This document shows positions 1-64,000 of a stretch of DNA of 64,000 nucleotides, one piece after another. This DNA comes from an uncultured Acidobacteriaceae bacterium (GTDB lineage: Bacteria > Acidobacteriota > Terriglobia > Terriglobales > Acidobacteriaceae). The stretch lies in the NCBI GenBank assembly GCA_963826875.1, contig CAWGYP010000023.1, positions 458,602 to 522,601 on the forward strand, in the 5' to 3' direction. The notes beneath the pieces were generated by a model, which searched no databases, was not told the DNA's origin, and saw only the letters and a list, made by a program, of their open reading frames with translations. Each line of letters begins with the position of its first letter. Positions within the stretch are counted from its first letter, which is position 1. The position numbers and the translations under genes were made by a program.

Positions 1-183
1 GACGGCTTGGCCCGCAACCTGGTAAGGAGTTGCAAACAGAAGTCCGTCCTCCTTAATGGCCGGGCAAGGACTACACGGCCGCATGGATGCCGTCATTCAG
101 ACTATGGAGCGCAACGTTCCTTTTCGCTGACCATGGGAGCTGGAAAATTGAGTGTGGAGTATACTGTGGAGTAGAGTCCACAC

Positions 184-417
184 ATGGAAACTATCCAGAT
201 TGTTCTTGATAAAGGCCTTCTGCAAGCCACGGATCGGGCCGCGCGGCGAATGAAGCGCAACCGTTCTGCCCTGGTGCGGGAAGCTTTGCGGGAACATCTC
301 AAGAGACTCGAAGTACGCAGCAACGAAGAGCGCGACCGGCAGGGTTATGAGAAGCAGGCGCAAGACCGTGCCGAATCTGCGCTGTGGGAGACTGAGGCGT
401 CGTGGCCGGCAGAATAG
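184..417 (+). CDS. Ribbon-helix-helix (CopG-like) antitoxin
   Basis: 77-aa ORF. IQIVLDKGLL...RSALVREALREHLKRL fits the strand/helix/helix pattern of RHH antitoxins. Overlaps the downstream MazF-like ORF by 16 nt. Confidence 0.7.
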   Translation: METIQIVLDKGLLQATDRAARRMKRNRSALVREALREHLKRLEVRSNEERDRQGYEKQAQDRAESALWETEASWPAE

Positions 418-740
418 CACGAGGGGATGTCCGGCTTTACAGCTTTCCTTCGCCTGACAAGAAGAGACCGGTGGTGGTGCTTACACGCGATAGCGCCATT
501 TCCTACTTGTCGACCGTGACCGTAGCGCCCATAACCTCCACGATTCGCGGAGTGCCCTCCGAGGTTGTGTTAAGGGAAGACGATGGCATGAAGGCGCCGT
601 GCGCTGTGAATCTGCACAACACCATCACGGTTAGTCACGATCGATTGGGAAAACGGGTAGGCCGGCTCAATTCTGTTCGAATGGACGAAATCTGTGCTGC
701 ATTGCGCTTCTCTCTGGGCTGCGATCTCACTCAGCCATAG
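402..740 (+). CDS. MazF/PemK-family type II toxin (endoribonuclease)
   Basis: 112 aa. RGDVRLYSFP...KKRPVVVLT...VTVAPITST.RG.PSEV and CAVNLHNTITV match the MazF/PemK pattern. GTG start overlaps the antitoxin stop. Confidence 0.8.
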   Translation: MAGRIARGDVRLYSFPSPDKKRPVVVLTRDSAISYLSTVTVAPITSTIRGVPSEVVLREDDGMKAPCAVNLHNTITVSHDRLGKRVGRLNSVRMDEICAALRFSLGCDLTQP

Positions 741-1002
741 GGTTTCTTCAGTGCCATGTCCCTTCAATGCCAGGTGGTCCCATCGGCGACATCGACCGTT
801 TGGCTCCGGGCAGGTTTAGCGGCCGTGTGTATTTTGCGATTATCGGCCCGGAGCCGTGGCACTGCACGTAAGCCATCTTGGTGTGTGGCATGGCGAGTAC
901 CAGTGAATCCTTTCACGGCCGCAAAACCAGCCAATCAGACATCTCCTATGGACATTGCACAGGAGTCGCGCTATCTTCTTTGCAACGGCCAAAGGAGCGA
1001 CA

Positions 1003-1347
1003 GTGAATACCAATAAATCGGAAGTGTTGCAGGGAACACTGGATCTGATGATCCTGAAGACGCTCCACGCGCTGGGTCCATTGCATGGATTCGGGATTGC
1101 ACGGCGCATCGAGCAGGTGAGCGAGGATGTTTTGACGCTGAACGAGGGCACTGTATACACCTCTTTACTGAGGCTGCAACAGCAGGGCTGGATTGATTCG
1201 AAGTGGGGGACATCGGAGAACAACCGTAAGGCCAGGTTTTACTCGATTACCAGTCGGGGACGAAAGCAACTCGCAGTCGAGACGGACAATTGGGAGCGAA
1301 TTTCCGGTGTGATCGGTCGCGTTTTGCGTTTGGAAGGGGGTAAATAG
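1003..1347 (+). CDS. PadR-family transcriptional regulator (acidobacterial type)
   Basis: LQGTLDLMILKTL...GPLHGFGIARRIEQVS...EGTVYTSLLRLQQQGWI..KWG.SENNRKARFYSIT.RGRKQL. Start moved to GTG 1003, preceded by AAAGGAG. The next gene starts 2 nt after the stop. Confidence 0.85.
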   Translation: MNTNKSEVLQGTLDLMILKTLHALGPLHGFGIARRIEQVSEDVLTLNEGTVYTSLLRLQQQGWIDSKWGTSENNRKARFYSITSRGRKQLAVETDNWERISGVIGRVLRLEGGK

Positions 1348-1349
1348 CT

Positions 1350-4115
1350 ATGAATCGCTGGGCCCTTCGACTTGCGTCGAGAGTTAGCGGTCTTTTCAGG
1401 CAGAAGAAGGCGGAATCCGAATTCGACGATGAGATGCAGATTCACCTTCAACTGTTAACGGAGAAGTTCATTCGCCAGGGCATGGGTCCAGAAGATGCCG
1501 ATTCGGCCGCACGCCGCCAGTTCGGCAACACCACATTGCTGCGACAGCGCCATAGAGAATCACGCACGTTTCTGTCCTTCTCTACTGTCTCCCAGGATGT
1601 CCGCTACGGCCTCCGCGTGCTGCGCAAGAGTCCGAGGTTCACGGCGATTGCGGCGACATCGCTGGCGCTGGCGATTGGTGCGAATACGACGATTTTTTCG
1701 CTGGCCAAGCGGCTGCTGCTGGATCGGCTCGACGTGCCGCGGGCCGACGAATTGCGGCTGCTGCATTGGGTGGGCGACAAGCATGTGGCGGTCAACAACG
1801 TGTGGGGAATCACGGACAACGGTCCGGGCGGCCTCAGCGCCGCGTCGTTTTCGTATCCGGCGTATGAACAGCTGCGGCGCGATAATCGCGTGCTTGAAGA
1901 CCTGTTTGCATTCAAAGACGCGGGCACGATGAATGCAACGGTGGGCGGCACGGCGCAGATTGTCCAGGGCGAACTGGTGAGCGGCAATTACTTTGAACAG
2001 CTGCGCGTGCGGCCGCAGCTGGGGCGGCCGATTGTTGCATCGGACGACGCGGTGGGGGCGGCACCGGTGGCGCTGCTGAGTGCGCCGTTCTGGCAGCGAG
2101 CATACGGCGGGAACGCGGGCGTGCTGGGACAGACGATCAAAGTGAATATGGTTCCGGTGACGATTATCGGCGTTGCGCCGCGGGGATTTACCGGGGCCAG
2201 GAATGTGTTGGCGGCGCCGGATCTTTTCTTCCCGATGAGCGCGCAGCCGCTGGTGGAGCCGCGCGGAAAGGGCGGTTCGCTGATTGGCCAGTCGAGCCCC
2301 GAGATGTGGTGGTTGAACATCATGGGACGGGCGAAGCCTGGCGTGCCGGGTGCGCAAGCGCAGGCGGCGCTGGATGTGTCGCTGTCAGCGGCGGTCGAGG
2401 CAACGATCAAGCCGGGCTCCGGAGATACGGTGCCGCGACTGATTCTGAGCGATGGGAGCCGCGGGCTCTTTGCTTCCAGGCAAATGTTTGGCGAGCCGAT
2501 CGTGGTATTGATGGCGGTGGTGGGGCTGGTGCTGCTGCTGGCCTGCGCCAACATTGCCAGCCTGCTGCTGGCGCGCTCCGCAGCGCGGCAACGGGAGATC
2601 AGCGTGCGGCTGGCATTGGGGGCGGGGCGCGCGCGGGTGCTGCGCCAGGTGCTGACGGAGAGCCTGCTGCTTTCCGGGTTGGGTGGCGCGGCAGGACTGC
2701 TGCTTTCGTTCCTGGGACGCAACGCGCTGCCGGCACTGGTTTCCAAGCCCTGGGAGCAAAATCAATTCAACAGCGATTTTGATTGGAAGATCTTCGGCTT
2801 TACCGCGGCGGTTACGCTGGCGACGGGGTTGCTTTTTGGCATTGCACCGGCGTGGGCGGCAACGCGGACGGAAGTGAGCTCGGGGCTGAAGGAGACGGCG
2901 CAGACTACGACGCGGCGGCGCAAGGGACTGGGCGGCAAGGCGATTGTCGCGTTTCAACTGATGCTAGCGACGGTGCTGGTGACGGGCGCATTGCTGTTTG
3001 TGCGCACGCTGTGGAACGTCGCGCACATCGATCCAGGATTCCGCAGCGATCACCTGCTACTGTTCGCGATCAGCCAACCAGAGGCACGCTATCCTCCGCC
3101 GGCGGATTTGGCGCTGCATCGGCGCATCGAGGAGCGGCTGCGATCGATTCCCGGCGTGGAGGCGGTGACGCTTTCAGAAGTTGCGTTCATCTCCGACAGC
3201 ATGGAAAACTCGAATTTTGTGCCCGAGGGCGAAAAGATCGATCTGAACAAGGAACAATCGGCGCCGAACAACGCGGTGGGCGCGGGTTTTTTCAAGACGA
3301 TGGGCATTCCGATCATTGCGGGCCGGGAGTTTGACGCGCGGGATACGGCCAGCTCGCAGAAGGTGGCCATTCTCAGCGAGGCACTGGCGCGCAGGGCGTT
3401 TCCTGGCGTGAACCCGGTGGGGCGGCACATTCTTGCGCACTGGCATCCGCGCGAGGGCAAGCCAGGGGACGTGATCGAGGTTGTGGGCGTTAGCGCGGAT
3501 ACGCGCTATTGGAGCCTGAAGCAGGATCCGGTGGGCATGTTTTTCGAGCCGTATCCGCAGGTGAGTAACCTGGACTTCGGCGCGACCTACGAGTTGCGCA
3601 CGAGCCTGAAGGCGGAGAGCCTTGCGCCGGCGCTGCGCAAGGCGGTGCAGTCGGTCGATCCCGACCTGCCGCTGATGGACCTGCGCACGCAGCGCGAGCA
3701 GATTGACGCAACGATGCAGCAGGAACGGATTTTTGCATCGCTCACGGCGGGGTTTGGCGTGCTGGCGCTGGCGCTGGCGTGCGTGGGCGTGTATGGGGTG
3801 ATGGCGTATTCCGCGGCGCGCAGAACCAGCGAGATCGGCATTCGCCTGGCGTTGGGAGCGCTGCCGCGGCAGGTGTTGGCGATGGTGCTGGGTGAGGCTT
3901 CGTGGCTGGGTGTGGTGGGCATTGGCGCGGGAGTTGGCGTAGCGCTTGTACTTACCAGGCTGGTCAAGTCCCTGCTTTACGGATTGCAGGCGGCGGATCC
4001 ATCCAGCATGGTTGGAGGCGCATTTCTATTGGTGATTGTGGGGCTGGCGGCGAGCTGGATTCCGGCAAGGCGGGCGGCGGGTGTGCAGCCGATGGAGGCA
4101 CTCAGGCACGAATAA
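1350..4115 (+). CDS. ADOP-type duplicated MacB/FtsX-like permease
   Basis: 921 aa. Two MacB-periplasmic/FtsX 4-TM modules. C-terminal EIGIRLALGA...MEALRHE. Directly downstream of PadR. Confidence 0.9.
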   Translation: MNRWALRLASRVSGLFRQKKAESEFDDEMQIHLQLLTEKFIRQGMGPEDADSAARRQFGNTTLLRQRHRESRTFLSFSTVSQDVRYGLRVLRKSPRFTAIAATSLALAIGANTTIFSLAKRLLLDRLDVPRADELRLLHWVGDKHVAVNNVWGITDNGPGGLSAASFSYPAYEQLRRDNRVLEDLFAFKDAGTMNATVGGTAQIVQGELVSGNYFEQLRVRPQLGRPIVASDDAVGAAPVALLSAPFWQRAYGGNAGVLGQTIKVNMVPVTIIGVAPRGFTGARNVLAAPDLFFPMSAQPLVEPRGKGGSLIGQSSPEMWWLNIMGRAKPGVPGAQAQAALDVSLSAAVEATIKPGSGDTVPRLILSDGSRGLFASRQMFGEPIVVLMAVVGLVLLLACANIASLLLARSAARQREISVRLALGAGRARVLRQVLTESLLLSGLGGAAGLLLSFLGRNALPALVSKPWEQNQFNSDFDWKIFGFTAAVTLATGLLFGIAPAWAATRTEVSSGLKETAQTTTRRRKGLGGKAIVAFQLMLATVLVTGALLFVRTLWNVAHIDPGFRSDHLLLFAISQPEARYPPPADLALHRRIEERLRSIPGVEAVTLSEVAFISDSMENSNFVPEGEKIDLNKEQSAPNNAVGAGFFKTMGIPIIAGREFDARDTASSQKVAILSEALARRAFPGVNPVGRHILAHWHPREGKPGDVIEVVGVSADTRYWSLKQDPVGMFFEPYPQVSNLDFGATYELRTSLKAESLAPALRKAVQSVDPDLPLMDLRTQREQIDATMQQERIFASLTAGFGVLALALACVGVYGVMAYSAARRTSEIGIRLALGALPRQVLAMVLGEASWLGVVGIGAGVGVALVLTRLVKSLLYGLQAADPSSMVGGAFLLVIVGLAASWIPARRAAGVQPMEALRHE

Positions 4116-4124
4116 AGGGGGAGA

Positions 4125-4526
4125 TTGGGGTTGGAAACGCGGAGATTGCAAACTTTGCAATCAGCACGGCAGGCTTGCGCCCGGTTTATCCTCTTTCTGC
4201 TGGCAGTAGGTACCGGGCACACGACCACGGTCGTCGGGCAGAAGGAAATATCCGTCAGCCGCGTGCTTGCGGGGCATGCCTACGTGCAGGGAACAACCAT
4301 TCCGGCGGTCGGCCTTGCGGTCGAACTGTGCAGCGCCGACTGGAAAACCGTTCTCGCGTCCTCGAAGATTGATGAGAACGGCTATTTCGCGCTGCAAAAA
4401 CCCGCATCTGGAAAACTCTTTCGCCTCCGACTGTCAGCACCCGGCATGGATATTTACAAACTTCGAGTTCGCATTGAAAAGCACGCTGCACAGGAGTTGA
4501 CAATCCATCTCAGCGTCGCGACATAG
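4125..4526 (+). CDS. Hypothetical secreted protein, carboxypeptidase-regulatory-like beta-sandwich (tentative)
   Basis: 133-aa ORF with a hydrophobic N-terminus. G.AY.QG...AVGLAVEL......SSKIDENGYFAL resembles CarboxypepD_reg-like domains. TTG start after GGGGGAG. Confidence 0.4.
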   Translation: MGLETRRLQTLQSARQACARFILFLLAVGTGHTTTVVGQKEISVSRVLAGHAYVQGTTIPAVGLAVELCSADWKTVLASSKIDENGYFALQKPASGKLFRLRLSAPGMDIYKLRVRIEKHAAQELTIHLSVAT

Positions 4527-4739
4527 CAGAGCAAGTGCTTACGGTTATGATGATCGCTGGCTGTTAAATATATGGGACCGAGCTTTCCCGGTCGTTCCCG
4601 TGTCACTGGCAACTCGGAAGTAATCCCGAAAAATGCGGTTCTGTCGCCGGCCATTCGGGAGGAACCCCCATTCCATTGCACGGGCGGAACTCTCACCCTC
4701 CTGGAACGACCGAGCGCGGCCCCTGAGTAAACTGACTGC

Positions 4740-6005
4740 ATGCTCCGGCGAACTACTCTCGTAATCTTCCTGGTCGCGCTCTCTGCACAAGCCCTTCCGC
4801 AAACAACGCCCAAACCAAAACAGAACTTCGAAGAAGCCCTCATACAGGCCCGCAAGCCTCTTGTATTGAGTAACGGTAAACTCCTTGGCACGGGGGCTAT
4901 CCTTCTCAATGCTGCTGTTCAGCAATCCCGCTTCGTAATGCTTGGCGAAGATCATCTGACCCACGAAATCCCGCAGTTCGCCGCTGCCCTTTGCGACATC
5001 ATGCACCCGGATGCTTACGCAGTCGAGGCTGCACCGTCCGCTGCGCACTTCGTCAACGGCCTGCTGGAAAAGCCCAATCGCTTAGAAATGATGGCCGCGC
5101 GCAGCAAGGCGTATCCCAACAATATGGCCTTTCTCGACATTCGCGAAGAAAACGATCTTGCCGTCCACTGCGCCGCATCCTCGCGCAACCCGAACTTCTC
5201 ACTCTGGGGTCTCGATCAGGAGTATCTCGGATCTGCAAGCACGTTGTTGGCTGCCATGGCCGCGAGCAATCCTGGTCCAAGGTCCCGCGCCGCAATCACA
5301 GCTGCACAGGTCGAAGACCGCCTCGCAGAAGCCGAAGCACGCCGCACCGGGGACTTCGGCAAACTATTCCTGCTGGCAGCGACAGATGCCGATGTGCAGG
5401 CGCTACAGACAGCGATCGATACAGACGGCAACGCGGAAACCCAAGACCTTCTCCACGAGTTCACTGTCTCGCACAGAATTTATCGCCTGAATAAAGAAGG
5501 CTCGCCCGATTCCAATCTCGTCCGCGCAGAACTTCTCAAGCAACATTTCCTTGCCAGCTATGCCCCCTTCAAGCATCAAAGTCCGGCCCCACGCATATTC
5601 TTCAAACTAGGCGATAACCATACGGGGAAGGGCTTCAATTACACGCATGAACTGAATCTCGGAAACTTCGTCGCTGAGGTGGCAGCGGGAGAGCAGGCAC
5701 AGTCCTTGCACATTTTCGTGTTGGGTGCACGCGGGGAGCACTTCGCCATAAATGGATATGGCAGGCCCTTGGGCCAACAACCCTTTGTCCTCTCCGACGA
5801 CCCAGACTACAAATGGCTTGCCCCTGCCGTCGCCAACATGCTGCCACAAGGGCCTGTGGGCGTCGGGACTACGCTGACCCTTTTCGATCTGCGCCAACTC
5901 CGTTACCGGGGTTTAGATCTGTCCCGTGAGTGGGAACACGCGATCTACAGTTACGACATTTGCGTCCTCATGCCCGAATTGACAGTAGCCTCTCCCATCG
6001 AATAA
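4740..6005 (+). CDS. Hypothetical secreted protein
   Basis: 421-aa ORF with signal peptide MLRRTTLVIFLVALSAQALPQ. I did not recognise a family. Confidence 0.6.
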   Translation: MLRRTTLVIFLVALSAQALPQTTPKPKQNFEEALIQARKPLVLSNGKLLGTGAILLNAAVQQSRFVMLGEDHLTHEIPQFAAALCDIMHPDAYAVEAAPSAAHFVNGLLEKPNRLEMMAARSKAYPNNMAFLDIREENDLAVHCAASSRNPNFSLWGLDQEYLGSASTLLAAMAASNPGPRSRAAITAAQVEDRLAEAEARRTGDFGKLFLLAATDADVQALQTAIDTDGNAETQDLLHEFTVSHRIYRLNKEGSPDSNLVRAELLKQHFLASYAPFKHQSPAPRIFFKLGDNHTGKGFNYTHELNLGNFVAEVAAGEQAQSLHIFVLGARGEHFAINGYGRPLGQQPFVLSDDPDYKWLAPAVANMLPQGPVGVGTTLTLFDLRQLRYRGLDLSREWEHAIYSYDICVLMPELTVASPIE

Positions 6006-6031
6006 TCAGCTCCGACCAGGCTCTGGTTATG

Positions 6032-6085
6032 ACCGCCCACCCGGAAGTTACCCCAAAACGGGTGTAATGTCCGGGTTGGCGACAA
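6032..6085. repeat. Intergenic hairpin repeat, copy A (modules M1+M2)
   Basis: ACCGCCCACCCGGAAGTTACCCCAAAACGGGTGTAATGTCCGGGTTGGCGAC. Nearly identical to copy B. CCCGGAAGTTAC can pair with GTAATGTCCGGG (10 of 12). Confidence 0.85.
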
Positions 6086-6291
6086 TACAATCGGAACCCG
6101 AAGACCAGGGCGAGTCGGAGCTGGAAACGCGCGCATTGGCCTGTCATTCAGTGAGGATCGAACTTGCCGAAAACCCGTCTTTTCTGGGCGTTCGCAACTC
6201 GCACCTTGCGCTCGCGACGTATCATCTAGATAGATTTTGGAGTCCGAATCGAGTCGATGAGAAGCAGGGTCCTTTGAGCGGAGCGACGACC

Positions 6292-6912
6292 ATGATCAGG
6301 CGCATTCTTTTCGCACTCGCCATCTCGACAGTTCCGCCAGTCCTTGCCTATGCCATCGGCGATTCGCCGATCCAAACGGTTGAGATTGCACCTCTTTTCT
6401 ATCAGCGGTTCGCCTGTACGGAGCATGTGAACGGCGAGCTAAGTGATCTCGGTGATGCGCTCGGCTCGGATTGTCTCGTTCTAGGTGGTATGGGCGGGTC
6501 CAAGGGAATGATGCGGCTCTACAAGACAAACGGTGTAACCAACGACGACTGGTATAGCTGGCATGTTGAAGTCCACGCGCCCTTTGATGGGGTTGTTATC
6601 GAGGTCGCGAAAAATAGCACAACTAACACTCCAGGAAATGCAGGACAACCGCCTCCCGGTTACATCGAGTTCCAACGAGCAGATGGAGTGGTCGTGGTAT
6701 ATGCCCATCTCGATGACATAAGAGTGCGCCAAGGCGATCACGTCGGCGTGGGACAAGTGGTTGCTTTGGACGGAAATAATGGAACCGCTAAGAATCCCCA
6801 TGTGCATGTCGGTGCGTATCGCGGCAAGAAGCCTCTGCAAATCCGTTGGGACCTAGCTGCAGAGGGTCGCATCCAGACGCTGGCTCATCCTCAGCAGCAG
6901 CCGCATCCTTGA
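6292..6912 (+). CDS. M23 (LytM)-like peptidase domain protein, secreted
   Basis: Start moved to ATG 6292 (MIRRILFALAISTVPPVLAYA signal). VVVYAHLDDIRVRQGDHVGVGQVVALDGNNGTAKNPHVHVG matches the C-terminal M23 pattern including HxH. Confidence 0.6.
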   Translation: MIRRILFALAISTVPPVLAYAIGDSPIQTVEIAPLFYQRFACTEHVNGELSDLGDALGSDCLVLGGMGGSKGMMRLYKTNGVTNDDWYSWHVEVHAPFDGVVIEVAKNSTTNTPGNAGQPPPGYIEFQRADGVVVVYAHLDDIRVRQGDHVGVGQVVALDGNNGTAKNPHVHVGAYRGKKPLQIRWDLAAEGRIQTLAHPQQQPHP

Positions 6913-6965
6913 CGGTTCCCACAATACGGCGTTCTGAGCAATTACGACGTTGTTACCCTTCTCCC

Positions 6966-7079
6966 CCGATGCACTCATCGATCGTGGCTGGCCGAGAAAT
7001 CTCGTCTCCCACGCTTTCGGGCGAGTCACCGCCCACCCGGAAGTTACCCCAAAACCGGTGTAATGTCCGCGTTGGCGAC
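6966..7079. repeat. Intergenic hairpin repeat, copy B (long form: leader + M1 + M2)
   Basis: CCGATGCACTCATCGATCGTGGCTGGCCGAGAAATCT...GTCACCGCCCACCCGGAAGTTACCCCAAAACCGGTGTAATGTCCGCGTTGGCGAC. The leader part is shared with copy C and the M1+M2 part with copy A. Confidence 0.85.
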
Positions 7080-7229
7080 GATCCGCCCAGAACTCAGAAG
7101 GGTGCCTCATTCCCGCTCGATGAGGGCATTGCCCGTTCTCGTCAATCGAGGACCAAGTGTGAAATCATGTTTGACGGATACCATACCTTCTCATCCGCTG
7201 AGCCGCGAGTTTCTGCGAAGGAGGATTCC

Positions 7230-8009
7230 GTGTTCAAGCGTGCTCTCCAGTTGTTGGTGGCGGCCTGGCTGACCACAGGTATGTTGTGGGCGGCGAGCGA
7301 TCCATTTGTCGGAAAATGGAAGCTCGATCCTTCCCAAAGCAAGGAAACTGACCAAATGAAGATCGAAGCCGCCGGCCCAAACAGGTACGTCTTCGACTTT
7401 GGCGGTGGTGGAACAGAGACGATTGTGGTGGACGGGACCGAACAGCCCGGCCACTCAGCAACCACCGTGTCGGTTACCCCCGTCGAGCCCAATACTTGGA
7501 AGTTCGTCCGCAAGAAGGACGGGTACACAGTAATGACGGCCATCTTCAAGCTTTCAGCGGACGCCAACACGCTCACCGACAACTTCACGGCCTCTCGGCC
7601 CGATGGGTGGACATTCAGCATCGATTACGTGTTCACGCGAACGGCAGGGAGCTCGGGTTTCGCGGGCACGTGGGAAAGTGCGAACGAGAAGGTAAATTCA
7701 GTCTACGAACTTGAGATTCAGCCTTACCAGGGGGACGGCCTCGCACTCTTCCTTCCTGCGGAACATTCCGCCAGAAAGATGAAATTCGACGGGAAAGATT
7801 ATCCCGTCCAGGGCGCCGAGGTTAAGCCGGGCTCCGCGTCGTCGGGACACCAGGTGAACGACCATACTCTGGAAATAACCGACAAGATCAACGGCAGGAC
7901 CACAGACACGCAGCGGATCACGCTTTCTCCCGACCTGAACACGTTGACGATGACCGTTCAACAGGCGGGTCACAGCAAGCCGGATGCATTGGTGTTCAAT
8001 CGGGAATAG
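7230..8009 (+). CDS. Hypothetical secreted beta-rich protein
   Basis: The long ORF 6846-8009 was trimmed to GTG 7230, preceded by AGGAGGA. VFKRALQLLVAAWLTTGMLWA looks like a signal peptide. The region upstream of 7230 is occupied by repeat copy B. Confidence 0.6.
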   Translation: MFKRALQLLVAAWLTTGMLWAASDPFVGKWKLDPSQSKETDQMKIEAAGPNRYVFDFGGGGTETIVVDGTEQPGHSATTVSVTPVEPNTWKFVRKKDGYTVMTAIFKLSADANTLTDNFTASRPDGWTFSIDYVFTRTAGSSGFAGTWESANEKVNSVYELEIQPYQGDGLALFLPAEHSARKMKFDGKDYPVQGAEVKPGSASSGHQVNDHTLEITDKINGRTTDTQRITLSPDLNTLTMTVQQAGHSKPDALVFNRE

Positions 8010-8064
8010 AAGAGGGCGTTGGTGATGTCTTACCAGGGCACCATTCTTAGTGAGCGGATAGTCG

Positions 8065-8158
8065 CCGATGCACTCTTCGAGCGTGGCTGGCCGAGAAATC
8101 TTTGTCTCCCACAATTCCGGTCGGGTCACCGCCCACACGAAAGTTACCCCAAAACGGG
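8065..8158. repeat. Intergenic hairpin repeat, copy C (leader + M1 only)
   Basis: CCGATGCACTCTTCGAGCGTGGCTGGCCGAGAAATCT...GTCACCGCCCACACGAAAGTTACCCCAAAACGG. It stops in the loop, with no adjacent M2 module. Confidence 0.8.
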
Positions 8159-8379
8159 GAGATGAGGGGACAGCATACCGTTCCCCCCGAAACCGCCGTT
8201 AATAAGTATGCTGTCCCTTTGTCTCCCTAGCCGTGAATCATCCAATTCGTCAACTGCCAAAAGAATCCCAGCCTCTCAAAAGAGGCATTATTCCGGTGCG
8301 CTCTCGCCGAGGGCTACGAGCGAAGAAAAACAGCGACGCTCCGGATTCCGGTCGGTTTACGGCCAACCAAGAAGTAGCG

Positions 8380-8425
8380 CCAAAACGGCGTCACTTCCGA
8401 GTTGGCCACAACCCTACCGAGATGT
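8380..8425. repeat. Intergenic hairpin repeat, copy E (M2 only)
   Basis: CCAAAACGGCGTCACTTCCGAGTTGGCCACAACCCTACCGAGATG aligns with the M2 modules of copies A, B and F. GTCACTTCCGAG is near-complementary to the M1 core. Confidence 0.7.
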
Positions 8426-8524
8426 ACCCTGGACGCATAACATGCTCAGGAGCCCACGATTCAGAGCTTTTCTGATGTGCTCCCGCAGCAGGTGGACACA
8501 GACCTTTTTGTCTCGAGGTGCGCG

Positions 8525-8749
8525 ATGAGTCGTACTTTCAACGCGGTGATGCGAGTGATCAGTAGCCTCATCGGTGTCTTGATGGTTCTGATGGGAGGGA
8601 TCTGGATTCTGCAGGGGCTGAATCTTGCTTGGGGCTCTCTTAGTCGCAGCTTCATGCAAGGCGATCAACATTGGGTGTTCTACGGCGTAATCATGCTGAT
8701 TGTCGGAGTGTGTCAGGTCGTTTGGAGCAACACCGGTCAACGGGAATGA
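8525..8749 (+). CDS. Small two-helix membrane protein
   Basis: 74 aa from ATG 8525. Two hydrophobic spans: VISSLIGVLMVLMGGIWIL and VFYGVIMLIVGVCQVVW. Confidence 0.5.
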   Translation: MSRTFNAVMRVISSLIGVLMVLMGGIWILQGLNLAWGSLSRSFMQGDQHWVFYGVIMLIVGVCQVVWSNTGQRE

Positions 8750-8807
8750 GATCCGTCGACCATACGGACAAAGAATTGACGACTCGTCATGGCTCAGCGG
8801 CTGATCC

Positions 8808-8850
8808 GAAACGACGTAACTTCCGAGTTGGCGACCATACTCCCAGAATG
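8808..8850. repeat. Intergenic hairpin repeat, copy F (M2 only)
   Basis: CGAAACGACGTAACTTCCGAGTTGGCGACCATACTCCCAGAATG. Shares about 40 nt with copy E. Confidence 0.7.
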
Positions 8851-8885
8851 AATGTCTTGAAGGGCAAACCGTTCCGGGCGCACGC

Positions 8886-9380
8886 TCACTGATTTGCGGG
8901 CCATTCAAAGGGGTGCTCCAACAATTCGCGGGCCTGATTGATCGCTCCGTCAGTGTTATCGCCGGTCTCAATTGCTAACTGGTATTGCGCAACGGCCCGT
9001 TCGCGTTGGCTAGTAATGTCAAAGATCTTCCCGATCTGAATGTGGCTCCAGGCTTTGGTCCAAACGGGATTCCCATCTCCGGCCAGCGAGTCGCGATAGG
9101 CGTCCACGCTTGCCTGGTAGGCGTGCTTTTCGAGAAGGAACTCCGCAATGCAATACCTCGCCAGCGAGCTCCGCGGAGTCGATTTGAGGTCACTGTGGCC
9201 CCAAAGGTACCGCTCCCACCGTGATTCCATGTTGTCATTGGCGTAGTCGGACAGCGCTTTATTCCGGTCGCAATCCGAGATATATCCATGCGCACTGATC
9301 TGAGCAAACGACGGTGCCGCTACCGCCAGCATCATGATCGCCATTTCAACAAAACAAAGATTCCGATTGGACAGTGTCAT
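8886..9380 (-). CDS. Hypothetical secreted protein with TPR-like helical repeats
   Basis: Start moved to ATG 9380, preceded by AAAGGAGGG. Signal peptide MAIMMLAVAAPSFAQ. Helical repeat-like segments (AYQASVDAYRDSL, RAVAQYQLAIETGDN). Confidence 0.6.
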   Translation of the reverse strand: MTLSNRNLCFVEMAIMMLAVAAPSFAQISAHGYISDCDRNKALSDYANDNMESRWERYLWGHSDLKSTPRSSLARYCIAEFLLEKHAYQASVDAYRDSLAGDGNPVWTKAWSHIQIGKIFDITSQRERAVAQYQLAIETGDNTDGAINQARELLEHPFEWPANQ

Positions 9381-9608
9381 AACCCTCCTTTCAGCGATGC
9401 TATGACGTGGGTGCTCTCGCAAGCAAACTCGATGGCTCACGCCCTTGAATTTGACACGTTAACCTTCAACTTTGTTTGATGGACGACCTCCCGATCGAAA
9501 CGATAGCAAGTGTTAATCTCGCGAGTCCAATCGCCCTATCTATCCTGTGGGAACGAGGGCCTAGTCACGAGCGTTCGCTGGCAACCGTAGCACCTTATTT
9601 ACGCATTA

Positions 9609-9628
9609 CCGGCCACCCGGAAGTTACC
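9609..9628. repeat. Intergenic hairpin repeat, copy D (M1 fragment)
   Basis: CCGGCCACCCGGAAGTTACC matches the M1 core of copies A and B. Confidence 0.55.
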
Positions 9629-9754
9629 AGTTGTCCAGCCTATAGCGGTCGCCTTTGCCAAGAGCCGCGACAGTCTCGGCAACAGGTTGAACATCCCTGA
9701 CGTTTGCGATGGTCGTTCAGTGCGAATCGACGTGCGCCCAGCCCCAGGCGACCG

Positions 9755-9774
9755 CCTGCTAAAAATGTAGCAGG
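9755..9774. promoter_or_regulatory. 7-bp inverted repeat, possible operator upstream of the PadR remnant
   Basis: CCTGCTA-AAAATG-TAGCAGG, a perfect 7+7 palindrome about 60 nt upstream of ATG 9837. A regulatory function is a guess. Confidence 0.25.
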
Positions 9775-9836
9775 GTATTGCTGTCCGTCGGTGTTTGATG
9801 TACGCTTCCTGTCAGTTAGTGAGGGGTAGCACCGCT

Positions 9837-10037
9837 ATGACGAAGCCTTCTGATCTGGTGCAGGGCACGCTTGACTTGCTCATCCTCAAAATCATCAGCC
9901 TCCAACCAATGCACGGATGGGCGATTGCTCAGCGGATTCAACAGCTCTCAAGCGATGTTCTTCGCGTCAATCAGAGCGCGCTCTATCCCGCCTTACATCG
10001 TTTGGAGCATCAAGGAGCGCCAAGCTTTCTTGGATGA
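9837..10037 (+). pseudogene. Truncated PadR-family regulator (N-terminal 60 residues only)
   Basis: MTKPSDLVQGTLDLLILKIISLQPMHGWAIAQRIQQLSSDVLRVNQSALYPALHRLEHQG, then APSFLG-stop. The intact paralogs in this window continue WI..KWG.SENNRKA.FY. The wing and C-terminal helix are missing. Confidence 0.7.
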
Positions 10038-11367
10038 GTCGGTCGCCCAGAGGGAGCCCTACCGTGTCCACTCACGCCTGGCTTTTGCGGCATTCTCCTC
10101 AATACTCAAGCTCACGCGACGCAATGCAACGCCCCTAAGCATTGCATTGCTGTTGCTGGCGACATCCGTGCCAGCCCAACAGCTCCGGCAACCCGCGGCT
10201 ACCGATGCGCAAGCAAGACAGGCAGCTATCAGCATTCTGCTTCGCGCTGAACGTTCCTATAGTCTCCTTGACACTCCGGTCGACATGCAGGCGTGGCATT
10301 TGGCCGCAGAGGCTACCTACGACTCCCCGGATGGATTATCGCTTGGGCAGCGACACTATGAAATATTTTGGGGAGGACCCGGAAAAGTAGAGCTGATCTC
10401 CTCCGGAGATGGGATAGGGGAAACATTCTGGGAGAGTGTCGACCGCCGATTCATCACCGACGACCTACCTTCTACTCCAGATACTGCTTCCGAGAACGCC
10501 GTTTCTCTGCCGGCCGGTTCCTCCGACGATTGGAATACTCGCCACAATCTCCTCATGAATGCTTCGCTTAATCTTCTTGACAAGCTCCTGAACCCGCTCC
10601 CCTTCTACACGCCTGATACTCTCGAGAAATGGCCTGTGGTTGAAGTGGTTACAAACGAGAACGGCGACCACGAGCAATGCGCCCGGTACGCGGTGAAAGC
10701 TCCGCCTCCTGGCGGCGGAAGCGGCCAGCGGCCGCCTCTGGGTACTACGGAAACAGTCTGCATCGATGAGGACACGGGAGCGCTAAGGAGAGTCATCCAC
10801 TCATTCGGGCAGAGCTTGGTTCTATCGTCAACCTCTTACGACGACATCATTCCTTTTCAGGGCCGTTTTCTTGCAAGACACATTCGCAGCACGCGAAATG
10901 GAAAGCTGGCGTTGGAGATTAACATCAGCAAGGCGGATGCGGTTCCGCAGCTCGCGGATGCTGACTACATGCCAACGCGCAAAACTCTACGGTGGCACAT
11001 CATGCCATATCCTCCTTCCGCCCATGTAATGGTGGCTTCTGTCCGCTCCTCCAGGTTCCTGGGTTGTAGTCGTTCCCCTTCCAATGCGGTTGCGCCAGAG
11101 GTGGCTACTGAACACCTGTTGAAGGAAACGGTCGAGCCCGGTACGCAAGCGAAAAACCAGCCTGTGAAAGGAGGGGTCGTGCTTCTTCTGACCATTGGTC
11201 CTGATGGCCAGGTTCTGGATGATAAGGTGCTTTCGACTCCCGATCCCATTCAAACCCAGACCGCGGAGCATTCCGTCGCTTCTTGGAAGTATCGGCCGTT
11301 TGTGAAGGGAAACACCGCGGAATGCGCGGAGACCACAGCATTCGTCGCGTTCTCCGCAAACAAATGA
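10030..11367 (+). CDS. Secreted protein with C-terminal TonB-like domain
   Basis: ORF 9871-11367. Hydrophobic signal-like SIALLLLATSVPAQQ. The C-terminus KGGVVLLLTIGPDGQVLDDKVLSTPDP...AEHSVASWKYRPFVKGN resembles TonB_C. The start (TTG 10030) is uncertain. Confidence 0.5.
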   Translation: MDESVAQREPYRVHSRLAFAAFSSILKLTRRNATPLSIALLLLATSVPAQQLRQPAATDAQARQAAISILLRAERSYSLLDTPVDMQAWHLAAEATYDSPDGLSLGQRHYEIFWGGPGKVELISSGDGIGETFWESVDRRFITDDLPSTPDTASENAVSLPAGSSDDWNTRHNLLMNASLNLLDKLLNPLPFYTPDTLEKWPVVEVVTNENGDHEQCARYAVKAPPPGGGSGQRPPLGTTETVCIDEDTGALRRVIHSFGQSLVLSSTSYDDIIPFQGRFLARHIRSTRNGKLALEINISKADAVPQLADADYMPTRKTLRWHIMPYPPSAHVMVASVRSSRFLGCSRSPSNAVAPEVATEHLLKETVEPGTQAKNQPVKGGVVLLLTIGPDGQVLDDKVLSTPDPIQTQTAEHSVASWKYRPFVKGNTAECAETTAFVAFSANK

Positions 11368-11447
11368 TCCCGTGCGGCGGCAAAACCGCATCTTTCGCAT
11401 CAAATGCGGAAAAGGAAAGCGGTGGAGAAGCCGACCCTCTATGCTCA

Positions 11448-12317
11448 TCAATGGATGTATTTGATGAGCAGCACGTCATTCCCTTTTTCTCCATAAAACA
11501 ACTCATCGACCAGATTCTTGGCCAGCAAAATCCCATACCCGCCCGGGCGAATCCCTCGCGCCTCGCGCTGCTTCTGATGACGCAAAGGATCATCCTGCGG
11601 ATTGTTCGCAGCTGTATCGAGATTTTCCGCTAAAGAGAATCCTTCGCCCGGATCTTTAATGCGGATGAGCACCACGTGACGCGCGCGGAGATAGGCAATC
11701 TCGATACGCCGTTCCGGATCAAACTTCCCGCCATGCTCCATTGCGTTGAGCAGCATTTCTCTGCTCGCTATCGCCACCTTATCCTCGTCAACTTCGGGCA
11801 AATTCAGAAACGCGCGAACGAACTGCTGCAGGCGATTGGCCGCGGATACGTCGCAGCGCACCGAAAGACGTATCCACGCATCCGTCCCGGACAGCATTTC
11901 AATCGCTTCATCCCAGGCAGGACTCTCCATCGCCAGTTGCAGCACTTCCTCCATAGCCTGTGTCGAAAGCGGCCTTGTAAAATAACTGAATGCTCCCGCG
12001 CGGATCGCGGCAATCACGTCCGCAGGCGTACTCCTGTCCGCAACAATGATCAAACGAGTATGTGGCCTGACCAGCCGTACCTTTCGAAGCAGTTCAACAT
12101 CTTCCCGGCCTGAACTGGCCCGGTCGGCGATAACAAGGTCGAAAGCGGACTTCTCCACCAGCGCGAGCGCTTCCTCGTTATCCCGCGCGCGCTCCAGCTT
12201 CCACGAAGACAGAACTGTCGACACCACACTCGTCACGGGCGAGTCTGAACACCCAACCACCAGCACCGTATTCTGCAACTGCGGATTATCGTGGGTCATG
12301 AGAAACGCATGGACCAT
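11448..12317 (-). CDS. Response-regulator receiver fused to RsbW-like HATPase_c domain
   Basis: Receiver: VLVVG...FDLVIADR...RLIIVAD...AIRAGAFSYFTRP. C-terminus: MLLNAMEHGGKFD...IRIKDPGEGF...GGYGILLAKNLVDEL (ATP-binding Bergerat fold). Confidence 0.7.
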   Translation of the reverse strand: MVHAFLMTHDNPQLQNTVLVVGCSDSPVTSVVSTVLSSWKLERARDNEEALALVEKSAFDLVIADRASSGREDVELLRKVRLVRPHTRLIIVADRSTPADVIAAIRAGAFSYFTRPLSTQAMEEVLQLAMESPAWDEAIEMLSGTDAWIRLSVRCDVSAANRLQQFVRAFLNLPEVDEDKVAIASREMLLNAMEHGGKFDPERRIEIAYLRARHVVLIRIKDPGEGFSLAENLDTAANNPQDDPLRHQKQREARGIRPGGYGILLAKNLVDELFYGEKGNDVLLIKYIH

Positions 12318-12556
12318 GATAGTCCGATTGGGCTTGCAGGACGATTAACGTAATTCTCGAAGATGCGTAGCGCCGTCTTCATTTGTGAAGTCAACGTGGG
12401 TGAAAGTTCGATGGAGAACTTGTGGACGGGGGGTTGTAAGGACTGGCCCACCTTCCCCTAAACTGTGGCCCGACCCGGTTCACCTATTTCCCAGGAGCCG
12501 ACCTCAGCGATCACACGAGCGACTTCACCTCGATTTTGCGAAACCAAATCTCCGCT

Positions 12557-14224
12557 TCACAGGCTCAGCTTAAGACTTATGAGATCCAAAGTTTCTTCTT
12601 CCTGAAAGATCATTTTTTCCGCCCTTTGCCCTCGGTGCGTGGTCCATTGCCTCACGGCGATGGCGCACGAAGCCAGAATGGCAATCAGGAGAGCCGATCG
12701 AAGCCCTGATATCAGGAACCAGGATTCAAACAATCCGGCTTGTTTTGCCAGCGGGATTCCGACGACAACGCCGCCCCACAAGCGCAGATGGAGCTCCCCT
12801 TTCCCAGGCAGATAGGAGCAGGCGAAAGGGAGCTTTGGAAGACTCAGCAGAGCAATGTCTATCAGGATGGACCCAACAATCCAAAGTGCAAGCAGATGGA
12901 CAAGCGTCGTCCATATCGGGAATTGCCAAAGTAGCACTGCAGAAATGAGCAGCCAGACGGGAATGATCGAGAGCCCAAGCAAGGTTCGCCGCACAGCTCT
13001 CACATATACGCCTGGAGCATGGATCTGGGTCAGCTGAAATATCCAATTGGCACGGAGACCAACCGGGATAGCGACCACCAGCCTAAGGCCGAGCACCGCG
13101 AAGCACAGGATCATCAAGGATGCCGTAAGATAAGGATCCGGCAACTGACTGTTCGTCGCTATCGATTCGAACCGGCTTTGAGCGATCCCCGTGAAGAATA
13201 GTGAAACCGCCAGCCCCAGGCACAGATAAAAAGCGTAGAAGAGCCGATGCTGACGGCTGCGAAGAAGACTGCGCACGGCAAATTGGACTACAGCGGTTTC
13301 AACCGAGCTCCGGAACCGAGGCAAACCAACGACCCTGCTCCGGCCGGGAAGAATATCTGGCTGCTCGACTGCCCGCTGAAGACGCCAGAACCACGCAGAC
13401 AACAACAGCATGATCGCCAGGGTGGCGGCGATGATCAGCCCCGTCCAGGCTCTGGCCGCGAGCGAGGCAAATGCCGGCTGCATCGACCCGTTCAGTTGCT
13501 GGAACAATCCCAGAAACCAGTAGGAAGGCAGGTTTTTCAGAAGCCATTGATTGGCGGGGGCAGTCAGTGCCGGAATACTTTCAAGAGACGGTTCCAATAA
13601 GTAGCCGCCAAGCAAGAGGGTGAATGCGCAAACCTGGAGCAGCGACGACAGACGAAGAAACAGTTGCCACGGAAGCAGTAAAGCCGCCGCACCCTGTAGG
13701 CAAAGAACACAGCAGAAAATAAATGTCGCAGCGGCCGCGATGGTAGCCCAGTATGCACCGATCGCCCTGATGCCACCAAGCAAGCCCGTGCCAGGATTAC
13801 TGAAGAACAGCGGCCATACCATGCCGATGAAGCAGTTCAAGGAAATAATAGAGAAGCTGAGCACCCCGGTAAGGGCAGAAAGCTTCGCCAAAAACACCGT
13901 ACGCACCCGGACCGGCAAAGGACCGAGGACCAGCAGATCGCGTCGGTCGGGAAAGGAGGATTCCCAGCTGAGGACAGCGAGCAGACCGACAATCATCATG
14001 GTCGTCGCAATGAACAAATGCTCCATCATCCAGAGTTGAGGCTGAGGCATTCCACCACCCACGAGAACAAGCGGCGCAGTGAAGAGAACACTGATCCCGG
14101 CAAGCATTGTGGCGATTTGACCCAGCAGCCTTTGCGTATCACTATCCGGTGACAGGACTTCCAGGTCTACAACGCGAAGCCAGAACACTCGATAGAGCAC
14201 GCGAAACTGCGAGGGTTCAGGCAT
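12557..14224 (-). CDS. Large polytopic membrane protein, probable permease partner of the upstream ABC ATPase
   Basis: About 555 aa with many hydrophobic spans. ATG 14224 overlaps the ATPase stop (ATGCCTGA). Confidence 0.65.
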   Translation of the reverse strand: MPEPSQFRVLYRVFWLRVVDLEVLSPDSDTQRLLGQIATMLAGISVLFTAPLVLVGGGMPQPQLWMMEHLFIATTMMIVGLLAVLSWESSFPDRRDLLVLGPLPVRVRTVFLAKLSALTGVLSFSIISLNCFIGMVWPLFFSNPGTGLLGGIRAIGAYWATIAAAATFIFCCVLCLQGAAALLLPWQLFLRLSSLLQVCAFTLLLGGYLLEPSLESIPALTAPANQWLLKNLPSYWFLGLFQQLNGSMQPAFASLAARAWTGLIIAATLAIMLLLSAWFWRLQRAVEQPDILPGRSRVVGLPRFRSSVETAVVQFAVRSLLRSRQHRLFYAFYLCLGLAVSLFFTGIAQSRFESIATNSQLPDPYLTASLMILCFAVLGLRLVVAIPVGLRANWIFQLTQIHAPGVYVRAVRRTLLGLSIIPVWLLISAVLLWQFPIWTTLVHLLALWIVGSILIDIALLSLPKLPFACSYLPGKGELHLRLWGGVVVGIPLAKQAGLFESWFLISGLRSALLIAILASCAIAVRQWTTHRGQRAEKMIFQEEETLDLISLKLSL

Positions 14225-14990
14225 GAATAAGATCCGCGATCTGCCGCGAGATCGCAGCGGTATCCTGTTCGACCGCCAGTTGGGAGAAGATGTCCTCAAG
14301 GCTGGCGAGAGACATCAGGGCGCGCAGTTTTTCAATCGAATCGTTGGCAACAATGCGCCCGCGATGGAGTATGACGACGTGGGAACAGATGCGCTCCACG
14401 GTCTCCAATTCATGCGAGCTGAACAGGACCACCTTGCCTCGGGCAGAGAGTTCCTGAATGAGACTGCGAAGTATCAGTGAGGTGCCAACGTCGAGCCCGG
14501 AAAAGGGTTCGTCCAGAAGTACAAGATCGGGGTTGTGCATCAGGGCGGCCGCCAGAAGCACCTTCTGGCGCATCCCTTTGGAGTAAGCAGAAATCGGCAC
14601 ATCACGATCAGCATGCAGTGCGAGAAGGTGCAGCAGACCGTCAATTGTGCCGGAGATCTGGGCCGGGGGAAGCTCGCGAAGCTGAGCCACCATGACGAGA
14701 TACTCCAGGCCGCTGAGGTGGGTGTAGAGATGCGGCTCCTCGGGAACATAGCCGACACGCGTTTTCCATGCGATTGGGTCGTCGCGGATAGACTGGCCCG
14801 CAAACAGAATGTCTCCCGCATTCCATTCGATCAAGCCGGTGATCATCTTCATGGTTGTGGATTTGCCAGATCCGTTGGCCCCAAGGTAGCCGGTCACCTC
14901 TCCAGCGCGAGCTGAGAAGCTCACGTCGTCGACGGCGGGAATGCCGGAATACCGCTTGGACACGTGGCGAAGGTCAAGCGAGATTTGCAT
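14217..14990 (-). CDS. ABC transporter ATP-binding protein
   Basis: Walker A GANGSGKST, signature YSKGMRQKV, Walker B LVLLDEPFSGLD, H-loop SSHEL. Confidence 0.9.
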   Translation of the reverse strand: MQISLDLRHVSKRYSGIPAVDDVSFSARAGEVTGYLGANGSGKSTTMKMITGLIEWNAGDILFAGQSIRDDPIAWKTRVGYVPEEPHLYTHLSGLEYLVMVAQLRELPPAQISGTIDGLLHLLALHADRDVPISAYSKGMRQKVLLAAALMHNPDLVLLDEPFSGLDVGTSLILRSLIQELSARGKVVLFSSHELETVERICSHVVILHRGRIVANDSIEKLRALMSLASLEDIFSQLAVEQDTAAISRQIADLIHA

Positions 14991-15043
14991 ATACCCTATG
15001 TAGCACTCTACTCACGACGATTGTCAAGCAGGTTGCTATGGCA

Positions 15044-17488
15044 TTATTCGTCGCGAAGCACCGCCAGGGGATCGACGCGCGTGGCGCGGATTGCGGGTAT
15101 CAGGCTGGCCGCGAAGGACACAAGGATAAGCACCATGGTTACGGCCAAAAACGTTACCAGGTCACGGGAACTTACTCCGTAGATCATGCTGCTGACAATG
15201 CGTCCCAGGCCCAGCGCTGCGATCAGGCCGATGGCGATGCCGGCCAGTGTGGGCTTCATGCCTTGCAGGACTACCAGGCGAGCCACATCGTGCAACGTGG
15301 CCCCGAAAGCAATGCGCAGGCCGATCTCTCGCATGCGGCGTTTTACAGAATAAGCCAGAACGCTGTAGATTCCGATCGCGCACAGCACCAGGGCGAGCAA
15401 ACCGAAGATCGCCAGCAGCTGCATGTTGAAGCTGTGCTGCGTCAGGGTCTCACCGACAAAGTCTTCGAGCGTCATGACATTGTCTACGGGTACGTCTTTG
15501 TTCACGTCGTTGACAGCCCCAGTTACCGCAGCGGTGAGAGTCTGCGGCGGAGTGCTGGTGCGGACGGCGAGGAAAAGAGGGTAGGAACTCCAGGGACCGT
15601 TCGCGGAGCCGGTGGTCTGTGCAACAGGATAATAGAGAGACGCGATACCCGCGGAGCTGTCCAAACCATCCTGCTTCACATCGCCCACGACTCCGACGAC
15701 TTCGCGATCTTTATCGGGGAAAAATGAGAGCTTCAGGTGATGTCCGATAGGGCTTTGGTCCGGCCAGAACTGCTTTGCCATGGATTTGCTGATGACAACC
15801 ACCGGCGCCGAATCGCTTGTATCGTTGGCGTTGATGTCCCGCCCTTGCAGCAGAGGGATGTGCATGGCCCGGATATATCCGGGTGTGGTGACCCGGACGG
15901 ATACTTCGGGTTGTTCTGACAACGCCACCACCGGATGCCCTTCGACGGCGACCGGCTGGCTTGAGCCGCCAACCAGGGGCAGATCGTCGACCGCTCCCGC
16001 AGACTCGACTCCGGGCAAGGAACGCACGCGCTGAAGCACGGCCTCGAAGAACGCGGACTCCTGCCGGGGATCGGTGAATTGCTGCTTGTTCACCAGCACA
16101 GCAAGAGTGAGGACATTATGCTCGTCAAAGCCGGGATCCATGGTTTGTAGTTCCCAGAGGCTGCGAAGCATGAGTCCAGCTCCAATGAGCAATACCAGGG
16201 AGAGCGCCACCTCGACGGTCACCAGAGCGGAGCGGGTCTTGCTGCTTCCGGCATCCGTATCGGTGTGGCCGAGCCCTTGTTTTAGCGCATCATTCACATC
16301 CCCCTTCGTCATGTTCCAGGCGGGCAGGAGGCCGGAGAGAATACCGGTCGCGATGGAAAGCGCGAAGGTGAAGCCAAGTACCGGGCCGCTGAGCCCGATG
16401 TCTCCCATGCGGGGCAATTTGTCGGCAAAGAACCTGATCAATAAGTCGATGCCAAAGTGGGCGGCCATGAGGCCAAGCAAACCTCCGCATAGAGAAACGA
16501 GCAGCGATTCGCTAAGCAGTTGCAGGACGATGCGAGACCGGCTTGCGCCGATAGCAGATCGGATGGCGAGTTCTTTGCGACGCGCAAAGGTGCGGGCGAG
16601 GATGAGGTTGGCGACATTCGCGCAGGCGATCAACAGCACGAAAGCCACTGCGCCAAGCATCATGAGCAGAGCGGGACGAACGTCGCCGACTGTTTCTTCG
16701 CGGAGAGAGTTGACAACTGCACCCCAGCCCTTATCGTCATCGGGATAAGTCTCGGCGAGACGTTCAGAGATGGTGTTCATCTCTGCCTGGGCTTGGGTGA
16801 GCGTGGCGCCGGGTTTGAGCCGGGCAATGGCCTGGAAGTGGTGTTCCCCTCGTACGGATGCCTCTTTGGCCGTAAGGGCAAGCGGGGTCCACACCTGGGC
16901 GAACTCGGGCTTGGTCATCCTCGGGCCCATGACGCCGACAATGGTGTAGGGCTCTCCGTCAAAGTTGATGGGCTTGCCGACCACATTGGGGTCTGAAGCG
17001 TAGTGCGCTTGCCAGAACTTATAGCTGAGCACCACCTCGTGGCTTTTGCCGGGGCTATCTTCCTGGGGTAGGAAGGTCCGTCCGTAAAGCGGGTGAAGGC
17101 CTAGAACCGAAAAAAAATCGGCGCTTACCGGGCTAGCAGTGACGGCTTCGGGCTTCCCCGTTCCGGTCATGTCATACCGTGCGCCAGTGTAGAGCGCCAT
17201 TTGCTGGAAGACGTGGTTTTGCTTTTGCCAGTCGAGGAAGTTCGCGGCCGAGACGGCGAAGCGCGTCATTCCCGGGAAGCTTGTTTGTGGAGGAACATGC
17301 CAGACCTGCACCAGGCGATCCGCATCGGCAAAGGGCAGCGGTTCCAGCAGAACAGCATGAACAACGCTGAAGATAGCGGTGTTTGCTCCGATACCAAGCG
17401 CCATGATGCCGGCTGCCACAACGAAGAAGCCTGGGCTTTTGCGCAACCGCCTGAGGGCAAATTTCAGATCCTGCATCAACAGCGCCAT
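15044..17488 (-). CDS. ADOP-type duplicated MacB/FtsX-like permease
   Basis: MQDLKFALRRLRKSPGF N-terminus. Two FtsX modules. C-terminal EIGLRIAFGA...LAVLRDE. ATG 17488 is preceded by GGAGG. No PadR gene is adjacent. Confidence 0.9.
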   Translation of the reverse strand: MALLMQDLKFALRRLRKSPGFFVVAAGIMALGIGANTAIFSVVHAVLLEPLPFADADRLVQVWHVPPQTSFPGMTRFAVSAANFLDWQKQNHVFQQMALYTGARYDMTGTGKPEAVTASPVSADFFSVLGLHPLYGRTFLPQEDSPGKSHEVVLSYKFWQAHYASDPNVVGKPINFDGEPYTIVGVMGPRMTKPEFAQVWTPLALTAKEASVRGEHHFQAIARLKPGATLTQAQAEMNTISERLAETYPDDDKGWGAVVNSLREETVGDVRPALLMMLGAVAFVLLIACANVANLILARTFARRKELAIRSAIGASRSRIVLQLLSESLLVSLCGGLLGLMAAHFGIDLLIRFFADKLPRMGDIGLSGPVLGFTFALSIATGILSGLLPAWNMTKGDVNDALKQGLGHTDTDAGSSKTRSALVTVEVALSLVLLIGAGLMLRSLWELQTMDPGFDEHNVLTLAVLVNKQQFTDPRQESAFFEAVLQRVRSLPGVESAGAVDDLPLVGGSSQPVAVEGHPVVALSEQPEVSVRVTTPGYIRAMHIPLLQGRDINANDTSDSAPVVVISKSMAKQFWPDQSPIGHHLKLSFFPDKDREVVGVVGDVKQDGLDSSAGIASLYYPVAQTTGSANGPWSSYPLFLAVRTSTPPQTLTAAVTGAVNDVNKDVPVDNVMTLEDFVGETLTQHSFNMQLLAIFGLLALVLCAIGIYSVLAYSVKRRMREIGLRIAFGATLHDVARLVVLQGMKPTLAGIAIGLIAALGLGRIVSSMIYGVSSRDLVTFLAVTMVLILVSFAASLIPAIRATRVDPLAVLRDE

Positions 17489-17635
17489 TCTGAGTGCCTC
17501 CGTCCAAGAACGGTATTTGCATTTCCAATGCCATCCATCGGGGGCCCAAAAGGCCATGTTATGCACCTTCCCACGGAGCGGACCTGTTCACCACCGATCA
17601 CAGATGTCCGGTGGTGGACATCGACCGTCTGATGT

Positions 17636-18052
17636 TTACCTGTTGGTAATCTTCAAAGATTTGCAGGGCTGGTCGTGTATCGAGGTCCACCTGGACCCAT
17701 CACGCAGAAGAGCAGTCTTTAGTGACAGCGACATGGTTCGCGGAGACTTGCCTGGGTAGGCAAACGACATCGTGTAAGGCGTTCCGGGAAAGAAAAGTCC
17801 TGCTTCGGTATGGCAATCGGAGCGCTTCGGCTTTGCACCTTGAAGCGGCTTGCAAGAGAGTTCTAGCTCGCGTATGGGAGCCTTGCCTCTGTTCATAAAA
17901 CTCACGCTGACCGTGCCCTGGTCTATCTTCCCGCCATAGAGCATGACAGGGCAGGCAATCCCCGCCTGCGAAGGCTGAACTGAAACCAGCGCTATGCAAG
18001 CACCCAGCAAAGCCCTGGCGGAATAAACACGTTTTGACCGGCGGAATTCCAT
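17636..18052 (-). CDS. Hypothetical secreted protein
   Basis: ORF with signal-like ALLGACIALVSVQPSQA. No recognisable family. Confidence 0.45.
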   Translation of the reverse strand: MEFRRSKRVYSARALLGACIALVSVQPSQAGIACPVMLYGGKIDQGTVSVSFMNRGKAPIRELELSCKPLQGAKPKRSDCHTEAGLFFPGTPYTMSFAYPGKSPRTMSLSLKTALLRDGSRWTSIHDQPCKSLKITNR

Positions 18053-18230
18053 ATTTGTGCTCCCCAAAATAGCCCGAGATGGCGGACAAACGTGTCATAA
18101 ACAAGTAACCACCGCTCTCAAGCCGAAACGTTACCTTTTGTTTCGCAGAGTGGTATTGCTCGTCCGGCGCCCAGCAGATTTACTGTGATAGTCGTCATTA
18201 CAGTAAATATTACTGAAGGAGCTTCTAGTC

Positions 18231-18701
18231 ATGAATAATTCTTTCTGCCCTGAGCCCCAAGGTATTGCCGCGGACTCTGCCCGCAAAGCGGATTCACCAT
18301 CCAACAGATTTAACATCAGCATTGAACTTTCCGCATCGAAGCGGCGCGTCACTGTCGTTGATCGCGACAAGGCCATGGAGATTCATTACTCCCACAATAC
18401 GGCCGAGGAACTGTTAAACGCGATCTCTGGTTCCCTCGGGAAGTCAGTACACTCAACCGGGAATCTCATGGATGAGAACCCCTGGCAAAAAGAGCTAACT
18501 CGCGAGGAAAGAAAAATGGAGCATCGAGTCTCGGAACAAAAGAGTGGCTTCGCAACGCTGGAACAACTTGAAGCATGGGGATTCGATCCTGACGCAATCG
18601 CGGAGTGCCTGACAACGCAGCAGAGAAGGATGCTAATGCTGCCGCTCCAGCCTGCAAGCTTGGCGGATCGCCGCCTGGGCCGCATCACGAATCGCCTCTA
18701 A
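18231..18701 (+). CDS. Hypothetical protein
   Basis: 156-aa ORF followed by a terminator hairpin. No recognisable family. Confidence 0.45.
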   Translation: MNNSFCPEPQGIAADSARKADSPSNRFNISIELSASKRRVTVVDRDKAMEIHYSHNTAEELLNAISGSLGKSVHSTGNLMDENPWQKELTREERKMEHRVSEQKSGFATLEQLEAWGFDPDAIAECLTTQQRRMLMLPLQPASLADRRLGRITNRL

Positions 18702-18730
18702 GCGACTCTTTCATCTGGCTCCGGTGTTCC

Positions 18731-18762
18731 AGAAGCCCTCCCACCTGCGGAGGGCTTCTTTG
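18731..18762 (+). terminator. Rho-independent terminator-like hairpin
   Basis: AGAAGCCCTCC-cacctgc-GGAGGGCTTCT, followed by TTG. Perfect 11-bp stem 30 nt after the 18701 stop. Confidence 0.55.
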
Positions 18763-19183
18763 CATCAAGGCACATAAATGCTTAGGGGTCCAACTCGACA
18801 CTCAAAATAAAGTCAACTTGGAACATGACAAAACTCGTAAATCTGCATCTATACTGCGTGACCAAAAACCTTAACTACGGCGAATGCGCTTTATCGACTT
18901 TCCAATGCAACGCCCGCGCGTCTCACAGCGGTCACTGGCAACAAAGGTCGAATCATCGCTCTGGTCAGCCAGTATTCCTTTCGCCGATGCCAGAGATAGT
19001 TCGCTTAGTTCGCTTAGTTCGCACATTTCTACAGGCCAACCGGGGACTTATCGCGCTTATCGCGCACTTTTTTGCACCGCGACCCACATTGGAAAGGTTC
19101 ACGAGAGCGCCGTTTCGCAACACCCTGGTCCGTGCTGCAACAATTCACGCGACGCTCGAAATGCATCTTGCTAGGGTGGGGCC

Positions 19184-20350
19184 ATGCAAAACTCACTCGC
19201 CAGGAAGACCGCAGCTTTCCTCGCCCTGTTTCTCCCCATAGGATCGCAATTGGCACGAGCCCAGGGGCCGTTGAAGATTCCCATGAGCGCCGACCGTTGG
19301 ACCACGACGGCCGGTACGGTGAACTTTGTCGACTACATGGGAAAGCCCTCGATTGAGTTGAAGGCCGGCAACTATAAAGAGCACATTCCGTCGGGTGCGG
19401 CCTCACTGAAGGACCTGACGTTCCGCGACGGAACCATCGAATACGACGTGGCCGCAACCAGCGACATGGGCGCCGGCTTTATCTTCCGCAGCGCCGACAA
19501 AGACAACTTTGAGATGTTCTATCTGCGGCCCAGGCCGAAATGCGACGCCGCTCCGGACTGCGTGCAATATGCACCACAGACCCACGGTGTTCTATTGTGG
19601 GACGTGTTCCCGCAGTACCAGGGCCCAGCTCCCCTGCACCAGGGCGACTGGAACCATGTGAAACTCGTCGTCTCCGGGCGGCGTATGAACATCTTCATCA
19701 ACGGCGCAACCGAGCCCACCCTGAAAATTGGCCGCTTGGAAGGCGACACCGAAGAAGGCAGCCTGAGGTTGGAGGGTCCGGGGATCTTTGCCAACCTCAC
19801 GGTGGATCCGGCCTCGGTGGAAGGCTTGCCCACCACACCAGAAAAAGATCCGACCGCATCCGATGGCCGCTATGTGCGGCACTGGCAGCTTTCTCCCTAC
19901 ACAACGCTGGCAGCGGATCAGGCGCCTGCACTCGCCGATCTGCCCCCGTCCTCGGCCACATGGACGCCACTGGAAGCGGAGCGCGGCGGCTTGGTGAACG
20001 TGAGCCGCGTGTACGGGGTGCCTGTGAAGCAGCCCGAGCGGGCCGTGGTGTGGCTGAAAACAACCATTCACTCTAGCAGCGAGCAGCAAAAGCACGTATC
20101 GCTGGGGTGGGCGCGTGAGATATTCGTTTTCGTGAATGGTAAGTTGGTCCTTGCAGACAAGAACCTCTTTCAGCCGCCAGAGGCGCGCAAATCGCCGGAC
20201 GGGCGCCTTTCGCTCCAGAACGGCTCGTTCACACTGCCGCTCAAAGCTGGTAATAATGAGCTGGCCGTAGCAGTGGTAAACAACTTCTATGGCTGGGGGC
20301 TGGAAATGCGGCTCGACGATCTGAAGGGTGTGCGCCTGGCCGCACCATAG
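19184..20350 (+). CDS. Secreted protein with DUF1080/LamG-like jelly-roll N-terminal domain (tentative)
   Basis: Signal FLALFLPIGSQLARAQ. FRDGTIEYDV...GAGFIFRS.DKDNFEMFYLRP...GDWNHVKLVVSGRRMNIFING resembles the DUF1080 pattern. Confidence 0.6.
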   Translation: MQNSLARKTAAFLALFLPIGSQLARAQGPLKIPMSADRWTTTAGTVNFVDYMGKPSIELKAGNYKEHIPSGAASLKDLTFRDGTIEYDVAATSDMGAGFIFRSADKDNFEMFYLRPRPKCDAAPDCVQYAPQTHGVLLWDVFPQYQGPAPLHQGDWNHVKLVVSGRRMNIFINGATEPTLKIGRLEGDTEEGSLRLEGPGIFANLTVDPASVEGLPTTPEKDPTASDGRYVRHWQLSPYTTLAADQAPALADLPPSSATWTPLEAERGGLVNVSRVYGVPVKQPERAVVWLKTTIHSSSEQQKHVSLGWAREIFVFVNGKLVLADKNLFQPPEARKSPDGRLSLQNGSFTLPLKAGNNELAVAVVNNFYGWGLEMRLDDLKGVRLAAP

Positions 20351-20371
20351 AAGCGCCGCAGTTGGAGGCCT

Positions 20372-21508
20372 TTGACCACCGATAAAGAGCATCGTGGGAC
20401 GTTTGGCGGGTGGCTGATGAACCGTTGGTGGGGGCGCTGGTTGCTTGCCGCCCTGCTGTGGAGCATTCTTGGCCTGCTATTTTCCATGCCCGGTCTTTCT
20501 GCGCATAACTGGCAGCGCCCGCTGCTCGGCTCGCTGGCGCAGTGGTGGAGCTGGGGGCTGGTCACTCCCCTCATCTTCTGGGTGGATGCGCGCCTGCCTT
20601 TAAAGGAAAAGCAGCTCGGTATGCGCATTCTGGCCCAGCTGCTGCCAAGCCTGGCTTTCACCACTCTCTACATCTATGTCTTTGCCGCGGTGCGCGCCGT
20701 GGTGGGGCTGGGCCGATGGAGAGCAGTCGCAGACCCGCACATGCTCGCCAGCGCCTTCCACGGAGGACTGCTCTGGGGCTGGCTGGTTTACTGGCTTATT
20801 CTCGGAGCACACCAGACTTATCGGTATTACCACCACTACCTGGCCAGCGAATTGCGCCTGGAGCGGATGGAGCGCAGCTTCTCCCAGGCGCGCCTGAACG
20901 CATTGCGCATGCAGCTCGATCCGCACTTCCTCTTCAATGCGCTCAATACTGTCTCTTCGCAGGTGGAGCGCGACCCCAGGCTGGCGCGTAGCATGATCGA
21001 ACACCTGGGCGATCTGCTCCGCCTTTCGCTCGAAGCTCGCGACCGGCAGGAGGTCCCTCTGGCCGAAGAGATGGCCTTTCTTGACCACTACGTCGCCATC
21101 CAGAGGATTCGTTTTGGATCCACCTTGCGCATCGAAACTCACATCGCACCCGAGGTGAAATATGCCCTGGTGCCGTGCCTGATCGTGCAGCCACTGGTGG
21201 AGAATGCGATTCGTCACGGGATCTCGCGCCGTGCCTCCGGCGGAGCGGTAACGGTCACCGCGGTGCGCTGCGCGGAGCAGGTAGAGATCCGGGTCGTTGA
21301 CGACGGCGTGGGGCTGCCGCCGGGGTGGACGCTGGAAAACTCTACCGGCCTGGGATTGTCGGTGACGCGGCAACGCATTGCCGGTCTTCATCCCAACGGA
21401 AGCAGCCGCTTCGCGGTCGGACGGCGCAGCGGTGGCGGGACGGAAGTGGAGATCTCATTGCCGCTGCGATTGACAGGAGAGCAAGCTAATGATTGCCCCG
21501 CACGCTGA
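20372..21508 (+). CDS. LytS/YehU-type sensor histidine kinase
   Basis: N-terminal TM helices. LRMQLDPHFLFNALNTVSS (His_kinase). ENAIRHG...GLGLS (HATPase_c). Confidence 0.85.
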   Translation: MTTDKEHRGTFGGWLMNRWWGRWLLAALLWSILGLLFSMPGLSAHNWQRPLLGSLAQWWSWGLVTPLIFWVDARLPLKEKQLGMRILAQLLPSLAFTTLYIYVFAAVRAVVGLGRWRAVADPHMLASAFHGGLLWGWLVYWLILGAHQTYRYYHHYLASELRLERMERSFSQARLNALRMQLDPHFLFNALNTVSSQVERDPRLARSMIEHLGDLLRLSLEARDRQEVPLAEEMAFLDHYVAIQRIRFGSTLRIETHIAPEVKYALVPCLIVQPLVENAIRHGISRRASGGAVTVTAVRCAEQVEIRVVDDGVGLPPGWTLENSTGLGLSVTRQRIAGLHPNGSSRFAVGRRSGGGTEVEISLPLRLTGEQANDCPAR

Positions 21509-22274
21509 AGGCATCCGTGTCCTGGTGGCCGACGACGAAGCACCGGCGCGCCAGCGCCTTATCGATCTGCTGCACAAGGATGCGCAGGTCAAGGGCGTGC
21601 TGGAAGCCGGCGATGGACAATCCGCCGTCGAAATGATTGCACGCGAGGCGCCTGATCTCGTTTTCCTCGATGTCCAGATGCCGCAACTCGATGGCCTGGA
21701 AGTGATGAAGGCCATCGGCGCAGACGCTATGCCGCTCACCATTTTTGTGACCGCATACGACCAGCACGCGATCAAAGCCTTCGAGGCCAATGCGCTCGAC
21801 TATCTGCTCAAGCCCTTCAGCGACGAACGGCTCGAAGCAGCGCTCTGCCGCGCCAAGGCTCGCCACGACGAGCGCAGCATGCGCGAATTCGGCCGCAATG
21901 TCCTGCGCATGATCTCCGCCGGGCCCGCAGCGGGCCGCTACCTCGATCGGCTGGTGGTAAAGTCGGCAGGAACAACGCGCTTCCTTCGCGTGGCAGACAT
22001 TGACTGGATCGAGGGCGCGGGCGTCTATGTGAACCTGCACGTCGGCGGCAAAGAGTTGCTCTATCGTGCCGCTCTGAATGAGCTCGCCGATTGTCTGGAT
22101 CCCGTGCGCTTCGTCCGCGTCCACCGATCGGCAATCGTCAATATTGAAAGCATTCTTGAACTCCAGCCCATTTCGCACGGCGAGTTCGAAATGGTGCTGA
22201 AGGATGGCCACCGCTCGCGGGTCAGCAGAACCTATCGCGCACTGTTGGAAAAGCGGCTGGGCCAGTCTTTGTGA
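21489..22274 (+). CDS. LytR/AlgR-family response regulator (receiver + LytTR)
   Basis: RVLVADDE...DLVFLDVQMP...VTAYD, then a LytTR region (FLRVADIDWIEGAGVYVNLH...FVRVHRSAIVNI). Overlaps the kinase gene by 20 nt. Confidence 0.9.
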   Translation: MIAPHAEGIRVLVADDEAPARQRLIDLLHKDAQVKGVLEAGDGQSAVEMIAREAPDLVFLDVQMPQLDGLEVMKAIGADAMPLTIFVTAYDQHAIKAFEANALDYLLKPFSDERLEAALCRAKARHDERSMREFGRNVLRMISAGPAAGRYLDRLVVKSAGTTRFLRVADIDWIEGAGVYVNLHVGGKELLYRAALNELADCLDPVRFVRVHRSAIVNIESILELQPISHGEFEMVLKDGHRSRVSRTYRALLEKRLGQSL

Positions 22275-22796
22275 CTAGCGGTTTATTTGCCGGGATGGAG
22301 CAGATTGCACATCGTGCTTCAATCCCATCGTATTTCCGGTAAGCATTTTGGTCATGAAGATGATCTGTCCTGTGTGCATCGCGAAATGCTCCACGACATG
22401 ATAGATTGCGTCCAGCACCGACACTTCGTAACCTTGAATCACGAGCCGCTCAGATAGCCGCTGCACACTCACGCCATCAATCACAGCCGTCGCCTGGTTC
22501 ACGAGTGTCACCAGACGCCCTGTCAAGTCTCTACTCGTAAGCCCGCCTCGCTCGGAAAATTCTTCATCGCGCCGCCGCGTGTCTGCCTCCCCACCTACGC
22601 CGGCAACGATCCATTGGCGCATGTTCCCGTAGAGGTGCAGCAACAGGTTGCCGACGGAGTTTTCATTTTCACCCCCTCGCGTCCAAACCTGCTCGTCATT
22701 CAATTGAACAAGGCACTTCTCGATGTGGGACGAGAACTGCTGCAGCCGGCTAGAGGAATAACCAATGAATAGCTGATGAATCGCTTCTTCTGTCAT
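22275..22796 (-). CDS. DinB-superfamily (DUF1572-like) protein
   Basis: NSVGNLLLHLYGNMRQW... and HVVEHFAMHTGQIIFMTK resemble the four-helix DinB histidine pattern. ATG 22796. Confidence 0.7.
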   Translation of the reverse strand: MTEEAIHQLFIGYSSSRLQQFSSHIEKCLVQLNDEQVWTRGGENENSVGNLLLHLYGNMRQWIVAGVGGEADTRRRDEEFSERGGLTSRDLTGRLVTLVNQATAVIDGVSVQRLSERLVIQGYEVSVLDAIYHVVEHFAMHTGQIIFMTKMLTGNTMGLKHDVQSAPSRQINR

Positions 22797-22876
22797 CCTA
22801 GGACCGAGTATACAAACAGCCACGTCCACCTGAACGGGGGAGTATGATACCTCGACGGAGAAAGGAAGGAAGGCTT

Positions 22877-23962
22877 ATGCGCCTCGGGCGGGAGGAAATA
22901 TTGGTTTCCATTGCAACCCTTGCCGGCTTGATTTGTGCTGCGGTCCCGGTCGTCGCCCAATCGACGCCGCAACGGACGCTGCTGGCGCTTTCGAAGCGGG
23001 AGCATACGCTGGCGATTGTGGATCCGGCTACTTTGCAGGTGATAGCGCGCGCGCCCGTTGGTCCGGACCCGCATGAGGTGATTGCATCATCAGACGGTAA
23101 AACTGCCTATGTATCGATCTATGGTGGCGGACGCTACCACGCGCTTTCCGTAATAGACCTGGTTGAGAAGAAGGCTCTTCCAGATATCGACACGGGGGCT
23201 CTGAATGGCCCGCACGGTCTCACGTTTGTTGGAGGAAAGCTTTGGTTCACGGCCGAAGGTGCGAAGGCGATCGCGAGCTACGATCCTGCAACGGCAAAAA
23301 TCGATTGGATCATGGGTACCGGCCAGAACCGTACCCACATGATCTACGTCACTCCAGACGAGAAACAGATCTACACCACCAACGTTAGCTCCGCGAGCGT
23401 CAGCATCCTGGAACAGGTGGCTTTGCCGCCGATGGGTCCTCCTCCGGGAATGCGGCCGCCGCCCGGATCGCAGCCTCCTCCGCCCCCGCCAGGCGGAGGG
23501 CAACCACGTATGGACTGGAATCAGACCGTCATTCCTGTGGGTAAAGGCGACGAGGGATTCGACGTGTCACCCGATGGACGTGAACTGTGGACGGCAAATG
23601 CACAAGACGGCACGCTATCGGTGATCGATCTTGCAAGCCGGAAAGTGACGGCTACTCTGGACGCGAAGACGTTCGGCGCCAACCGGCTGAAATTCACTCC
23701 GGATGGAAAGCTGGTACTGATCTCGCGCCTGAGTGACGGCGATCTCGCCATTTATGAAGCGGCCTCGCGCAAACAGTTCAAAACTGTTCACATCGGCCAC
23801 GGAGCGGCGGGCATTCTGATGGACCCGGATGGGCAACGGGCCTTCATCGCCTGTAGCCCTGACAACTATGTAGTAGTGCTGGACCTCAAGACTTTAGAGG
23901 TCACGAGCCACATCGACGTTGGCGGCGAGCCAGACGGCCTAGCCTGGGCAAGCCGGCCGTAG
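22877..23962 (+). CDS. YncE/YVTN-like beta-propeller repeat protein, secreted
   Basis: Signal SIATLAGLICAAVPVVAQ. Repeated blades: GPDPHEVIASSDGKTAYVS, VSPDGRELWTAN, FTPDGKLVLIS, MDPDGQRAFIAC. Carries an internal Pro/Gly-rich insertion. Confidence 0.75.
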   Translation: MRLGREEILVSIATLAGLICAAVPVVAQSTPQRTLLALSKREHTLAIVDPATLQVIARAPVGPDPHEVIASSDGKTAYVSIYGGGRYHALSVIDLVEKKALPDIDTGALNGPHGLTFVGGKLWFTAEGAKAIASYDPATAKIDWIMGTGQNRTHMIYVTPDEKQIYTTNVSSASVSILEQVALPPMGPPPGMRPPPGSQPPPPPPGGGQPRMDWNQTVIPVGKGDEGFDVSPDGRELWTANAQDGTLSVIDLASRKVTATLDAKTFGANRLKFTPDGKLVLISRLSDGDLAIYEAASRKQFKTVHIGHGAAGILMDPDGQRAFIACSPDNYVVVLDLKTLEVTSHIDVGGEPDGLAWASRP

Positions 23963-24290
23963 GTCACCGCGGTTCATTACTGGACAATTTGCAGGCTAGG
24001 GGTGGACTGCGCCGCCCCCTTTGTCGTCTCGCCCCACAAGACACAGCATGCAGCGGGTGATCCACTTTGATCCAATCCTCTTCGTCCTAAGCACTTAGAT
24101 GACCCCCATGGTGCGGAGCTGTCCGCAAAGGTGGAATGTGCGCCGCTCATCGGCCTATTTAGATTGATTCCTAAAGCCGGCGATCAGCCTGAACGCTACC
24201 GTGCGTTCTGCTCGCCTAGTGGCATTACTAAAGCTCCGGTTTCATACGTTACCGAGAGTTCGTGGCGGTCGTTCCTGTCGTTCTGGCCTT

Positions 24291-25544
24291 ATGATTCGGA
24301 GCCTTGCTGTGAATTTCGCGCGCACGCTGAAACGCTTCTGTCTCTTCTTGTCATTGGTTTCGGTTGCATGCGTTCTTAGCTCGTGTGGCACCACTTCTGT
24401 TTACAAAGACCCCGGAGTTATTCCGCAATCACTCTTTGGTATGACAGTTCTCGACTTTGAGAACGTCAGTGCTCCACTTCAATACGGAACCACCAGGACC
24501 TGGGATTCTTTTCCCATGCTTGATTGGGCGGACATCAACTCCGCACCGGGAGTCTACGACTTTCAACACCTGGACACCTTCCTCAAAACGAACCAGGAAC
24601 GAAACGCCCAAGTGATTTATACCTTTGGAAGAACTCCTCTTTGGGCTTCCTCTCAACCAGAGACGCAGACTCCCTACGGACCCGGTCAGTGCGCCCCTCC
24701 AAGTGACCTAAAGAATTGGGACAACTTCGTGACAGCAATTGCTGTCCATGCCGGCACGCGCATCGCCTACTGGGAACTGTGGAACGAGCCGCAGGATCCG
24801 GAATACTACTGCGGTGACATGCAAACCCTGGTTACGATGGCACAGCATGCGTACCGGATCATTAAGTCCGTCAACCCAGCCGCACAAGTAATTACACCCA
24901 GCGCTGCTGCGGCAGGCGGGCCGGCGTGGCTCGACACCTATCTGTCCCAGGGTGGAGGGAACTATGCCGACATCATGTCCTTTCACGGTTATTGCAATAG
25001 TGAAGCGGAATCGATTAACGCCGTAGTGTCTCAGTATCGGAAGGTTATCTCGGCTCATGATCAGGGCAATAAGCCATTGTGGGACACTGAAGCCGACTGG
25101 GCAGGCGATCCGGATGATGTACTTTATGGAAACGCCAACCGGGCGGCTTTCATAGCCAAGTACTATCTGCTGCAGTGGTCGGGCGGGGTAAGCCGCTTCG
25201 TTTGGTACGCGTACGACGGTGGCGCCTGGGGTGGTTTTTCGACCGCAACAACCGGCGTGGATCCCGACGTGACAGCGTATAACACGGTTCAACAGTGGAT
25301 GGAAGGGGCATCGATGCCCTCAGCGTGCGTCCACGATCCCAGCAATACCTGGACCTGTCCTCTCACTCGGGCTGGTGGGTACCAGGCACTAGTGCTCTGG
25401 AACCCAAGCGCAACACTGAACTATAAGGCACCCGAGCAATACAGCGACGTTCGCGATCTCGCAGGCAATGTGAGTTCCTTGTCTGGCGGCCACGTGCCGG
25501 TTGGGAACAGCCCGGTCCTGATCGAGACAGGCAAGGCTTTCTAG
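24291..25544 (+). CDS. Glycoside hydrolase, clan GH-A (GH39/GH5-like), lipoprotein
   Basis: Lipobox LVSVACVLSSCG. YWELWNEPQ contains the clan-A acid/base NEP motif. LWDTE could carry the nucleophile Glu. Confidence 0.65.
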   Translation: MIRSLAVNFARTLKRFCLFLSLVSVACVLSSCGTTSVYKDPGVIPQSLFGMTVLDFENVSAPLQYGTTRTWDSFPMLDWADINSAPGVYDFQHLDTFLKTNQERNAQVIYTFGRTPLWASSQPETQTPYGPGQCAPPSDLKNWDNFVTAIAVHAGTRIAYWELWNEPQDPEYYCGDMQTLVTMAQHAYRIIKSVNPAAQVITPSAAAAGGPAWLDTYLSQGGGNYADIMSFHGYCNSEAESINAVVSQYRKVISAHDQGNKPLWDTEADWAGDPDDVLYGNANRAAFIAKYYLLQWSGGVSRFVWYAYDGGAWGGFSTATTGVDPDVTAYNTVQQWMEGASMPSACVHDPSNTWTCPLTRAGGYQALVLWNPSATLNYKAPEQYSDVRDLAGNVSSLSGGHVPVGNSPVLIETGKAF

Positions 25545-25559
25545 CCCACAAATTACCGC

Positions 25560-26792
25560 CTAAATGAATGGACCAAGATGCAGCGGGTCTACGGCTTGAC
25601 CTGCTTTGCGGCCGATTTGGAGGAGCTTATCCATGTTTTCGACGCCATCCATCTTCTGGATACTGGCGGGAATTACATCGTTGAAGCCCGCGGTCTTGAG
25701 ACCCTGCGCGCTCAGATCGGCATTGTAACGCGCATAAAGGAAATGCCGGCCTAGATCGCTGGTAAGCGGAATTTGAGGAGAGGTAATATCGGAATCGACC
25801 TCCCGGGGGACCATGTCATGCATCTCGCGATCCAGCCGCGAGCCATAGGTGCAGCGCCCAATCGTTCTGCAGTTGATGTCTTGTTCAACCTGTATGGCAT
25901 ACATGAGGGCTCCGGAAAGTCCGGTGATGGTGGAAACAATATTCTTATTGGGCGAGCTGGCAGTCGCTCCCATCGACTCCGCTGCGCCGGTTCCCACTGA
26001 GACCAGCAGCAGGTTCTTCTCTCCAGTTTTCCAATTGAGCCGGTAAGCGGGATTGGTCGCCATACGATAGAGGAGGAATGCTGGATTGTTATGGGGGGTA
26101 ACGCCGCCATCGACAAAAACAAATGTCTTGCTCTTGTCATGCGGATCCCATTGGAGAATCTCCGGGGGAAAATAGACCGGCGCGGCGGTGCTGGCGCGCA
26201 CCAGCTGCCACAGCGGTATTTGCAGATTACAGTCCTGGCGGGTGGGATCGTTGTACCTGGCATCCGGGTTATTGCTGATCGGCCAGGGCGAATCGGTGGT
26301 GGCGTTTTTTGTCACCAGCAGCAGAAGGCAGCGCAGAGTGTGCGAAGCCAGAGTGGTATCGGCGCCTAAGAAGACCTGGAGCTTCTGCTTGAGAGGATCG
26401 GCAGTATAAAAATTCTTCAAGCGCTGCACCAGAACCGCGGGCTCGAACATTTGTTTGCCGCAGGATCTATAGAATTCAATAATCTCCCCAACTTTCATTC
26501 CCCGTGCAAGCCCCGCGGCAATGATCGAGCCGGTGCTGGTTCCTGCGATGTAATCAAAGTAATCGCACAGTCTCAGGCGGGTGCGCTCGAAAACCAGGGC
26601 TTCCAGAGACTCAAGGATGCCGAGGGCGACCAGGCCGCGAATGCCGCCGCCATCGAGGGCGAGCATACGACGCGGCCGGTCTTCTCTGAAGCGTTCCGGT
26701 AGTAACTGCCACCTCTCAGGGTGAATCAACATTCCAGATCCCTCGGCAATAGCGCAAGATTTTCCTGAACCGGGCCCCTCATGACCCGGCAT
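25560..26792 (-). CDS. Patatin-like phospholipase
   Basis: Oxyanion LALDGGGIRG, nucleophile elbow IAGTSTGS, dyad Asp FVDGGV. ATG 26792 abuts the upstream stop (TGAATG). An alternative start is ATG 26732 (MLIHPERW). Confidence 0.85.
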   Translation of the reverse strand: MPGHEGPGSGKSCAIAEGSGMLIHPERWQLLPERFREDRPRRMLALDGGGIRGLVALGILESLEALVFERTRLRLCDYFDYIAGTSTGSIIAAGLARGMKVGEIIEFYRSCGKQMFEPAVLVQRLKNFYTADPLKQKLQVFLGADTTLASHTLRCLLLLVTKNATTDSPWPISNNPDARYNDPTRQDCNLQIPLWQLVRASTAAPVYFPPEILQWDPHDKSKTFVFVDGGVTPHNNPAFLLYRMATNPAYRLNWKTGEKNLLLVSVGTGAAESMGATASSPNKNIVSTITGLSGALMYAIQVEQDINCRTIGRCTYGSRLDREMHDMVPREVDSDITSPQIPLTSDLGRHFLYARYNADLSAQGLKTAGFNDVIPASIQKMDGVENMDKLLQIGRKAGQAVDPLHLGPFI

Positions 26793-27434
26793 TCAGAGTG
26801 TGGAAACTGGGATCACTTCCAGGTTTCTGTCGACTGCAAGTTTACGGAATTGCTCGGTCAGGTCGGTTGGACCCCGGCTGAGTCCATTCCAAACCACCAT
26901 AGCCAGGGTGCGGCAGCCGGCGACTGATGCCAATCCCTCAGCCTGATCGAGGATTTCGGAGTTTGCCGCGGCATAGGCCTGGTCGCTGCTTTGCTGAAGG
27001 TTCAGTTCCACGATGTGTTCGCCGGGCAGTTGGTGCAGAATGGCGTCGAAGCGAAGGCCCCAGTCTTCACCGCGATCGGTGACCGAGGTGGCACGGAATT
27101 TCTGTCTGCCAAACGGGAGCACTAGGCGGCGGCCGAGACCGAGTTGCGCCGCCGCTTCAAGGGCAAGAATATCCGCGCCGCAGGCTCCCGAACACACCAC
27201 CACTTTGGTAGTAGTCGAGAGCATCATGTTGCGAATGCGGCGGGCCACTAAGGCCTCGTTCCCGGCAGGGAATCTGGGCTGGTCCGCGCCGTCGGGATCG
27301 ATTCGTCTGCCGGATACGGCGAGAACGGTTCCTGTCGGGCCGGACTTGATACCGGACGTTGGAAATGCGCCTGACTCCGCAGGGGCAAGTTTGTTCCCGA
27401 AGGGCATCGCCACAAAGCACACTGGAGTCAGCAT
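26793..27434 (-). CDS. Rossmann-like protein with SLOG/DprA/LOG-like glycine loop (putative nucleotide-ligand sensor)
   Basis: 213 aa from ATG 27434 (GAGGGG 10 nt upstream). TVLAVSG, KVVVCSGACGADILALEAAAQLG and TLAMVVWNG resemble the strand/G-loop pattern of SLOG-superfamily proteins. The assignment is inferred, not searched. Confidence 0.45.
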   Translation of the reverse strand: MLTPVCFVAMPFGNKLAPAESGAFPTSGIKSGPTGTVLAVSGRRIDPDGADQPRFPAGNEALVARRIRNMMLSTTTKVVVCSGACGADILALEAAAQLGLGRRLVLPFGRQKFRATSVTDRGEDWGLRFDAILHQLPGEHIVELNLQQSSDQAYAAANSEILDQAEGLASVAGCRTLAMVVWNGLSRGPTDLTEQFRKLAVDRNLEVIPVSTL

Positions 27435-27457
27435 AGATCGGCATCCCCTCTTAAGCT

Positions 27458-28333
27458 TTGGCGTCCGTGAAGCCGGCGGTGGAAACAATTCAAGTATCTT
27501 ACGCGGTCCAGCGTAGTGAGCGTAGACTCGTCCCAAGATCCCCCGAAAGCGCCAGTTGCCGCCAAAAACAGAGGCGAGTTTCCCTAAAAGGAGATCCTTT
27601 CCTGCACGCAATTTTCATCAGTTACCGCCGCGATGATTCAGAGGGCGAGGCGGGCCGCCTGGCCGATGACCTGGCACACAGGTTCCGGGAAGATTCTGTG
27701 TTTATGGATGTGACTGCAATCCAGCCAGGTCGTGATTTTCGCAAGGCAATTGACGAGAGTATCCACAAATGCAGTGTGCTGCTAGCGATCCTTGGGCAGG
27801 GATGGCTGGAGTCCAGGGACGGATTCGGACACAGACGTCTTGAGGATGAGAATGACTTCGTGCGGCTGGAGATCGCGTCGGCACTACAACGGGATATTGC
27901 TGTCGTTCCGGTGTTGGTTCGGGGAGCCCGCATGCCCAGGGCAGAGCAACTGCCGGACGACTTGAAGGAGCTGGCTTTTAGAAATGCGGTGGAGTTAACC
28001 CATGCCCGCTGGAAGTCTGACGTCCAGTTCCTGGTCCAGGCGATCAAGCCTTACCTGGAACTGTGCGAGGATACTACCAGTCCTCTGCCCGTTATCGACG
28101 CCAAGACGGCTGTGACCGCAACCATTATTGAAAGATCGGTGCTCGACCGGGTCAGCCGCGAGCTTGCAATCCATATCGGTCCGGTCGCCGAAGTGGTCGT
28201 CAGGCGGGCGGCGAAGCGCTGCTCGACGGTCACAGATCTTTGTGGAATGGTTGCGCAGGAGATTGAGGGGGCTCCGGCTCAGGCCAGGTTTCTGGCTTCC
28301 TGCATTCGCTCGCTAACCCCGCCGCGAGGTTGA
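27458..28333 (+). CDS. TIR-domain protein (TIR_2 type) with C-terminal helical module
   Basis: IFISYRRDDSEGEAGRLADDL...SVFMDV..I.PG.DF...I...I..CSVLLAILG.GW...DFVRLEIASAL. Start is uncertain: TTG 27458, or CTG 27602, which lies 8 nt after AAAGGAG. The TIR domain begins near 27608. Confidence 0.8.
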   Translation: MASVKPAVETIQVSYAVQRSERRLVPRSPESASCRQKQRRVSLKGDPFLHAIFISYRRDDSEGEAGRLADDLAHRFREDSVFMDVTAIQPGRDFRKAIDESIHKCSVLLAILGQGWLESRDGFGHRRLEDENDFVRLEIASALQRDIAVVPVLVRGARMPRAEQLPDDLKELAFRNAVELTHARWKSDVQFLVQAIKPYLELCEDTTSPLPVIDAKTAVTATIIERSVLDRVSRELAIHIGPVAEVVVRRAAKRCSTVTDLCGMVAQEIEGAPAQARFLASCIRSLTPPRG

Positions 28334-28347
28334 AGCGGGAACGAATT

Positions 28348-29226
28348 CTACTCCTGCTCGAGCATCGCCAGAGCCTTGGCGAGGCTCACCCGCATGCGAT
28401 TGAACGACGTGGTTACACTGGCGATCTCATCGCTTCCCGATACCACCAGTGGGGGCACATCTTTCTCGCCCTTGCTGATGCGATCGCCGCTGTCGCAAAC
28501 AACCCTGAGCGGGCGAATGACAAACCAGTAAACCGCTGCATCGAGGGCGAGAATGCAGGTCAGAAGGGTCAGCACGAGAATCACCATAAGATTAAAAAAG
28601 GCTTTTTGGGCGATCTGGACAGGCACAGACATGGGTACGGAAATGATCTGGGCCCCCACTAGTTTGTTCAGCTTCCAGCCGAAACCATTGGCATTCCCAT
28701 AAGTGGCCACCATGGCATGGGGCGCGTTCGCGGGAAGGCTGTGACATTCAAGGCAGGAAGCATCCGTCTTTATAGGTTGGGCAACGTAGAGTGACCGGCC
28801 CGTGGGCGTCTCGCGCTCGCCCACCACCTCGTGTTGTTCCGGATGATCGCGCAGGCCGTGAATCACATCGGTCTCCCAATCGGTGGCCCGATCCTCGGGG
28901 TTAGTGGGGTTGAGACTAGCTTCCTTATAGGCGAAATCGGGGTAGCTTTTGCGCAGCCGGTTGAAGGTGGTGCTGGCAGCGTAAAAGGGGACGCTCTCGA
29001 CAAGGAACTTCGCTCTGTGCAGCGGATTCTGTTGCAGCAGCGGGGAAAGATCGTCGGCCGTGTAATCGCGTACGGCCTTGGCACTGGCTACCATCAGCTG
29101 GGCCTGATCAAGGACCTCGCGACGGGCGTTGTTAATCAAAAAGCTGTAGGCGAACACGGCGATGATGAGAACGCCCACCCCAAAGACAGCGAGCAGGATG
29201 AGGTTGAACTTGGCCAGAAGTTTCAT
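28348..29226 (-). CDS. DUF3365 (Tll0287-like) c-type haem sensor domain + HAMP protein
   Basis: N-terminal TM helix. CxxCH motif (CLECH) in the DUF3365-like region. Second TM helix followed by HAMP (RPLRVV...GSDEIASVTTSFNRM). No output domain. Confidence 0.7.
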   Translation of the reverse strand: MKLLAKFNLILLAVFGVGVLIIAVFAYSFLINNARREVLDQAQLMVASAKAVRDYTADDLSPLLQQNPLHRAKFLVESVPFYAASTTFNRLRKSYPDFAYKEASLNPTNPEDRATDWETDVIHGLRDHPEQHEVVGERETPTGRSLYVAQPIKTDASCLECHSLPANAPHAMVATYGNANGFGWKLNKLVGAQIISVPMSVPVQIAQKAFFNLMVILVLTLLTCILALDAAVYWFVIRPLRVVCDSGDRISKGEKDVPPLVVSGSDEIASVTTSFNRMRVSLAKALAMLEQE

Positions 29227-29288
29227 TCAGGTGGTCTCCGGCTGCTCGCCAGAGTACCACCGGGACGATGGGAATGTGCAGCTGTTTC

Positions 29289-29498
29289 CTACTCCATCCT
29301 CAGTGCGCGCAGCACCAGCCTAACCAGCGCGCTTTTGCCTGAGCCTAGGGCGAGACGGATGCCGAACTCCTGCAGCCGACGGGAGACTGAGTCCGCGAGC
29401 ACACCGTAGACGCCCGGCAGAAGCGTTGGGATGGCGACCTGCGGATCTATCTGCCAGATCGCACGCTGTATCTCGGGGATCAGCCGGTCTATGGATAG
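29289..29498 (-). pseudogene. ADOP permease relic (C-terminal fragment, no start codon)
   Basis: 70 codons in frame directly after the PadR stop: ...IDPQVAIPTLLPGVYGVLADSVSRRLQEFGIRLALGSGKSALVRLVLRALRME-stop. Parallels ...YGVMAYSAARRTSEIGIRLALGA...EALRHE of the intact paralogs. Confidence 0.6.
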
Positions 29499-29501
29499 CT
29501 C

Positions 29502-29840
29502 CTAGTTGGACGGAGCGAGAAAACGCGCCATCGTGGCGGCAATGCGCTCCCAATTTTCTGTCTCGTGCTCGATCTGTTTGCGGCCGGTGCGGCTGAGCGA
29601 GTAGAACTTGGCGCGGCGGTTGGTCTCCGAAGTACCCCACTCGCTCTTGATCCAGCCCCGTTGCTCAAGACGCAGGAGTGCGGGGTAAATGGTGCCCTGA
29701 TTCAGGCTTAGGGAATTGCCACTGACTTGCTCGATTCGACGTGCAATCCCGTAGCCGTGCAGCGGGCCCATGGATTCAAGGGTCTTCAGCACCATCAGGT
29801 CCAGGGTGCCCTGCAGTACATCGGATTTTTGATCGCCCAT
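29502..29840 (-). CDS. PadR-family transcriptional regulator (acidobacterial type)
   Basis: VLQGTLDLMVLKTLESMGPLHGYGIARRIEQVSGNSLSLNQGTIYPALLRLEQRGWIKSEWGTSETNRRAKFYSLSRTGRKQ. Confidence 0.85.
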   Translation of the reverse strand: MGDQKSDVLQGTLDLMVLKTLESMGPLHGYGIARRIEQVSGNSLSLNQGTIYPALLRLEQRGWIKSEWGTSETNRRAKFYSLSRTGRKQIEHETENWERIAATMARFLAPSN

Positions 29841-29939
29841 TGTCTCTCCTGTTGAGACTCTTACTATGCTGAGCCTTTGATAGGCAGAATGTCAACAGGT
29901 ATAAGCACGAGAGTTTGCATCTCTCTTTGGCTGTACCAA

Positions 29940-30731
29940 TCATTCTGCCGCACCCCCAGACAGATACCGCGTCGGTGTCGTGCCCAGTTGGTTGCGGAAC
30001 ATTGCTATGAAGGCGCTGGGCGAATTGTAGCCGCACTCCAGGGCCACTGTGGTTACTGCTTCTCCGGCCGCAAGCCGCTGCATCGCACTGATGAGCCGTA
30101 ACCTCTGCCGCCATTTACTGAAGGACATTCCTGTCTCTTCAGCGAACAGGCGCTGCATCGTCCGCTTGCTGGCCCCGGATTCGCTGCACAGATCATCGAG
30201 GGGACGTTGATCGCTGGGGCTGGCCAACAGCTTTTCCAACAATTTTCGCGCGCGCGGATCGCGCGGATGCGGCAGCTGAACCGGAATTGACTCCACCACC
30301 TTCAACTGGTCCACAATCAAGTCAATGATGTGCCGTTCCGCAGAGATCTTCCTTCGTAGTTTCGGAAAATTGCACGCGTGAACGATCAATTCCTTTAGCA
30401 GCGACGAGACATTGATGACAAGGCATCTGCGAGGAAGGGATTTGCATAATTTGGGTAGGAAATAAAGCGTCCTCATGGAGACCCGTCCCGACATGGTGAC
30501 GCCATGGAATGTTTCGGCTGGAATCCAAACCGCGCGCAACGGCGGAACAACCCAGATTCCCTGATCCGTGTCGACAGTCATGGTGCCTTCCGCGGCATAG
30601 AGAAGTTGGTCCTCAGGATGGGAATGTCGTTGGAGGACATGTCCGTGCCTGAAATCCCAGGAGACGCTGGCCACTTCCGCGAGACGGCGGCCTGTTTGGT
30701 CGAAGAGGAAGAGATGGCGCGTTCGCGACAT
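29940..30731 (-). CDS. AraC-family transcriptional regulator (cupin + HTH)
   Basis: N-terminal cupin-like HSHPEDQLLYAAEG. C-terminal HTH_AraC (LALECGYNSPSAFIAMFRNQLGTTPTRY). Confidence 0.85.
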   Translation of the reverse strand: MSRTRHLFLFDQTGRRLAEVASVSWDFRHGHVLQRHSHPEDQLLYAAEGTMTVDTDQGIWVVPPLRAVWIPAETFHGVTMSGRVSMRTLYFLPKLCKSLPRRCLVINVSSLLKELIVHACNFPKLRRKISAERHIIDLIVDQLKVVESIPVQLPHPRDPRARKLLEKLLASPSDQRPLDDLCSESGASKRTMQRLFAEETGMSFSKWRQRLRLISAMQRLAAGEAVTTVALECGYNSPSAFIAMFRNQLGTTPTRYLSGGAAE

Positions 30732-30798
30732 TGTTTGTCACGATAGCGAAAGTTTGCATTCGCCACAAGTGCTATTCCTGAGGTGGATTGGAGACACC

Positions 30799-31173
30799 AT
30801 GTTAACTGCGGGGAAGATGGTTGGATTTATTGCTACAACCGACTACGACAAGGCCCGAGCTTTCTACGAAGGCAAACTCGGGTTTGAATTTATAAGCCAG
30901 GATCAGTTCGCGCTCGTGGTGCGCGCAGGTGACCACAAGATTCGAATTTCAAAGGTTCCCGACTTTGCGCCATTTCACGGAACCGTGCTGGGTTGGGAAG
31001 TAGGCGATATTGATGCCGTGGTTATTTGGCTCAAGAATCGAGGAGTATCGACCGAGAAGTACCCCTTCGTGGCAGACAAGGAACTCGGGATCTGGACAGC
31101 CCCTTCCGGAGATAAAGTGGCGTGGTTCAAAGATCCGGACGGTAATGTTCTTTCCGTCAGCTATCATCCATGA
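30799..31173 (+). CDS. VOC/glyoxalase-family protein
   Basis: YDKARAFYEGKLGFEF...VPDF...HGTVLGWEV.DID...L..RGV...W.APSGDKVAWFKDPDGNVLS. Divergent from the AraC gene. Confidence 0.75.
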   Translation: MLTAGKMVGFIATTDYDKARAFYEGKLGFEFISQDQFALVVRAGDHKIRISKVPDFAPFHGTVLGWEVGDIDAVVIWLKNRGVSTEKYPFVADKELGIWTAPSGDKVAWFKDPDGNVLSVSYHP

Positions 31174-31209
31174 GCCGGTTCGCTGGCCCAGCCAGATCCG
31201 GCAACCATT

Positions 31210-31255
31210 GAGTGGGTGGCCCAGGTCTCGCTTTTGAGACCTGGGCCACCCACTC
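31210..31255. terminator. Perfect 20-bp hairpin (terminator or REP-like element)
   Basis: GAGTGGGTGGCCCAGGTCTC-gctttt-GAGACCTGGGCCACCCACTC, 37 nt after the 31173 stop. No following T-tract. Confidence 0.45.
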
Positions 31256-31509
31256 GAAGTCTGGGAAGCTGCAACCTCTTAAGTCTGGAGGCTGCAACTT
31301 CTTTTCGACAGAGCGCAGCAAACGGAGAGATAAGCGGCTTCCCTTCCCCTTGACCTCTACTCCAGCCACAACCACCTCTTTTCCCTGCCGCTGAACATAC
31401 AATCCCGTTCCTGCGTACTTCCTTCCAACTGGATTAATAATCATCCAGCCGCAGCGTCATCTCTATGAACATTCGAAAAGGTGAGCCCTTGGCCGTCGGC
31501 GACACAACG

Positions 31510-32034
31510 ATGCCATTCACAGCAAGCCGTGAGAGCCTGTCGCAATTATTTTGCGAGCATCATCGGCGCATTCTCACTGCGGCCTACCGCATCACCGGGA
31601 GCATGGCGGATGCGGAGGATGTTACCCAGGCTGTTTTCATGCGCCTGCTGAGCAGTGACAGCTTACCAATTACGAACGCCGGCAGCTATCTTTACCGCGC
31701 CGCCATCAACGGAGCACTCGATCTGTTGCGGCGACGGAAGGCTGCTCCGGCAGGCGAGTTGCAAGACGCGGCAGCAATCGCCGCTACCGGGCCGGGAAGC
31801 TCGCCGGAGACTGCCATCTCGAACAGGGAGCTCGGCGGCTGGCTCAGACTGGCGATCAGCGAATTGCCTCCTCGAGCGGCTGAAATGTTTAGCCTGCGAT
31901 ATGTAGAAGAGCTGGGGAATCGCGAGATCGCAAGGTTGATGGGCACATCACAGGCTGTCGTCGCGGTGACGCTCCATCATGCACGATCGAAGCTGAAGAA
32001 ACGACTCAGGGAAATGGAACAGGAGAGACCATGA
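31510..32034 (+). CDS. ECF-type RNA polymerase sigma-70 factor
   Basis: Region 2 DAEDVTQAVFMRLL...YLYRAAINGALDLLRRR. Region 4 FSLRYVEELGNREIARLMGTSQAVVAVTLHHARSKLKK. Overlaps the next gene by 4 nt. Confidence 0.85.
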   Translation: MPFTASRESLSQLFCEHHRRILTAAYRITGSMADAEDVTQAVFMRLLSSDSLPITNAGSYLYRAAINGALDLLRRRKAAPAGELQDAAAIAATGPGSSPETAISNRELGGWLRLAISELPPRAAEMFSLRYVEELGNREIARLMGTSQAVVAVTLHHARSKLKKRLREMEQERP

Positions 32035-34604
32035 GACGACACGATGAGATGCGGCTAAGAACGGCCGTCCAGGCACTGCAAGGGGATGCACCCGATGCGG
32101 CGCAACTGGCCGCTGCCGCCAGGCGCGTGGCCGGCAGCCTCGGTATAGACGTCATCGACGACCCGATGGTCGACATCATCGAGAACTGTGAGGACGTACA
32201 GCATTTGCTCGCTTCTTATCGGGCAGGAACCCTCTCCAGCGCACGGCGTCTCCTGATCGAGGATCACCTGCGCGACTGTGGCGCCTGCCTCCGCCGGTTC
32301 CGGAGCGGAACAGCAGTGCTCGACTGGTCTACTCCTGCGGCTAAAGATGCATTTGTCTGGCCTTCGCAGGCATTCGGCTTGGCAACAGCTGCCTGTTTCG
32401 CACTTCTGGTCTTGTCGTTCTTCGCCTACAAGGCCTATTGGCAGACCCCGCCGGGAGTCCGAGCCGAAGTGCAGTCGATCGACGGCTCAGCGTATGGCAT
32501 TTCCGAGGCAGGCGATCGCAAGCTGTCCGCCGGCGACCAGCTAAAAGCCGGGGAACAATTCCGGACCGGCGGCGGAGCGCATGCCGTTCTTCGCCTCTCA
32601 GATGGATCCACCGTTGAGGTCAATGAGAGAAGTGTCCTCGGGGTCGGTGCAAGGGGGCATAACATGACTATCTCACTCGACAATGGAGCAGTCATCGTGC
32701 AGGCCGCCAAGCGCGACCAAGGCCATTTGTACGTGAAAACTCCCGATTGCCGGGTGGCGGTCACAGGTACGGTTTTCTCCGTCAACTCGGGAATCAAGGG
32801 CTCACGCGTAGCAGTCCTGCAAGGAGCCGTTCAAGTGATGCATGCGGGAATGGATACGCTGGTGCATGCCGGCGATCAACTCAGTACCAACGACAATCTG
32901 AGCCCCGAACCGGTTGCACAGCAAATCTCCTGGAGCCAGGATCGTGAACAGTACCTGGTCTTGTTGGCGCAGTTCACCGCAATCCAGCGCCGGGTTGAAC
33001 AGATTCCGTTTCCCCAACCCAGGTACACCAGTGATTTGCTGGAGCGGGTTCCTGCCGACACCTTGTTGTATATCAGCATCCCTAACCTTGGTGAGTTCTT
33101 GAACCAGGCCAATCAGATCTTCCAGGATCAATTGAAGCAGAGTCCCGCACTTCAGCAGTGGTGGGACCGGGGACACGGTGGCAACACGGCGGACCTGGAC
33201 GCGCTCATCGAAAAGCTGCACCTGGCTAGCCAGTATCTGGGCAACGAAATCGTCATCGTCGGAGCGAACCAGACCGCCGCTCCCGGCTTCGCTATCCTTG
33301 CCGATTTGCAACAAAGCGGCCTCGATGATTTCCTCAGAAAGCAGTTCGCATCTTCAACCGGGCTCATTTTGTTAGACGAGCAGTCGCTACAAAATACTCC
33401 CACTTCACCGGCAACAAAGTCCGGCGGATACGCTCTCATCAGGCCGCGGGAGGCAGTCTTCTCCAACAGCATCGCAACGTTGAAGCAGATCAACGCACAG
33501 TTGAATGCCGGTGCCAGCGGCTTCGCGGCAGGAGACTTCGGAAAGCAGATTGCCGCCGCCTATGGCCGCGGCGCCGGAGTCATCCTGGCCGCGGACCTTC
33601 ATCAAATGGTGGCCGACAAACTTCGCGCCGGCGGCAAGGGCACGGAGGCGATTGAGAATAGCGGGATGGATGAGGTGCAGTATCTGATTGCAGAGCACCG
33701 CGAAACCAATGGACTGCCTGAGAATCACCTGGATCTGCAATTCTCCGGAACCAGGCAACATGCCGCTTCATGGCTCGCTGCCCCTGCCCCGATTGGTTCG
33801 CTCGACTTTGTGACCCCCAATGCGGCGGTTGCAGTGGCGTTCCTGTCCAAAGACCCAACGACGATTGCCGATGACCTCATGACCATGGCCGCAAACCAGC
33901 CAACGCAGAATACGAAATGGACCGAGGCCGAGGCAAAGCTGGGGATAAGTTTCCGTGATGATCTGGCTGCGAACCTTGGTGGTGACTTTCTCTTGTCGCT
34001 CGACGGACCAGTTCTGCCAACGCCTTCGTGGAAAGCGGTCATTGAAGTCAACAACCCTCAGCGACTGGAGAATACCCTGGAGCGATTGGCACAATCCCTT
34101 CGCGACCAGGCTCAGGGTACGCAATCGCATCCGCTTGCGATCGAATCGAGCCAGGTCGGAGCGCAGCGCTTCTATTCTGTCCAGGATCTGACCTCTGGCG
34201 CCACCGTCGCGCAGTATATTTTTTCCGATGGCTACATGATCGTGGCGCCCAATCGCGCTCTTCTTATGGAGGCATTGCGCACCCATGCGAGTGGCGATTC
34301 CCTTGCCCGATCCACGTCGTTCAAGGCGTTGCTTCCGAAGGATGAGAATGAGAATTACTCGGCCATCGCTTATCAGAACCTGGGCCCGGTTTTGACGCCG
34401 CTGCTGTCTCAATTAAGTGCAGAGTCAGCGCAGGCAATCCGGCAGATCGCGGCAGACTCCCGGCCCACCGCGATCTGTGCCTGGGGAAAAGACAGCCGTA
34501 TCGAAGCAGCCAGCAATAGCCATCTTTTCGGATTTGATTTCCTGACTCTGGGGGCGTTGACAAGTTCCGGGAACAAGCACCCTTCCCAAAGCGTAAAAGA
34601 GTGA
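32031..34604 (+). CDS. Anti-sigma factor (zf-HC2 + TM + FecR domain) with about 550-aa uncharacterised C-terminal region
   Basis: [12 protein letters not shown] zinc-finger motif. TM helix [19 protein letters not shown]. FecR-like [25 protein letters not shown]...[17 protein letters not shown]. Confidence 0.8.
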
Positions 34605-34605
34605 C

Positions 34606-35548
34606 ATGAGCGTAATTGACCTCGAAGGATTGGAGGTCCGGCTGGGAAATCGCACCGTGCTGAATGGACTCACGGGAGCGTTGCAGGGGCACGTCATCGG
34701 CCTGCTCGGTCCCAACGGCGCGGGAAAATCCACACTGATCAACACCCTGCTTGGGTTTCACCGGCCTTCGCGGGGATCAGCCCACGTCTTTGGGCTGGAT
34801 ACGTATCGGGAGAGAGCGCAGATACGCGGAGCAATCGGATACATGCCGGAGAACGATTCCTTCATCGGAAACATGAGCGGCGTGCGCTTTGTCCGCTACA
34901 TGGCCGAACTTGCAGGGCTGCCTGCAGGAATAGCACTGGAACGTGCCCATGAAGCACTTTTCTTCGTTGGTTTGGGCGAAGTGCGATACCGAAAGGTGAG
35001 CACCTACTCGCTGGGGATGAAACAGCTGATCAAGCTTAGCCCAGGCGCTTGCGCACGGTCCAAAACTGCTCATTTTGGACGAGCCCACCAACGGCCTCGA
35101 TCCCATCGCCCGCCAGCGCATGATTCAACTGATCAAAGATATCCGGAAAGAAGGAAGTGTCCGGATGCTCATCTCGTCCCATCTGCTGCCGGATATTGAT
35201 GAGACCTGCGATGAAGTCCTCATTCTCAAGAACGGGCGCATTGCCGCACTTCGCAATATTGAAGAGGAACGCCGTTCGAACCGCAGCTTTATGGAACTGG
35301 AAACGGTGGGGTCGACCGAGCAATTTTCTGTGCGTATCCGGGGCCTTGGCTGCGAATGCGCATCCTTCCCTGGCGGCCGCATCAAGCTGGTGATTCCCGA
35401 CCACATCGAAGCTCGCGATTTGTACGTCATAGCGTCCGAACAAGGAGTCCAGATCCGCCGTATGAACCAGCGGCGTGATTCCCTTGAGGACATCTTTCTA
35501 AGAGCGATGGACCAGGAATGGGCGGGGCCGGCACATGTCAGTCTATAA
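34606..35548 (+). pseudogene. ABC transporter ATP-binding protein, frameshifted near 35038
   Basis: Frame 1 has Walker [10 protein letters not shown] and signature YSLGMKQ(LIKL). [21 protein letters not shown] (Walker B) continues in the +1 frame (ORF 35075-35548). One extra base near 35035-35040, or a sequencing error. Confidence 0.75.
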
Positions 35549-36410
35549 ACACCACTACCGTGCTTATACCGGCAAACTTACTCCGGTATGGACTCGAATC
35601 TTCGTGCTCGCACGTTACGGTTACGCAGAAGCCTGGTCATCAAGGATCACGGTCGGCATGTTCACGCTTTTCATGTTGCCTTGCCTGGTTTTTTTATTTG
35701 GAATCTATTTTGCGAATAACCCGCTGGCAAGACAGCTGCTCAATTTGCGTAACCCGAATATTTTAGCGATTAATGGCGGATTCTTTCTCAACGTTCTCGC
35801 GGTGCAATCGATTCCGGCGCTGATCCTGGCATCCTGGATCGCGCCCCGCCTGATCACCTTTGATCTTGCGGACGACGCGCTGCCGATCCTGCTCAGTCAC
35901 CCTATCTCGCGCTTCGGCTATGTTTTTGGCAAGTGGATTGCGCTGTTCGCGTCCCTCTCCCTGGTGACCTGGATTCCAGCTCTTCTGCTCTTTGCTTATC
36001 AAGGCTATTCCTCGCCACAACCCTGGGCGCTTAGCCATCTCCCCGTCGCCGGCGGCGTGGTGGCAGGAGCAGTGATCTGGATTGCCTTCCTCTCCCTTCT
36101 TGGCCTGGCTCTCTCTTCCTGGGTGAAGTGGAGGGTGGTGGCTACCGGTGTGATCATTGCATCCATCCTTGTGCCCGCGGGCGTGGGCGGCATTGTGAGC
36201 GCAGTCTTACGCACGAAGTGGGGCTTGCTGCTCAACTTCCCATTCATGATGTCAGTCCTTTGGCAGCGATTGCTCGGTGTCCCGGACCCATTCCGCTCGA
36301 AGGCGCACTTGCCGACTGCGGCGATTACGGCGATGTTCACGCTTGCCTGCTTGCTCTGTGTGGCTATGCTGTTTGTACGCATCCGTGCTCGCGAGGTGGT
36401 CCGGGGATGA
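35535..36410 (+). CDS. ABC-2-type transporter permease
   Basis: 291-aa polytopic membrane ORF lying between two ABC ATPase genes, with overlapping stop/start codons. Confidence 0.7.
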   Translation: MSVYKHHYRAYTGKLTPVWTRIFVLARYGYAEAWSSRITVGMFTLFMLPCLVFLFGIYFANNPLARQLLNLRNPNILAINGGFFLNVLAVQSIPALILASWIAPRLITFDLADDALPILLSHPISRFGYVFGKWIALFASLSLVTWIPALLLFAYQGYSSPQPWALSHLPVAGGVVAGAVIWIAFLSLLGLALSSWVKWRVVATGVIIASILVPAGVGGIVSAVLRTKWGLLLNFPFMMSVLWQRLLGVPDPFRSKAHLPTAAITAMFTLACLLCVAMLFVRIRAREVVRG

Positions 36411-37348
36411 AGGATCGGATCATTTTCGAAAATGTATCCAAGTTTTACGGCGAAGTTCTGGGCGTGAATCGAATTTCGCTGACGATTCCTCCCGGAATCA
36501 CAACCCTGGTCGGACCGAATGGATCCGGCAAGACCACGCTGATGAACCTCATGACAGGATTGGTTCAGCCATCAGGCGGACACATTTCGGTCATGGGACT
36601 TTCCCCAGGCAACGCAATTGAGTTCTTTCGCACCGTCGGCTACTGCACTCAGTTCGATTCCTTCCCCCGCGGAATTACCGGATGGCAGTTTATCTTCGAC
36701 AGCCTGATGCTCCACGGGATGAGTAAGAACGAGGCCACCAGGCTGACTCGCGAGTCTCTCGAAAGGGTACAACTTGGCGATGCAGCGGGCCGGCGAATTG
36801 CGGGCTACAGCAAAGGCATGCGGCAGAAGACTCGATTGGCCCAGGCGATTGCCCATCATCCCAGAGTTCTGGTTCTCGATGAACCTCTGAACGGGTTGGA
36901 CCCTATGGCCCGCGCGGAATCGATCGCGCTCTTTGAAGAGCTTGGCCGGCAGGGAATGCATTTGTTGATCTCCAGCCACATTCTTGACGAGGTTGACCGT
37001 ATCTCCGACCGCGTCGTCCTGATCACTGGTGGATACCTGATTGCTGAGGGAAATATCCATGAGGTAAGGCAGGAGGTGCGGGAAAGGCCGATGCAGGTTC
37101 TGATCCGTTGCGACCACCCGGAGTTGTTGGCGTCGAAGATGTTTGCCATCAATCATTGCGTCGAAGCCAGAATGCATGCGGACGGAAGGGGCGTATTCCT
37201 GCGCACCGGGGATATCGACCAGTTCTACTCCACCCTCAACGGGATCGCGGCGGAGGGGCTGGTCAAGATCGAGGCGGTCGCGCCGGCCGACGATGATGCC
37301 AATGCCATCTATCAATATCTGATCGGCCCGGACGGGAGTGCGCTGTGA
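36407..37348 (+). CDS. ABC transporter ATP-binding protein
   Basis: Start moved to ATG 36407 (GGGATGA overlaps the previous stop). Walker A GPNGSGKTT, signature YSKGMRQKT, Walker B VLVLDEPLNGLD. Confidence 0.9.
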   Translation: MKDRIIFENVSKFYGEVLGVNRISLTIPPGITTLVGPNGSGKTTLMNLMTGLVQPSGGHISVMGLSPGNAIEFFRTVGYCTQFDSFPRGITGWQFIFDSLMLHGMSKNEATRLTRESLERVQLGDAAGRRIAGYSKGMRQKTRLAQAIAHHPRVLVLDEPLNGLDPMARAESIALFEELGRQGMHLLISSHILDEVDRISDRVVLITGGYLIAEGNIHEVRQEVRERPMQVLIRCDHPELLASKMFAINHCVEARMHADGRGVFLRTGDIDQFYSTLNGIAAEGLVKIEAVAPADDDANAIYQYLIGPDGSAL

Positions 37349-38212
37349 TGCGACCGACAATTGCCAACCTTCGAAACGATTTCACGCAACAGCCATGGGG
37401 CCTCTGGTGGGTACAGACGTGGCGCCTGACTCGTATGGAAGTGAGAAGAAACCTCTTCTCCTGGAGAGCGAGCTGGATTTATTTTCTTGCCTTCATTCCG
37501 GCGTTGATCATCCTGACTCATTTGTTGATGGATTCGCATCCTCCGTCCGCGATGAGCGAAGACACCCAGCATACTGGCAGGGATCGTCCAGTTCTATTAC
37601 ATCCGCCTGGCGGTTTTCTTCGGCTGCCTGGGTATCTTTTCGCGGCTGATTCGTGGGGAGATGATCGAGCGCAGCCTACACTTCTACCTTCTCTCTCCGG
37701 TAAGGCGGGAGCTCCTGCTGCTGGGCAAGTTTGCAGCCGGATCGATCAGTGCCCTGCTATTGTTTGGCGCGGCAATCACTGCTAATTTCGTTCTCATTTA
37801 CGTCGGCTTCGGCGCAGCCGGACGTGATTATGTCTTCCATGGTCCTGGCCTTGGCCAGTGGGAGTCTTATCTGGCAATCATCGTCCTCGCCTGTCTTGGA
37901 TATGGGGCGATCTTTCTTCTGTTGAGCATGATGTTCAGAAATCCAACCCCGGCCGCGTTGCTCGTCTGGGGGTGGGAAGCAATCAACCCTATTCTGCCTT
38001 CCCTATTGCAGAGATTCAGCGTCGTGTTCTATCTGCACCATCTGATGCCGGTCAGCGTCGCCGCTGAAGGCCTTTTCGCCCTTCTTACCGTGCAGACCGA
38101 GCCCGTATCCGGCCGGGCTTCCACGCTAGGTTTGCTGCTGCTGATCGTGGTCGTGCTGTTCTACTCCTGCTATCGCATGCGTACGCTCGAGATTCGATAC
38201 ACGACTGAATAG
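37345..38212 (+). pseudogene. ABC-2-type permease, frameshifted near 37555-37575
   Basis: ORF 37345-37785 has a plausible N-terminus up to about LLMDSHPPSAMSE. The hydrophobic continuation SILAGIVQFYYIRLAVFFGCLGIFSRLIRGEMIERSLHFYLLSPVRRE... is in the +1 frame (open from 37556, ORF 37661-38212). Confidence 0.65.
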
Positions 38213-38259
38213 TCAAAGAGCGGTAGACGGATTGATGACTCCATAAATTATCCGCCCTC

Positions 38260-39390
38260 CTATCGATGGCCGGCGATAGGCAGGACGCGCTGGATCAATT
38301 CGTCGATAAATTTCTGCTTCTCCTCGAAAAATGGGAAATGGCCAGAGTGTTCAAACCAGATCAGCTCCTTCTGCGGAGCCGTCATCGCTTCGTTGTATTG
38401 CTGAACCAGGAGCGGACGGCAATAGGGGTCTTGTGTTCCTTCAAAGAAGAAGACTGGCACCTGGTACGCGCCCTTCCATTGAGTGAGATCGACAGTCGTT
38501 ACCTGGGGAAGCATCGTCTCAAGGGAAAGACTCTGGCCGCGGATAAAACCGGCGTCGTCCGCAAGAGAGTAATCAGGGGAGGACACCAGATCGGTGAGAA
38601 TTCTCCTGACATTCGTGAATCCCAATGGACTCGGAGGCAGCCCGAGTAATTCCCCTTCCCAGTGCCGCTCGATCCGCGACTGGCTCGCATCCGGTTTTGA
38701 CCGAGGGTACGGGTCAAGCCTCTCCAGCTCCTGGATTGCCTGTCCATTGTGGCGCTCATGTGCTCGCTGCAGAGCGTCCTGGTACGCTACCTGGTCGTTC
38801 TGCTCCATATTGATGACCTGGCCGGTGCCCACGTAGGCGTACATGACTTCGGGATGCTCTTGTGCCAACCAGAGGCCGAGGACACTTCCCCACGAATGCC
38901 CCAGAACAAAGATCTTCCTCCTCTTGAAACGAGCGCGCAGATAATTCGCCACCTCTAGTGTGTCCTGTTGCATTTGCGGAATCGTCATGCTTCTGCGCTG
39001 GACTTCTCTGTCATTCGAGGCGTAGGTCTTCCCTGCTCCGCGCTGATCCCACTGAACCACGGTGAAGTATTGTTCCCAGGGACCCTGGAAGGAGCCCGCC
39101 AGAGGAATAAAAGCAATGCCGGGACCTCCGTGGATAAACAGAAGTATGGGATTGTTGACATCCTGGCCCCGTACCTGAATCCATTGATCAATCCCGCCGA
39201 TTCGCACCCGCTCGAGGCTGTCGATGCCTTTGGGTGATGTGATGGCGCGCGCTCCAGCTACCTTGTGTTGGAGATATTTCCTATACAACAAGGCGGACGA
39301 GACCACCACAATAACCAGGCAAACGATTGCCATCGCGACATACTTTATGATTTTTTTGATCACTCTCGATTGATACGCGGAGCCATGCAT
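38260..39390 (-). CDS. Alpha/beta hydrolase (proline iminopeptidase-like), membrane-anchored
   Basis: N-terminal TM helix AMAIVCLVIVVVSSALL. HGGPG oxyanion motif (LLFIHGGPG). Nucleophile elbow GHSWGS. Confidence 0.8.
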   Translation of the reverse strand: MHGSAYQSRVIKKIIKYVAMAIVCLVIVVVSSALLYRKYLQHKVAGARAITSPKGIDSLERVRIGGIDQWIQVRGQDVNNPILLFIHGGPGIAFIPLAGSFQGPWEQYFTVVQWDQRGAGKTYASNDREVQRRSMTIPQMQQDTLEVANYLRARFKRRKIFVLGHSWGSVLGLWLAQEHPEVMYAYVGTGQVINMEQNDQVAYQDALQRAHERHNGQAIQELERLDPYPRSKPDASQSRIERHWEGELLGLPPSPLGFTNVRRILTDLVSSPDYSLADDAGFIRGQSLSLETMLPQVTTVDLTQWKGAYQVPVFFFEGTQDPYCRPLLVQQYNEAMTAPQKELIWFEHSGHFPFFEEKQKFIDELIQRVLPIAGHR

Positions 39391-39471
39391 ATTGGTTCCA
39401 CTTGCAGCTGAAAAGCAAGTCCGCATTTATGATCGTGCGAGGTCATTCCATTGCTCTCTCGGAGGAACACC

Positions 39472-41811
39472 ATGCCTGTTGCCAAGGCAACCGCTCTTTT
39501 CCTGTTGCCGCTGCTGGTCGTGTCGACCACGCCGGGGTTCGCTCAGCAAGCTGCAAACGAAAAGGAGATTACGCCCCTGGCCGGCTACTCCGCGACCGGC
39601 TCGGCCAGTGAACGGGACTGGGAGACGAAGTTCCGGGCGTTGCCGTCCCCGGACAATCTCCGCGAAGATATGCGCCGCCTCAGCGCTCGCCCGCATAACG
39701 TCGGGTCTCCCTACGACAAAGAAAATGCGGAGTGGATCCTGGCGCAGTTTAAACAGTGGGGGCTGCAGGCGGAGATTGAAACCTTCTACGTCCTCTTTCC
39801 CACGCCCAAACAGCGCGCTCTGGAACTGGTCGAGCCCACAACCTATACCGCCAAACTGCAGGAGCCCCCGGTGGCGGTGGATCCAACCTCCAACCAGCAG
39901 GCCGAGCAGTTACCCACCTATAACGCGTACAGCATCGACGGCGATGTAACCGCGCCGCTGGTGTATGTGAACCAGGGTATACGCGCCGATTATGACCGCC
40001 TTGACCGGATGGGAGTATCAGTCAAGGGAGCGATTGTGATCGCGCGCTACGGAGGTGCGTGGCGCGGTATCAAGCCCAAGGTGGCAGCCGAAAAAGGAGC
40101 GGTGGGCTGCATCATCTACTCCGATCCCAAAGACGACGGTTTCTCTCCCGGCGTCACTTTTCCCGAGGGCCCCTTTCGTCCCGAGCAGGGGGTGCAGCGC
40201 GGCGCAGTAACGGACACGCTCTATAACGGCGATCCGCTGACGCCTGGCTACGGAGCGACCAAAGATGCGAAACGGCTGCCTATCCAGGGTAATCCGCTGA
40301 TCACGAAAATTCCCACCCTGCCCATCTCCTATGGCGACGCGCAGCCGCTGTTGGCGGCGATCGGTGGGCAGACCGTGCCCCCGGAGTGGCGCGGCAATTT
40401 GCCCATCACCTATCATGTCGGTCCGGGGCCTGCGAAGGTGCACCTGCAGGTAAGCTCCAACTGGGACATCAAGCCGATCTACGACGTTATCGCCCGCATC
40501 CCTGGATCATCGTTTCCCGATCAATGGATCATTCGCGGCAACCATCATGATGCCTGGGTGAATGGTGCGGAAGACCCGGTCTCCGGACTGGTCGCACTCC
40601 TCGAAGAGGCGCGCTCGCTGTCGGAACTGGTCAAGCAAGGATGGAAGCCTAAGCGCACCATCGTGTTCTGCGCCTGGGATGGCGAGGAGCCGGGGCTGCT
40701 GGGATCGACCGAGTGGGTCGAGACTCACCAGGACGAGCTGCACATGAAAGCAGTGATGTACATCAACTCCGATACCAACGCCCGCGGGTTTCTTGGAATC
40801 GAGGGCTCGCACACTTTGGAACACTTTATCAATGGAGTTGCCCGGGACGTGCCCGACCCGGAGACTCATTTGAGTGTCTGGAAACGCGCCCAGTTATACC
40901 AAATCGCCCATCCTGAAACGGAAGGGGCACGCAAAGAGGCGCGCAGCCGCGACGATCTACGCATTGACGCGTTGGGCGCCGGCTCGGATTATTCGCCATT
41001 CCTCGACTTTGCCGGCATCGCCTCCATCAACCTCGGCTTCTTCGGGGAAACCAGGGGTGGTATCTACCACTCCATCTACGACGATTTCTATTGGTACACC
41101 CACTTTGCGGATACCGACTTCGTCTACGGGCGCGCACTCGCGCAGACCGCCGGCACCGCCGAGATGCGAATGGCGGATGCAGACTTGCTGCCCTTTGACT
41201 TCCACGCTTTCGCCGATACGATTCACGTCTATGTGGGAGAAGTGAAAAAGCTGTTGAAAGACAAGCAGACTGAGATTGAGGAAACAAATAAGCAGCTGGA
41301 CGAAGGAGTCTTCACCGCGACTGCCGATCCGAAGATAACCTCGGTGCCGCCGCCGCGCAAGATGGTTCCTCCGTATCTGAACTTTGCTCCGTTGGACAAT
41401 GCCGACGCTATGCTGACGCAAAGTGCAGACCGTTACACCAAGGCGCTGGCTGCGCGAGCCAACGGCGGTCTGGCGCTCGATCCCCAGGCGCTGGCACAGT
41501 TGAACACCCTGCTCATACAGAGCGAACGCAAACTGACTCTGGACGCCGGCCAGCCAGGACGCCCATGGTACAGGCATCAGATTTACGCGCCCGGTGCCTA
41601 CACAGGCTACGGAGTGAAGACGCTGCCCGGAGTGCGGGAGGCGATCGAGCAGGATAACTGGAAACTGGCCGAGGAGCAGGTCCCCGTGGTGGCACGGGTG
41701 CTCGAAGACGAGGCCGCTCTGATTGAAACGATGACGGGGTTGCTGGGACAGGCCTCCATGACTGCAGCTGCAACTCCAGAAGTGCTGGAACCCAGTGATG
41801 GCGGGCATTGA
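39472..41811 (+). CDS. M28-family peptidase, glutamate carboxypeptidase II (PSMA)/transferrin-receptor-like
   Basis: Signal LFLLPLLVVSTTPGFAQ. RGNHHDAWVNGAEDPVSG and FCAWDGEEPGLLGSTEWVE parallel the zinc-ligand regions of GCPII. PA-domain-like insert and a C-terminal helical dimerisation-like region. Confidence 0.85.
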   Translation: MPVAKATALFLLPLLVVSTTPGFAQQAANEKEITPLAGYSATGSASERDWETKFRALPSPDNLREDMRRLSARPHNVGSPYDKENAEWILAQFKQWGLQAEIETFYVLFPTPKQRALELVEPTTYTAKLQEPPVAVDPTSNQQAEQLPTYNAYSIDGDVTAPLVYVNQGIRADYDRLDRMGVSVKGAIVIARYGGAWRGIKPKVAAEKGAVGCIIYSDPKDDGFSPGVTFPEGPFRPEQGVQRGAVTDTLYNGDPLTPGYGATKDAKRLPIQGNPLITKIPTLPISYGDAQPLLAAIGGQTVPPEWRGNLPITYHVGPGPAKVHLQVSSNWDIKPIYDVIARIPGSSFPDQWIIRGNHHDAWVNGAEDPVSGLVALLEEARSLSELVKQGWKPKRTIVFCAWDGEEPGLLGSTEWVETHQDELHMKAVMYINSDTNARGFLGIEGSHTLEHFINGVARDVPDPETHLSVWKRAQLYQIAHPETEGARKEARSRDDLRIDALGAGSDYSPFLDFAGIASINLGFFGETRGGIYHSIYDDFYWYTHFADTDFVYGRALAQTAGTAEMRMADADLLPFDFHAFADTIHVYVGEVKKLLKDKQTEIEETNKQLDEGVFTATADPKITSVPPPRKMVPPYLNFAPLDNADAMLTQSADRYTKALAARANGGLALDPQALAQLNTLLIQSERKLTLDAGQPGRPWYRHQIYAPGAYTGYGVKTLPGVREAIEQDNWKLAEEQVPVVARVLEDEAALIETMTGLLGQASMTAAATPEVLEPSDGGH

Positions 41812-42499
41812 GCTCTCTGCCGGTGGGTATGAGGAGTTGGATAAGGCCGGCTTCACCGTCGTACCGGGAGCAGTGCCGGCCGAGGATATTGACTCGGTAG
41901 CCGCTGCCCACGACGCGGCAGTCGCAAGTGCCGCTCCTGATGACATCAGGGTTGGTAGTTCGACTACGCGCGTGAACGGCCTCGTCAATCGCGGCCCGGC
42001 GTTCGACGCGCTGTACCTTCACCCGTTGGTTCTCAATGCATGCAGCTACATTTTGGAAGAACCGTTCAAACTGAGCGCGATGCATGCTCGGACGCTGCGG
42101 CCAAACACCGGCGCGCAAAATCTTCACGTAGACTACCAGCGCGATCGCCGCGGTTGGACGATGATCGGATTCATCTACATGGTTGATCCGTTCCGGGACG
42201 ATAACGGCGCAACTCGTTTTGTGCCAGGTTCGCACTTGTGGTCTACGGTTCCACCTGCCGGTTCTACAGCAGGCTATCCGGGGCAAATTCTGGCGTGTGG
42301 TCCGGCGGGCTCGATGATTCTATTTAACGGGTCTGTTTGGCATGGACACGCGGCGAATCGTTCGGCCGACCCTCGACGTTCTATCCAGGGCGCCTACATT
42401 CGTCGTAATGCCGAGTCGAAAGCCGACATGACGACAAGCCTGCTTCCTGAAACGCTCTCTCGCCTCAGTCCCCTGGCGAAATATCTGCTCGCCGTTTAA
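41798..42499 (+). CDS. Phytanoyl-CoA dioxygenase (PhyH)-family Fe(II)/2-oxoglutarate oxygenase
   Basis: LHVDY...FVPGSHLW...GSMILFNGSVWHGHAANRS fits the PhyH facial-triad layout. Overlaps the preceding gene end. Confidence 0.7.
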   Translation: MAGIELSAGGYEELDKAGFTVVPGAVPAEDIDSVAAAHDAAVASAAPDDIRVGSSTTRVNGLVNRGPAFDALYLHPLVLNACSYILEEPFKLSAMHARTLRPNTGAQNLHVDYQRDRRGWTMIGFIYMVDPFRDDNGATRFVPGSHLWSTVPPAGSTAGYPGQILACGPAGSMILFNGSVWHGHAANRSADPRRSIQGAYIRRNAESKADMTTSLLPETLSRLSPLAKYLLAV

Positions 42500-42515
42500 T
42501 CGTTACCAAGATCAT

Positions 42516-42724
42516 CCACAGAGTACCCAGGGGAAAGAACCGCAGGTCCCTCCACTATGCTTCGCTCGGTCGGGCCTGTTCACGGTCGGGATGACAATTC
42601 TGTTGTGCCCGGGACAGCTTCAACGAGGGATACTCGACCCCCGCAACAGAATTGTCATCCCGACCGGAGCTCCGAAGGAGCGTAGTGGAGGGACCTGCGG
42701 TTCTTTCCCCTGGGTATTCTGTGG
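42516..42724. repeat. Long imperfect palindrome (REP-like) between convergent genes
   Basis: Left arm 42516-42605 and right arm 42644-42724 are reverse complements over about 43 nt (CCACAGAGTACCCAGGGGAAAGAACCGCAGGTCCCTCCACTA) and 23 nt (CGGTCGGGATGACAATTCTGTTG) blocks. Confidence 0.8.
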
Positions 42725-42726
42725 TT

Positions 42727-45195
42727 CTATTCGCGTCTGAGTGCTTCCGCAGGCTCCAGCTTCATGGCCTTGACTGCCGGAAACAATCCACCAACGGCGC
42801 CTGTAAGAAGCAGCGTGAGCGATGCTGTCGTCAGGGTTGCAGGATCTGCAAATGAGGTGGCGAAGAGCATGTGCGAGAAGAGGCGAGAAACTCCAATCGC
42901 GCATGGAAGCCCAACGCCAATACCGATGAGGGTGATCTGTACGGCCTCTTTAAGGACCAGCGTAAGTATCCCGGTTCGCTGGGAGCCCAGCGCCATCCGA
43001 ACCCCGATTTCCCTGGTCCTGAGAATTACAGAATAGGTAAGGAGACCAAAGAGGCCAAAGCCTGCAACCAAAACCGCAATCACTGCGAAGAAAGTCGAGA
43101 GCGATGCGGTGAGTTGCTCATTGACCAGAGAGATATCCATTGTTTGCGCAAGAGTGCTGGTCCTGGTTGAATACTCTCGCCCAAGAGATCTGACTTCCTG
43201 CTCGAGGGTTCTACCGAAATCCGGATTGGGAGTTCCACGGACGAGCAGCATTCCACCATCCTTGGAAAACCCATATTGTGACGAGGGCACAAAGATGTAT
43301 GTCGCATCGCCGTCGCGGATATCCTGCAGCCTCGCTGATTGCGATATGCCGATGATTTGCAAGTCCTGCGAATCGGGCTGCACCCCAAAGTGAACGCGCT
43401 TGCCAATAGGATTCTCTGAGCCAAAGAGTCGACTTGCGAGCAACTTGTCGAGGATGGCCACATGAGGATGGTGGATATCGTCCGTCCACGCGAAGTCTCT
43501 GCCCGCCAGAAGCGGAATGCCGAGGGTCTGGAAGAACCCTGGCGTGATCGCCATCCGCGACGCCGCCACGGTATCCTCGGGGCTCGTTGCCGTTGTCCGG
43601 CCGACAGTATCCTTCCAACCGTAGTTCACGGCAAGGATTGTCTCATCGGTGAAAGTCGCAGACCGGACCGAGGGCAGACTTTCCACTGCTTCGGCAAGTT
43701 GCTTTCGGTAGGTCTCCATATCGATGCCGTCATAGCCATGCGGCACCGGACTGAGATCGAGTTCAGTCACTCCCACCTTGTTGAAACCAGGATCGAAAGC
43801 TTTGAGGCTTTCGAGTGTTCGCAGAAACAGTCCGGCGGTCTGGAGAACGATCAGCGAGATAGCAACCTGAGAGATGATAAGAGCTTTGTTCAGGCTCGCC
43901 ATGCCGCCGCTCATGGTGCGTGCATTTTCACGCAGGGTCGATCCCGGTCGTTGTCGCAACAGTTGCCACACAGGTAATAGGCCCGTCAGCGAGCCAGTGA
44001 ACACAGCCGCGGCAATCGTGAAGAAAAAGATGCGCCAGTCCGGCCGGATGTCGAGCAGCGCCGGTACAGTCTCACCCCGGGTTGCGAGTCTGATAAGTAA
44101 TTCGCTTCCCCACGACGACAAACAAAGAGCCAGCAAGGATCCTGCGGCGGAGAGAATCAGTGTCTCGGCCATGAACTGGCGAACTGCCTGCCATGGGCTG
44201 GCCCCCAGGGCGATGCGCGTGCCGATTTCATGGCGACGTGAGCCGGCCCTGGCCAGTGTGAGACTCGCCAGATTTACGCAAATTACCAGCAAGATGAGCG
44301 AAACGACGCCCATCAGTAGAAATAGCGGCGTTTGCACTCTGCTGCGAAGATCGCCGTTGGTGTCTGCGCCGTTCGCGACCGATGCAATTTGCAAACCCAT
44401 GGAGAGGAACGATTGCCTTCGTTCGCCCGCGGCACCGGTGGGAACAGTGGCTTCGAGCACGCGAGGCCAGACAGCCTGAAGCTGCGCAGAAGCGTGTTCG
44501 ATGGTATCGCCAGTGGCAAGCCTTCCAGTAACAAGTAGCCAAAGAAGATGACGGCTTTCGAGGTCAGTCAACTGGGCTGCCCCGGCCGGGATCGTAATCT
44601 CTGGCGGTGATCCTACCGTCAAGCCGGTGAACCACTTCCCGGTAACTCCAATGATGGTGAAAAGCTTGCCATCGATGTGAAGCGTACGGCCCACAACGTT
44701 GGGATCGCCTGCGAAGCGTTCTTGCCAAAGTTGGTAGCCAATCACTGCGACCTGCGAAACCTGGCTGCCTTGGGTATCCTCGGCACTGATCAATCGGCCA
44801 AGGAGCGGGCGGGCGCCCAAAACGGAGTAACAGTTGCTGGTGACCGATCGTATATTCGAGAGCGATGCGGTCTGGTTGATCTCGACAGTGAAGTCTTGCC
44901 CTGGGGTCCAGCCGCAAAGACCGCGGAACGCCCGCTGCCGGCGCTCCAACTCGGCAAACATGGGATAAGAGAACGGTACCTTCGAGTGCCCACGGTATGA
45001 GCCGCTGAGGCCAACCAATTGCTCAGGGTGCGGCAGTGAAAGCGGGCGGAGCAGCAGAGCATCGACAACGGTGAAGACGGAAAGAGCTGCTCCGATCCCG
45101 GCTGCGAGCGCAAGAACAAATATGCAAGCAAAGATGGGGCTGCGGGCAATCGCCTTCAGACTGTGGGCGAGTTCTCTCATGGTCCATTCCATCAA
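42727..45195 (-). CDS. ADOP-type duplicated MacB/FtsX-like permease
   Basis: 822 aa with two FtsX modules. C-terminal EIGVRMALGS...AEALRRE. No PadR gene is adjacent. Confidence 0.9.
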   Translation of the reverse strand: MMEWTMRELAHSLKAIARSPIFACIFVLALAAGIGAALSVFTVVDALLLRPLSLPHPEQLVGLSGSYRGHSKVPFSYPMFAELERRQRAFRGLCGWTPGQDFTVEINQTASLSNIRSVTSNCYSVLGARPLLGRLISAEDTQGSQVSQVAVIGYQLWQERFAGDPNVVGRTLHIDGKLFTIIGVTGKWFTGLTVGSPPEITIPAGAAQLTDLESRHLLWLLVTGRLATGDTIEHASAQLQAVWPRVLEATVPTGAAGERRQSFLSMGLQIASVANGADTNGDLRSRVQTPLFLLMGVVSLILLVICVNLASLTLARAGSRRHEIGTRIALGASPWQAVRQFMAETLILSAAGSLLALCLSSWGSELLIRLATRGETVPALLDIRPDWRIFFFTIAAAVFTGSLTGLLPVWQLLRQRPGSTLRENARTMSGGMASLNKALIISQVAISLIVLQTAGLFLRTLESLKAFDPGFNKVGVTELDLSPVPHGYDGIDMETYRKQLAEAVESLPSVRSATFTDETILAVNYGWKDTVGRTTATSPEDTVAASRMAITPGFFQTLGIPLLAGRDFAWTDDIHHPHVAILDKLLASRLFGSENPIGKRVHFGVQPDSQDLQIIGISQSARLQDIRDGDATYIFVPSSQYGFSKDGGMLLVRGTPNPDFGRTLEQEVRSLGREYSTRTSTLAQTMDISLVNEQLTASLSTFFAVIAVLVAGFGLFGLLTYSVILRTREIGVRMALGSQRTGILTLVLKEAVQITLIGIGVGLPCAIGVSRLFSHMLFATSFADPATLTTASLTLLLTGAVGGLFPAVKAMKLEPAEALRRE

Positions 45196-45409
45196 AACCC
45201 CAGTCTAACAAGCTCCGCGAATTGTTCGATTCTGAACACCGGAATCCAATTATGGACGGCCGTCGATACGGCTAACCTCCCTACTCCCAATTCTGGCTGC
45301 TGCTGACCGTGGTATGAGGAATGCATGAAACATAAGGCCTGATGCAACTACTATGGTTTACGTGACGCGGATCCGTCGCACCCGGTTCTTTCTCGAGGAG
45401 GCTCCAATC

Positions 45410-47110
45410 ATGGGTTCGAGGCTCTTGGTTCTGGCAGTACTGTCGTTTTTGACGGTATCCTGCGCTCCAGGGCAGCATGCCGCCGCTCCAGCCGGAAGTC
45501 CTTCCGCTCGAGTGGATGAGCTGTTCCAGAAAATGGACTCGACAGTTACGCCAGGCTGCGCCCTTGCTGTTGTGAAAGACGGTAGGATCCTTTACGAGCG
45601 CGGCTACGGCATGGCGGATCTGGATCATAACGTGCCCATCACCCCGGCTACCGTGTTTCACGTGGCCTCGATGTCGAAGCAGTTCACGGCAGCTTCGATC
45701 GTTCTATTGGCCCAGGAGGGAAAGCTTTCCCTCGATGACCCGGTGCGCAAGTACATCCCCGAGCTGCCGGATTTTGGGGTTCCGATCACGATTCGCCAGC
45801 TGATCCATCACACCAGCGGCCTGCGCGACCAATGGGACCTGCTCGGTCTGGCGGGTTGGCGCTATTCGCTGGATCTGATCACCGATGACGACGTCCTCGC
45901 TGTCATGTCGCGCCAACGAGATCTGAATTTCCCTCCAGGCTCCAGGCATCTGTACAGCAACACGGGTTACACGCTGCTGGCTCAGATAGTGAAGCGGGTG
46001 AGTGGACAATCCTTTCGCGAATTCACAACCTCCCACATCTTCCAACCGCTGCAAATGGACAGTACGAGGTTTCGCGACGACCACGCCGAGGTAATCAAAA
46101 ATATCGCCTATGGATATCAGCCCGCCCAGAATGCCTTTCTGATCAGCATCACGAACTTCGATACCGTAGGCGCCACCAGCCTGCTGACGACCGTCCAGGA
46201 TCTGGCCCTGTGGGATGAAAATTTTTACCACCCTCGAGTCGGTGGCCCGCAGATGATCCAGCAGTTGCTGGAACGCGGAAAATTGAACAACGGCGAGCAA
46301 ATCGACTATGCCTTCGGGCTTGTCATCGGGACCTATCGTGGTCTTGCCACGGTCGACCACGCGGGCGGAGATGCCGGCTATCGCTCCGACATGATTCGTT
46401 TTCCAGACCAGCACTTCACAGCGGAATGCCTGTGCAATACAGCCGCCGCAGATCCCAGCCAGCTCAATCGCAAGGTGGCCGACATCTACCTGGGCAACGA
46501 AATGAAGCCTGCCGAAGCTACCCGTGGCAGCGACGAGAAAGGGGTACAGCTCACCGCGGACCAACTCAGGAGTAAGGCGGGTACCTACCTCAACTCAGAG
46601 AACGAAGACGTACTCAGGATCACGGTCAAAGGCGATAAACTGCAGGCCGGCTTCGGGACGGGCGAGCAGAGCTATGAGATGAAGGCTGTCAGTGACCGCC
46701 ACTTCCGGCTATTGATTGCCCCGGTGGATTTAACCTTCGAGGCGTCCAAGCCGGAAGGCTCGCTGCAGCTTCTCCTCAAGGATGGGGAGAGTAAACCCGA
46801 TGTTTTCGCGGCAGTCGCGCCCTTTGCCCCCTCGGCCATTGACCTGAAAAACTATGCCGGGATATACAGCAGCCAGGAGATAGACCCGTTGTATGAAATG
46901 AAGGTCGAGCAAGGTGGACTCGTGCTGTACCGGCTCAAGAACAAGCCTGATGTCCTGCAACCAATCACGCGCGATCTTTTTGCTGGATCGATAGGCAATA
47001 TCCGCTTCACCCGCAACCAGCAAGGGCAAGTCTCCGGTTTTATGTTGAGCAACGGACGGATACAGAATTTTCGCTTCGAGAAAGGTCGACCGGCAATTCC
47101 GCCAGCCTGA
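45410..47110 (+). CDS. Serine hydrolase (beta-lactamase/PBP4* family), lipoprotein
   Basis: ATG 45410 after GAGGAGG. Lipobox LSFLTVSCA. SxxK (ASMSKQF) and YxN (YSNTGY) motifs. Confidence 0.85.
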   Translation: MGSRLLVLAVLSFLTVSCAPGQHAAAPAGSPSARVDELFQKMDSTVTPGCALAVVKDGRILYERGYGMADLDHNVPITPATVFHVASMSKQFTAASIVLLAQEGKLSLDDPVRKYIPELPDFGVPITIRQLIHHTSGLRDQWDLLGLAGWRYSLDLITDDDVLAVMSRQRDLNFPPGSRHLYSNTGYTLLAQIVKRVSGQSFREFTTSHIFQPLQMDSTRFRDDHAEVIKNIAYGYQPAQNAFLISITNFDTVGATSLLTTVQDLALWDENFYHPRVGGPQMIQQLLERGKLNNGEQIDYAFGLVIGTYRGLATVDHAGGDAGYRSDMIRFPDQHFTAECLCNTAAADPSQLNRKVADIYLGNEMKPAEATRGSDEKGVQLTADQLRSKAGTYLNSENEDVLRITVKGDKLQAGFGTGEQSYEMKAVSDRHFRLLIAPVDLTFEASKPEGSLQLLLKDGESKPDVFAAVAPFAPSAIDLKNYAGIYSSQEIDPLYEMKVEQGGLVLYRLKNKPDVLQPITRDLFAGSIGNIRFTRNQQGQVSGFMLSNGRIQNFRFEKGRPAIPPA

Positions 47111-47186
47111 CCATCTGCTCAAACCAGGCCCCATCCCTTGACTTCTATGGCTTCGGCCGACCATACTTAGATGTATAGGGGTCAAC

Positions 47187-47513
47187 ATGGCGAGAAATGA
47201 TCTTCAGGGCAGTCTGGACCTTCTGGTCCTCAAGACGCTGGCACAGATGGGCGAACTGCACGGCTACGGAATCGTCGGGCATATCCAGAGAGCCTCGGAA
47301 GAACTCCTGAGCGTAGAAGAGGGTTCTTTGTATCCGGCGCTCCACCGCATGGAGCAAAGCGGGTGGATCAGCTCCAAGTGGGCCCTCACTGAAACCAATA
47401 GAAAAGCCAAATTCTACAAGCTGACCCCTGCTGGCCGTAAGCAACTACAGATCGCAGAAGAAAGCTTTGAGCAACTCGTCAAAGGCGTTCGCGCCATTCT
47501 TCGCTACGCGTGA
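47187..47513 (+). CDS. PadR-family transcriptional regulator (acidobacterial type)
   Basis: LQGSLDLLVLKTLAQMGELHGYGIVGHIQRASEELLSVEEGSLYPALHRMEQSGWISSKWALTETNRKAKFYKLTPAGRKQL. Confidence 0.9.
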   Translation: MARNDLQGSLDLLVLKTLAQMGELHGYGIVGHIQRASEELLSVEEGSLYPALHRMEQSGWISSKWALTETNRKAKFYKLTPAGRKQLQIAEESFEQLVKGVRAILRYA

Positions 47514-47523
47514 GGTCGATCCC

Positions 47524-50160
47524 ATGTCCTTCTTTCGCCGCATATCCAATCTCTTCTTTCGCTCCCGCATCGATCAGGAAATCGACCAGGAGCTTACAGC
47601 GCACATCGAGATGAGGTATGAGGAAAATCTGGCTGCCGGAATGTCTTCGGCGGACGCACGCCGCGACGCACTCCTCCGCTTTGGAAACCGCGCTGCCACC
47701 AAGGAGAGCGTGACCGGTGCCGATGCTGCCCTGATGCTCGCGACCATCTGGTCCGATCTGCGCTATGCATCCCGGCAGCTGTTGAAGAATCCACTCTTTG
47801 CAGCCACCGCCATTCTGGTGCTGGGCCTGGGTATTGGCTCAAGCGTCACACTTTTCGCGTTTGTGGATGCAGCGCTGATCAGGCCGCTCCCTTATAGCCG
47901 GCCATCGCGGCTGGCAGCCGTGTTCGAAAGCAATCCAATGGGTCCCAGGTTTCATCTCTCCTATCTCGATTACCTCGACTATAAAAAACTAAACACCGTC
48001 TTCAGTTCTCTCGATGCCTACAAGCACGACGACGTTCTGTTAACCACACCCCGGGGCGTTGAACAAGTCCGCGGATCACAGGTGAGCGACGGATTTTTTC
48101 GTACACTGGGCGTTCAACCGATCTTAGGCCGCAACTTTGCAGACGGCGAGGACCTGCCCAGCGCGCCTCGCCACGTGTTGCTGACTTATGCTGCCTGGCA
48201 GAACAGGTATGGAGGAAGTAGCAACGTATTGGGCCAGTCCGTCACCCTGGATGGAAATACGAACACCATCATCGGTGTGCTGCCTCCGTCTTTCCACTTC
48301 GCACCCACCGAACCCACCGAATTCTGGTCAACACTCCATCTCTCTATGGCTGAAGATCGTGGGGCGCACGGCCTATCAGCCATTGCCCGTCTTAAAGACG
48401 GAGTCACGATGAATGCCGCTGCAGCCAATATGACCAGCCTCGGGGAGCAGTTAGCTCGGCAATACCCGAAGGAAGATAACGGACGAGGCTCGACCATCGC
48501 ACCACTAGGGGAAGTCGTGCTCGGCAATATGCGGCCAATCCTCCTGGTTTTGCTGGGCGGCGCTTCCCTTCTGTTGCTCATCGCGTGCCTGAATGTCGGA
48601 AGCCTGCTACTCGTTCGCAGCGAGAGCCGCAGGCGCGAGGTTGCGGTCCGTGGCGCGTTGGGAGCCTCGCACCTCAGGCTGCTCCGCCAGTTCATCACGG
48701 AAGGACTTTTACTGGTTTCGCTGGGGACGGTTCTCGGGCTGGGAGCAGCGTTTCTTGCCGGCCAAGTGTTATTGCGGATGATCCCGGTATTAGTACTTGA
48801 TCGGATGCCATATCTTCGCGAGACCGGAATGAACGCGCATGTAATTGTGTTTGCATGCACAGTCGCAATTCTGGCACTCCTGTTGTTTTCGCTTTTTCCA
48901 GCCATGCGTCTCTACTTGTCAGGCAAATCGCTTGGTATGCAGGCCCAGCTTGCGGAAGGCGGACGCGGATCAGCCGGGACGCTCTGGCGCCGCATCGGCC
49001 CAACCCTGGTATTGGTCGAGTTGGCCACGGCGATGGTGCTCCTCACGGGAGCGGGTCTGCTCGGCAAGAGCTTTTACCGCTTGCTCCATACCGACATCGG
49101 CTTCAGACCCGAAAAACTGGCGGCTCTCGGAGTTTCAGCATCCGGGATGAACTACACCACGGACGCACAGAATGTCGTTTTGGGAAAATCACTCGTGCAG
49201 CAGCTCAAGAGCTTGCCGGGCGTTGAGAATGTGGGGATCTGCTCCCAGTTGCCGCTCGGTGAGGGCTTCGGCAGCACAGGAGTGAATATTGTCGGGCGCC
49301 CCCTGAGCAAGACACCCTCTGAAGAAAATGGCAGGGTGGTCAGTTCGAACTATTTTGCCACTATGGGCACGCGCCTGCTACGCGGCCGCTTCTTCACAGA
49401 GGATGACAATGCTTCCAAACCGCCCGTCATGATCATCAACCAGGCGTTCGCACGGAAGTACTTTCCTGATCAGGATCCCCTCGGCCAGCGAATCTACAAC
49501 GGCGATCCCACGCATGCCATGGAGATCGTCGGCCTCGTCGAGGATCTTAAAGAAGGGCCGCTCGATGTTGAGACAAGGCCAGTGATGTATACCGCCTTCG
49601 ATCAGGAACCGGAAAATTGGTTTTATGTCGTCGTCCGCAGTACCCTGCCAGAGCAGATGCTTCTGCCCACCCTGGTTGCCGCCATTCACCAGCTTGACCC
49701 TAGCATCGCGACCTCTGACGAGACCTCGATGAGCGTGAGACTTCATGACTCTTCGGCTGCCTATCTTCATCGCTCCTCGGCCTGGCTGGTGGGAGGCTTT
49801 GCGGCCGTCGCGCTGCTGCTGAGCGTGGTCGGCCTTTACGGCGTTATCTCCTATTCAGTAACCCAGCGAACCCGCGAAATCGGTGTCCGCATGGCGGTGG
49901 GAGCGGAACGTGCTTCCGTCTATCTCTTGGTTTTGAAACAGGCCGGCAAACTCACCGCCATCGGTATCGTCGCTGGCCTTATCTGTTCGGTGGGCGCAGC
50001 GATCCTGATGCGCAAACTGCTCTTTGGCACGCAGGCATGGGACGTCACCACGCTCGTCGCCGTCGCCGTGGTCCTCGCCCTTTCGGCCATGTTGGCAAGC
50101 TATCTACCGGCGCACCGCGCTGCAAGTGTAAATCCCGCGGATGCCCTGCGCGCCGAATAG
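47524..50160 (+). CDS. ADOP-type duplicated MacB/FtsX-like permease
   Basis: ATG 47524, 10 nt after the PadR stop. Two FtsX modules. C-terminal EIGVRMAVGA...ADALRAE. Confidence 0.9.
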   Translation: MSFFRRISNLFFRSRIDQEIDQELTAHIEMRYEENLAAGMSSADARRDALLRFGNRAATKESVTGADAALMLATIWSDLRYASRQLLKNPLFAATAILVLGLGIGSSVTLFAFVDAALIRPLPYSRPSRLAAVFESNPMGPRFHLSYLDYLDYKKLNTVFSSLDAYKHDDVLLTTPRGVEQVRGSQVSDGFFRTLGVQPILGRNFADGEDLPSAPRHVLLTYAAWQNRYGGSSNVLGQSVTLDGNTNTIIGVLPPSFHFAPTEPTEFWSTLHLSMAEDRGAHGLSAIARLKDGVTMNAAAANMTSLGEQLARQYPKEDNGRGSTIAPLGEVVLGNMRPILLVLLGGASLLLLIACLNVGSLLLVRSESRRREVAVRGALGASHLRLLRQFITEGLLLVSLGTVLGLGAAFLAGQVLLRMIPVLVLDRMPYLRETGMNAHVIVFACTVAILALLLFSLFPAMRLYLSGKSLGMQAQLAEGGRGSAGTLWRRIGPTLVLVELATAMVLLTGAGLLGKSFYRLLHTDIGFRPEKLAALGVSASGMNYTTDAQNVVLGKSLVQQLKSLPGVENVGICSQLPLGEGFGSTGVNIVGRPLSKTPSEENGRVVSSNYFATMGTRLLRGRFFTEDDNASKPPVMIINQAFARKYFPDQDPLGQRIYNGDPTHAMEIVGLVEDLKEGPLDVETRPVMYTAFDQEPENWFYVVVRSTLPEQMLLPTLVAAIHQLDPSIATSDETSMSVRLHDSSAAYLHRSSAWLVGGFAAVALLLSVVGLYGVISYSVTQRTREIGVRMAVGAERASVYLLVLKQAGKLTAIGIVAGLICSVGAAILMRKLLFGTQAWDVTTLVAVAVVLALSAMLASYLPAHRAASVNPADALRAE

Positions 50161-50270
50161 CCGGAAAGTTGCGGCGCCCGGGGTGTTGAGTGGGTGAAGG
50201 TTGCATTTTGATTTTCGACAGCCAAGTGTAGTGCTGGGACCTGTTCTTCTGTGGGCCAGTCCTTCCGCGC

Positions 50271-52262
50271 TCACCCTTGAAACGCAACCGACAGTACGGT
50301 AATGTCATCGGCCTGGCCAAATCCTATGGCGGTATTAGCGATGACGTGAGCCGGTTGGGTGCTTAGGGCAGCGGTGCGCTCGAAGCCTAAGAGCTCGCGA
50401 TGCTGGGTGGCTTCCGGAACACCATCCGTGATCAGAGTGAGTAGATCGCCGGGTACCAGTTGCAGAGTCTGCTCGGGAAACTCCGCGTCGGCGGTGATGC
50501 CGAGCGGCAGCGCTGCCTCGGTGGCGAGCTCGATCCCGTTGCGATAAGGCGCCAGGTGCCCGGCATTGGAAATTGTCAGAGTGCCGGAAGAAGACAGGCG
50601 GAGAACCACACAGGTGGTGAAACTGCTTCCGCGGCCTAGCAGGCGCCGATTCAGACCTGCAAGAACCTCACCGGGAGACTGCGTGTACTCGACCAGAGAG
50701 CGCAGGGCGCCAACCAGAAGGGAAACCGTCATAGCAGCGGGAAGACCCTTTCCTGCTACGTCGCCGATGACGATCAGGGTGTGGGCCGGAGTGTTCGAAG
50801 CGAGTGCCGGCAATGGGAAGATTTGGTAGAAATCGCCGCCAACCTCCTGCGCAGGGTGATAGGCGGTTTCGATTCTAAGGCCCGGAATATCAGGGAGGTT
50901 TTCGGGTATGAGGACCTGCTGGAGCGTACGGGCTGCCTCCAGATCGGAAATGTATTGCTGCTCGCTGGCCCGGGACTGGGCAAAACGACGGATGAGAAAA
51001 GCAAGCAGAGCGACGACAAAGATGAGCTGGACAAGAGCATCCAGTTGAAACGGAAAAGGCCTGCGCACAATGCTCCACGCGCCGGTGGAGGCAATGCGAC
51101 GCTGCCAGCCGAACTGGAAGGAAGACAGCAGCAGGCCATTGACAATATTCGTACCGTACAGCAAAAGTGTGGGCACGAGGAGGAGGCGAGCATTCAGGTT
51201 TCCGGCGAAGCTACGCCGTAATAACAGCGCAATAATCCACAGTGCGATCGGCACATCAAAAAGCACACGCAAGGTCGTAGTGGTGGCCGCGGAAGCCCAG
51301 CGAAAGACGTAGAGGAACACATTCAAGGGATCGAGGAGTGCCGTGATGAGGACAACGCGCCACAACCACGACCGCCGCGCCTCGAGGATGCGGGAAAAGA
51401 AGAAAAGGGCGGCCGCAATTCTGAGCGCGCCAAAGGTCTCGGCAGCGAAGTCGCTCCACGCCAGGGGAAAGTTGAAGAGGAAGCCGGAGACGAATAGAAC
51501 ACAAAGCAGCGCATCCGATATGAGAAGGATGGCGAACCAAACGTACTCGCGTTCCGATCTACGCGAGAGGTAAAGGCCGAACACGGTAAAGCCCACGATC
51601 GCGTCTAAGATGCCAACGGTGTAGAAGTCGACGATGCGGGTGGAGCGGTCTGCTTCGACGAGCTGGAACTGGCGTTCGAGTAAAGCGGCGTCACCCACCA
51701 GTCCGCCACCGTAACGCGGCCCACCCCCGAGGTAGGCGGCGAAGGTGGGGTGGTGCCATACCCGAATGGCGAGCTGGAGCGTAGCTCCGGCGGCGGCGGG
51801 GGGCAGGCGGTAAAGCAACGTCTGATTAAACTGCAGGCTCCCGTGCGGGGGCATTTTGCCGAAGCCGCCAATCCTGTGGCCGTTGTCAAAAACTTCGTAA
51901 TCGGTGAGGACGGAAGGCAGCAGAATGGCCAGGGGCATTGTCTGTGCGGGGGCGCGGACGGTGAAACGGTACCAGGCGAAGCCGCTCAAGCCGCTATAGC
52001 CCTGGATGGACCAGGGCTGGTCGGAACGGAGGAGCGGCCAGGCGGAGTCGTCAAATCCGGGATCTGCCCACTGGGGGTCGTCGCCGGGATGAAACCGCCA
52101 CTGGCCGTCGAGAGAGACGACGGGCTGGCGATCGGTCAACAACGAGAATGTGGCCGGCCCGGGCGGCGAGTCCAGGGACAAAACCGGCTGAGGCTTGGCC
52201 TTAGTGCTCGCCAGAGCAAAGAGAGCGACAACGAGTAGTACGTGGCAACATACCCTGTTCAT
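50271..52262 (-). CDS. PP2C/SpoIIE-family phosphatase with 7TMR-DISM-like sensor
   Basis: Signal, an extracellular beta-rich region and about 7 TM helices. C-terminal GGDFYQIF...IGDVAGKGLPAAMTVS...ITDGVPEA. Confidence 0.8.
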   Translation of the reverse strand: MNRVCCHVLLVVALFALASTKAKPQPVLSLDSPPGPATFSLLTDRQPVVSLDGQWRFHPGDDPQWADPGFDDSAWPLLRSDQPWSIQGYSGLSGFAWYRFTVRAPAQTMPLAILLPSVLTDYEVFDNGHRIGGFGKMPPHGSLQFNQTLLYRLPPAAAGATLQLAIRVWHHPTFAAYLGGGPRYGGGLVGDAALLERQFQLVEADRSTRIVDFYTVGILDAIVGFTVFGLYLSRRSEREYVWFAILLISDALLCVLFVSGFLFNFPLAWSDFAAETFGALRIAAALFFFSRILEARRSWLWRVVLITALLDPLNVFLYVFRWASAATTTTLRVLFDVPIALWIIALLLRRSFAGNLNARLLLVPTLLLYGTNIVNGLLLSSFQFGWQRRIASTGAWSIVRRPFPFQLDALVQLIFVVALLAFLIRRFAQSRASEQQYISDLEAARTLQQVLIPENLPDIPGLRIETAYHPAQEVGGDFYQIFPLPALASNTPAHTLIVIGDVAGKGLPAAMTVSLLVGALRSLVEYTQSPGEVLAGLNRRLLGRGSSFTTCVVLRLSSSGTLTISNAGHLAPYRNGIELATEAALPLGITADAEFPEQTLQLVPGDLLTLITDGVPEATQHRELLGFERTAALSTQPAHVIANTAIGFGQADDITVLSVAFQG

Positions 52263-52695
52263 TCCTACGCCCCGAACGAGTTTAGATGAGAAAACGGATT
52301 CCACTAAGCGCGTTGGATGCGAAGTCCTCAAGAAAATCGAACCCGGCTCGAGGATGGCAGGGGATGGTCGAAAGATACTGGTTATGTAGGGGCAGAATAT
52401 GATCTTATGAATATCTCCCCCACTCGAGTGGGTAGATAGATGTGCATCCTGGTAGGTCCGTGTCTGCTACAACCCCGCGATTTCAGCCTTGTCCCGGTCT
52501 TCCCGAACCAAAGGTGTCTCTCCGTCTCTTTCTCGTGCGCACCATTCATGATTGGGACAAGCATGCCGTTAACACATGCGAAGACTAGGCACATGATCAT
52601 CGCGCGAACCGGCTGTCCATCCAGCAAATTGTCGATGGACGACCTCGTGGAATACATCCTCCCGCTAAAACCCATCAGATCGCCTCGCCTGCTGT

Positions 52696-55284
52696 TTGGG
52701 AGACGCGAAGCAGGTGACATTGAGAATTGATCGTACAGCAGTAGTCATTATCGGCGGAGGCCCGGCGGGTCTAGCCCCTCTGCTCGCGGCTCATCGACGC
52801 GGCCGTCTCGCGGAATTGCTGGAACAAGGTGTCACGGTGGTGGAGCAATCGGCTGCCGTTGGCGAGGGCAGCATCGGTCGCTGGTGCATCAACTCCGACA
52901 GTACTGGTTTCACCTTCGCCGATTGCCTCACCGGACCACCCGGCGGCGAGCTTGAGCCATTACGCAGTCATCCTCTTACCAAAGAATTTCTGCAAGCGGG
53001 CGATGGCACGGTCCCGCTTCGCCGCGCAGGCGAATTCCTGGCATTAGTCGGGCAAGCGATGAACGAGGTAATCGCGGCCCGGCCCAACAGCCGTGTTCTG
53101 AATCGATGCAAAGCAATTTCGACCCGCCGCACCGCCACCGGGTGGCTCACGCGCATCGAAGAGGTCGCAACTGGCCGGGAGCAAACCGTCCATTCCCGAA
53201 ATGTGGTGCTGGCAACCGGGGCCTCGCAGCCATCAGAACGGCTGCGGGGCGAAACCGTGGCCGGCGCCAACCTGGTAGAGCGATGGGGCGAAAAGTTACT
53301 CCAGTCCAGCGAGGTGCTGACCGCCTCAGGTTTCGCCTCGATTTCTGCTCGTCTGGCCGCATTGGGCAGGCCCCCGCGGGTCGCCATTATTGGCGGATCC
53401 ACGAGCGCGGCGGCCATTGCGCATGCCCTGCTGAATCGAATGCCCGGTGTCGGTTTCGGTCCAAAGGGAGTGACCATCGCCCACCGGCGGCCATTGCGAA
53501 TTTTCTATCCCAACGTAGATGCGGCGCTTGCCGACGGTTATATAGAATTCGGCCCGGACGACATCTGCCCGGTCAGTGGCCGGGTATTCCGTCTGGCGGG
53601 GTTCAGGTTAGAGTCGCGCGAGTTGATCATGCGAGCGCGCGGCATCGGTGGGCTCCCACCCGAGCCTCGCCTCCAGTTACATCGCCTCGGCATCGACGAT
53701 GCGGTTTCACGGTCGCTGCTGGACAAAGCAGACATTATCATTGCCGCCCTGGGATACCGGCCGCACGCGTTGCCGGTCTTTGATGAAGCGGAGAACCCGG
53801 TTCCCCTTCTGGCCCAAACAGGTCCTCAGGCACCGCTTGTGGATGGCAGTTGCAGGGTGCTGGACGCGCAGCACAGCCCGCTCCCCGGATTATTCGCGAT
53901 AGGGTTGGCAGCCGGGTTTGTCCCCCATGGAAAGCTCGGTGGGGAACCAAGCTTCAGGGGCCAGGCAAATGGCCTCTGGCTGTGGCAGAGCGATGTCGGC
54001 GGGTTGATTGTCGATGCCATCCTCGATTCGTCCGTCGACAAAGACAACGACCACGCACGAGGTCGAAGCGTGAAGATTCCGCTGGTTCGTCCCGCGCCCG
54101 CAAGGCTTTCACTCGCAGTCCCGGAGCTCGAAGCGCTCGAAGCAAGTGGGATGTTTAGCAATTTCGGCCCCGTCAATACGCGCTTCGAGCAGGAAATGCT
54201 GGCGCGCTTCTTCGCTGGTGAAGGCGCCTGCACCACCGTCTGCAATGCAACGATCGGACTTATGTTGGCCATCAAGGATGCGGTTGGGGATCAACCTCCC
54301 GGCCGGTTTGCCCTGATGCCGGGCTTCACCTTCGCGGCCGCGGCGCACGCGGCGCTTTGGTGTGGCCTCACTCCCCTCTTGTGCGACATTGATCCCGTCC
54401 ACTGGGCGGCCGGCATGGAAGCAGAGTCAGCGATGCTGGCCCGCTTCGCCGGCAAGATTGCCATTGTGATCCCCTACGCGACTTTCGGCTACCCAATCGA
54501 CCTCGAGCACTACACGCGGCTCAGCAATCGGCTCGGTGTTCCCGTTGTCGTGGACGCGGCTGCCTCTCTGGGCACGTTTGACGCACATGGACGAGGTTTC
54601 GGGAGCGGCTTTGCGGGTAGCGTCGTCTTTTCCATGCACGCAACCAAGTCTTTTGCCGTAGGCGAAGCAGGATTGATTTACAGCGCAAATCCGGATCGTA
54701 TCGCAAGACTCCGGGCCATGAGCAATTTCGGATTTGGAGAGCCACGCACTGCGACTATGCCTGGCTTAAACGCAAAACTCAGTGAAGTGAACGCGCTGCA
54801 GGGACTGCTGCACCTTGCCAATTACGATGGCATTCTTGCCCGAAGGGCCGCACTCCACGACCACTACCGCCAGGCTCTCCCGGAATTGGAGTTCCAGTTG
54901 AAAGCGCCAGGGATGCAGGCCCATCAATTTGTGCCCGTGCTGTTGCCGCCCGGCATGGGAAGCCGCAGGGACTCCATTCGCGCCGAGTTAGCAGATAGCG
55001 GAATCATTACTGGACATTATTTCAGTCCACATTTACTTGAGCAGCCGTATTTCCGGAAAGTATGTGTCGGAGGGCCGGTGCCGGTTTGTGACGATGTTTC
55101 TGCAAGGATCCTGAGCCTGCCCCTGTTCGATACAATGACCCAAGATGAAGTTGAAAAAGTGTCCGATTGCCTGCACAAGGCTATTGGTGTTGCGCAGCAA
55201 GAAAATAGGAACCGCAAGCCGTCACGCAGCGACCACGACATCCGACTGGTTTATGGACCGGTCAGACCCGAGAGTGAGAGATGA
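52696..55284 (+). CDS. Fusion protein: FAD/NAD(P)-binding monooxygenase-like domain + DegT/DnrJ/EryC1-type PLP aminotransferase
   Basis: N-terminus: VVIIGGGPAGLAPLL, VVLATGASQP, VAIIGGSTSAAAIA (two dinucleotide folds). C-terminus: FGPVNTRFEQEM...CNATIGLMLAI...VFSMHATKSFAVGEAGLIYS (PLP lysine context). An alternative start is GTG 52714. Confidence 0.75.
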   Translation: MGDAKQVTLRIDRTAVVIIGGGPAGLAPLLAAHRRGRLAELLEQGVTVVEQSAAVGEGSIGRWCINSDSTGFTFADCLTGPPGGELEPLRSHPLTKEFLQAGDGTVPLRRAGEFLALVGQAMNEVIAARPNSRVLNRCKAISTRRTATGWLTRIEEVATGREQTVHSRNVVLATGASQPSERLRGETVAGANLVERWGEKLLQSSEVLTASGFASISARLAALGRPPRVAIIGGSTSAAAIAHALLNRMPGVGFGPKGVTIAHRRPLRIFYPNVDAALADGYIEFGPDDICPVSGRVFRLAGFRLESRELIMRARGIGGLPPEPRLQLHRLGIDDAVSRSLLDKADIIIAALGYRPHALPVFDEAENPVPLLAQTGPQAPLVDGSCRVLDAQHSPLPGLFAIGLAAGFVPHGKLGGEPSFRGQANGLWLWQSDVGGLIVDAILDSSVDKDNDHARGRSVKIPLVRPAPARLSLAVPELEALEASGMFSNFGPVNTRFEQEMLARFFAGEGACTTVCNATIGLMLAIKDAVGDQPPGRFALMPGFTFAAAAHAALWCGLTPLLCDIDPVHWAAGMEAESAMLARFAGKIAIVIPYATFGYPIDLEHYTRLSNRLGVPVVVDAAASLGTFDAHGRGFGSGFAGSVVFSMHATKSFAVGEAGLIYSANPDRIARLRAMSNFGFGEPRTATMPGLNAKLSEVNALQGLLHLANYDGILARRAALHDHYRQALPELEFQLKAPGMQAHQFVPVLLPPGMGSRRDSIRAELADSGIITGHYFSPHLLEQPYFRKVCVGGPVPVCDDVSARILSLPLFDTMTQDEVEKVSDCLHKAIGVAQQENRNRKPSRSDHDIRLVYGPVRPESER

Positions 55285-55293
55285 GGGGCGGCC

Positions 55294-56208
55294 ATGAGCA
55301 GTGTTGCGTCATCATGCGCCGTCGTTTTCAAGGCTTACGCCTGGGATGAATTTGTTGAGCGCCAGGCGCGGCGTCTCGCTCAGGTTGCCGGCTCTCTGGA
55401 CTTTTATGTTTTGATCGATGAAACCGCCAGACCGGTGGGGCCGGTGCCTTTCGACCGCGTGATTCGTTTCACCTGTGCCGAGTTGGAAACCGCGGGTCTG
55501 GCAATGCGCTTCGGACTTGGTGGAGTGCTGTGGTGGAATCCGGATTACGCCCACTATCACTTCCTGACGCAGTGTCCAAATTACGACTATTACCTGTTCA
55601 TTGAATATGACTGCGTGGTACAAGGCTCCCTGCAGAACTTTGTGACCCGTGCCATCTCACGAGGGGCGGATTTGATCGCGTTACCGATCAAACGGCCATT
55701 TGACCTATGGCACTGGAGACCCTATCAGGCCGATGTTTATCTTCCAGGTGAAGTCAAACTCGCTTTGCTCAACGTGTGTTTTCTTTCTGCTCCTGCTTTG
55801 AAGATATTGCAACAACGACGGCTCGATATGAAGGGTGATCCTTCTGTTCGCGGTTGGCCGAGCAGTGAAGTGTTTCTACCGACCGAAGTCGTGCGGGCGG
55901 GCATGACGTGGCTATCATTGGCCGAGTTTGGCGACGTTTCCCGGTATGATTGGTTCCCTCCGACCTTGGAAGAAGATCTGGCGCCCGGCGATCGAAACGT
56001 CTTCATCCACCCGGTGCTCGACCGGCGACGTTTCCTCGCTTCTATATTCCACAATCGCGGTTCACTCCCGCGCGGCGAATTAAAGCACATCCTCGCTCGT
56101 TTCCCGCGCAAGGAATATGCGAAGCTCATATGGCCAGCGGCCCGCAATCGTGCGGTCAGGCGAATACGCCACAAACTGATCCGTTGGCGAGAGCAATCGG
56201 GTTGGTGA
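55294..56208 (+). CDS. Hypothetical protein (possible nucleotide-sugar transferase-like fold, very tentative)
   Basis: 304-aa ORF starting 10 nt after the fusion gene. YLFIEYDCVV could be a DxD-like motif. No family recognised. Confidence 0.5.
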   Translation: MSSVASSCAVVFKAYAWDEFVERQARRLAQVAGSLDFYVLIDETARPVGPVPFDRVIRFTCAELETAGLAMRFGLGGVLWWNPDYAHYHFLTQCPNYDYYLFIEYDCVVQGSLQNFVTRAISRGADLIALPIKRPFDLWHWRPYQADVYLPGEVKLALLNVCFLSAPALKILQQRRLDMKGDPSVRGWPSSEVFLPTEVVRAGMTWLSLAEFGDVSRYDWFPPTLEEDLAPGDRNVFIHPVLDRRRFLASIFHNRGSLPRGELKHILARFPRKEYAKLIWPAARNRAVRRIRHKLIRWREQSGW

Positions 56209-56267
56209 TCGGTGTCTCAGCCCGGTGCGCATTTTCGCCGATCGACTCCGGGGCTTGCAATACTCCC

Positions 56268-56575
56268 GGGCTTTAGCCGCTGCGTGAGAAATCAATCCTG
56301 GAAGGGCACGGCTTCAGCCGTGCCGTAAATGACTCTGCGGCTTTAGCCGCTGAGGTACGTTTTTTCCATCCTCTAAATTCTCTTTTGAGTTAAAAAAATC
56401 AGGCGGTGGAAAAACTCTGTTTTGTATCAGGGCACGACTTCAGTCGGGCCGTAAATGACTAAAAACACGTCGGGCTTTAGCCCCTGAGGTACGCTTTTCT
56501 ACCTCAACAACGTCTTTTTCTGCAGCCTGTAAAGCCTGGGAGCTCTCAACGAATTGCGGCACGGCTGAAGCCGTG
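56268..56575. repeat. REP-like double-hairpin modules (about 3 copies)
   Basis: GGCACGGCTTCAGCCGTGCCGTAAATGACT (56305) and its variants at about 56430 and 56547. GCGGCTTTAGCCGCTGAGGTACG (56337) and variants at 56268 and 56471. Confidence 0.7.
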
Positions 56576-56657
56576 GCCTCCCAAGGCAGAGTTCCCACGC
56601 AGCCTGTTTGGCACCTGAGGGCTCCTTTTTTCCTTTTTAATCCCTCACGCAAGTTCT

Positions 56658-57053
56658 TCACTTCCGTTGCAGAAGATCCCAACGATTCCCGTATAGATCT
56701 TCAAAAACGGCGACCGTGCCGTAGCTCTCTTCTCGCGGTTCTTCACAGAAGCGAACTCCCTTATCCCGCATGGCACGAAAGTCGCGCCAGAAGTCATCGC
56801 TGTGAAGGAAGAGGAATACGCGCCCTCCCGTTTGGTCGCCGATTCTCTGCTTCTGCTGCTCAGTAGAGGCCTCTGCCAGAAGCAAGCGTGATTCGGTTGA
56901 GCCTGGAGGAGCCACTACGACCCAATGCTTACCATCTGCAAGCACCGTATCCTCGACGAGGATGAAACCCAGAACATCGCAGTACCACGCCTTAGCTTCT
57001 TCGTAGTTGCGCACTACGAGTGTGACGTATACGATGTGCTGCTGCTTATCCAT
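56658..57053 (-). CDS. VOC/glyoxalase-family protein
   Basis: Start moved to ATG 57053 (MDKQQHIVYVTLVVRNYEEAKAWYCDVLGF...AVFEDLYGNRWDLL). This avoids overlap with the kinase gene. Confidence 0.8.
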   Translation of the reverse strand: MDKQQHIVYVTLVVRNYEEAKAWYCDVLGFILVEDTVLADGKHWVVVAPPGSTESRLLLAEASTEQQKQRIGDQTGGRVFLFLHSDDFWRDFRAMRDKGVRFCEEPREESYGTVAVFEDLYGNRWDLLQRK

Positions 57054-57066
57054 CGTCACTTCCAAC

Positions 57067-58833
57067 TCACTGGTAGTTATTGGGCAAAGCCGGTGAAGTG
57101 TCTCGATAGGGCAAGAGAACAGTGAATACTGCTCCGGTCGAGCCGTTCTGACTATTAGACCGTGCTTCCACGGTTCCCCCATGGCGCTCGGCGATCTCTT
57201 TGCAAACCCACAAGCCCAATCCCGTTCCCACGTCCTTTTTAGTGGTAAAAAAAGGCTCGAAAATTCGCTTCATGTTCTCCGGAGAAATGCCGGGACCATC
57301 GTCTTCTATCTGCAGCTTGATTGCCTCGCCGCTGACAAGCTTGATGGTGGATGAGTCGATTTTCAACGTGCCGTTGTAAGGCAGCGCATCAATCGCATTC
57401 GAAATGATATTTGAGATGAGTTGCTGTATTTCACCTGCGAAACCGTTGACGGGCTGACTCTCCTGCAGGGAAAGGTGAAGCCTGATTTGCTTTTGCTGCA
57501 ATTTCGTCGCATACACGGTAAGCGTTTGTTCAACCACGGTCGGAATATCCACCCGCGAGGGTAGAGTTGATTCTCGATAGAAGCCCAGGGTCTGGCGTGT
57601 AATGTGGGACACTCTTGCCAACTCCTGCTCAGCCATTTTGAGGTGTTGCTCGACAGCTTCCTTCGATTCCGAATTTGTTCGGGCGAGAAAAATCAGGTTC
57701 CCGACAGCTTCCAGGGGATTATTAATCTCATGAGCAACAGTGGCTGCCAGGCGAGCTGCCGCCGCCAGTTTCTCGGTTCTCCGAAGAACTTCCTGGAGGC
57801 TGCGTTCATGGCTGGCGTCGCGAAATACCAGGACGACCCCAATCAGGCGGCCCGAATCGTCAGTAATGGGCGCGGCGCTATCTTCGATAGGTATCAGGTG
57901 GCCTTCGCGATGCCTCAAGACCGTGTGGTTCGCGAGGCCTACGACACCACCCAGCGTCAAGACCTTTTCCACGGGGTTCTCTACCGGGCTGTTCGTCGCT
58001 TCATTGAAGATTGGAAATATATCGTGAATCCTTTTGCCCTTGGCCTCTTCCAGCCTGGTGCCGGTGAGGCGCTCTGCAACCGGATTCAGAAATGAGATCA
58101 GGCCTTGATGGTCGGTCGCAATAACACCTTCTGCAATGGAAGAGAGCGTGACCCTGAACCACTCTTCGCTTTGCTGCAGCGCGGCAGCGTCTCTTTCCCG
58201 CCTTCGCCTATCACGAAACACAGAAAGTGCCAGTAGCCCCAGTCCCAGAGCTGCAACTACACTGGCCAGGTAGATACAGGCCGCGGTAATCCTGATGCTT
58301 TTCCGATATGCCTCCCTGCGGGCGTTACCTACCGAATTCTCCTCCTGCTCCATCTGCTCGACAAGGGAACGAATGCCTTCCGTAAGGTTGAACCCCTGGT
58401 CGGACATCACTAACGCCTTGGCCCCCGCCGCGTCCCCTGATCGGAAGAGCGAGATGGTCCGAGCCAGCTCAACGAGTTTCTTATCGATCAGAACCCGAAG
58501 GTTCGCGGCTTCTGATTGCTCCTTAGGGTTATCCCCAATCGAATTGACCAGGTTTTGCAGATGAGCATCCATCTGGCCAATCGCGCGGTCATAGGGGAGG
58601 AGATAGTTCTGCTTTCCGGTATACAGAAACCCGCGCTGGCCAGCCTCCGCATCCTTAACCAGGGACTCGGTGATTCTGAGTTCCTGAACCACCCGGCGGC
58701 TATGACTGAACCATTCCTGATTCCCCACTTGAACGGCCAGCTGATGTCTCACTACGACCGTGTTGATCACGAGGAGGACGAGAAGTGCTAAGAAGCCAAC
58801 AATCACCCCGAAGCGTTTGTGCGTTGAGCGCAT
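57067..58833 (-). CDS. Sensor histidine kinase (CHASE3 + PAS + HisKA + HATPase_c)
   Basis: TM helix, then CHASE3-like ESLVKDAEAGQRGFLYTG...YL.PY. PAS-like region. H-box VAHEINNPL. G-box GTGLGLWVCKEIAERHGG. Confidence 0.85.
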   Translation of the reverse strand: MRSTHKRFGVIVGFLALLVLLVINTVVVRHQLAVQVGNQEWFSHSRRVVQELRITESLVKDAEAGQRGFLYTGKQNYLLPYDRAIGQMDAHLQNLVNSIGDNPKEQSEAANLRVLIDKKLVELARTISLFRSGDAAGAKALVMSDQGFNLTEGIRSLVEQMEQEENSVGNARREAYRKSIRITAACIYLASVVAALGLGLLALSVFRDRRRRERDAAALQQSEEWFRVTLSSIAEGVIATDHQGLISFLNPVAERLTGTRLEEAKGKRIHDIFPIFNEATNSPVENPVEKVLTLGGVVGLANHTVLRHREGHLIPIEDSAAPITDDSGRLIGVVLVFRDASHERSLQEVLRRTEKLAAAARLAATVAHEINNPLEAVGNLIFLARTNSESKEAVEQHLKMAEQELARVSHITRQTLGFYRESTLPSRVDIPTVVEQTLTVYATKLQQKQIRLHLSLQESQPVNGFAGEIQQLISNIISNAIDALPYNGTLKIDSSTIKLVSGEAIKLQIEDDGPGISPENMKRIFEPFFTTKKDVGTGLGLWVCKEIAERHGGTVEARSNSQNGSTGAVFTVLLPYRDTSPALPNNYQ

Positions 58834-59156
58834 GGCCGTCCGTTTGTATCCCCTCGCAGAATTCAATATTTGCCCCGCTTGGCTTGTCAAGAGAAGCGAA
58901 TATGCCTTAGGTAAGCTAATCTGCAAACTGCTGGCATCCCTGACCGTCCTTTCGACCGCGGCTGAATGTTGGCACTTGGATGGCAGGTTACGCGACGAAG
59001 TTGCCCTGGAGGTACGCGGAAGGACAAAGACAGTAACAATAGTAGATATTTTTCTCTGAGACTCTCAATTCCCTGCTCACCTGATTGGGCCGCTTTACTC
59101 TATCAACGCACGGCCGCCCGGCGCGGCGGCAAGCGTCAATTTCGTACAATATCGTA

Positions 59157-59555
59157 ATGAGCGCTACTCCACGTTACACCGGCGAACACGCCACTTCCGG
59201 TCTTGACTGGAACTTTCCTGCCATTGAAACGTGGGAGAACCAATTCCCGGGCTATGAGATCCTGATCGACGATCCTGAGTTCACTTCCGTCTGCCCAAAG
59301 ACCGGTTTGCCCGATTTCGGCGCCCTCACGGTCCGCTATATGCCGCAACAGCGCTGCCTCGAACTGAAGTCGATGAAGGAATACTTGTTCACCTACCGCA
59401 ACCTCGGGATCTTTCAGGAAAACGTCGTGAATCGGGTACTGGAGGACGTGGTAAAGGCCTGCGAACCTGTATGGGCTATCGTCAAAGGGGAGTTCAGACC
59501 CCGTGGTGGTATTTCGACCACGATCGAGGCCCGGTGGCCTCGTCCCCGATCCTAA
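59157..59555 (+). CDS. queF: NADPH-dependent 7-cyano-7-deazaguanine (preQ0) reductase
   Basis: Catalytic Cys context EFTSVCPKTGLPDF. QueF motif LELKSMKEYLFTYRN. Size fits type I QueF. Confidence 0.9.
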   Translation: MSATPRYTGEHATSGLDWNFPAIETWENQFPGYEILIDDPEFTSVCPKTGLPDFGALTVRYMPQQRCLELKSMKEYLFTYRNLGIFQENVVNRVLEDVVKACEPVWAIVKGEFRPRGGISTTIEARWPRPRS

Positions 59556-59570
59556 TCCCTCCGGTTGTCG

Positions 59571-60524
59571 CTATTCCGGTAACACTAACTCGGGAAGTGC
59601 CTTCTCCGTCACTGCCACTTCCTTGACTCTCGCGCTGGTGACGAGAATCACTGAGAGCACCACGACGGCGCTCCCGGCCGCAATGAATCCGTTCACCCGT
59701 TCGTGCAGGACCAACCACCCCAGGAAGACGGCCACCACTGGATTCACATATGCGTAAGTCGATACTTTGGACGTGGGCACATGCTCCAGCAACCAGATGT
59801 ACGCTGTATAGCCGATCCAGGAGCCACAAACGATCAGGTAGCAAACTGCGCCGATGCCGCGTGGGTTCCACACCACGCGATGAAGATCCTCCACCAGAAA
59901 CGCAAAGATGAAGTTCGCGATCCCGGCCGCAGTTACTTGCCATCCAGTCGCGCTGAAAGCATTCATGCCCGACTGCCACCTTTTCGATAACACCGATCCG
60001 AGGGCCCAACTGAAGGAGCCGCCAAGCAGGCTCAGCGACGCCCAGAGCTCCTTTCGACCGATTGCCGTACTTGATATGAGCTCAGGGTAAAAGAGGATGA
60101 ACAGCCCAAGAACACCGAGGACAAGTCCGGCCTTACCGCGCGCTGCAATACGGTGATGGCCAAGCAACATCGAGTCCAGAATCAGGAACCATAAGGGTGT
60201 AATCGCAACAATGAGTGCCGCAAGGCCGGTGGAGACGTAAAGCTCCGCATAAGAAAGGGTAAGATTGCCGCCCATCAACAATAAAACGCCCACCACGGCG
60301 GCCAGGGCGATCTGCCGTGGCGAATACCAGATTTTGCGCCCAGTCAATGCACAGACAGCCAGCATGACGACGCCCGCAACGGAAAATCGGATCCCGCACA
60401 TCAGGCCCGGCGGAATCGACTGCACCGCGATGTCGATTCCCAGATAGGTCGATCCCCAGAACAGGTAGACCAGACCGAATGCGAGCATGATCTTCCATCG
60501 GCTTGGGTGGGTGATTTGGTGCAT
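59571..60524 (-). CDS. EamA-family (DMT superfamily) transporter
   Basis: 317 aa with about 10 TM helices in two similar halves. WGSTYL and ALGSV-type EamA patterns. Confidence 0.8.
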   Translation of the reverse strand: MHQITHPSRWKIMLAFGLVYLFWGSTYLGIDIAVQSIPPGLMCGIRFSVAGVVMLAVCALTGRKIWYSPRQIALAAVVGVLLLMGGNLTLSYAELYVSTGLAALIVAITPLWFLILDSMLLGHHRIAARGKAGLVLGVLGLFILFYPELISSTAIGRKELWASLSLLGGSFSWALGSVLSKRWQSGMNAFSATGWQVTAAGIANFIFAFLVEDLHRVVWNPRGIGAVCYLIVCGSWIGYTAYIWLLEHVPTSKVSTYAYVNPVVAVFLGWLVLHERVNGFIAAGSAVVVLSVILVTSARVKEVAVTEKALPELVLPE

Positions 60525-61456
60525 GATTGGAACTAGCTGCTCCGTGCGGTCCCTTGCAAGCCTACCGCGCGTCCCGTTGGGAGACCACGGGTCGCTCCTT
60601 CCCTCTTACCTCTGATCCTATATTTCGCTCTAGACGAAAACCGATCGGAACGAAGGCATCGTAATCTCTTGTGCCAATGAACACCTGCTGTAATGGAGCG
60701 CCATGCTGCCTTGTATCAAAATGAAGGAACTTGAAGTTAGCCGCGATCGGTATACCGAACGCCGGAATAAAACAGTTCCCCAAAAGCCAGAAAGACGCCA
60801 GTGGTCCCCTGGCAATCGGAGGCTGGGCCTCGCTCAATCGTCCTACCTCATACAGTTGCATTTGCAAAACTGCCCCGAGTGCCGGCACCAGTCATAGAAG
60901 CCCAGGATCGTTGAGACTCGAGCAAGTGCGACGGAAAATCATCCGGCCAAGCTCCCCTAATCGACCGCCCTTTAGAGTAACCCCGCGGTGGTGACTACAA
61001 TTCGGTTACTTGTCAAGAAGATATTGACTCATTAATGCAATGATGGTTCGAGAGTACTGGCTTCAGCCCATCCCCGGCTGAAACAGGCGGGCCCGCCTTT
61101 CCAAAAACAGTTCACAGGTAAACCCCTGAATGGCGACACCCTGGACTTCACTGACAGAGGGAACGAACGACCGCGAAGTCTCGTCCTCAGGACACGCCAA
61201 AGGACTGTTTTCTGACTTGGGACAGGTCCTTGAGCGTCTCTGGATCTTCTACGATGCCATGCAGCGTGGAACGCCCGTTCCTAATTCCGACGAGGTCCTC
61301 TCACAAATGGGAGTAGCCCTTCGCCGGGTCTCAACGCGCCAGAGTGGTCGTGTTGGCGCTGGACTCTAGAGCACGAAAAATCTCCGATCGAAAAGGGTTC
61401 CCGCTGCTGATTGGCGAGTCGTCCGCGCGAAGCACTGCTGCAGGGACGACAAGCTT

Positions 61457-61946
61457 GTAACTCGGCACGGGAGTGCCGGGTACGTCGGGGTTTACGAGGC
61501 AAGTCCCGAAGGGACGGCACAGCCTGTAGCCCGGCACGACAATGCCGGCAGCTCACAGGGTTTACGAGGCGAGTCCCGAAGGGACGGCACAACCTGTAGC
61601 CCGGCACGGCAGTGCCGGGTACGTCAGGGTTTACGAGGCAAGTCCCGAAGGGACGGCACATTGCCTGTAGCCCGGCACGACAATGCCGGCCGCTCACAGG
61701 GTTTACGAGGCGAGTCCCGAAGGGACGGCACAACCTGTAGCCCGGCACGGCAGTGCCGGGTACGTCAGGGTTTACGAGGCAAGTCCCGAAGGGACGGCAC
61801 AGCCTGTAGCCCGGCACGACAATGCCGGCCGCTCACAGGGTTTACGAGGCGAGTCCCGAAGGGACGGCACAACCTGTAGCCCGGCACGGCAGTGCCGGGT
61901 ACGTCAGGGTTTACGAGGCAAGTCCCGAAGGGACGGCACATTGCCT
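61457..61946. repeat. Tandem array of seven 69-71-bp hairpin units (alternating A/B subtypes)
   Basis: Units start at 61457, 61526, 61596, 61667, 61737, 61806 and 61876. A unit: GTAGCCCGGCACGGCAGTGCCGGGTACGTCAGGGTTTACGAGGCAAGTCCCGAAGGGACGGCAC... The B unit has CCGGCACGACAATGCCGG. U3 equals U7 and U4 equals U6. Confidence 0.9.
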
Positions 61947-62066
61947 AACTCGTACGTCAGCAACCATCCCTCCGATCGGCGGAACCCCTCTGCCTCCTAA
62001 CCTTCGACTGATAAGGTTGTCGTTTACTCGTCGACCTTCGCGGGGCATAAAGCGGAAAAATGAATC

Positions 62067-63164
62067 ATGGCTAAGAAGATAGCACTGGTAGTGGGAGCAA
62101 CCGGCATCGTTGGCGGGAACCTGGCAGCGCTTCTCGACCAACAAGCCGGCTGGGTCGTGTATGGGATGTCTCGCAAGCCGGCGGCCGCTGGAAATGTGAT
62201 TCCCCTGGGCTCCGATCTCCAGGATGCGGAGTCTGTTGTTCGAGCAGTGAAAGACATCGCCCCAACGCACGTTTTCCTTGCTACTTGGCTTCGTCAGCCC
62301 ACAGAGGCTGAGAACATCCGCGTCAATGCCGGCATGGTGCGCAACCTGTTGGACGCCGTATCAAGACCGGGCTCTGTCGAGCGTGTCGCCCTGGTCACAG
62401 GACTCAAGCACTACCTGGGCCCATTCGAGGCATATGGCAAAGGCACCTTGCCGGCAACGCCCTTTCGCGAGGAGCAACCACGGCTCGCGATCGAAAACTT
62501 CTACTATGCGCAGGAAGATGAAGTTTTCGCGGCCGCGGAGCGCAATGGCTTCGGCTGGAGTGTCCATCGCCCTCACACCATCATTGGGTATGCCGTGGGC
62601 AATGCCATGAATATGGGAGTGACGCTGGCGGTGTATGCGTCGATTTGCCGGGAGACCGGGCGCCCGTTTCGATTTCCAGGCTCAGCAGTGCAGTGGAACG
62701 GCCTGACAGATATGACCGATGCACGGCTGCTGGCCCGGCATCTTCTCTGGGCGTCGACGACCGCTGCGGCACGCAACCAGGCTTTCAATGTCGTGAACGG
62801 AGATGTCTTTCGCTGGAGTTGGATGTGGGAGCAGATCGCCAAATGGTTCGGCGTCGAACCGGAACCGTTCTCTGGCGAGGGGGCTCCCCTGGAGACACAA
62901 CTAGCTGGCGCAGCTCCTCTCTGGACAGAGATCGCGGCCAGGCATCGATTGGTCGAATCGAATCTCGATGTTCTGGTTTCGCCATGGCATACAGACGCGG
63001 ATTTGGGCCGCCCTATCGAGGTCGTTACTGACATGTCGAAGAGCCGGAAACTTGGCTTTCTCGACTACCAGGCAACCGGCGATAGCTTTCTTGAGTTGTT
63101 CAGCAGGCTCCGGAGCGAGCGACTTATTCCCGATTCTCTGATCCGATACCGCAGAAGAAGTTAG
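62067..63164 (+). CDS. SDR-family NAD(P)-dependent oxidoreductase (extended/atypical, 5-beta-reductase-like)
   Basis: Glycine-rich VVGATGIVGGNL. 365 aa. Overall pattern of extended SDRs. Confidence 0.75.
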   Translation: MAKKIALVVGATGIVGGNLAALLDQQAGWVVYGMSRKPAAAGNVIPLGSDLQDAESVVRAVKDIAPTHVFLATWLRQPTEAENIRVNAGMVRNLLDAVSRPGSVERVALVTGLKHYLGPFEAYGKGTLPATPFREEQPRLAIENFYYAQEDEVFAAAERNGFGWSVHRPHTIIGYAVGNAMNMGVTLAVYASICRETGRPFRFPGSAVQWNGLTDMTDARLLARHLLWASTTAAARNQAFNVVNGDVFRWSWMWEQIAKWFGVEPEPFSGEGAPLETQLAGAAPLWTEIAARHRLVESNLDVLVSPWHTDADLGRPIEVVTDMSKSRKLGFLDYQATGDSFLELFSRLRSERLIPDSLIRYRRRS

Positions 63165-63221
63165 TAAGGACAGTGCTGTCCGGCTGCTGGTATCCTTCCC
63201 GCTGAACTGGCGACGGGGATA

Positions 63222-64000
63222 ATGCGGCTGATAACAAATTCCTTTCTGGCAATAGGCCTGTGTATCCCCTTGGTCATGGCCAAAGCTCAGCAACCGGGAC
63301 AGCAACAACCGCAACTCGGTTCCCGGAATGTTCCGCTGATCACCGTCGATGGATTGCGTTTCCGTGACTTGAATCGCGACGGCAAACTGGAACCCTACGA
63401 GGACTGGCGTCTCCCTGCTCAGCAGAGAGCAAACGATCTGGCCGGCCGCATGTCGCTCGAAGAGAAGTCCGGCCTCATGATGCACGCGTCGGCGCCTGCC
63501 AAGGGTTCCCCGGAAATCGGACGAGGGACGGAGTACGACCTCGCGAAGGCGGGAGAGATGATCTCGGGGAAGAAGGTGATGACCTTCATCACTCGACTGA
63601 CCGCTCCTCCCGCCGCCTTTGCTAAGCAGAACAACCTTCTCCAGGAGCTGGCGGAAAAGACACGCCTCGCGATACCGCTCACCATCAGCACGGATCCTCG
63701 TAACAGTTTCGAGGCCACGGTAGGAGCAAGCAATGACGCCGGTAGCTTTTCTCAATGGCCGGACACGACGGGAATGGCCGCCCTCGGCCGGCCCGATGTG
63801 ACCCGGAAGTTCGGCGACATTGCGCGGCAGGAGTATCTCTCAGTCGGCATCCAGATGACGCTTTCGCCCCAGGCAGATCTTTCGACCGAACCGCGATGGT
63901 CACGTATTGATGGAACATTCGGCGAGGACCCTCAGGTGGCGAAATCCATGGTGGAGGCCTACATTGCCGGCTTTCAAGAGGGAGAAACAGGACTGCACCC
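63222..64000 (+). CDS. Glycoside hydrolase family 3 (beta-glucosidase-like), N-terminal part; runs off the window
   Basis: My own translation from ATG 63222: signal MRLITNSFLAIGLCIPLVMAKAQ, then FRDLNRDGKLEPYEDWRLP...MSLEEKSGLMMH...ISTDPRN...SPQADLSTEPRWSRIDGTFGEDP. It is absent from the ORF track because no stop falls in the window. Confidence 0.8.
   Translation, partial: MRLITNSFLAIGLCIPLVMAKAQQPGQQQPQLGSRNVPLITVDGLRFRDLNRDGKLEPYEDWRLPAQQRANDLAGRMSLEEKSGLMMHASAPAKGSPEIGRGTEYDLAKAGEMISGKKVMTFITRLTAPPAAFAKQNNLLQELAEKTRLAIPLTISTDPRNSFEATVGASNDAGSFSQWPDTTGMAALGRPDVTRKFGDIARQEYLSVGIQMTLSPQADLSTEPRWSRIDGTFGEDPQVAKSMVEAYIAGFQEGETGLH

Follow-up and report, generated by a model that had tools for sequence, protein, structure and literature searches.

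A genus-restricted hairpin repeat that punctuates gene modules is a candidate two-site recombination element in Acidobacteriaceae

The 64,000-nucleotide window analysed here, from an uncultured soil bacterium of the Acidobacteriaceae, contains a run of short genes separated by copies of one hairpin repeat. Our leading reading, which we hold with about even confidence, takes the repeat for a DNA element that carries two inversely oriented recombination sites, at whose spacers gene modules would be exchanged, most likely by a dedicated Xer-like recombinase termed YB. The arrays appear to represent a hitherto undescribed system for shuffling genes, similar to integrons and to the dif modules of Acinetobacter but belonging to neither. 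The repeat family is present at the window positions where it had been predicted, all five intervening ORFs were recovered, and our data support the view that the repeat punctuates an accessory region. The features are, from left to right:

4590–4666, forward strand: degenerate repeat copy 0 (covariance-model match, 26.8 bits, E = 2.6e-5), its 3′ arm broken off at 4645
4646–6030, forward strand: module 1, beginning where homology to species G008 starts, with ORF 4740–6005 (421 aa, signal-peptide-like N-terminus; no Pfam or NCBIfam match)
6008–6135, forward strand: repeat copy A, core 6019–6098 (76.3 bits)
6292–6912, forward strand: module 2 gene, a secreted M23 peptidase
6965–7133, forward strand: full-length repeat copy B (89.9 bits), in the order 17-bp motif (6965–6981), leader, core (7013–7094), inverted 17-bp motif (7117–7133)
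7230–8009, forward strand: module 3 gene (259 aa, signal-peptide-like N-terminus), with only weak CBM77 and TIGR03066 matches, both under the cut-offs
8064–8157, forward strand: left half of repeat copy C (15.8 bits), holding the 17-bp motif, leader, middle-left arm, 5′ arm and loop, and broken directly 3′ of the loop
8157–8227, no strand: very strong hairpin with 22-nt arms from the inverted-pair search, abutting broken copy C (−49.2 kcal/mol, z = −5.1; no second copy in the window's genome or in the relatives' loci compared)
8344–8424, forward strand: repeat copy E, complete core (63.9 bits)
8402–8838, forward strand: module U74, a 74-aa hydrophobic ORF (8525–8749) plus its own half site
8805–8850, forward strand: right half of repeat copy F (loop, 3′ arm and middle-right arm only)
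8886–9380, reverse strand: 164-aa ORF, no family match
9605–9628, forward strand: repeat copy D, reduced to part of a 5′ arm that stops at the expected loop start
9837–10037, forward strand: truncated PadR gene (PadR profile positions 1–45 of 75), the right border of the punctuated region

The repeat is larger than originally described: its conserved unit is an 82-nt nested palindrome, which reaches ~170–190 nt in full copies such as B, where it terminates in an inverted 17-bp motif (GCCAATGCACTCATCGA). Copies A and B had been called nearly identical and able to fold; they share 88% identity across 66 nt, and copy A folds at −32.1 kcal/mol (z = −4.2), with CAGCTCCGAC pairing with GTCGGAGCTG in the outer stem. 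Copies B and C do share a leader of 37 nt (95% identity). Copy E, previously taken to hold only the second half of the repeat, is a complete hairpin (−34.8 kcal/mol, z = −5.2) whose arms carry the compensatory changes GGCCAAC...GTTGGCC, and the degenerate relative suspected near 4612–4650 corresponds to copy 0. The element is best viewed as non-coding, as proposed.

The family is far beyond chance and restricted to one genus, as it is present in 27 of the 36 genus genomes scanned (1 to 49 matches per genome) and in none of 24 genomes of the neighbouring (sister) family. The copies, of which the window's own 8.8-Mb genome holds ~14, form clustered arrays in the genus and are divergent within one genome (65–90% identical). 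Hairpin pairing is kept through this change, with 82.8% of cells paired versus 31–46% in shifted registers, and 15 hairpin pairs carry changes on both sides; none of 500 shuffles reached the observed values.

The core is built from four copies of one 11–15-nt arm (TTCCGGG..GCGG) in alternating orientation, which read, across 64 forward-strand copies, GTTCCGGgCGg, the reverse complement of CTTCCGGgTgGGCGG, TGTCCGGGTTGGCG and the reverse complement of GTTCCGGgCGG. Since the four arms alternate, each hairpin foot has the form of an arm–spacer–arm core site, with a spacer of ~gATcA at site L (model positions 12–16) and of ~GACaAT at site R (model positions 66–71). The two sites are inversely oriented and parted by an apex of ~40 nt. 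Arm–spacer–arm core sites are the type used by Xer/Cre-type tyrosine recombinases, and the hairpin feet look like such sites; we draw this likeness by analogy, as the spacers span only ~4–6 nt and the arms are unequal in length. Neighbouring repeats are co-oriented in 39 of 39 cases, so that each module has site R at its left and an inverse site L at its right. Gene orientation within the arrays is random relative to the repeat (flanking genes co-oriented versus opposite, 26:25 and 20:31). The arrangement of one gene per repeat in one orientation noted earlier holds in the window, but modules in the relatives' arrays comprise 1–6 genes in either orientation.

Single inter-repeat units recur in other species at 90–99.8% nucleotide identity, whereas PadR fragments match at just 70–75%. 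Module 1 is common to G008 (95% nucleotide identity), U74 occurs in 14 other species in differing contexts (90–95%), and the copies of a 2.09-kb module in genomes G014, G017 and G008 match one another at 99.8%, 99.1% and 98.3%. Such sequence comparisons indicate that single gene modules have moved between species. Homology ends peak at model positions 66–71 (36 of ~70), with a second cluster at 13–20, which places the apparent breakpoints at both hairpin feet; the histogram is dominated by U74 and positions are accurate to ~±5 nt, as arm similarity blurs BLAST ends. At the base level, the 2.09-kb module spans from CATCC, directly after GGCGAC, to GGGCGAATCACCGC; past this point the hairpin apices of G017 and G008 differ, and an IS is present in G014. 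The apex varies independently of flanks that are 98–100% identical. The units behave like cassettes, as anticipated, since they recur individually elsewhere with breakpoints within the repeat. In several copies the break lies at the loop and not at the feet (C, D and F in the window, as well as C5:17561, C25:1682759 and C1:16600), which is not directly predicted by a two-site model, and inverted modules were not seen in the arrays, although inversely oriented sites should permit inversion. Nor did these sequence comparisons reveal any other product of recombination, such as a circle or an empty site.

YB is a family of Xer-like tyrosine recombinases of ~328 aa whose nearest solved structures are XerC-like, XerD, XerA and XerH. 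The gene is embedded in repeat sequence: in 8 of 8 genus copies examined it lies inside repeat parts, with the 17-bp motif, middle-left arm, 5′ arm and loop directly 5′ of the ATG, the start codon at the beginning of the 3′ arm and repeat sequence after the stop codon. The window's genome carries two copies elsewhere (G000:C3:368097–369080 and C25:1609621–1610601), and a paralog of the module 2 M23 peptidase (87% identical, G000:C3:369123–369782) adjoins a YB gene. Model matches were detected at 11 of 80 metagenome YB loci, all co-oriented with YB, and at none of 80 IS91 loci; the right half begins 14–25 nt past the YB stop codon in 8 of 54 loci versus 3 of 320 control windows. The link is weak in distant metagenome relatives, where 8–15% of loci score with the genus-specific models, and a cultured Granulicella plasmid with a YB relative has one weak repeat match (19.2 bits). 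YB is found neither in the window's array nor in the fetched stretches of G005:C3, G014:C21, G008:C11, G009:C5 and G028:C2, and could be just another cargo module, since it is missing from the window's and several long arrays.

In the two-site reading, recombination within the spacers would exchange, insert or remove modules, also following interspecies transfer, and the apex would be a tiny module of its own. We infer this route of module movement, with strand exchange in the spacers, and take YB, in preference to a host Xer or some other enzyme, for the probable actor on the sites. The window array, itself without a YB gene, would rely on the C3 and C25 copies acting in trans, and other mobile elements, including one of the IS91 family, would land in the same spacers. 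Three IS91-like copies in G014, 99.7% identical, each adjoin an arm of the repeat; at one of them, in G014:C2, the 5′ arm has been displaced and recurs on the far side of the IS.

A close parallel is provided by the Acinetobacter dif modules (pdif, XerC/XerD), whose rules we used for comparison (PMC13141974): accessory modules are flanked by inversely oriented arm–spacer–arm sites, crossovers map to the spacers and modules are shuffled between replicons (PMC13141974, PMC10132070), and particular IS families target pdif sites (PMC10132070). As in the present arrays, two module types alternate. In contrast to dif modules, the arrays described here are chromosomal and belong to one acidobacterial genus, two back-to-back sites share each 82-nt hairpin, which makes every other module a 40-nt apex, the arms measure 11–15 nt and the spacers ~4–6 nt, some copies bear outer motifs, and the site encloses the gene of a dedicated Xer-like recombinase.

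An unlikely explanation is that the repeat descends, as a non-autonomous MITE-like element, from a YB-carrying unit whose ends were joined after gene loss, and that it spreads by itself. Homologous recombination between the dispersed repeats would then swap the DNA between them and give modules only the look of mobility. YB lies between a left repeat half and a right one, the sequence of the 3′ arm is similar to that of the first YB codons (ATGATCGGCCTATGGCGA versus ATGTCCGGGTTGGCGA), inverted 17-bp motifs close the full-length copies, and the loop-broken halves could pass for the ends of units with different contents. However, no target-site duplication was seen at the 17-bp motifs, the divergence of copies within a genome speaks against a recent burst, and strict co-orientation is unexpected from independent insertions. 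Homologous recombination would also give breakpoints at any position rather than at defined ones, and the independently varying apex fits this explanation poorly. A classical REP or MITE identity, as offered by the original prediction, is not supported, given the few, divergent copies and the missing target-site duplications. REP/BIME/MITE-type elements are known targets of insertion sequences, and like REP/BIME and MITEs (e.g. ERIC, Correia) the repeat is an intergenic nested palindrome that folds into a long hairpin and is targeted by IS; it differs from them in its low number of copies per genome, its strictly co-oriented local arrays and its link to a tyrosine recombinase instead of a RAYT or DDE transposase.

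We consider it rather improbable that the sites, although genuine, are used by host XerC/XerD-type recombinases, as pdif sites are, with YB as mere cargo. The layout is that of dif modules, which depend on host XerCD, many arrays are devoid of YB, and the two arm lengths per site suggest two different binding partners. Against this, YB sits at fixed repeat positions with an overlapping start codon in all eight copies, and in many metagenome relatives, down to 63% identity, a sequence like the 5′ arm can be recognized by eye ~50–60 nt upstream of the YB gene. The repeat is moreover confined to one genus, whereas host Xer proteins are, to our knowledge, universal.

IS91-family elements are a very unlikely source. 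The repeats would then be end or terminator mimics of IS91 rolling-circle transposons (Y2 HUH transposase plus IntI-like recombinase), and the arrays would arise via one-ended capture; one-ended transposition is known to mobilise neighbouring DNA in 1–14% of events (PMC13181058). IS91-family elements (NF033538, 417–430 bits) do lie beside arrays in G001, G004 and G014, and an IS end composed of GTTC plus a palindrome abuts repeat arms. However, the 650 kb surrounding 80 independent IS91 copies yielded no model matches, only ~5 of the 80 have the 17-bp motif nearby, termini defined in nine multi-copy genomes bear no relation to the repeat, and the array-rich G017, G005 and G009 have no such recombinase above 66 bits. 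An IS91 origin of the repeat is thus largely refuted, and the repeat as an IS91 end was rejected. The resemblance to IS91/ISCR gene capture extends to IS91-family elements inserting at some arrays without duplication beside palindromes; the repeat is not the IS terminus and arrays occur in genomes lacking the IS.

A structured UTR or regulatory RNA was another original suggestion. A structured RNA of any such kind, be it a small RNA, a terminator, a stabiliser or a UTR common to the genes, is highly improbable. It could explain the stable, covarying hairpins, a G–T wobble conserved on one strand and the location of window copies 14–56 nt past stop codons, but the repeat is oriented independently of its neighbouring genes, the hairpins lack U-tails and none was called as a terminator, no Rfam family matches at the repeats, and the feet are places of homology breakpoints and IS insertions, which happen at the level of DNA.

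The VCR is a genus-specific repeat in sedentary chromosomal integrons. Such an integron, or an integrase-less attC cluster (CALIN), is suggested by co-oriented arrays of attC-length imperfect hairpins among small accessory genes, by units that move singly with boundaries within the repeat and by copy E, whose arms come close to RYYYAAC...GTTRRRY, yet the attC identity raised at the outset has almost no probability left: no IntI reaches the curated 265-bit cut-off in the window's genome or in five relatives rich in arrays (top score 109 bits), ATT, ATA and GTG also occur at the GTT position, accompanied by compensating changes, and AAC is likewise unconserved, the genes do not follow the orientation of the sites, and a module may contain several of them. 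Conservation reaches beyond the supposed R boxes, and conservation and breakpoints lie at both feet of the hairpin.

Between positions 4590 and 9628, the window contains seven copies or fragments of a single repeat interspersed with short genes, as the original prediction had proposed. Copies A (core 6019–6098) and B (7013–7094) are 88% identical across 66 nt, copy A folds at −32.1 kcal/mol (z = −4.2), as anticipated, and the further leader ascribed to copies B and C was recovered with 95% identity over 37 nt. A covariance model built from the repeat family also detected the suspected degenerate relative near 4612–4650, placing it at 4590–4666 with 26.8 bits. Copy E (8344–8424), taken earlier for an M2-only fragment, turned out to be a full hairpin in which both arms have changed together (−34.8 kcal/mol, z = −5.2; 63.9 bits), and the proposed conserved unit of ~55 nt was too small, the actual unit being larger. 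The genes between the repeats are as follows.

Gene 1: 421-aa protein without a family match
Gene 2: M23 peptidase
Gene 3: 259-aa protein
Gene 4: 74-aa hydrophobic protein
Gene 5: 164-aa ORF, on the strand opposite to the others

The 421-aa, M23 peptidase and 259-aa proteins have signal-peptide-like N-termini, as read off the translated sequence. The PadR gene at the right border (9837–10037) stops after the recognition helix, covering profile positions 1–45 of 75, and is overlapped by an ORF (9871–11367) with a weak TonB_C match at its end.

Alignment of all genomic copies together with their flanks indicates that the dyad symmetry of the repeat is organized in three nested layers. The inner layer is the hairpin made of the M1 arm, the loop and the M2 arm, the middle layer is a stem formed by GTTCCGGGCGG and CCGCCCGGAAC, and the outer layer, present in some copies only, extends ~50 nt further out on each side and ends in an inverted 17-bp motif, GCCAATGCACTCATCGA, with 25 genomic matches (up to two mismatches) versus about one expected by chance. 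Standard pairs fill 82.8% of the pair cells across 64 forward-strand copies drawn from many genomes, as compared with 31–46% in shifted registers, both-sided changes occur at 15 pairs, and none of 500 shuffles reached the observed pairing values. The strands are unequal, the forward one scoring about twice the reverse (e.g. 92 versus 45 bits). In the consensus of these 64 copies, the four stem halves are variants of one arm and share TTCCGGG..GCGG:

Middle-left arm: GTTCCGGgCGg
5' arm, reverse complement: CTTCCGGgTgGGCGG
3' arm: TGTCCGGGTTGGCG
Middle-right arm, reverse complement: GTTCCGGgCGG

Since the four halves represent one arm, each foot of the hairpin is an arm–spacer–arm unit, and the repeat comprises two such units with arms of 11–15 nt and spacers of ~4–6 nt, the centres of which (model positions 12–16 and 66–71) are poorly conserved. 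This resembles the layout of the core sites of Xer/Cre-type recombinases.

The window's own genome (8.77 Mb, 27 contigs) harbors ~14 copies, several of them clustered at contig ends. Of 36 genomes from the same genus, 27 gave model matches (1 to 49 each), as against none of 24 from the neighbouring family; the repeat is likewise missing from annotated plasmids. Copies are strongly clustered in arrays, and all 39 neighbouring repeat pairs in the window and 12 fetched array segments share the same orientation. Around 52 repeats, co-oriented and opposite genes stand at 26:25 on the 5' flank and at 20:31 on the 3' flank, and the modules, i.e. the gene-bearing stretches between neighbouring repeats, hold 1–6 genes. 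The rule of one gene per repeat, mostly in one orientation, therefore describes the window but not its relatives, where orientation is mixed.

Searching the genus with the 6-kb window region showed that single units recur elsewhere at far higher identity than ordinary genes and end inside the repeat, in line with the cassette-like behaviour originally predicted. The stretch with the 421-aa gene (4646–6030) is found at 95% identity in one other genome (G008), and that with the 74-aa ORF and the half site F (~8402–8838) at 90–95% in 14 other species, often within arrays of their own; the PadR fragment yielded merely a 70–75% match. A 2.09-kb unit carrying a 638-aa gene occurs in three different species:

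L075:39–2130, genome G014
L052:2728–4819, genome G017
L056:13109–15202, genome G008

It is 99.8% identical between G014 and G017, 99.1% between G014 and G008, and 98.3% between G017 and G008. An identity of 99.8% across 2.09 kb directly attests to a recent passage of the unit from one species to another.

Array segments of different genomes were compared all against all, with a resolution of ~±5 nt. The ends of homology form a peak at model positions 66–71, directly after GGCGAC (36 of ~70), and a second group at positions 13–20, the 5' edge of the 5' arm, in a histogram that is dominated by the 74-aa unit and in which arm-to-arm similarity blurs the ends. At base level, the 74-aa unit always starts at the junction ...GGCCAC/AACCCTACCGAG, and the 2.09-kb unit spans from the junction GGCGAC/CATCCGACCGGAAC to the last base of GTTCCGGGCGAATCACCGC. 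Past its right end, the apices (the ~40 nt between the two spacers) of G017 and G008 differ despite the 98% identity of the unit, indicating that apex and gene units are exchanged independently, and in G014 an insertion sequence lies exactly at this end. The homology breakpoints and the insertion coincide with the centres of the two arm–spacer–arm units. As judged from these comparisons of sequence, exchange takes place at both feet of the hairpin.

Tyrosine recombinases account for five of the 146 ORFs of the array segments and, apart from the partner of an IS91-family element, all belong to one family, hereafter YB (~328 aa), whose nearest solved relatives are XerC-like, XerD, XerA and XerH proteins, IntI4 being far weaker. 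Inspection of the sequence identified the usual catalytic residues (GLRR, HxLRR, LLGH, ERY). YB genes lie in or beside arrays in G008 (three), G017, G014, G012 and G063, with fragments in G001 and G030, and the window's own genome has two copies (C25:1609621–1610601 and C3:368097–369080), the latter immediately next to a gene paralogous (87%) to that for the M23 peptidase in the window. All eight copies inspected are embedded in repeat sequence: upstream, the 17-bp motif and a spacer lead to the middle-left arm, which is followed by the 5' arm and then the loop; the start codon falls where the 3' arm begins (ATGATCGGCCTATGGCGA against ATGTCCGGGTTGGCGA), and downstream follows another hairpin or a right half. 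In G017, YB occupies the apex position, reading 5' arm/YB ... GGATAGGCGAC/CATCC. The YB unit precedes the 2.09-kb module in this genome, whereas in G014 the order is module, insertion sequence, YB unit; the permutation would fit a circular or cointegrate intermediate.

We extended these observations to 80 metagenome loci with YB relatives of 63–91% identity, a controlled comparison to the IS91 result presented below. Repeat-model matches were found at 11 of the 80 loci, all co-oriented with YB; a right half lies 14–25 nt past the YB stop in 8 of 54 loci versus 3 of 320 control windows, and a left half upstream in 4 of 51 versus 3 of 320. We interpret the modest enrichment of the half-repeat HMMs as a result of the models being genus-specific, and a diverged 5'-arm-like sequence can be seen by eye ~50–60 nt upstream of YB in many more of the loci. 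Within the stretches fetched, neither the window's array nor several long arrays contain YB, so that it may act in trans or be mere cargo. In distant YB relatives from metagenomes (L167, L176, L177, L182–L187), codons ~3–9 contain a dif-like perfect palindrome, CGGTGGC-ATGGAG-GCCACCG, which might serve as a site for the recombinase itself or as an operator for autoregulation that overlaps the start. On acidobacterial plasmids, the relatives of YB bear no annotation beyond 'tyrosine-type recombinase/integrase'. One on the conjugative plasmid pACIX905 of Granulicella tundricola MP5ACTX9 (NC_015060.1 73447–74400, L239:9031–9984) is 62% identical, with a single weak repeat-model match (19.2 bits) ~500 nt downstream.

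We put the chances at about even that the repeat is a recombination site with YB as its putative enzyme. Gene modules would then be flanked by inversely oriented sites and alternate with the 40-nt apex as a 'module' in its own right, and YB would act in trans on arrays devoid of a YB gene. As the two units of one repeat are mutually inverted, each gene module of a co-oriented array lies between inversely oriented sites, and this two-site layout would explain the strict co-orientation, the separate turnover of apex and gene units, and the presence of YB in apex position.

In Acinetobacter dif modules, too, the pdif sites are inversely oriented, C modules alternate with D modules and crossovers fall in the spacers (PMC13141974), and certain IS families target pdif sites (PMC10132070). 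The arrays described here resemble them in that site R (spacer 66–71) of one repeat is inverted relative to site L (spacer 12–16) of the next, gene modules alternate with apex segments, and homology ends in the spacers (66–71, 13–20) to ~±5 nt. They differ from the 11-6-11 organization of pdif by their putative arms of 11–15 nt and spacers of ~4–6 nt and, unlike modules on Acinetobacter plasmids relying on host XerC/XerD, they reside on chromosomal contigs of an acidobacterial genus.

Six copies, among them C, D and F of the window, are broken at the loop, which the two-site model does not foresee; insertions into the apex may be the cause. A hairpin at 8157–8227 (22-nt arms, −49.2 kcal/mol, z = −5.1) adjoins the loop where copy C breaks. 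It has no second copy in the genome or in any fetched locus and is not a repeat family, and may mark the border of an insert in the apex.

MITEs are recognized by terminal inverted repeats, target-site duplications and near-identical burst copies. A MITE-like nature of the repeat, which its nested dyads might suggest, is unlikely: the inverted 17-bp motifs are present in some copies only, no consistent target-site duplication accompanies them, and the copies are 65–90% identical where a burst would leave near-identical ones. The arm–spacer–arm layout would also suit the host Xer proteins; we regard their acting on the repeat sites as less likely still than the MITE-like reading, with YB genes embedded in the repeat itself.

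An IS91-family origin is scarcely credible. One array (G001) is flanked by such an element, with a Y2 HUH transposase (NF033538, 417 bits; cut-off 125) and, upstream of it, a tyrosine recombinase without the IntI insert, the best model of which is the integron integrase at a sub-threshold 193 bits; on TIGR02249, the IS91-linked recombinase scores 183–193 bits in two stretches that skip the insert. The window's own genome has an intact IS91-family copy (C27:279125–281163, L002/L003), composed of a Y2 transposase and an IntI-like tyrosine recombinase that stays below threshold, and a second, decayed recombinase (C11:352365–353111, L001). In G014, where three 99.7%-identical copies set the termini, one IS end, GTTC with a palindrome like the terIS of PMC13181058, adjoins a repeat arm in all three, and on contig C2 the displaced 5' arm is found again on the far side of the IS. 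Around 80 independent transposase copies from Terriglobia genomes (650 kb), however, there is no repeat-model match, the 17-bp motif lies near only ~5 of the 80, and the termini in nine multi-copy genomes (GACTTGAACGAAGCCGC... and ...CAGATACAGCACTAAGACTT) are unrelated to the repeat. This negative control indicates that the repeat is a landing place of the IS in this genus and does not derive from it. The IS91-like family occurs widely among Terriglobia, and its termini are sharply delimited. Its right flank (L147, L149, L116, L117, L104, L085, L121) often reads ~CGGTAC(T/G)(A/G)ATC in independent insertions, possibly a preferred target motif unlike the GTTC/CTTG targets described for IS91, IS801 and IS1294.

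We give almost no credence to an integron, whose hallmarks are IntI, a tyrosine recombinase with a specific insert, attC boxes RYYYAAC ... GTTRRRY with near-invariant AAC/GTT, and cassettes that are mostly single promoterless ORFs oriented with attC. The attC likeness raised in the original prediction did not hold up: TIGR02249 (cut-off 265 bits) gave at best 106.6 bits in the window's own genome and at most 109.3 in G005, G008, G009, G014 and G017, none of these matches lying on an array contig, and the triplet equivalent to the R' GTT reads GTT, ATT, ATA, GTG or GTA, varying with its partner (CG, UA or UG). Furthermore, modules hold 1–6 genes with 26:25 orientations on the 5' side of 52 repeats, a cassette-like orientation being confined to the window.

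A structured UTR, terminator or small RNA, the alternative raised at the outset, was rejected as highly improbable: no T-run follows any repeat hairpin and none is called a terminator, no repeat matches Rfam at gathering score, and repeat orientation ignores the genes, which together with the co-orientation of the repeats argues for a DNA-level constraint on whole arrays. The sole Rfam matches in the window are three tandem Acido-Lenti-1 RNA copies (RF01687) at 61572–61899 on the reverse strand, at 45.2 bits each (gathering score 37) and ~140 nt spacing. REP/BIME elements are 20–40 nt palindromes in hundreds of copies that flank a RAYT (Y1 HUH) gene; the repeat differs in its length (82–190 nt) and number (~14 copies), and Y1_Tnp is not among the 25 commonest families of the 146 array ORFs.

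Cassette-type exchange is well characterized in a handful of systems, above all integrons and, of late, Acinetobacter dif modules, and is known mainly from Proteobacteria and clinical settings; our literature search found no description of such an element for Acidobacteria. We tentatively suggest that the genus may own a chromosomal gene-module exchange system, with hairpin-folded double sites and a dedicated Xer-like recombinase whose gene (possibly its translation start) lies inside the site, by which modules would pass between species almost unchanged, a third independent form of cassette-type shuffling besides integrons and Xer/dif modules. Abundant, large-genome soil bacteria seem to have their accessory genes, among them those for hydrolases, regulators, PadR-ADOP permease pairs and secreted proteins, sorted into exchangeable modules via a site, and probably also an enzyme, different from those of known systems. 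If confirmed, this would offer a handle on how Acidobacteria build large, paralog-rich genomes, a new pairing of site and recombinase for the genetic toolbox of a phylum that resists manipulation, and, with the four alternating arms, a pattern to search for similar systems elsewhere. The pACIX905 relative of YB, being in a cultured strain, is a possible experimental entry point.

A repeat copy of the window's own genome (C24:380233–380314) lies 0.8 kb from adjacent tyrosine recombinase pairs and a DnaG-like primase (zinc finger plus Toprim). The recombinase pairs (G000:C24:376282–379468) are duplicated at C27:341645–343119 and C11:189952–191426, with several identical copies, and are probably part of a separate mobile element.

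Follow-up and report, generated by a model that had tools for sequence, protein, structure and literature searches.

A locus from a soil acidobacterium, lying within the 64,000-nucleotide stretch of DNA analysed here (the window), is read as a four-gene Thoeris-like TIR signalling module in which an invariant core, made up of a TIR enzyme and a haem-Cache membrane protein, is joined to a variable receptor/effector cassette, an interpretation that we consider about evenly balanced between right and wrong. The locus is a stripped-down variant of a kind of TIR immune-signalling system that has already been predicted, and it is Thoeris-like rather than a CBASS hybrid. An earlier sequence-only reading had proposed a Thoeris-CBASS hybrid of three genes encoding TIR, SLOG-like and patatin proteins, and all of its ORFs and motifs were located where it had placed them (Table 1).

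Table 1. Features of the locus, in window coordinates.
Feature	Coordinates	Strand	Remarks
Patatin-like phospholipase	ORF 25560..26792	-	410-aa ORF; likely product 390 aa from ATG 26732 (M21)
213-aa SLOG-fold protein	26793..27434	-	SLOG domain, residues 33-213; residues 1-26, relic of the fusion-protein N-terminus
Divergent intergenic region, SLOG-patatin operon versus TIR gene	27435..27601	.	167 bp
TIR_2 + DUF8082 protein	27602..28333	+	243 aa from CTG 27602; ORF open from 27458
Tll0287-like (sCache_heme) + HAMP membrane protein	28348..29226	-	292 aa; convergent with the TIR gene, 14-bp gap

The TIR gene encodes a TIR_2-type protein (Pfam, 3.3e-13) containing IFISYRR and VRLEIASAL. Glu90 within the latter motif (27869-27871), proposed earlier as the candidate catalytic residue, is invariant across 36 sequences, and the best Foldseek matches of the AF2 model (pLDDT 83.3) are to the SARM1 TIR domain (TMt 0.72-0.78), in keeping with the original assignment. 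The suspected C-terminal helical module is a real three-helix domain (residues 178-238) that follows a disordered linker (residues 155-173) and was assigned to DUF8082 from precomputed Pfam matches; used alone as a query, this segment returned only four fragments, confirming the domain identity but not wider architectures. The start codon is most likely CTG 27602, with a Shine-Dalgarno site, AAAAGGAG, at 27586-27593, 8 nt before it, and a resulting N-terminus, LHAIFISYRR, that may be set beside homologues beginning M/V/L-x-x-IF(I/V)xYRR. The divergent region therefore lies at the upper end of the 25-170 bp first estimated for the shared control region. A consensus scan of the locus found no sigma-70-like promoter in the divergent region, and the promoter/terminator scan was uninformative.

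The 213-aa protein, which contains TVLAVSG, SGACGAD and VVWNGLSRGPTDLT and whose gene was called independently on a near-identical public contig, had been likened to SLOG-superfamily proteins, a resemblance borne out by structure prediction. Its AF2 model (pLDDT 88.6) predicts a Rossmannoid three-layer alpha/beta fold of the SLOG superfamily, with best Foldseek matches in the PDB to DprA (3uqz/5mll/4ljk), ShosA (8zva) and a Moco carrier (2iz7), each at probability 1.0, and in BFVD to phage DprA-like, YpsA-related SLOG and DUF2493 proteins (TMt no higher than 0.76, rmsd 2.9 A). The identification comes from fold comparison only, sequence-only searches having returned nothing: there was no match at E <= 1 in Pfam, NCBIfam or PADLOC, the newer precomputed Pfam matches were also blank, and neither phmmer nor a profile search found anything among PDB sequences. 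Because no curated SLOG model matched, the protein belongs to an uncurated family inside the SLOG superfamily, one that numbers at least 3,800 clusters when grouped at 50% identity, is common in Acidobacteriota and includes a large clade found without partners amid housekeeping genes. The domain is marked by the motifs GRRxD, (S/A)ACGAD and W(N/E/D)GxxRGxxDxT, the second following strand 76-81 and the third following strand 175-182 in the AF2 model and family alignment, and its glycine-rich loops are presumably equivalent to the nucleotide-binding motifs of LOG and DprA. About 20 positions, chiefly polar or charged, are invariant in the family, including D88, S117, D120, W125, R187, D191 and T193, and the glycines G86 and G184 are invariant as well.

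This protein is an in-frame deletion derivative that lost about 420 residues from a TIR-like + TPR-S + SLOG fusion, its full-length ancestor carrying a TIR-like/nucleoside-hydrolase-like domain and TPR-S in a ThsI-type architecture. Measured against orthologues, dN/dS is 0.19-0.47 for the SLOG-fold gene, 0.06-0.11 for the patatin gene and 0.10-0.46 for the TIR gene; all three are under purifying selection, also after the deletion, and the overall range of 0.06-0.47 rules out a decaying pseudogene.

The patatin keeps all catalytic motifs, as first noted: the glycine-rich loop GGGIRG at residue 48, GTSTG at residue 84 with the nucleophile Ser86, and VDGG at residues 227-230 with Asp228 (Pfam Patatin, 8.8e-29). 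Its core is CapV-like and is followed by a conserved C-terminal extension, about 110 aa long, for which the CapV models have no counterpart. The TGAATG junction, at which the stop of the SLOG-fold gene was thought to abut the patatin start, is present in the sequence, but its ATG is probably not the real start. The orthologous patatin of sister locus L001, 94% identical by tblastn and 97% identical across the 390-aa core, has no start codon at this position, the near-identical public contig carries an annotated 390-aa product from M21, and a Shine-Dalgarno-like GAGGGA precedes M21; translational coupling via TGAATG is downgraded on these grounds. With initiation at M21, the SLOG-patatin gap would therefore be about 60 nt. 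The two co-directional genes are likely an operon.

The fourth gene encodes a membrane protein laid out as a TM segment, a Tll0287-like domain with a CLECH haem-c motif at residue 158, a second TM segment and HAMP, with no output domain. The window protein itself gives HAMP-region matches, and its L001 orthologue, 90% identical, matches Tll0287-like (6.3e-38) and HAMP (1.3e-08) in Pfam. In 67 of 68 metagenome loci the next gene after the haem-Cache/HAMP gene is a TIR-DUF8082 gene in convergent orientation, and gene order points to the gene at 28348-29226 as a fourth module member and near-constant TIR partner. The three-gene module proposed earlier was right in that TIR, SLOG and patatin travel as a block, but it left this partner out. 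An sCache_heme + HAMP protein of P. azotoformans has been reported to bind NO with sensor-like kinetics (bioRxiv 10.64898/2026.02.01.703092). The acidobacterial protein shares its order of TM, haem-c Cache, TM and HAMP and its lack of an output domain, whereas that paper describes no TIR partner, and the acidobacterial protein is a putative binder of haem and NO.

The association of the SLOG-like family with patatin was assessed in 80 species-level genome loci, with neighbours scanned within 4.5 kb. The same patatin subfamily lies within this distance of the SLOG-like gene in 32 loci, in upstream, downstream or divergent positions, and four further loci carry TPR-S + patatin fusions, giving 32-36 SLOG-patatin neighbour loci; direct fusions are found as patatin + SLOG in L035 and P0143 and as SLOG + TPR-S + patatin in L077. 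This conserved yet shuffled adjacency, together with the fusions, argues strongly that the SLOG-like protein is functionally tied to patatin, and it rules out a chance neighbourhood for the pair. TPR-S (PF20308) is present in 39 of the 80 loci, including the sister loci L004, L014 and L086, and the domain network around the family consists of a TPR-S core with TIR, YpsA-like SLOG, patatin and calcineurin-like phosphoesterase. A TIR_2 gene lies near the SLOG-like gene in 15 of the 80, and unrelated TIR_2 proteins from about six independent lineages adjoin SLOG-like genes in L019, L023, L043, L068, L074, L076 and L078; in L074, TIR_2, SLOG and TPR-S + patatin follow one another on a single strand, with 14 nt separating the end of the TIR ORF from the SLOG match. 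Counting against a four-gene unit, the majority of SLOG/patatin/TPR-S loci, about 21 of them with patatin, have no TIR_2 gene inside 4.5 kb. The cassette can therefore work without TIR-DUF8082, perhaps with its own TPR-S partner supplying a TIR-like domain.

Thoeris systems diversify through effector swapping, and the surroundings of the TIR-DUF8082 gene vary in a comparable manner. The collinear block of haem-Cache/HAMP, TIR, SLOG and patatin genes (TLL> <TIR SLOG> PAT>) is found in the window and in at least 12 other contigs, including L001-4, L014, L086, L090-92, L097 and L133; the genes that flank it define five unrelated contexts, which makes a chance neighbourhood unlikely. Among 31 well-flanked TIR-DUF8082 loci, 18 carry SLATT only, four carry SLOG with or without patatin and nine carry neither, SLATT and SLOG cassettes never occurring together (0/31); in a wider set, SLOG is present at 6 of 47 TIR-pair loci. 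Two further observations count against a four-gene unit: the nine loci without a recognisable effector have housekeeping neighbours, and the TIR and SLOG-patatin genes are transcribed divergently and hence not co-transcribed. Judged from the annotated genes of the near-identical contig, the window does not qualify as a defence island.

Comparison with known systems separates the two halves of the hybrid proposal, of which the Thoeris-like part is favoured and the CBASS part does not hold. The patatin core is nearest to the PADLOC CBASS phospholipase effector models (2.3e-41) and thus resembles the cGAMP-activated CapV, but its score against the NCBIfam CBASS_lipase (CapV) equivalog is 110.9 bits, below the 200-bit cut-off, and its C-terminal region is different. 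On the near-identical contig, the genes with Pfam annotations up to 10 kb away in either direction include no CD-NTase (SMODS), and for want of a cyclase the CBASS hybrid is rejected. Nor is the architecture, proposed to differ from the canonical Thoeris types, without precedent: related assemblies were described in 2020 and a related configuration was predicted in 2025. Yirmiya et al. (bioRxiv 10.64898/2025.12.03.692087, Tables S1/S2) list a TIR gene with a fused 'SLOG Patatin' effector among putative Thoeris configurations, and the two fused systems that were tried in E. coli conferred no defence. Both those systems and the window place a TIR gene beside SLOG and patatin, with the same presumed route from TIR signal through SLOG to lipase, their SLOG domains being compared by description. 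In contrast, their effector is one polypeptide and that of the window two genes, their TIRs form a different cluster (phmmer E > 4 when compared with the window TIR), and they have neither a haem-Cache/HAMP partner nor DUF8082. The 2020 description of TPR-S-centred TIR/YpsA/patatin assemblies by Burroughs and Aravind, as summarised in bioRxiv 10.1101/2023.05.26.542521, outlines the same domain network as that around the SLOG-like family and, in that summary, does not include the haem-Cache/HAMP partner. The window locus lacks the TPR-S (PF20308) core protein because the in-frame deletion removed that part, and its SLOG family matches no Pfam SLOG model.

Among validated Thoeris types, SLATT (ThsH) is the effector of type VII and a CMP-hydrolase + TPR protein (ThsI) that of type VIII, both answering canonical cADPR, and in the published systems the two can be swapped or combined under a single TIR. 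SLATT is carried by sister loci of the TIR-DUF8082 gene, and the ThsI-type architecture recurs in the full-length ancestor of the 213-aa protein, whereas the window lacks SLATT and TPR-S, contains a SLOG domain and a patatin in addition, and encodes a TIR that is not close to the validated ones (E 0.12-0.9). With type I Thoeris (ThsB plus the SIR2-SLOG protein ThsA), the locus shares a TIR signal generator and a SLOG-fold receiver; its SLOG, unlike ThsA, is stand-alone with no SIR2, and the effector is a lipase and not an NADase. Neither a SIR2 domain nor the ThsA model matched the patatin, SLOG-fold or TIR protein in Pfam or PADLOC. The TIR matches the ThsB model weakly (2.4e-07), and its nearest published Thoeris TIR is ThcB4 of type III (4e-6), whose NCBIfam equivalog gives 44.8 bits, in an alignment confined to the TIR core, against a cut-off of 220 bits.

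In the four-gene module as proposed, the SARM1-like TIR_2 + DUF8082 enzyme would cleave NAD+ and release a signal derived from ADP-ribose, plausibly a cADPR-type molecule, under probable control or localisation by the haem-Cache + HAMP membrane protein. The stand-alone SLOG protein would bind the TIR product and switch on the CapV-like patatin, and degradation of membrane phospholipids would then arrest or kill the cell, following an abortive-infection logic that would amount to a role against phages. With those roughly 420 residues deleted from its SLOG protein, the lineage would run a minimal SLOG + patatin receiver. A bolder version, which we think unlikely, casts TIR-DUF8082 as the detachable cytoplasmic output of an extracytoplasmic haem-c Cache/HAMP receptor, such that a gas, redox or envelope cue would gate an NAD+-derived messenger read by interchangeable membrane effectors, either a SLATT pore or SLOG + patatin acting in trans. 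If true, receptor gating would provide TIR signalling in bacteria with a new route of input, other than direct recognition of phage proteins, and the locus would relay its signal through three polypeptides, namely a generator, a receptor standing alone and an effector.

The locus might instead consist of two independent systems side by side, a self-contained SLOG + patatin pair, which ancestrally had a TIR-like + TPR-S domain of its own, and a separate TIR-DUF8082 + haem-Cache/HAMP pair, brought together by one ancestral insertion in an Acidobacteriaceae subclade, a possibility that is doubtful but of some weight. It accords with the roughly 21 patatin-bearing SLOG loci that have no detectable TIR_2 gene, with the TIR pair standing alone or with SLATT in 27 of the 31 well-flanked loci, with divergent transcription, and with the fact that all eight genome loci having this TIR-DUF8082 type fall in one SLOG clade; moreover, a preprint on BcTir/Tpr claims a cADPR isomer as the product of the TPR-S core proteins themselves (bioRxiv 10.1101/2023.05.26.542521). 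Against such independence, the four-gene order is kept in each of five flanking contexts that are unrelated to one another, SLATT and SLOG cassettes are never found together at this TIR locus, and unrelated TIR_2 proteins of about six lineages lie beside SLOG-like genes in seven other loci. Furthermore, the window has lost the TIR-like + TPR-S part, yet its SLOG and patatin genes remain beside the TIR gene under purifying selection.

Other readings reassign single components. The SLOG-like protein could be an enzyme, for instance a LOG-like N-glycosidase that acts on the TIR nucleotide as maturase or off-switch, with the patatin sensing the ligand through its C-terminal extension; this is distinctly improbable. 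The 20 or so invariant, mostly polar or charged positions would suit a catalytic pocket no less than a binding site, PMC9503650 describes SLOG clades as comprising both enzymes and sensors, and the large partner-less clade among housekeeping genes and the conserved extra region of about 110 aa in the patatin also fit. However, the fusions of SLOG to patatin and to TPR-S + patatin resemble sensor-effector fusions such as ThsA, and the best structural matches lie on the non-catalytic DprA/YpsA side, not among LOG enzymes. Equally small is the chance that the module is not antiviral, the haem-Cache/HAMP protein sensing a gas or redox state (e.g., NO) and driving the TIR, whose nucleotide signal would control membrane physiology via patatin or SLATT. 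The near-constant pairing of the two genes (67/68), the missing output domain of the membrane protein, the NO-binding protein of the same architecture (bioRxiv 10.64898/2026.02.01.703092) and the placement of the window and several sister loci outside defence islands speak for it; the HAMP-DUF8082 link, however, is putative, the convergent genes are not co-transcribed, the partners (SLATT, patatin, TPR-S, trypsin and TIR-like NADase) form a classic abortive-infection toolkit, and a gasdermin system neighbours one sister locus.

Read as a four-gene module, the locus offers several points of entry. Near-obligate pairing of the TIR enzyme with a putative haem-binding extracytoplasmic sensor could make its signalling responsive to the envelope or to redox state, and of all features of the locus this pairing is the lead of greatest interest. 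The split receiver, a stand-alone SLOG and a separate patatin, lets one ask whether SLOG activates its effector in trans, and the natural deletion of the TIR-like/TPR-S part, which left a selected SLOG + patatin pair, bears on the question of which domain is the actual signal sensor of TPR-S systems, type VIII Thoeris among them. A further addition is the uncurated SLOG family, which is common in a phylum, the Acidobacteriota, that surveys of defence systems have covered poorly. Among the sister loci, L006 and L015 look degraded, and one adjoins a gasdermin system.

The three open reading frames placed by the sequence-only reading are borne out in the window sequence, and a fourth gene encoding a haem-Cache/HAMP protein belongs to the same module (see the table). 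The TGAATG junction between the SLOG-like and patatin genes, which had been taken to show a patatin start abutting the upstream stop, is present, but this start needs correcting. Because the abutting ATG has no counterpart in the orthologue at the related locus L001 (94% identical by tblastn; 97% over the 390-aa core), the patatin of a near-identical public contig is called as a 390-aa product from M21, and GAGGGA precedes the M21 ATG, the gap between the two genes is probably 60 nt. TIR homologues begin three residues ahead of IF(I/V)xYRR, and the corresponding start codon in the window is a CTG at 27602 with AAAAGGAG 8 nt upstream. The public call, a 209-aa product from an internal ATG at 27704 (10001-10630 in the matching locus, L088), loses the first TIR beta-strand (IFISYRR); the CTG, preceded by a strong Shine-Dalgarno site, agrees better with the homologues and would set the divergent intergenic region at 167 bp.

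Genes of the module, in window coordinates
Gene product	Position	Strand	Supporting features
Patatin	ORF 25560-26792	minus	GGGIRG, GTSTG, VDGG; Pfam Patatin 8.8e-29
SLOG-like protein, 213 aa	26793-27434	minus	without sequence-model match
TIR	ORF 27458-28333, likely start CTG 27602	plus	Pfam TIR_2 3.3e-13
Tll0287-like + HAMP membrane protein, 292 aa	28348-29226	minus	14 bp from TIR stop

The 213-aa protein has no match at E <= 1 in Pfam, PADLOC or NCBIfam and no PDB match by sequence or profile. Its AF2 model, built from an alignment of 44 sequences (pLDDT 88.6, pTM 0.81), confines disorder to residues 1-35, and the top Foldseek matches in the PDB are DprA (three entries), ShosA and a Moco carrier protein, all at probability 1.0. 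Among viral models, it matches DprA-like, "YspA cpYpsA-related SLOG" and DUF2493 proteins, with TM scores up to 0.61 (query) and 0.76 (target) at an rmsd of 2.9 A. These fold matches support assignment of the modelled protein to the SLOG superfamily, upholding a likeness previously suggested from its strand and glycine-loop pattern. The family is uncurated at the sequence level, with more than 150 relatives in a word-indexed protein search, 305 matches among species-representative genomes, and 3,827 cluster representatives at E <= 1e-3 (554 of these at E <= 1e-30), which are mostly stand-alone proteins of ~180 aa from Acidobacteriota. Its conserved core begins TVLAVSGRRID, and the invariant residues fall in GRRxD, (S/A)ACGAD, SVxDR, DWG and W(N/E/D)GxxRGxxDxT.

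In 32 of 80 genome loci of this family, surveyed with 8-kb flanks, a patatin gene of the same subfamily is found no more than 4.5 kb from the SLOG-like gene, whether 5' of it, 3' of it or in divergent orientation. Nearby in 39 of the 80 is a gene for a TPR-S (PF20308) protein that also has a TIR-like/nucleoside-deoxyribosyltransferase-like N-domain and MAP3K_TRAF_bd; in about 10 of these 39 it is joined to the N-terminal side of the SLOG domain, for a total length of 630-700 aa. Other fusions join patatin with SLOG (L035, 615 aa; protein P0143, 583 aa), SLOG with TPR-S (P0127), SLOG with TPR-S and patatin (L077, 1129 aa), and TPR-S with patatin adjoining a SLOG gene (L036, L042 and L074). Further neighbours include TPR-S + trypsin, calcineurin-like phosphoesterase, Lipase_3, SLATT and TIR_2 + TPR-S proteins. 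The SLOG-like neighbourhood is the network built around TPR-S, with TIR, YpsA-like SLOG, patatin and calcineurin proteins as its other members, which the BcTir/Tpr preprint (bioRxiv 10.1101/2023.05.26.542521) credits to Burroughs & Aravind 2020. A set of 21 loci without partners groups together as a Blastocatellia type in a neighbour-joining tree; in the part of the tree holding the window protein, 46 of 55 members have a patatin, TPR-S or TIR neighbour. The Blastocatellia-type gene, carried mainly by Blastocatellia (L020-L030, L044, L055, L058, L060, L073 and others), often lies directly 3' of a small DUF1232 membrane protein gene in a conserved, housekeeping-looking neighbourhood with RDD, GBBH-like_N, DUF1232, RluD-like and glycosyltransferase genes and no TIR, TPR-S or patatin; this clade may have a role differing from that of the window protein.

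Individual loci show further arrangements. At L005 (8601-10793), L084 (3120-5357) and L099, the patatin 3' of the SLOG-like gene is exchanged for a Ser/Thr protein kinase with TPR repeats. A co-directional cluster in Calothrix sp. PCC 7716 (L068 6911-12505), encoding two short TIRs, the SLOG-like protein, TIR_2 + TPR-S, TIR-like + TPR and SLATT_3/SLATT_1, is reminiscent of type III Thoeris in its multi-TIR, SLOG and SLATT content. At L076 (4475-13973), a gene for a 1147-aa TIR_2 + WD40 protein diverges from the SLOG-like gene, which is followed by genes for TIR_2 + TPR-S, calcineurin-like phosphoesterase, TPR-S + trypsin and Lipase_3.

The window SLOG-like protein is, by its alignment, a deletion derivative of the long fusions. 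Its first segment, residues 1-26 (MLTPVCFVAMPFGNKLAPAESGAFPT), matches about 26 residues at the N-terminus of these fusions (e.g., MPIPVCFMVMPFGKKLTHAEGDKAPS in L004), residues 33-213 match their last 181, and between the two ~420 residues, TPR-S together with the remainder of the TIR-like domain, are absent in frame. The short form is common to many independent contigs (P0001-P0014, L001, L002, L090-92, L097 and L133). All three genes are still constrained: comparison of the window with L001, L002, L003, L006 and L014 put dN/dS at 0.06-0.11 for patatin, 0.10-0.46 for TIR and 0.19-0.47 for SLOG. At L006 and L015 (~5500-9900), the block looks degraded, with the haem-Cache/HAMP gene fragmentary or missing and the TPR-S + SLOG fusion split by frameshifts; the patatin gene of L015 is in pieces, and the TIR gene is intact in both.

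The C-terminal helical module that the sequence-only reading saw in the TIR protein is real and corresponds to DUF8082 (PF26309), modelled as a three-helix unit after a disordered linker; relatives with this TIR_2 + DUF8082 architecture number in the thousands, and the proposed catalytic Glu is invariant among the homologues compared. Structurally, the TIR domain is closest to those of SARM1, TIR-1 and SPARTA. The nearest published Thoeris TIRs are type III TIR4 and those paired with "4TM SLOG" effectors, whereas the TIRs of published "SLOG Patatin" candidates are not near it. The patatin matches the PADLOC CBASS phospholipase effector (2.3e-41) and scores 110.9 bits against the NCBI CapV equivalog, under its 200-bit cut-off.

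The constant convergent neighbour of the TIR relatives, even at loci lacking a SLOG or patatin gene, is the 292-aa Tll0287-like + HAMP protein. In the window copy, one TM helix lies at the N-terminus and another follows the CLECH motif; HAMP comes last, and no further domain follows it. A metagenome scan with this protein recovered 80 loci (L089-L168) at 57-90% identity, and 67 of the 68 with at least 800 bp downstream of its gene carry a convergent TIR-DUF8082 gene. Among the 31 TIR-pair loci that are well flanked on both sides, 18 have SLATT, four have the SLOG-like gene (three with patatin), none has both, and nine have neither, their neighbours being housekeeping genes or unknowns. Two-TM SLATT genes flank the pair in L083, L085, L087 and many of L103-L167, an arrangement that looks similar to type VII Thoeris with a membrane sensor added. 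A recent reclassification placed Tll0287-like domains among the extracytoplasmic c-haem Cache domains, and a TM-sCache_heme-TM-HAMP protein without an output domain showed sensor-like NO binding (bioRxiv 10.64898/2026.02.01.703092); that paper makes no mention of TIR, and the pairing with TIR-DUF8082 was not found in the searchable literature. Because the pairing is near-obligate, one may speculate that the TIR protein is the missing output of this sensor, perhaps docking via DUF8082, a suggestion we regard as doubtful.

Published Thoeris systems combine a signal-making TIR with swappable effectors: the ThsA SLOG domain senses 3'cADPR, and SLATT (type VII) and CMP-hydrolase + TPR (type VIII), sometimes in one operon, both answer canonical cADPR. 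The most economical reading of the module, with roughly even chances of being correct, is that TIR-DUF8082 would cleave NAD+ and emit an ADPR-derived signal, the SLOG-like protein would receive it and the patatin would carry out membrane damage. The SLOG-like protein and patatin, considered alone, very probably form a functional pair, and the conservation of both in a lineage that has lost TPR-S argues that SLOG suffices as the receiver. Fused "SLOG Patatin" effectors beside TIRs have been put forward as a putative Thoeris type, and two such systems gave no defence in E. coli (Yirmiya et al., bioRxiv 10.64898/2025.12.03.692087).

The main alternative treats the SLOG/patatin cassette and the TIR pair as neighbours that are independent of each other, since no TIR_2 gene accompanies the majority of SLOG loci with a patatin and the TIR pair is often found by itself. 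The window and 12 other contigs nevertheless share the collinear order TLL> <TIR SLOG> PAT> (TLL, the haem-Cache/HAMP gene; PAT, patatin), and the 3-kb flanks of the block fall into five unrelated pairs. A TIR_2 neighbour of any type is present in 15 of the 80 SLOG-like loci, with TIR_2 proteins of other types adjoining the SLOG-like gene in L019, L023, L043, L068 (three TIRs + SLATT), L074, L076 (TIR_2 + WD40) and L078; in L074, TIR_2, SLOG and TPR-S + patatin follow one another on a single strand, with 14 nt between the end of the TIR ORF and the SLOG match. We consider independence rather unlikely, and quite improbable the further alternative that the SLOG-like protein is an enzyme and not a sensor.

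The module, proposed earlier as a Thoeris-CBASS hybrid, is real and coherent but does not open a new category: it is a variant, both split and truncated, of the predicted TIR/TPR-S/SLOG/patatin systems, and it has an unreported haem-sensor partner. The contig is acidobacterial, and the closest loci are from Acidobacteriaceae MAGs. The surroundings of the module do not make the window a defence island; the annotated neighbours are a LytTR two-component system, DinB, a beta-propeller protein, GH39, PadR, AraC and an ECF sigma factor with FecR. In a 1-kb-bin composition profile, AT skew reaches 0.36 at 13001-14000 and 0.34 at 51001-52000, and its absolute value is below 0.2 elsewhere. A bacterial gasdermin with a Peptidase_C25-like protease (L084 466-2730), ~3 kb from a TIR-DUF8082/SLOG-like/Pkinase-TPR locus, is the one clear case of a known defence system observed in the vicinity of this TIR-DUF8082 type.
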